Shown here one piece after another: positions 1 through 16,806 of a stretch of 16,806 nt of DNA (position 1 is its first letter; each line of letters begins with the position of its first letter). Position numbers and translations under genes: made by a program. This DNA comes from Alphaproteobacteria bacterium (lineage in GTDB: Bacteria; Pseudomonadota; Alphaproteobacteria; UBA6615). The stretch is from NCBI GenBank assembly GCA_965261975.1, contig CBDHEC010000054.1, positions 1-16,806 of the forward strand, given 5' to 3'. The notes beneath the pieces are model-generated. The model was not told the origin of the DNA, did no database searches, and was given only the letters and a program-made list of their open reading frames with translations.

Positions 1-660
1 CAGGAGCTTCTTGGACATGCGCAGGGAATGACCCGGGTTGGCGGCGATCTTGCCCGCCAGAATATGCGCTTCGTCCATCAGGCTCTCATGGGGCACCACC
101 TGGGAGACCAGCCCGCATTCGAGCGCTTCTTCGGCACCGATCATGTCGCCGGTGAAGGTCATCTCGGCGGCCTTGGACATGCCCACCAGCTTGGGCAGCA
201 GGAACGCGCCGCCGTCGCCGGAGATGATGCCCAGCTTGGCGAAGCTCTCGGCAAAGCGGGCTTTCTCGGAAGCGATGCGGATGTCGCACATGCAGGCCAG
301 GTCGCAGCCCGCGCCCACGGCAGCACCATTCACCGCGGCGATGGTCGGCACCTCGATGTTGTAGAGGGTGAGCGGGATGTTGTGGATATCGCGCTTGTAG
401 TTGTTGCGGATCTGGTAGGGCCCGCCTTCCGACAGGCCCTTGCGGTCGCGCATGTCCTTCACGTTGCCGCCGGCGGAAAAGGCGCTGCCCGCGCCGGTGA
501 GGATCACGCATTTCACGCCGTCGTCGCGGCTGATCCGGTCCGTGGCGTCCAGGAAGGCTTCATACTGGCTCTCGCCCGATAGCGGGTTGCGCGCATCAGG
601 CTGGTTCATCGTCAGGGTGACGACCGCGCCGTCCTGTTCGTAGATCAGAAAATCGCTCAT
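1..660 (-). CDS. Enoyl-CoA hydratase/crotonase family protein (3' end runs off the window)
   Basis: Missing from the ORF track; translated by hand from ATG 660: MSDFLIYEQDGAVVTLTMNQPDARNPLSG...VILTGAGSAFSAGGNVKDM...PTIAAVNGAAVGAGCDLACMCDIRIASEKARFAESFAKLGIISGDGGAFLLPKLVG..., open to position 1. Crotonase motifs FSAGGN and AAVNG-A-GAG; SD AAGGAG upstream. Confidence 0.95.
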   Translation of the reverse strand, partial: MSDFLIYEQDGAVVTLTMNQPDARNPLSGESQYEAFLDATDRISRDDGVKCVILTGAGSAFSAGGNVKDMRDRKGLSEGGPYQIRNNYKRDIHNIPLTLYNIEVPTIAAVNGAAVGAGCDLACMCDIRIASEKARFAESFAKLGIISGDGGAFLLPKLVGMSKAAEMTFTGDMIGAEEALECGLVSQVVPHESLMDEAHILAGKIAANPGHSLRMSKKLL

Positions 661-675
661 CTTGCGCTCCTTCGT

Positions 676-749
676 TAGCCTCACCCTGCGACAGGCTCAG
701 GGTGAGGCTATTTTTAACCCCTCATGCTGAGCCTGTCGAAGCATGAGGG
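676..749. repeat. Pair of inverted REP-like palindromes (BIME-like doublet)
   Basis: Hairpin 1: TAGCCTCACCCTG (676-688) / CAGGGTGAGGCTA (698-710), perfect 13 bp. Hairpin 2: CCCTCATGCT (719-728) / AGCATGAGGG (740-749), perfect 10 bp. The two units are near reverse complements of each other (CGACAGGCTCAG vs CTGAGCCTGTCG). Confidence 0.85.
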
Positions 750-770
750 CCGGGAGCGGTGAGGGAGTGG

Positions 771-1556
771 TCAGTCGTAAGCGGCGCCCGGGTCGTCGAC
801 GAGGCTTTTTCCACCCTCGGGCACATAGAGCGCCTCGACGCGCAGGCCCAAATCGAGGACGCGAATGGCCTCGATGTTTTCGTCGAGCTCACGGTCCGAC
901 GGCGGTTCGCGGACGATGCGGTCGAGTGCGGAGCGCCGATACAGGTAGACAGGAATGTGGGTATACACACCGTCCGACCCGAGCCGACCGGTGTCGCGCG
1001 AGAATTGCTCGATCGTTCCGACCTTGGCTTCCGGCATCACGTAGACCTTGCGGTTTTCGTTCCATTCGACCTTGACCTTCGGTGCGTCATCTCCGGCATC
1101 GTCGGTGAGCGGCCCGACGAGGGTTGCCATCGCCACGTCGCTCGACGCCAGCGGATACATCAGCGCACGCAAGTAGCGCACATCGATGTCTGCGAAGTGC
1201 TCCGGCATGTGGATGATCAGGTCGTGATTGCAGTGCCGATCGAACCGCGTGACCGTGTGGGCCACCCGCGCGAGTCCGGAGGGCATCTTGTAATTATGCG
1301 TGGGCGGAATCTCGCTCAAATCCGTCCGCACGGTGTAGGCGCCGGCCTCGCGGGCGGCGGCTTCCGAGGCATCGTCATGACAGTCGACAATCGCGCAGCC
1401 GATATCGGCCGCCTCCGCGCGGCGCACGGCCGTGGCGATGTTCGAGTGGTCGGAGGTGATACTGCCGCGCGCGTTTGCCTTGCGCGCGGCAGTGTCGATC
1501 CTCGACGAAACCACAACTAGTGGGTTCCGTTCCATACGGCGGGGTTCTTCCGACAC
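771..1556 (-). CDS. Divergent KdsB-like (CMP-Kdo synthetase / cytidylyltransferase fold) protein with degenerate catalytic motifs
   Basis: Collinear with KdsB over its length: NPLVVVSSR (IIPAR), RRAEAADIG, PSGLARV (SGTxR), MATL, FSR, HIPVYLYRR (HIGIYAYR), PPSDRELDENIEAIRVLDLGLRV (SPLExxExLEQLRxL), VDD (VDT). GTG 1556 directly abuts the upstream stop; alternative ATG at 1535 (MERNPLVVV). Confidence 0.8.
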   Translation of the reverse strand: MSEEPRRMERNPLVVVSSRIDTAARKANARGSITSDHSNIATAVRRAEAADIGCAIVDCHDDASEAAAREAGAYTVRTDLSEIPPTHNYKMPSGLARVAHTVTRFDRHCNHDLIIHMPEHFADIDVRYLRALMYPLASSDVAMATLVGPLTDDAGDDAPKVKVEWNENRKVYVMPEAKVGTIEQFSRDTGRLGSDGVYTHIPVYLYRRSALDRIVREPPSDRELDENIEAIRVLDLGLRVEALYVPEGGKSLVDDPGAAYD

Positions 1557-2903
1557 CTATTTGTGGGTCGGATAACCCGCGACCGACGGATGATGGAAGT
1601 CGCCGACACGGTAGTTGCCGACCGCTTCTTCCATGTGCTCCATCTTCGTGAAGATGATGGGGCCATCCGGGCCGACGAGCACATTCTCTTCCAGACGACA
1701 GGTCTGTGGGAGGCCCGGGTGGCCGGCAAAGGTTTCGATGGCGAAGTACATGTTCTCCTTGATCTCCGCCGGATACTTCAGCGAGTAGGCGCGGCTCATC
1801 CACATGCCCTCGTAGAGGGTGATGCCGATCGAGTGCGCGAACTGCTGGAGGGTCACGGTCCCGTACTTGTCATCGTCATACTCGGGGAACTTCGAGACCA
1901 CATCGGCCGTCGTGTTGCCCGGCTTCAGGTTCTCGAGGCCCGCATACAGGGAGTCGTAGGTCTCCCGATACAGGTCGATTTCCTGCTGGGTCATCGGCGC
2001 GGCGCACTTGAACGTGCGGACGAAGTCGACATAGTAGCCGCCCGGTCCAACCGCGTTGATGTCAACGATCATGAGGTCGCCCTGCTGGACGATCTTGTCG
2101 GTCGCCCAACGGCGATACGGGCTGGTGTTACCACCCGATGCGACGATGATGTCGTAGATGATCTCGCAGCCGCGATCGAGCATGAACTTGTGGACTTCCG
2201 CCTCGATCTGACGCTCGGTCACACCCGGACGCAGCCACTCATGCTTGATGTGCCACATGGCTGCATCGCCGATGGCGGCGGACATCTTGATCTGCTCGAT
2301 CTCGTCGACCGTCTTCACGACGCGCGCGCGTGACATGGCCGGCCAGCCGTTGACGATGCGCAGGCCCGCCTTCTCGAAGGCGTGCAGGATCGGGAAGTCG
2401 AGGTTGTCGACGCCGATCTTTTCCTTCTCGACGCCGTGCTCCTTGAGCACTTCCATCACCGAGGCGACCATCTTGTCGGCCATCTCGCTGACCGCGCCCT
2501 CGGCCCACTGCCAGGTCATGGCCGGGCGAATCCGGTCCTTCATCCACGGCAGGTCGAGCATGGCGTTGCGCATGTCCGAACCGGCGGTCTCGAAGAGATA
2601 CGGCTCGCCGTTGCGCGGGATCACCGCGTAGCGGATGTTGATGTTGTATTTCCAGTTACCCTGGTAGGACCCGGTGAGATAGCGGATGTTCGCGCCAGCG
2701 AACACGACCATTGCGCCCAGATCGTCGGCTTCCATCTCCGCGCGCGCGCGTGCGAGACGCTCCTGGCGCATGCGCTCGTGATCGACACGATACTGCCAGT
2801 CGGTACCGGTGCCGCTGAAGAGGCGCCGCGGGTTGTTGTGGTGGGCTTCCTGGATGAAACTCGTATCGAGATCATAGCCGCTATAGTCTTTGTTGAACGA
2901 CAT
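1557..2903 (-). CDS. M24 family (creatinase N-domain plus pita-bread domain) metallopeptidase-like enzyme, DddP-related
   Basis: 448 aa; RLARARAEM..NIRYLTG N-domain, ARVVKTVDEIE linker, LRPGVTE, metal ligands D (VDINAVG), D (YYVDFVRT), H (FAHSIG), E (FAIET), E (RLEENVLV). SD GAGGAG upstream. Confidence 0.9.
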   Translation of the reverse strand: MSFNKDYSGYDLDTSFIQEAHHNNPRRLFSGTGTDWQYRVDHERMRQERLARARAEMEADDLGAMVVFAGANIRYLTGSYQGNWKYNINIRYAVIPRNGEPYLFETAGSDMRNAMLDLPWMKDRIRPAMTWQWAEGAVSEMADKMVASVMEVLKEHGVEKEKIGVDNLDFPILHAFEKAGLRIVNGWPAMSRARVVKTVDEIEQIKMSAAIGDAAMWHIKHEWLRPGVTERQIEAEVHKFMLDRGCEIIYDIIVASGGNTSPYRRWATDKIVQQGDLMIVDINAVGPGGYYVDFVRTFKCAAPMTQQEIDLYRETYDSLYAGLENLKPGNTTADVVSKFPEYDDDKYGTVTLQQFAHSIGITLYEGMWMSRAYSLKYPAEIKENMYFAIETFAGHPGLPQTCRLEENVLVGPDGPIIFTKMEHMEEAVGNYRVGDFHHPSVAGYPTHK

Positions 2904-2996
2904 TTTGTTGGTTTCTCCTCGTCAGTTTTATGTCTGAAAAATCGTGTGGGGTGCGGGCGGCCTTATGATGCCGTCCGTGTCTTTCGTGATTTGGGG

Positions 2997-3497
2997 CTAG
3001 TTGTGCATGGTCTCCGGCATGGCCTGCGGGCTGTCGACGAGACACCGACGAAGCATGTCGTCGATGTGGTCCCAGTCGGCATCTGCGTTGGTGAACCGGA
3101 TTTGTTGAATTCGATCGCCGAAGACGGGGTGCCAGTCGCGGTTCGTGATTGTTTCGGCAAGCGATCGGGGCGTGGCGTGGGCGTCGGTGCGGCTCGCCAT
3201 CCAATAGCCCGCGGGTCGATAGGCGGCGACGCCTTCGACGATGCGAAGCCGGAAGCAGATATCGGGCTGAGAATCGATCCAGAACACCCCTTCGGCGGTA
3301 AGATCGTTCGGCCACATTTGCCCGATCAGGCAGAGCGCGTTGAGGGCGGCGAATGGCCGGCGATCCTCGAACAGGCGCCCATGGTCGGACATGGTTGGTG
3401 CGGTGGGAGATGTGATTGCGCCGACATAGAGCTCGCCCGGTGCTTCGGGCGATACGTCGTCGTTCGGCATCAGCAGTACTGCCATCGATCTTCCCAT
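2997..3497 (-). CDS. Hypothetical protein (about 157-166 aa)
   Basis: 3' part of ORF 2997..3857. It fills the gap between the M24 gene and the AT-rich intergenic region, is co-directional with M24 and has protein-like composition (ELYVGAIT..FAALNALCLIGQMWP..FWID..FRLRIVEG..YWM..DWHPVFG). Start uncertain (ATG 3497, 3485 or 3470). No recognised domain. Confidence 0.6.
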   Translation of the reverse strand: MGRSMAVLLMPNDDVSPEAPGELYVGAITSPTAPTMSDHGRLFEDRRPFAALNALCLIGQMWPNDLTAEGVFWIDSQPDICFRLRIVEGVAAYRPAGYWMASRTDAHATPRSLAETITNRDWHPVFGDRIQQIRFTNADADWDHIDDMLRRCLVDSPQAMPETMHN

Positions 3498-3675
3498 GTG
3501 GTCGCCGCACAGCCCGGCGAACCTGCGGTTCAAGGTAACGGTATAACAAAACGGGTTAATATATAACGTTTCGCTCTCAAGCAACCCGTCATCAATATCG
3601 TGCGCGGCACAAGACTTTGCGATTTGGTAAGCAAAACTGCGGTGTTTCGCTAAACTGACGTTTGGAGCGTCTCCC
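3498..3675. promoter_or_regulatory. Divergent AT-rich promoter region with imperfect palindrome GTTAATATATAAC
   Basis: Lies between divergent gene sets and is markedly AT-rich at 3535-3660. Palindrome at 3555-3567; GTTTCGCT occurs at 3568-3575 and 3644-3651; SD GGAG before ATG 3676. Confidence 0.55.
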
Positions 3676-4833
3676 ATGCGATCATTCGCCTTCGAACCCT
3701 GCGAACTGCCCCCCGTTGCCGGGACGCTGCGGGCCGAGGTGCGCGCGTTCCTGGAGGCCGAGGCCGCGGATATCCTGGTGCCGGCGCGGGCCCGATCCTG
3801 GGTCGGGTTCGATGCGGAATTCTCGCGCAAACTGGGTGAGCGGGGCTGGCTGGGCATGACCTGGCCCGCGCCCTATGGTCCGGGCCGCAGCGCGCTGGAG
3901 CGTTACGTCGTCATCGAGGAGCTGTTGGCCGCCGGCGCGCCCGTGGCCGCCCACTGGATCGCCGAACGCCAGAGCGGGCCGCTGATCCTGCGGTTCGGAA
4001 CCGACGAACAACGCGAAATGCTGCTGCCGGGGATTGCCGCCGGCGAGACCTATTTCTGCATCGGCATGAGCGAACCGGATTCCGGTTCGGACCTCGCCTC
4101 GATCCGCTCGAAGGCGGAACCAGCGGAGGTAAATGGCGAGAAGGGTTGGGTCGTCAATGGCCGCAAGGTCTGGACCACCTACGCCCAGCATTCCCACTAC
4201 ATGATTGCGCTGCTGCGCACGGGCGAGGCCGGCGAGAGCCGCCACGGCGGAACGACGCAGTTCGTCATCGACCTTTCGGCACCCGGCGTGACCGTGCAGC
4301 CGATCCGCAACATGATCGGCGATGAGGAGTTCAACGAGGTCACCTTCGACGATGTATTCGTGCCCGCGGGCATGCTGGTGGGCGAAGAGGGGAATGGCTG
4401 GCGCCAGGTGACGGCGGAACTCGCCTTCGAACGCAGCGGGCCGGATCGTTTCCTGAGCGCCTTCGCGCTGCTCAAGGCGTTGGTGCATGTGGCCGGGGAG
4501 AACCCCTCCGATATGGCCGCCGCCGCGATTGGTCGGTTGCACGCCCATCTCGGCACGCTGCGGGGCATGTCCCTGTCGGTGGCCGCCCAGCTCGACGCGG
4601 GCGCGGAACCGGCACTGGAGGCGGCCTTCGTGAAGGATCTCGGGGTGATGTTCGAGCAATCCATTCCCGAGATCGCCCATCAGGTGATCGGTGCGTCGCC
4701 GCGGATCGACCATGGCGACGATTTCGAGCAGGCACTCGCCTACGTGCAGCAGGCTTGCGTGTCGTTTTCCTTGCGTGGCGGCACCACCGAGATCATGCGG
4801 GGCGTCATCGCCCGAGGGCTGGGGCTGCGATGA
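3676..4833 (+). CDS. Acyl-CoA dehydrogenase (catalytic-type subunit)
   Basis: 385 aa; GWLGMTWP..YG, FCIGMSEPDSGSDLAS, WVVNGRKVWTT, FNEVTFDDVFVP, GEEGNGW, LAFERSG (Glu), RGGTTEIMR. Confidence 0.95.
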   Translation: MRSFAFEPCELPPVAGTLRAEVRAFLEAEAADILVPARARSWVGFDAEFSRKLGERGWLGMTWPAPYGPGRSALERYVVIEELLAAGAPVAAHWIAERQSGPLILRFGTDEQREMLLPGIAAGETYFCIGMSEPDSGSDLASIRSKAEPAEVNGEKGWVVNGRKVWTTYAQHSHYMIALLRTGEAGESRHGGTTQFVIDLSAPGVTVQPIRNMIGDEEFNEVTFDDVFVPAGMLVGEEGNGWRQVTAELAFERSGPDRFLSAFALLKALVHVAGENPSDMAAAAIGRLHAHLGTLRGMSLSVAAQLDAGAEPALEAAFVKDLGVMFEQSIPEIAHQVIGASPRIDHGDDFEQALAYVQQACVSFSLRGGTTEIMRGVIARGLGLR

Positions 4834-5807
4834 GCGAGGAACGCACCCTGATCGCCGAGACCTGCGACCGCCTGTTTGCCGCGCACCTCGATGAAGATGT
4901 GTTTCGTGCGGCGGAGGATGGAGAGTTTCCCCACGCCCTGTGGGACGCGATCACCGAAAACGGCCTCGACCGGATTCTGATGCCGGAAGCGCAAGGCGGC
5001 AGTGGGCTGGGTTGGGAAGATGCCCATGTGGTGCTGTTTGCCGCCGGGGCGCATGCTGCCCCGGTGCCGCTGGCCGAGGCGATCGCCGCGGGCTGGCTGA
5101 TGCGCCAGGACGGCGTACCCGCTGTGCCCGATGGGATCGTCACCCTGGCCGACCCCGAGATGTTGCGGGTGCCCTGGGGTCGGGATGCGAGCCACTTGCT
5201 GATTTCAGGCGCGGATAATGTGCTGCATTGTTTAAGTTTGGGGGGCGCCGCCATCACACGCGACCGGAACATCGGCCGCGACCCGCGTGACCGCGTAATC
5301 GTGGAAGGCGTGATGACGGAGTATCGCGGTGTGAACGAGATTCAGGCGGCCGGTGCGCTCGTGCGGTCGTGCCAGATGGCGGGCGCGGTCTCGGCCGTGC
5401 TCGACCTGTGCGTCGCCTACACCAATGAACGGGTACAGTTTGGCCGGCCGATCGGGCGGTTCCAGGCGATCCAGCAGCAGCTGGCGGTGATGGCCGCCGA
5501 GGCGGCAGCAGCGGGCGTGGCGGCGCGTGAGGCCTGCCGGATGGTCGATGCCGGGGGCAGTATCATCGCGGCGGCCGCCACGGCGAAGATTCGCACGGGC
5601 GAGGCGGCGGGCAAGGCCGCCAACATCGCTCACCAGGTGCATGGCGCAATCGGATTCACCGACGAGTACCGTCTGCATCACCTGACACGGCGGCTATGGG
5701 CCTGGCGGTCCGAATTTGGTGCGGAGGGCGCCTGGGCAGGTCTGCTCGGCCGCTTGGTGGCCGCGCGGGGCGCGGACAATCTCTGGCCGGATTTGACGGA
5801 CGGCTGA
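4830..5807 (+). CDS. Acyl-CoA dehydrogenase, short partner subunit
   Basis: Start MSEERTLIAET at ATG 4830, overlapping the upstream TGA (ATGA); 325 aa. PEAQGGSGL, YTNERVQFGRPIGRFQAIQQQLA, AHQVHGAIGFTDEY; middle domain shortened and lacks SEP-GSD. Confidence 0.92.
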   Translation: MSEERTLIAETCDRLFAAHLDEDVFRAAEDGEFPHALWDAITENGLDRILMPEAQGGSGLGWEDAHVVLFAAGAHAAPVPLAEAIAAGWLMRQDGVPAVPDGIVTLADPEMLRVPWGRDASHLLISGADNVLHCLSLGGAAITRDRNIGRDPRDRVIVEGVMTEYRGVNEIQAAGALVRSCQMAGAVSAVLDLCVAYTNERVQFGRPIGRFQAIQQQLAVMAAEAAAAGVAAREACRMVDAGGSIIAAAATAKIRTGEAAGKAANIAHQVHGAIGFTDEYRLHHLTRRLWAWRSEFGAEGAWAGLLGRLVAARGADNLWPDLTDG

Positions 5808-5851
5808 CAGCCGTTACAAAGTCGGTGCTACACAGGTCCCGGGGATTTCCT

Positions 5852-6688
5852 ATGCAGTTCGTGAGTTATATCGGCGCCGACGGTGCGACATGGGGGCTCG
5901 TTGAAGGCGACGGCGTGATTGATCTCGGCGTGCGGGGCCCACATGTTAGCCTCAAGGCGGCGATCGCTGCCGGGGGTTTGATGGAGATCGGCGCGGCGAC
6001 CCAGGGAGAAAGCCCCGACGCGGCCCTGGCCGACATCGCCTATCTGCCGACCATCCCCGACCCGACCCACATGTTTTGCGCGGGCAAGAACTACAAGGAT
6101 CATGTGGAGGAGATGGGCTTCGAGATGCCCGACAATCTCTCGCTGTTCCTCAAGGCCAACTCGACGCTGGTACCCCATGGCGGTGCGATGATCCGGCCCC
6201 GTGTGTCCGAGTGTCTGGATTTCGAGGGCGAGATCTGCGCCGTGATCGGCCGCGAGACGCGCCATGTGTCCGAGGCCGAGGCGCTGGATTGCATCGCCGG
6301 CTACACGATCATGGTCGATGGCTCCGTGCGCGACATCCAGAAGCATTCGGTGACGGCGGGGAAAAACTTCGTGGGCACCGGGCCGTTGGGCCCGGTGATG
6401 ACCACGGCAGACGAGATTCCCGACCCGTCCCGGCTCCACGTCACGACCCGGCTTAACGGCGAGGTGGTTCAGGATTGCGGCGCGGATATGCTGATTTTCG
6501 ATATTCCGTATATCATCGCCTATGTGTCCCGGATCACGCCGCTGCAGCCCGGCGATGTGATCGCGACGGGATCGCCCGCCGGGTCCGGCGCGGGACGCGA
6601 ACCGCTGCTCTGGATGAAGGGTGGCGACAAATTAGAGGTCGAGGTGCCGAAAATCGGGACGCTGGCGGTCGATATCGTCGATGAATAG
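5852..6688 (+). CDS. Fumarylacetoacetate hydrolase (FAH) family protein, paralog 1
   Basis: Start MQFVSY at 5852 (278 aa), chosen by collinearity with the next gene. CAGKNYKDH, DFEGE, DGSVRD, GKNF, GPLGP, PGDVIATGSP. Confidence 0.93.
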   Translation: MQFVSYIGADGATWGLVEGDGVIDLGVRGPHVSLKAAIAAGGLMEIGAATQGESPDAALADIAYLPTIPDPTHMFCAGKNYKDHVEEMGFEMPDNLSLFLKANSTLVPHGGAMIRPRVSECLDFEGEICAVIGRETRHVSEAEALDCIAGYTIMVDGSVRDIQKHSVTAGKNFVGTGPLGPVMTTADEIPDPSRLHVTTRLNGEVVQDCGADMLIFDIPYIIAYVSRITPLQPGDVIATGSPAGSGAGREPLLWMKGGDKLEVEVPKIGTLAVDIVDE

Positions 6689-6709
6689 TCGGGACGGGGG
6701 ACGAAACGC

Positions 6710-7549
6710 ATGAAGTTCATCAGTTACAAGCTGGGCGATGCCGCCACATGGGGGCTTGTCCGCCAGGACGGGGTCGTCGACCTGGGTGCGCGCGGGCCGC
6801 ACAAGACCCTGCGCGCGGCCATCGCGGCGGGAGGTCTCATGTCACTCGGCGAAGCCGGGATGTCGGGCGACCCCGACACCGTGCTGCCCGACGTGACCTT
6901 CCTGCCGGTGATCACCGACCCGGACAAGATTTTCTGCGCCGGCCTCAACTACAAGGACCATGTCACGGAGACCAACAACACCCTGCCGGGCGAGCTGCAG
7001 CTGTTCATGCGCTCGACCAACACGCTCGTCGGCCATTGCGCCGAGATGGAGCGGCCGAAGGTCTCGGACAATTACGATTTCGAGGGCGAGCTCACGGCGA
7101 TCATCGGCAAGGGGGGACGCCATATCGGCGAAGCCGACGCGCTCGATCATGTCGCCGGCTACACCATCTTCATCGATGGTAGCGTGCGCGACTATCAGAA
7201 GCACTCGGTGACGGCGGGCAAGAATTTCTACAAGTCCGGCCCGCTCGGGCCCTGGATGGTGAGCGCGGACGAGATTCCCGACCCGGCGTCGATGGAGCTA
7301 ACCACCCGGCTTAATGGCGAGGTGGTACAGCATTCCACGACCGACATGTTGCTTTTCGACCTGCCCTATATCATTTCCTACATCTCGCGGTTGACGCCGC
7401 TGGAGCCGGGCGACGTGATCGCGACGGGGACGCCGAGCGGCGTTGGCGCGCGGCGCAATCCGCCGCTATGGATGAAGGCGGGCGACCGGATCGAGGTCGA
7501 GATTTCAAAGATCGGCACCCTGTGGGCCGATGTCGTTGACGAAGTTTAG
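6710..7549 (+). CDS. Fumarylacetoacetate hydrolase (FAH) family protein, paralog 2
   Basis: 279 aa; CAGLNYKDH, DFEGEL, DGSVRD, GKNF, GPLGPW, PGDVIATGTPSGVG. Confidence 0.95.
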   Translation: MKFISYKLGDAATWGLVRQDGVVDLGARGPHKTLRAAIAAGGLMSLGEAGMSGDPDTVLPDVTFLPVITDPDKIFCAGLNYKDHVTETNNTLPGELQLFMRSTNTLVGHCAEMERPKVSDNYDFEGELTAIIGKGGRHIGEADALDHVAGYTIFIDGSVRDYQKHSVTAGKNFYKSGPLGPWMVSADEIPDPASMELTTRLNGEVVQHSTTDMLLFDLPYIISYISRLTPLEPGDVIATGTPSGVGARRNPPLWMKAGDRIEVEISKIGTLWADVVDEV

Positions 7550-7567
7550 AGGCGGGAGGAACCAGCC

Positions 7568-8467
7568 ATGACGATCACGCGTGTCGAGAAACTGATCTAC
7601 GGCGTCGAGGATATGGACACGGGCGCCAATTACTATCGCGACTGGGGCGTGGACGAGGTCGAGAGCGGCCCCGAATGCAGGGTTTTCAAGACCCGCACGA
7701 ACCAGTTCATCGAGCTGCGCCGGGCCGATGATCCGTCCCTGCCGGGCTCACCCGATCCCGCAAAATCGACCCTGCGCCGTGCGATCTGGGGTGTGCGTGA
7801 TGCCGATGGGCTCAAGGAACTGGGCGAGGACCTCGCACGTGATCGTGACGTGGTCGACGAAGGCGGCACGATCTGTTTCGCCGACGAGAGCGGCAATGGG
7901 CTGGGCCTGGTGGTCTCATCACCGACCCAGACCGACGTGGAGATCATCCCCCATAACGTCAACGATAATGCGCCGCGGATGAACGCGGTGATCTCGCCGG
8001 CGGCCCAGGCGAACCCGATTCGTATCGGCCATGTGGTCTACGGAATCGAGATGTCGGATCGGGAGAAAGCCGTTGATTTTTACCTGAACCGCCTGCGCTT
8101 CCGCATGTCGGACAGCACCAAGACCGGCGGCGATTTCATGCGCTGCGAGGGTGGACATGATCATCACAACCTGTTCCTGATCAGCCGTGCCGACCGCAAC
8201 TTCTTCGATCACGCCTCCTTCGAGGTCGAGAATTTCGACATGGTGATGATGGGCGGCAAGTTCATGAAGGATAAGGGCTGGGACCCGGACACGACCCCGG
8301 GCCGGCATATCCTGGGCTCGAACTTCTTCTGGTACTTCAACAACCCGGCCGGCGGGCGGACCGAGTATTTCGCCGATATGGACCGCATGGATGATAGCTG
8401 GGAGCCGCGCATCTGGGACGAGAGCCCGGGTTTTGCCCTGTGGACGGTCGACGACGCGACGCTTTAG
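7568..8467 (+). CDS. VOC/glyoxalase superfamily extradiol-type ring-cleavage dioxygenase
   Basis: 299 aa, two-domain VOC. Candidate His-His-Glu triad IGHVV / FDHASFEV / RTEYF; HHNLFL; PGRHILGSNFFWYFNNPAGG signature. SD GGAGG. Confidence 0.85.
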   Translation: MTITRVEKLIYGVEDMDTGANYYRDWGVDEVESGPECRVFKTRTNQFIELRRADDPSLPGSPDPAKSTLRRAIWGVRDADGLKELGEDLARDRDVVDEGGTICFADESGNGLGLVVSSPTQTDVEIIPHNVNDNAPRMNAVISPAAQANPIRIGHVVYGIEMSDREKAVDFYLNRLRFRMSDSTKTGGDFMRCEGGHDHHNLFLISRADRNFFDHASFEVENFDMVMMGGKFMKDKGWDPDTTPGRHILGSNFFWYFNNPAGGRTEYFADMDRMDDSWEPRIWDESPGFALWTVDDATL

Positions 8468-8470
8468 CGA

Positions 8471-9598
8471 TTACGCGTTCAGAACCGCCAGCATCGCGTC
8501 CAGGTGGGCCGCGCCGAAGGCCTTGGTGCGGTCCGGCGACCAGCCGAAGGTCGCGTCGGGCCGGTCGGCATTGTCCTTGAAGGGCATCTCCAGGGTCAGC
8601 GCCAGGCAGCCGAATTCCTCGGCCACCCAGTTGGAACAGAGCGTCATGTTGCCCTTGCCCGGCTTGGCGTCGGGATAGCCGTATTTGGTCTGGAAGTCGG
8701 GGCTGGCGGTCAGTAACGCCCCGGAGAAGATCTCCTGCAGGGCCTTCTGGCGATCGCTGAGCGAGGGGATCCCCATCATTCCGGCGAGGAAGTTGTAGGG
8801 CAGGGCCTCGTCGCCATGAACGTCGAGGCAGAAATCCACACCCGTTTCCTGCATCCGCTGGCGGACCAGGAACACTTCCGGGCTGCGATCCATGGCCGGT
8901 TCCGACCATTCCCGGTTGAGATTGGCCCCCGCCGCGTTGGTGCGCAGATGGCCGCGGCGTGATCCATCCGGGTTCATGTTGGGGACGATGTGGAAGACCG
9001 CGCGGTCGAGCAACGCCTGCGCCGTGCGATCTGAGGCATCGAGAAGCCGCGCGAGGAAACCCTCCATCCACCATTCGGCCATGCTCTCACCCGGGTGCTG
9101 GCGGGCGATGGCCCAGAAATTCTGCTTGTCGTCGCCCAGCTCGCCGATCGTCAGCAGGTCCATGGCCTGGCCGTCGAGGGTCTCGCCCAGGACGCTCAGC
9201 GAGACCCGGTCATCGCGCTGCGCATTGGCGATCAAATCCGCATGGCGTTCCATGGAATAGGGCGCGAAATAGGCGTACCAGACGCTGTCCGTCGCCGGTG
9301 TGTGTTCGATGGTCAGCACGCCCTTCTCGTAGCTCGACGGCACCCTTAACCATGTCTCCCGGTCGCTCGAGGCGACGGCCTGGTATCCCTCCCAGCCCTT
9401 GGGGTAGGCGGCGCCGGCGGCGTTCATGATCTTCATGGAGACGGGCGTGTCCTTCGCGCCGGTCAGGCGGAAGTGAAACCACATGTAGAAGTCGGAATTA
9501 TTGTCCTTGGCGATCTCCAGCCGGATGTCCCCGGGATCCGAGGCGTCCAGGCAGACGATATTGCCGCTGTCGAAGTTGCTGGAGAGGTGGAGGGGCAT
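8471..9598 (-). CDS. M14-type cytosolic zinc carboxypeptidase (Nna1/CCP-like)
   Basis: 375 aa; N-domain FDSGNI..WFHFRL..YFAPYS; catalytic RQHPGE, MNPDGS..GHLRTNA..NLNR, DVHGDE, TLEMPFKD. Confidence 0.93.
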   Translation of the reverse strand: MPLHLSSNFDSGNIVCLDASDPGDIRLEIAKDNNSDFYMWFHFRLTGAKDTPVSMKIMNAAGAAYPKGWEGYQAVASSDRETWLRVPSSYEKGVLTIEHTPATDSVWYAYFAPYSMERHADLIANAQRDDRVSLSVLGETLDGQAMDLLTIGELGDDKQNFWAIARQHPGESMAEWWMEGFLARLLDASDRTAQALLDRAVFHIVPNMNPDGSRRGHLRTNAAGANLNREWSEPAMDRSPEVFLVRQRMQETGVDFCLDVHGDEALPYNFLAGMMGIPSLSDRQKALQEIFSGALLTASPDFQTKYGYPDAKPGKGNMTLCSNWVAEEFGCLALTLEMPFKDNADRPDATFGWSPDRTKAFGAAHLDAMLAVLNA

Positions 9599-9607
9599 GG
9601 AAAACCT

Positions 9608-10654
9608 CTAGGGAATGATCCGGTTGTCGCGCAGTTTCTGCAGTTGGCGGGTGATGGTCGCCGGGGTGTCGCGGAAGCCGGTCCAGCCCGCCCCGACGAT
9701 CTTCGTGAGGCTGGAGACCTGGTCCATGTCGTTGCCCAGCGCCATATCGAGATAGGCCCAGTTGACCAGCTGGTCCAGTGCGAAGGGCTGAAGATCGTGC
9801 CGCGCCGCGAGTTCGGTCCAGACCGGGCCCTTGGGGCCCATGGTGTCGGCGATCGCGATGGGGGCGGGGCCGCCGACGTCCATCTCGAAGAAGTCCGCGA
9901 TGCGCGGCCAGGCCTCGTGCCAGCGGAACAGGTCGCCATTGGTGATGTTGAAGGCGTTGTTCGCGGCCGCCGGCGTCGTCGCGGCCCAGAGCATGGCCTC
10001 GGCCAGCAAATCCGCGTCGATCAGCTGATACAGGCGGTCAAAGAAGCCCCGGTTTCCCGGCCAGCGGAGCGGCTGACCCTCGGCCTTCGACAGGGCGGCG
10101 TAACATGCGATCCCCGTCAGCAGGTTCATGGCGCTGCCGGTCGAGAACCCCCACACGCCGTGGGGCCGCAGGGCGGACCATGACCAGCCGGCGCCCTTGC
10201 GCCGTTCGACCAGCCAGTCCTGCTGGGCGTGATAGAAATGCTCGACCGCCGGGCGCGGGTCGTCCTCGCGCGCCGGGGTCTTGTAGGCGCCCAGGAAGGT
10301 CCCGTACCACTTGGCCCCGTGCATCAGCTGGACATGCGCCAGGCCCGGCGCTGACGCTTCCACGGCGTCCATCAGGTTGGCGAGCATCGCGACATTCACC
10401 GGGATCTCGGCCGCCACCGTCTCCTGCTGGCTGTAGGCGGTATAGAAGACATGGGTGATGTCGGCGTGGTCCGCGAGCTTGGCCCGGCAGTCCGCCGGGT
10501 CATTCAGATCGGCCGAGATGAACGCCGCCCGGGTCTCGAAATCGGGCGCGCGGCGCGAGATCGCGACGATCTCCCAGTCGCGCTGGTCTTCGAGATGGGT
10601 GAGCAGGGCCCGGCCGGTCACGCCCAGCGCGCCCGCAATCAGCGCCTTCGCCAT
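9608..10654 (-). CDS. Atypical SDR of the progesterone 5-beta-reductase/VEP1 (PRISE) family
   Basis: Start MAKALIAGALGVTG at 10654 with SD GGAGG; 348 aa. ISRR, THVFYTAY, GAKWYG, EDDPR, FYHAQQD, WSWSALRP, AFNITNGDLFRW. Confidence 0.9.
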   Translation of the reverse strand: MAKALIAGALGVTGRALLTHLEDQRDWEIVAISRRAPDFETRAAFISADLNDPADCRAKLADHADITHVFYTAYSQQETVAAEIPVNVAMLANLMDAVEASAPGLAHVQLMHGAKWYGTFLGAYKTPAREDDPRPAVEHFYHAQQDWLVERRKGAGWSWSALRPHGVWGFSTGSAMNLLTGIACYAALSKAEGQPLRWPGNRGFFDRLYQLIDADLLAEAMLWAATTPAAANNAFNITNGDLFRWHEAWPRIADFFEMDVGGPAPIAIADTMGPKGPVWTELAARHDLQPFALDQLVNWAYLDMALGNDMDQVSSLTKIVGAGWTGFRDTPATITRQLQKLRDNRIIP

Positions 10655-10721
10655 GATGTGTGTCCCTCCCGGTGACGATCGCCACCGCCGCGCGATACTA
10701 TCAGTCGGGGGAGACGAAACC

Positions 10722-11123
10722 ATGCTCGAAAAATTCGCCGATATGACGCTCCAGTATCAAGGGGAGACCATCTGGGTGCCGGAGGCGAAGTTCGGCGACT
10801 ATATCGGCAGCGGGACCGGCGAGATCACCGGAGACGTGCTGTCCGGGGACGTGAAATGGAGCCTGTTCGAGAACGAGGCGCCCGATGTGTGTGATTTCAC
10901 CCTCACGGGAACCATTCACGACGCCGAGGGCGTCGAGCACGGTTTCGAGATACTGGGCTACTCCGCGCATGAACCCGATACGCGCAGCTGGCGGTTGTCG
11001 GCCGGCATCCGGTTTACCGCGTGCCCACCGGATGCCGCCTATCCGGCGGTCGGTGTTGTCACGGGGGCCTTCGTGACGGCGAGCCGGAGCCACCATTACG
11101 AATTGTTCCGGAATCGGCCGTAA
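10722..11123 (+). CDS. Small hypothetical beta-barrel protein, possibly DUF3237-like
   Basis: ATG 10722 with SD GGAG; 133 aa rich in alternating strands. GTGEITGDVLSGDVKW resembles the G-x-G..l-G-v motif of DUF3237-type barrels, and there is a later IRF-T element. Family tentative. Confidence 0.65.
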   Translation: MLEKFADMTLQYQGETIWVPEAKFGDYIGSGTGEITGDVLSGDVKWSLFENEAPDVCDFTLTGTIHDAEGVEHGFEILGYSAHEPDTRSWRLSAGIRFTACPPDAAYPAVGVVTGAFVTASRSHHYELFRNRP

Positions 11124-11168
11124 GCCCGGAAAAGCGGCGTTTCAGGCAATAGATATTCGCTTTACATA

Positions 11169-11186
11169 TTATTGATATATCAGTAA
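11169..11186. promoter_or_regulatory. Palindromic operator upstream of gntR (TTATTGATATATCAGTAA)
   Basis: Perfect core TGATATATCA at 11173-11182, extending to 18 bp with one mismatch, about 40 bp upstream of the gntR start. Confidence 0.7.
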
Positions 11187-11222
11187 GATCCGTGAAGATA
11201 GCAATCACCGGAGCGTCATGCC

Positions 11223-11885
11223 GTGGGCAAGAATCCGAATATCAGCTTGACCGACCAGGCCTATGGCCGCATCGAGGAATTGATCGTCACCCTGCAGCTG
11301 CCCCCCGGGGGCGCCGTTTCGGAAGGGGAGCTCTGCAACCAGACCGGTTTCGGCCGCACGCCGGTGCGCGAGGCCCTGATGCGCCTGTCCCAGCAGCGGC
11401 TGATCAACATCCTGCCCCGCCGGGGCATGTTCGTGACCGATATCAACGTCGAGACCCAGCTCTACCTGCTGGAGCTGCGCCGGGAAGTCGAGCCCCTGAT
11501 GGCCGGCCTCGCCGCGCGCCGGCGCACCGATGAGGAACGCTATGCCTTCGGCGAGATCGCCAGCGCCATGGAGGCCGCGGCGGCGGACCATGACGAGGAA
11601 GCTTTCCTGGCGTTGGACAAGGCGTTCAACGAGCTGGTCGGGAAGACCTGCCGAAACCCGTTCGCCCAGGCGACCATGGAACAGTGGAACCCGCTGGCGC
11701 GCCGCTTCTGGTACCAGCATCACCAGAAGGTCGGCGACCTGGCGCGCATGGCCGCGCTCCACGCCGATGTGGCCTGGGCGATCGGCGGCGGCGATGCGGA
11801 CGCGGCGGAGGAAGCCTGTGGCCGTCTGATCGCCTACCTGACCGGCTTCACCCGCGCCGCACTCGACGCCGAGCACGGCGAATAG
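11223..11885 (+). CDS. GntR family transcriptional regulator (FCD domain, FadR/VanR type)
   Basis: 220 aa from GTG. wHTH AYGRIEELIVTLQLPPG..SEGEL..GRTPVREALMRL..PRRGMFV; FCD LELRREVE..LAARR..DKAFN..NP..H. Confidence 0.95.
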   Translation: MGKNPNISLTDQAYGRIEELIVTLQLPPGGAVSEGELCNQTGFGRTPVREALMRLSQQRLINILPRRGMFVTDINVETQLYLLELRREVEPLMAGLAARRRTDEERYAFGEIASAMEAAAADHDEEAFLALDKAFNELVGKTCRNPFAQATMEQWNPLARRFWYQHHQKVGDLARMAALHADVAWAIGGGDADAAEEACGRLIAYLTGFTRAALDAEHGE

Positions 11886-11918
11886 GGCCGGGTTTCCGGC
11901 AGTTCATGAGTATTCTAT

Positions 11919-11930
11919 AGATATATCAGT
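11919..11930. promoter_or_regulatory. Second operator copy upstream of the FAD oxidoreductase (AGATATATCAGT)
   Basis: Shares 11 consecutive bases GATATATCAGT with 11174-11184; lies about 27 bp upstream of ATG 11957. Confidence 0.65.
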
Positions 11931-11956
11931 GATACAGAGCGCGGGACGAGGAGAGT

Positions 11957-13576
11957 ATGATGGCAACGAAGGGCGACACCGGACGCAAACTGAAATACTG
12001 GGGCTGGGGCTATGAGGACGCCGGCCTTGACGCGGACCAGACGAAGGCGCTGCTGGCGACCTTCGCCGACGGTTTCGCCATCAACCCCTCCCGCGACGGG
12101 GCCTTTCCGGCCCTCGACGCGATCGAGTTGCCGAAATCACGCCTCGAGGTGCCGTCGAACCTCGCGGACGTCTGCACAAACGACAGGTTCGAACGGGTCT
12201 ATCACGCCTTCGGCCAGTCCCAGCCCGACTCCCTGCGTACCTATGACGGGGATTTCGATCACGCACCCGACATTGTCGCCTTTCCCGAGAACGAAACCCA
12301 GATCGCAGAGATCTACGAATGGGCCGGGAAAACCAACGCGGCCGTCATCCCCTGGGGCGCGGGCTCGTCCGTCGTCGGCGGCGTTACGTCCGACGTGGGG
12401 TCGAAATACAACGGTACTATTTCCGTCGACATGGGCCGCATGAACAAGGTTTTGGAGGTGGACGAGGTGTCCCGGGCTGCGCGCATCCAGGGCGGCGCGC
12501 TGGGGCCCCAGCTCGAGGCCCAGCTCAAGCCGCATGGTTTGACTCTCCGGCATTTCCCCCAATCCTTCGAGCATTCGACCTTCGGCGGCTGGATCGCGAC
12601 GCGCTCCGGCGGCCATTTCGCGACCTTGTATACCCATATCGACGACCTGGTGGAGGCGACGACCACCGTCACCCCCGCCGGCGACATCGTCAGCCGCCGC
12701 CTGCCGGGTTCGGGCGCGGGCCCCAGCCCCGACCGTTTCGTGGCACTCGGCAGCGAGGGCGCGCTGGGCATCATCACCGAGGGCTGGGCCCGCCTGCAGG
12801 GCCGGCCGACCTTCAAGGCCACTGCGGGGTTTCGGTTTACCGACTTCTTCGCCGCCGCCCGCGCCGTGCGCGCCGTCTCCCAGGCCGGGCTGTTCCCGGC
12901 GAACGTGCGCATCGTCGACGGCACGGAGCTGCAGGTGAACGGCGCCGGCGACGGCAGTTTCACCCTGATGGTGGTCTCCTTCGAGAGCGCGGATCACCCG
13001 GTCGACGCGTGGATGGCGCGCGCGGAGGAGTGCTGCCTCGATCACGGCGGCACGGTGGACGTGCCCTGGCGCGACAACCCCGAGGCGCATCTCCAGGGCG
13101 CGGTCGGCGCGTGGCGCACGGCCTTCATCCGCATGCCGTATAACCGCGAGCAACTGACCCCGCGGGGCATCATCTCCGACACCTTCGAGACGGCGATCAC
13201 CTGGGACCGGTTCGAGGCGTTCTACGGCGCCATCAAGGAAGCGACCCAACACGCCATAAGGGACGTGACGGGCCATGACGGGGCGGTGTCCTGCCGCTTC
13301 TCACACGCCTATCCCGACGGCCCCGCACCCTATTTCGCCTTCCACGCGCCGGGCGACCCCGGCGCGATGCTCCAGCAGTGGCAGGAGATCAAGACCCGCG
13401 CGTCCGACGCGCTGATCAAGCATGGCGGCACCATCACCCACCACCACGCCGTGGGGCGCGACCATCAGAAATGGTACGAACAGCAGCGCCCGGCGCTGTT
13501 CGGGGATGTGATCGGGGATGCGAAGAAGCGGCTGGACCCGAAGGGGGTGCTTAATCCTGGGGTGATTGTGGGGTAA
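11957..13576 (+). CDS. FAD-binding oxidoreductase (VAO/PCMH family), alkyl-dihydroxyacetone-phosphate synthase (AgpS)-like
   Basis: 539 aa; YWGWG, PWGAGSSVVGG, RHFPQSFEHSTFGGWIATRSGGHFATLYTHIDD, GSGAGP, GSEGALGIIT, CRFSHAYPDG, GGTITHHHAVGRDH, DPKGVLNPG. SD GAGGAG. Confidence 0.9.
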   Translation: MMATKGDTGRKLKYWGWGYEDAGLDADQTKALLATFADGFAINPSRDGAFPALDAIELPKSRLEVPSNLADVCTNDRFERVYHAFGQSQPDSLRTYDGDFDHAPDIVAFPENETQIAEIYEWAGKTNAAVIPWGAGSSVVGGVTSDVGSKYNGTISVDMGRMNKVLEVDEVSRAARIQGGALGPQLEAQLKPHGLTLRHFPQSFEHSTFGGWIATRSGGHFATLYTHIDDLVEATTTVTPAGDIVSRRLPGSGAGPSPDRFVALGSEGALGIITEGWARLQGRPTFKATAGFRFTDFFAAARAVRAVSQAGLFPANVRIVDGTELQVNGAGDGSFTLMVVSFESADHPVDAWMARAEECCLDHGGTVDVPWRDNPEAHLQGAVGAWRTAFIRMPYNREQLTPRGIISDTFETAITWDRFEAFYGAIKEATQHAIRDVTGHDGAVSCRFSHAYPDGPAPYFAFHAPGDPGAMLQQWQEIKTRASDALIKHGGTITHHHAVGRDHQKWYEQQRPALFGDVIGDAKKRLDPKGVLNPGVIVG

Positions 13577-13606
13577 GGGGGTGCTCGTTAAGTCTACTCG
13601 AACACG

Positions 13607-14095
13607 TTATCGAGTATGAGTGCTTGAGAGCGCATTCATCTCCCACCGTTGGCGACCTGCAGGGTAGGAGCAAAATTTTTCTATTGGAGCCAATCTGGAT
13701 TTACTATTGGGCGCAAACAACGCGTAGTTGCGCAAAGTCTGGATGGAGGCCTCCCGAGATTCGCGTGATGTATCATCGCTATCTTCGGCAGTGTTTTGGC
13801 CATCTTCCACGGGCGGCCGGTCTAGGCTCCAGTGTCCAGTCGCATCGTCGAATTTCGCTTCTAGAGCCTGCAGATTGCCGTAGCTCTTTTTGGTATTGAG
13901 GGGAAACGGTGGTGACGTGAAAGCGAGCTGGACCTTGCCCTTATGTTCATCAAAAGGTTTGCTTTTCAATACCTTCAGGGAATCGCCACAGAAAGCTGAA
14001 CCCAGGTCTGTCGTATAGATAGGCGTTGATGCCCTGCGACCCTGACTGATTGCCTTGGCGATCTCCACGTCGTGTGTCTTTCCCCACGCAGGCAT
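13607..14095 (-). pseudogene. Truncated beta-class N4-cytosine DNA methyltransferase (M.PvuII-like N-terminus) fused to unrelated sequence
   Basis: IYTTDLGSAFCGDSLKVL..KVQLAFTSPPFPLNTKKSYGNLQ matches the M.PvuII-type start with catalytic TSPPF (13904-13918). Similarity stops near 13868; no FxGxG SAM motif. Low GC (28/60 at 13681-13740, 27/60 at 13921-13980). Confidence 0.8.
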
Positions 14096-14248
14096 GATGA
14101 GAGCCTATCTCCTTGAAGTTTCGCCAACCATATCTATCGCGCCATCTGCCGTAAACGCTGATGTCTTGGCATTTGGGCGGGCCTTTTTTGCATCCTTCCG
14201 CCCGTCAATCCGTCGTCAGCACGTTCTTGTAACAGGAGTACGAAACAA

Positions 14249-14647
14249 ATGACCAAACACATCGGCACATGGACCCTCGTCCGCGTCGAAGCCGTCGACG
14301 CCGACGGTGCGCCCGTCTCGCCGCAGCCCTATGGCGACGGGAACTATATCGGCCGGGTGGTGCTCACGGCCGACCGGCTGTCGTCCACCATCACCGACGC
14401 CCGGCCCGTCGTGCCCGCCGGCGAGGTGCGCGAATATTCCTGCTACACCGGTCTCTACACATTCGACGGAAAGACCCTGGTCACCACGGTCGACCAATCC
14501 TCCGACCCGGCGCGGATGGGCACGGAGCAGGTCCGCGACGTGTCGTTCGAGGGCGATCTCATGGTTCTGCGCCCGCCGCTCCAGCCCTATGGCGACCGGC
14601 CCGCCGAGCGGCGCACCCTGTGGTGGCGGAAGATCTCGGACGTTTGA
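14249..14647 (+). CDS. Lipocalin-like domain protein (Lipocalin_5 type)
   Basis: 132 aa; IGTWTLV, PYG..G, YTGLYTFDG, GTEQVR..FEGDLMVL, LWWRK. SD AGGAG; no signal peptide. Confidence 0.85.
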   Translation: MTKHIGTWTLVRVEAVDADGAPVSPQPYGDGNYIGRVVLTADRLSSTITDARPVVPAGEVREYSCYTGLYTFDGKTLVTTVDQSSDPARMGTEQVRDVSFEGDLMVLRPPLQPYGDRPAERRTLWWRKISDV

Positions 14648-14661
14648 GTTGTAGCCGTATC

Positions 14662-14685
14662 GTCATGCCCGGACTTGATCCGGGC
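14662..14685. repeat. Short REP-like palindrome GTCATGCCCGGACTTGATCCGGGC
   Basis: Stem GCCCGGA (14667-14673) / TCCGGGC (14679-14685) preceded by GTCAT; resembles GTCATGCCCGG-type intergenic repeats of Alphaproteobacteria. Confidence 0.6.
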
Positions 14686-14715
14686 GCGTGATTGAAGGCA
14701 CTGGCGCAGGCCCGA

Positions 14716-14848
14716 TCATGCTTCGAGACGCCGCCTTCGGCGGCTCCTCAGCATGAGGAACGAGCGAAGGGGACAGCGCCTCGGCGCGGAAACTACCCAA
14801 ACGCCTCACCCTGAGGAGGCGCGAAGCGCCGTCTCGAAGGGCGAGGCG
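14716..14848. repeat. Inverted pair of long REP-like palindromes (CCTCAnnCTGAGGAG..CGTCTCGAAG type)
   Basis: Unit A 14716-14758 reverse complement CCTCATGCTGAGGAGCCGCCGAAGGCGGCGTCTCGAAGCATGA. Unit B 14804-14846 CCTCACCCTGAGGAGGCGCGAAGCGCCGTCTCGAAGGGCGAGG. Each forms a bulged hairpin. Confidence 0.85.
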
Positions 14849-14968
14849 GAAGCTCCAGCCCCGCGCGTGCCGAATAGCGGCGTCCCGCCCCCGGGGACTC
14901 CCATTTCACACTCCAATACTGCAAAATCCGGCCTTCAGTCCTTCGCGTCACAACCCGCCGGTTTTGCC

Positions 14969-16312
14969 ATGCCCAAGCCCATCCACATCAACCTGTTCAT
15001 CCAGTCCCGCGGCCATCACGAGACGGCGTGGGACCATCCCGGCGCCGACCCGCGCTCCCTGATGGACATCTCCTACTATGTCGATCTCGCCAAGCAGGCC
15101 GAGGCGGCGAAGCTCGATTCCATCTTCTTCGCCGACGTCCTGATGATGACCAACGACGCCATGGAGTCCGGCCGCTTCTGGCCCGACCCGGTCATCATGC
15201 TCGCGGCGATTGCCATGGAGACCGAGCATGTGGGGCTGGTGGCGACGGGGTCGTGTACCTATTCCGAGCCCTACAATCTGGCCCGCCAGTTCGCGTCGAT
15301 CGATCACATCTCCGGCGGCCGGGCGGCGTGGAACATCGTCACCACCTGGGTCGAGGCGGTCGCGGCCAACTACGGGCGCGAGCACACCGCCCACGGCGAC
15401 CGCTACGAGATGGGCGAGGAATATGTCGCCGCGGTGAAGGATCTGTGGGACAGCTGGGCCGACGACGCCCTGGTGGACAATCGCTCGGGCAACGGGCTGT
15501 GCGGCGATACCAGCCGGATCACGCCGATCGACTTCAAGGGCGAGTATTACCAGGTCAAAGGCCCGCTGAACGTGCCCCGCTCGCCGCAGGGGCGTCCTGT
15601 TTTGGTGCAGGCCGGCGCGTCGGACCGGGGGCGCGACTTCGCCGCCCTCCACGCCGAGGCGATCTTCACCGCCCATCTCGAGAAGGAAACCGCCCAGGAA
15701 TTCTATCGGGACATCAAGAAGCGCGCCGCGGGGTTCGGGCGGAACGCCGACCAGGTGGTGGTCCTGCCGGGCCTCAACCCGGTCATCGGCGGCACCGAGG
15801 CCGAGGCGAAGCAGAACCTGATGGACCTCAATGCCCGGATGGACCCGGAGGTGGGCCGCCGCACGCTCTCCCAGCGCTTCTCGAACCACGACTTCGACCA
15901 TCTGGACCTCGACCAGCCCCTGAAGGTCTCGGACTTCCCCGATCCCGAAGGCCTGGAGACCATGAAGAGCCGGGCGGCGCTGATCGTGCGCATCGTCGAG
16001 AAGGAAGGCCTGACGCTTCGGGAATTGCTCGCGCGCTTCGCCGGCGGGCGCGGCCACTACACCACGGCGGGCACGCCCGAGCAGATCGCGGACCTGATCG
16101 CCGACTGGTGCGACCCGGACGCCCCGGGCGGCCCTGCGGCGGACGGCTTCAACTACATGCCGCCGGTGATCCCGGAACTGATGACCCCCTTTATCGACGA
16201 GGTGGTGCCGCTGCTCAAGAAGCGCGGCCTGTTCCGCACGGAATATGAGGGCAGCACGCTTCGCGAAAATCTCGGCCTCGACCGCCCGGCCTCGCGCTTC
16301 TTCCCGGACTAG
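14969..16312 (+). CDS. NtaA/SnaA/DszA family FMNH2-dependent monooxygenase (luciferase-like)
   Basis: Start MPKPIHINLF at 14969; 447 aa. GHHETAW, AEAAKLDSIFFAD, EPYNLARQFASIDHISGGRAAWNIVT, KGPLNVPRSPQGRPVLVQAGASDRGRDFAA, GTPEQIAD, DGFN, FRTEYEGSTLRENLGL. Confidence 0.95.
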   Translation: MPKPIHINLFIQSRGHHETAWDHPGADPRSLMDISYYVDLAKQAEAAKLDSIFFADVLMMTNDAMESGRFWPDPVIMLAAIAMETEHVGLVATGSCTYSEPYNLARQFASIDHISGGRAAWNIVTTWVEAVAANYGREHTAHGDRYEMGEEYVAAVKDLWDSWADDALVDNRSGNGLCGDTSRITPIDFKGEYYQVKGPLNVPRSPQGRPVLVQAGASDRGRDFAALHAEAIFTAHLEKETAQEFYRDIKKRAAGFGRNADQVVVLPGLNPVIGGTEAEAKQNLMDLNARMDPEVGRRTLSQRFSNHDFDHLDLDQPLKVSDFPDPEGLETMKSRAALIVRIVEKEGLTLRELLARFAGGRGHYTTAGTPEQIADLIADWCDPDAPGGPAADGFNYMPPVIPELMTPFIDEVVPLLKKRGLFRTEYEGSTLRENLGLDRPASRFFPD

Positions 16313-16455
16313 CGCCTGATCTTGGTGCCTGTCTGCGTGGCGATATTGCCACCACAGAAGTGAAATTGCCGCCGGTTGTCCCGCGGAAGCCTTGGAGCCT
16401 ACACTCGCGGGCAACGCGCCTGATATTCAGGCCAGATATTCCAGGGACGAGAACA

Positions 16456-16806
16456 ATGAAACTCACAGACAGCAAGCTCTTCCGCCAGCAATGCTATGTC
16501 GACGGCCAGTGGGCCGATGCCGACAGCGGCGAGACCATCGACGTGACCAACCCGGCCAATGGCGAGGTGATCGGCACCATCCCGAAGATGGGCACCGCCG
16601 AGACCCGCCGCGCCATCGAGGCGGCCGAGACCGCCCAGAAGGAATGGAAGACCCGCACCGGCAAGGAGCGCGCCGCGATCCTGCGGACATGGTTCGATCT
16701 GATGATGGAACACCAGGAAGACCTGGCCGTCCTGATGACCACTGAACAGGGCAAGCCCATCGCCGAGAGCCGGGGCGAGATCGCCTATGCCGCCGCCTTC
16801 ATCGAG
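16456..16806 (+). CDS. gabD: NAD(P)-dependent succinate-semialdehyde dehydrogenase (partial, runs off the window)
   Basis: Hand translation from ATG 16456: MKLTDSKLFRQQCYVDGQWADADSGETIDVTNPANGEVIGTIPKMGTAETRRAIEAA..ERAAILRTWFDLMMEHQEDLAVLMTTEQGKPIAESRGEIAYAAAFIE, closely matching the GabD N-terminus. Confidence 0.92.
   Translation, partial: MKLTDSKLFRQQCYVDGQWADADSGETIDVTNPANGEVIGTIPKMGTAETRRAIEAAETAQKEWKTRTGKERAAILRTWFDLMMEHQEDLAVLMTTEQGKPIAESRGEIAYAAAFIE

Follow-up and report, generated by a model that had tools for sequence, protein, structure and literature searches.

KdsB is an essential, well-studied lipopolysaccharide (LPS) enzyme and a drug target. Nucleotidyltransferase folds can also occur without catalysis, as in the large subunit of plant ADP-glucose pyrophosphorylase and the nucleotidyltransferase-like domains of eIF2B gamma and epsilon, which are regulatory. 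PMC3149649 places Mg-A of KdsB between D95 and D219, both strictly conserved, and assigns the stabilisation of the beta-phosphate to K19; PMC12199768 describes D100 as the ligand of a second Mg, and Q98 and Y185 as the residues that bind the Kdo C5-OH. D95 and D219 in the A. aeolicus numbering are equivalent to D100 and D235 of the E. coli enzyme.

The window, the whole stretch of 16,806 nucleotides analysed here, carries on its minus strand a KdsB-like gene located directly behind a gene for an M24 metalloenzyme. The features discussed below are:

771..1535, minus strand: KdsB-like gene, 254 aa from the ATG at 1535, stop codon at 773-771
771-1556, minus strand: longest open reading frame at the KdsB-like locus, 261 aa from a GTG start at 1556
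1536..1556, minus strand: spacer from the M24 stop to the KdsB-like start, 21 nt, with a ribosome-binding-site-like GGAAG at 1551-1547
1557..2903, minus strand: M24 metalloenzyme (creatinase/prolidase-type, distantly DddP-like), 448 aa, Pfam PF00557 and PF01321
1560..1619, minus strand: C-terminal tail of the M24 enzyme, residues 429-448, GNYRVGDFHHPSVAGYPTHK
2997..3857, minus strand: CobW_C-domain-only reading frame, domain at about 3039-3371, Pfam PF07683, E 8.5e-5

The intact reading frame of the original prediction (771-1556) was confirmed and assigned to the minus strand, and its translation contains all of the strings quoted there (SSRIDTAARKAN, HMPEHFA, FSR, HIPVYLYRR, ELDENIEAIR and VDD) together with the insert EIPPTHNYKM that precedes PSG. 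Since MERNPL forms the N-terminus of all homologues, translation most likely starts at the ATG 1535-1533, 21 nt past the M24 stop codon TAG (1559-1557), yielding 254 residues. The corresponding gap in relatives measures about 20-120 nt, and a scan for terminators between the two genes of the window found none.

Kinship to KdsB and loss of catalytic residues

The window protein is genuinely related to KdsB, but only weakly so by sequence. The HMM search proposed in the original prediction left it below the cut-off of every curated KdsB model: TIGR00466 gave 30.1 bits (cut-off 155.2), NF003948 of NCBIfam gave 86.8 bits (E 1.2e-24; cut-off 281), and Pfam PF02348 gave no match even at E<=10. At E<=0.01, PF02348 recognises just 6 of 24 M24-linked members, the window protein not among them, and a Pfam scan of the protein returned nothing except DUF7185 (E 0.17). 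The top PDB match by sequence was KdsB (8ees_A, E 1.7e-5), restricted to residues 93-255. A Foldseek search with the AF2 model (pLDDT 81.6, pTM 0.82) returned exclusively KdsB chains at ranks 1-31, with TM values of 0.62-0.78 and a best E of 1.7e-14; as modelled, the window protein has the two-domain nucleotidyltransferase fold of KdsB.

HMMER alignment to E. coli KdsB (1vh1_A) places P-E-H of the window protein opposite Q98-G99-D100, and V-D-D opposite V234-D235-T236. The residue columns were scored over 32 M24-linked sequences. The D95/D100 column contains His in 18 sequences (including the window protein), Asp in six, Lys in three, Gly and Ser in two each and Leu in one. The Q98 column comprises Pro (19), Tyr (9), His (3) and Ala (1), with Gln in 0/32, and the K19 column comprises Arg (16), a gap (7), Pro (6), Lys (2) and Leu (1). 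The N-terminal PARxxSxRxPxK loop reads SSRIDTAARKANARG in the window protein, an alignment that is uncertain because the AF2 pLDDT falls below 50 at residues 16-27. Asp occurs in 0/32 sequences at the D219 column, which eight sequences do not reach; the window protein is ambiguous here, as HMMER sets its V-D against V234-D235, and its clade has an Asp one or two residues past the column. The C-terminal Asp motif is absent or cut off in most clades. The loss of the loop Lys, the Gln and the Asp that had been claimed for the window protein is thus borne out, with Q98, D100 and the loop Lys all replaced.

Other positions are better preserved. SGxxR is nearly invariant among the M24-linked sequences (S31, G32 and R32 of 32), the R10 position is Arg in 13 of the 32, window included, and the Y185 column holds Tyr (18, window included), His (8) or Phe (6). 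The proposal that the sugar-acid pocket is largely kept is nevertheless not supported by the Kdo contacts described in PMC12199768, as Q98 is gone from every sequence and just 18 retain the Tyr. The claimed retention of C-terminal elements stands for FSR, HIPVYLYRR and ELDENIEAIR of the window protein, but VD is present only there and in the closest relative. By every criterion tested, the protein is probably not a working CMP-Kdo synthetase, as had been predicted.

An altered enzymatic activity is conceivable, because some catalytic-type residues persist (R10, D95, SGxxR and the Asp of the window clade). The protein would then be a transferase, perhaps a nucleotidyltransferase, that uses other catalytic residues or another metal. 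It would share a pathway with the M24 enzyme and act on what that enzyme consumes or releases, with no stable complex between the two. Conservation of the nucleotide-side core (NPLxV, IVD, SGxxR) is consistent with this explanation, as are the Asp kept at D95 by one clade in the context xPDDMP (6/32) and, in the window clade, Arg at R10, a loop with a conserved RG and a cleft rich in His and Cys (DCHD, HNY, CNHD, H-x-P-E-H). However, no candidate catalytic residue is common to all M24-linked clades, and the cleft positions vary from clade to clade (PEH, PDD, YASL, YGHL, HALL). Of the 32 M24-linked sequences, 8 are truncated at the C-terminal motif and 7 have a shorter loop or none, and the KdsB-like protein evolves several times faster than the M24 enzyme. 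Changed chemistry is therefore considered unlikely, though still a serious contender.

The NG86 dN/dS values of the KdsB-like gene range from 0.055 to 0.42 (16 of 23 pairs gave an estimate) and those of the M24 gene from 0.005 to 0.12, and the reading frame is intact in 24 aligned KdsB-like members. The conservation under purifying selection for which the original prediction had suggested a check is hence confirmed; the catalytic residues have been lost and the gene is under purifying selection. In a quick tree, the window protein is placed inside a clade of 53 sequences that is set apart from canonical KdsB with an SH-aLRT of 100, and it carries the motifs of this subfamily: the NPLxV start, the HNY insert before SG, FDRxxxHD, ALMYxL and the WNxxR hairpin.

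Canonical kdsB, a further check suggested at the outset, was found twice elsewhere in the window genome, scoring 228.6 and 182.8 bits and hence above the TIGR00466 cut-off. One copy neighbours an lpxK-like reading frame (named by eye) and the other a prephenate-dehydratase-like one. Each of five other genomes with subfamily members also has a better-scoring kdsB. In agreement with the predicted absence of LPS or capsule genes nearby, no such family occurred among the 21 window reading frames scanned. The two canonical copies could render a third redundant, and one coupled relative (L058) contains an internal stop, both of which would suit a pseudogene in decay or a second kdsB of the usual kind. 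The dN/dS range, the intact frames and the conserved family-specific motifs argue against this explanation, as do the missed cut-offs and the lost catalytic residues, and its probability is close to negligible. Decay was rejected on dN/dS.

Coupling to a tail-bearing M24 metalloenzyme

The five metal ligands of the M24 enzyme (D281, D293, H357, E390 and E405) align to D209, D220, H284, E313 and E327 of prolidase 1pv9 and are invariant in 23 sequences. The NCBIfam DddP model, which has a cut-off of 600, gives the protein 112.6 bits. The orthologue group is very conserved and comprises 1274 proteins at E<=1e-50. Identity is 70-78% on metagenome contigs of soil, sediment and marine origin, and 59% for a homologue on an archaeal (Haloarcula) plasmid, the sole match in the plasmid collection, which has no KdsB-like neighbour. 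Such high conservation suggests that the enzyme catalyses an important, uncharacterised reaction. Across coupled loci, the M24 proteins are 82-97% identical and the KdsB-like proteins just 33-91%.

The KdsB-like gene directly follows the M24 gene on the same strand in 31 loci, 30 of them full length and one (L010) cut by a contig end. These loci span three classes (Alpha-, Beta- and Gammaproteobacteria) and include Rhodospirillales, Hyphomonadaceae/Caulobacterales and Bauldia. An M24-first search in the order yielded six further genomes with M24, and the KdsB-like gene adjoins it in all six. One KdsB-like copy without M24 (L056) belongs to the same metagenome-assembled genome as L042. No fusion of the two proteins was found among the best 150 of 3930 profile matches, the longest of which has 324 aa. 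The wider neighbourhoods vary among coupled loci, and no conserved neighbours were found in them beyond the M24, KdsB-like and CobW_C genes. An SDR cluster appears in 7/24 loci and may merely reflect general SDR similarity.

The M24 enzyme of these loci ends in a tail of about 20 residues (…YRxGDFHHPSLxGYP…) in which H437-H438 is invariant; BLASTP against a 422-aa tail-less form ends at residue 428. The tail is present in 31/31 KdsB-linked M24 genes and, with its FHH signature, in 0/80 metagenome orthologues. The latter were the closest matches to a query lacking the tail, so that the two sets derive from different queries. The flanks of the same 80 loci contain no KdsB-like gene. Two tail-bearing M24 proteins (P0057 and P0059) stand outside this contrast. 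Eight variant '…HPSL…' tails were also seen among M24 orthologues. The two genes are strictly coupled, and the tail occurs only with the partner.

All five metal ligands are also present in the tail-less orthologues. Their loci contain dehydrogenases, HMGL-like and FAH genes, a GlcD-like oxidase and cupin regulators, a setting with the flavour of acid metabolism rather than of any specific compound. The gene after M24 is usually a dehydrogenase (2-hydroxyacid dehydrogenase, SDR or Zn-ADH); occupation of this slot by true enzymes would be in keeping with changed chemistry of the KdsB-like protein.

Upstream of M24, the CobW_C-only reading frame probably starts later than drawn, at about Met61, because its 5' part overlaps a divergent acyl-CoA dehydrogenase gene. 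No GTPase motif or P-loop is visible in its translation. A CobW_C homologue lies upstream of M24 in 14 tail-bearing coupled loci, Gamma- and Betaproteobacteria included, and in 0/80 tail-less loci. The NCBIfam model of ZigA, a zinc metallochaperone, has a cut-off of 600, which the protein misses by far with 43.8 bits. A maturation role may be envisaged on this basis, in which the KdsB-like and CobW_C-only proteins cooperate to help fill the binuclear M24 centre with metal or to shield it, with the His-His tail as a handle. The specificity of the CobW_C protein for the module, the relation of its domain to ZigA, the invariant H437-H438 and the many His/Cys residues in the old cleft of the window clade are compatible with this idea. 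Nevertheless, the CobW_C gene is missing from over half of the coupled loci and its product has no GTPase domain, the His/Cys-rich cleft is limited to one clade, and the tail-less orthologues hold the same ligands without helpers; maturation as the principal function is very improbable.

Predicted complex and proposed role of the KdsB-like protein

Prediction of the complex between the M24 and KdsB-like proteins gave ipSAE values of 0.73, 0.72 and 0.00 in three runs (median 0.72), and the best score among three controls was 0.00. An ipSAE of 0.72 is attained by 116 of 157 solved complexes and by 2 of 215 mismatched pairs. Contacts agreed between runs by at least 0%, and the partner pLDDT was at least 77; AF2 of M24 alone, from a 23-row alignment, gave a pLDDT of 42.4. 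The predicted interface on the KdsB-like protein is more conserved than the remainder (0.69 vs 0.54; 22 vs 232 positions; one-sided Mann-Whitney p 0.005). The modelled complex suggests that the two proteins may bind each other.

On the M24 side, fixed differences between tail-bearing and tail-less forms fall at 0/27 interface positions and 11/392 others. The predicted contact surface does not set tail-bearing forms apart and may be conserved for another reason, for example self-association of M24. The confident predicted interface does not include the tail, which is the one feature that follows the partner, and the model speaks neither for nor against docking of the tail into the KdsB-like protein.

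The KdsB-like protein could instead be a free ligand-binding protein or sensor of a nucleotide or a 2-keto-3-deoxy-type acid, involved in sequestration, signalling or regulation without stable binding to M24. The M24-linked sequences retain the FSR Arg (26/32), the Tyr of YxYR (26/32) and E..E..R (26-31/32), and the FAH-family, HMGL-like, SDR and 2-hydroxyacid dehydrogenase genes of tail-less loci fit keto- or hydroxy-acid metabolism. However, the Q98 contact has disappeared from all 32 sequences, the predicted complex cleared its controls, and the restriction of the tail to coupled loci points to a relationship between proteins, which makes a free sensor quite unlikely.

Partnership with M24 was the best supported of the ideas in the original prediction, given the strict pairing in 31 loci, the pair-only tail and the complex prediction that passed its controls. 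Because it is conserved, has lost its catalytic residues and is encoded just behind a tail-bearing M24, the KdsB-like protein is probably the partner of that enzyme. The preferred reading, to which we assign a probability of roughly 0.55, is that it is a KdsB-derived pseudoenzyme that keeps the KdsB fold, has no CTP:Kdo cytidylyltransferase role and acts as an accessory subunit binding M24. A small subfamily would have split off from housekeeping KdsB, and in one set of lineages its gene would have become fixed directly downstream of a highly conserved binuclear M24 enzyme. The two proteins would be made together from a single transcript, and the KdsB-like protein, non-catalytic or repurposed, would bind M24 as an accessory subunit. 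It might, for example, gate or mature the metal site of M24; alternatively, SGxxR and the residues kept in its C-terminal domain might let it sense a ligand, either a nucleotide or an acid. The CobW_C-only protein would act alongside in many lineages. A more specific version is offered tentatively: the protein may be an obligate non-catalytic subunit of an undescribed hetero-oligomeric M24 enzyme, with the GTPase-less CobW_C protein as a third part in many lineages. It would recognise the enzyme by its …YRxGDFHH…GYP tail, and control access to the binuclear metal site or assist its maturation.

Under the more specific version, a sugar-nucleotidyltransferase fold would have been recruited to regulate a pita-bread enzyme. 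If the preferred reading is true, this conserved KdsB offshoot, which would carry the fold without the chemistry, illustrates how such an enzyme can be put to another use. The association of tail and KdsB-like gene provides a direct experimental handle. The label 'CMP-KDO synthetase' on such genes in these genomes is probably wrong.

Comparison with known systems

A literature search, mostly outside subscription journals, found no report of the KdsB-like/M24 pair or of this M24 group. KdsB/KpsU (EC 2.7.7.38; TIGR00466, PF02348) shares its predicted fold with the window protein and is collinear with it in sequence; SGxxR, FSR, H..Y.YR and E..E..R are kept. In contrast to KdsB, the window protein has a nine-residue insert (..HNYK.) ahead of SG and a longer hairpin at WNxxRxVYV, its version of the PARxxSTRxPxK loop is degenerate, and the KdsB-like family does not conserve D219/D235. 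The KdsB-like paralogues of marine Rhodospirillaceae, located beside argG or beside pheA and cytochrome c, form one clade with the window protein and share its HNY insert, FDRFY(N/T)HD, ALMYxL and WNxxR. Unlike the window protein, they have Asp at D95 (20/20) and Lys or Arg at K19 (20/20), the pheA-linked members keep D219 in 6/7, and they match PF02348 and do not adjoin M24.

DddP, prolidase and creatinase-type M24 proteins have the pita-bread catalytic domain and creatinase-type N-domain in common with the window M24, and the DddP structures 4s01 and 4rzy align to it over residues 42-415. It is only distantly related to PDB entries (E about 1e-20), and its subgroup differs from these enzymes by its own C-terminal tail. 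COG0523/CobW metallochaperone GTPases such as ZigA share the C-terminal CobW_C domain with the upstream gene product, which, unlike them, has no visible GTPase domain. A functional analogy may be provided by the ADP-glucose pyrophosphorylase large subunit and eIF2B, in which a sugar-nucleotidyltransferase fold likewise serves as a regulatory or scaffolding partner. Their partners are their own paralogues or a translation factor, whereas the partner proposed here is an unrelated M24 metalloenzyme.

Genomic setting of the KdsB-like gene

An intact ORF at 771-1556 on the minus strand encodes the KdsB-like protein, and its translation contains all of the strings quoted in the original prediction. 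All homologues begin with MERNPL; translation therefore most likely starts at the ATG at 1535, judging from these N-termini, and yields a product of 254 amino acids. The sequence GGAAG precedes this ATG, which lies 21 nt past the TAG stop codon of the upstream M24 gene. The G+C content of the window is about 60-68%. The surrounding features are:

771-1556, minus: KdsB-like ORF (771-1535 from the preferred start)
1557-2903, minus: M24 metalloenzyme gene, upstream of the KdsB-like gene
2997-3857, minus: ORF with a CobW_C domain only, upstream of M24
downstream of the KdsB-like gene: enoyl-CoA hydratase gene
3676-8467, plus: divergent cluster with two acyl-CoA dehydrogenase-like genes, two FAH-family genes and one two-domain glyoxalase/dioxygenase-type gene

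The divergent side carries further genes besides these types. The divergent cluster is common only to the closest relatives (loci L006, L007 and L009) and is outside the conserved module. No LPS or capsule gene was present among the 21 window ORFs scanned. The spacer between the KdsB-like and enoyl-CoA hydratase genes (680-775, minus) can form a long hairpin that none of 200 shuffles equalled in stability (-42.9 kcal/mol, z -4.4); a consensus scan found no T-tract terminator there.

KdsB ancestry and the former active site

The window protein is a KdsB relative by predicted fold and barely so by sequence. A Pfam scan gave no match, the NCBIfam KdsB models scored 30-87 bits against cut-offs of 155-281, and a PDB sequence search matched KdsB chains across the C-terminal half only, with E-values no better than 1.7e-5. 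The AlphaFold2 model, computed with 24 family members in the alignment, has pLDDT 81.6 and pTM 0.82, with only loop 16-27 and the final six residues poorly predicted. Foldseek ranks 1-31 for this model are exclusively KdsB chains (best E 1.7e-14, TM 0.62-0.78), and sugar nucleotidyltransferases other than KdsB score far lower.

A word-indexed search recovered 36 relatives, and a profile search against 1.84 billion representatives returned 3930 matches, of which 26 reach E<=1e-30; no fused form occurs among the best 150 of these 3930 (longest 324 aa). Family-specific conserved motifs are NPLxV, IVD, an HNY(K/R) insert before SG, FDRxxxHD, ALMYxL, PPxxRE and an extended hairpin, WNxxRxVYV. Pairwise dN/dS (NG86), obtained for 16 of 23 pairs, ranges from 0.055 to 0.42. 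With these values and the conserved motifs, a decaying pseudogene is effectively excluded.

An ordinary kdsB is likewise effectively excluded: the gene falls below the KdsB cut-offs, catalytic residues are lost, and two kdsB genes passing the TIGR00466 cut-off reside elsewhere in the genome. One (contig C53, 5963-6664) adjoins an ORF that is lpxK-like by eye and the other (contig C8, 135050-135745) a prephenate-dehydratase-like gene. The C53 copy shows a long branch and unusual composition in a quick tree, and this contig may be foreign (assembly contamination estimate 2.81%). Each of five more genomes with subfamily members also has a higher-scoring kdsB.

In A. aeolicus KdsB, as described in PMC3149649, Mg-A lies between D95 and D219, both strictly conserved, the beta-phosphate is stabilised by the conserved K19, CTP is bound by the N-domain, and Kdo binding and homodimer formation belong to the C-domain. 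For E. coli KdsB, PMC12199768 describes Q98 and Y185 as hydrogen-bonding the Kdo C5-OH and D100 as a ligand of the second Mg. The E. coli chain 1vh1_A, whose numbering agrees with the residues of these cited roles, was the HMMER alignment reference. In the window protein Q98-G99-D100 is faced by P-E-H and V234-D235-T236 by V-D-D.

Residues of 32 M24-linked KdsB-like sequences at KdsB active-site columns
D95/D100 column: H18, D6, K3, G2, S2, L1
Q98 column: P19, Y9, H3, A1
K19 column: R16, gap 7, P6, K2, L1
D219 column: Asp 0; 8 sequences stop short of the column

The D95/D100, K19 and D219 columns are thus mostly substituted or lost, which bears out the original prediction of an eroded CTP/Mg site. 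Its companion claim, a largely kept sugar-acid pocket, stands in part. SGxxR is near-universal (S31, G32, R32), the FSR Arg is kept in 26 of 32 sequences, the second Tyr of YxYR reads Y26 and W6, and the E..E..R elements persist almost everywhere, but Q98 is gone (0/32 Gln). The window's clade is the least eroded, since it has an Asp one or two residues past the D219 column, within the low-confidence tail, and its R10 position is still Arg. On these sequence grounds the protein is very probably KdsB-derived and no longer a CMP-Kdo synthetase. Two rival readings are an altered enzymatic activity within the M24 pathway and a free ligand sensor.

In the 13 sequences of the window's clade, His and Cys residues are abundant in the former active-site cleft (IVDCHD, THNYK, FDR(F/H)CNHD and H(M/L)PEH; residues 49-54, 79-83, 98-105 and 109-113 of the 254-residue product of 771-1535, minus). 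The last stretch is an HxxEH string, predicted at a strand end rather than in a helix. Most of these His/Cys residues are absent from the other M24-linked clades, so a candidate metal site would be specific to the window's clade.

Association with a tail-bearing M24 enzyme

A scan restricted to one genome for each species yielded 54 loci. M24 lies directly upstream on the same strand in 31 of them (30 full-length, and L010, cut by a contig end); L031 starts too near a contig end for its neighbour to be judged. The KdsB-like gene follows argG in 13 loci, and the clade's 14th member, L028, begins at its contig end, so that argG lies out of view (argG-linked group: L019-L029, L057 and L059). Cytochrome c is adjacent in seven (L032-L035, L037, L038 and L041), six of which also have pheA alongside. 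L056 (8013-8723) stands behind an AhpC/deiodinase-like gene without M24, sharing its MAG with the coupled L042, and L058 (4912-5625) has an internal stop.

In the quick tree the 53 usable KdsB-like sequences form a clade separate from 14 canonical KdsB proteins (SH-aLRT 100), and the M24-linked label requires two changes. The argG- and pheA-linked paralogues retain D95 and K/R19 and still match PF02348, whereas the M24-linked sequences have longer stems and have lost both residues. As many as three KdsB-like genes occur in marine Rhodospirillaceae, one of them near-canonical (139-150 bits); the two other paralogues, one behind argG and one at the classical kdsB-pheA position, have IPSQ…P(K/R)(K/R)QL instead of PAR…STRxPxKxL.

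The M24-linked loci span Rhodospirillales, Hyphomonadaceae/Caulobacterales, a Bauldia MAG, Gammaproteobacteria and one betaproteobacterium. No general shared neighbours were found in them beyond M24, the KdsB-like gene and, in 14 loci of Alpha-, Beta- and Gammaproteobacteria, a CobW_C gene upstream of M24 (window 2997-3857, minus; L052, 5686-6609; L055, 6057-6626). These CobW_C proteins share 35-39% identity over the domain, with no GTPase domain visible. A further rival reading is a metal-site maturation role exercised jointly by the CobW_C and KdsB-like proteins.

M24 is 82-97% identical to the window copy (mean column identity 89%, dN/dS 0.005-0.12); in the same set the KdsB-like proteins are 33-91% identical (mean 47%). 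All five binuclear-site ligands, aligned to D209, D220, H284, E313 and E327 of prolidase 1pv9, are present in M24 and invariant across 23 sequences, and the protein is probably an active enzyme. Among solved structures, prolidases and DddP come nearest to it, with E of about 1e-20. The exceptionally conserved orthologue group comprises 1274 proteins at E<=1e-50, many of them 422-residue forms from other phyla at 76-77% identity; for a copy on a Haloarcula plasmid the identity is 59%.

The 422-residue form aligns without gaps to the window M24 up to residue 428, leaving 20 extra residues, (G/A)xYRxG(D/E/Q)FHH(P/A)xxxGYP. This tail is present in 31/31 M24 genes preceding a KdsB-like gene and in 0/80 metagenome loci of the 422-residue type (L062-L141, 70-78% identical), two sets drawn with different queries, the 80 being the best matches to the tail-less one. 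The flanks of these 80 contained neither a KdsB-like gene (tblastn E<=1e-4) nor a CobW_C gene. A dehydrogenase usually comes next: a D-2-hydroxyacid dehydrogenase in 29 loci, or alternatively an SDR, which 22 loci contain, or a Zn-dependent alcohol dehydrogenase, which 17 contain. Genes for HMGL-like and FAH proteins, a GlcD-like oxidase and HTH-cupin regulators are often near. In 71 of the best 120 M24 homologues the chain ends no more than a few residues from HMEEA, and 27 carry the FHH tail; the other 22 fit neither pattern, eight of them having variant HPS(L) tails by eye. The L039 M24 (6650-8047) stops early, at FHHPSLAR, without GYP.

The M24/KdsB-like pair is rare: 0/400 other sampled genomes of the class contained the M24 orthologue. 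At order level 6/45 other genomes had it, five from the same genus, and the KdsB-like gene was adjacent in 6/6; some of these genomes are probably identical to loci L006-L018 and hence not independent evidence. Within the genus the module is patchy (5/11 other genomes, many being incomplete MAGs) and behaves as an accessory trait. We consider it highly likely that the KdsB-like gene is functionally tied to the tail-bearing M24 enzyme.

Predicted complex and interpretation

Complex prediction used one alignment for each protein, three runs and three controls. The median score was 0.72 (0.73, 0.72 and 0.00), the best control 0.00; 116/157 solved complexes and 2/215 mismatched pairs reach that mark. 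Contact agreement between runs was at least 0% and partner pLDDT at least 77. The prediction favours binding without demonstrating it.

The predicted confident interface on the KdsB-like side comprises residues 1-3, 45, 101-105, 123-132, 161-166 and 202-206, and so takes in FDRxCNHD, ALMYPLA, LDR and the WNxxR hairpin, all motifs of the subfamily. Many of these residues would map to the C-terminal domain that serves Kdo binding and homodimer formation in KdsB. Conservation is higher at interface positions than elsewhere in the protein (0.69 vs 0.54, one-sided p 0.005). Counting against the model, none of the 11 differences fixed between M24 with and without the tail falls on the predicted M24 contacts (59-61, 162, 183-195, 329-337 and 366-380), the tail lies outside the confident interface, AlphaFold2 obtained no fold for M24 alone, and the contact patch could be a surface normally used for M24 self-association. 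A physical, non-catalytic partnership with M24 is the best single mechanism, at a probability of roughly 0.55, ahead of the altered enzyme, free sensor and metal-maturation readings.

A full-text search found no published description of the pairing within the limits of the collection searched. The fold and the ancestry of the KdsB-like protein are already known; the module that combines a CobW_C-only protein, a tail-bearing M24 enzyme and a stripped KdsB copy seems not to have been described before.
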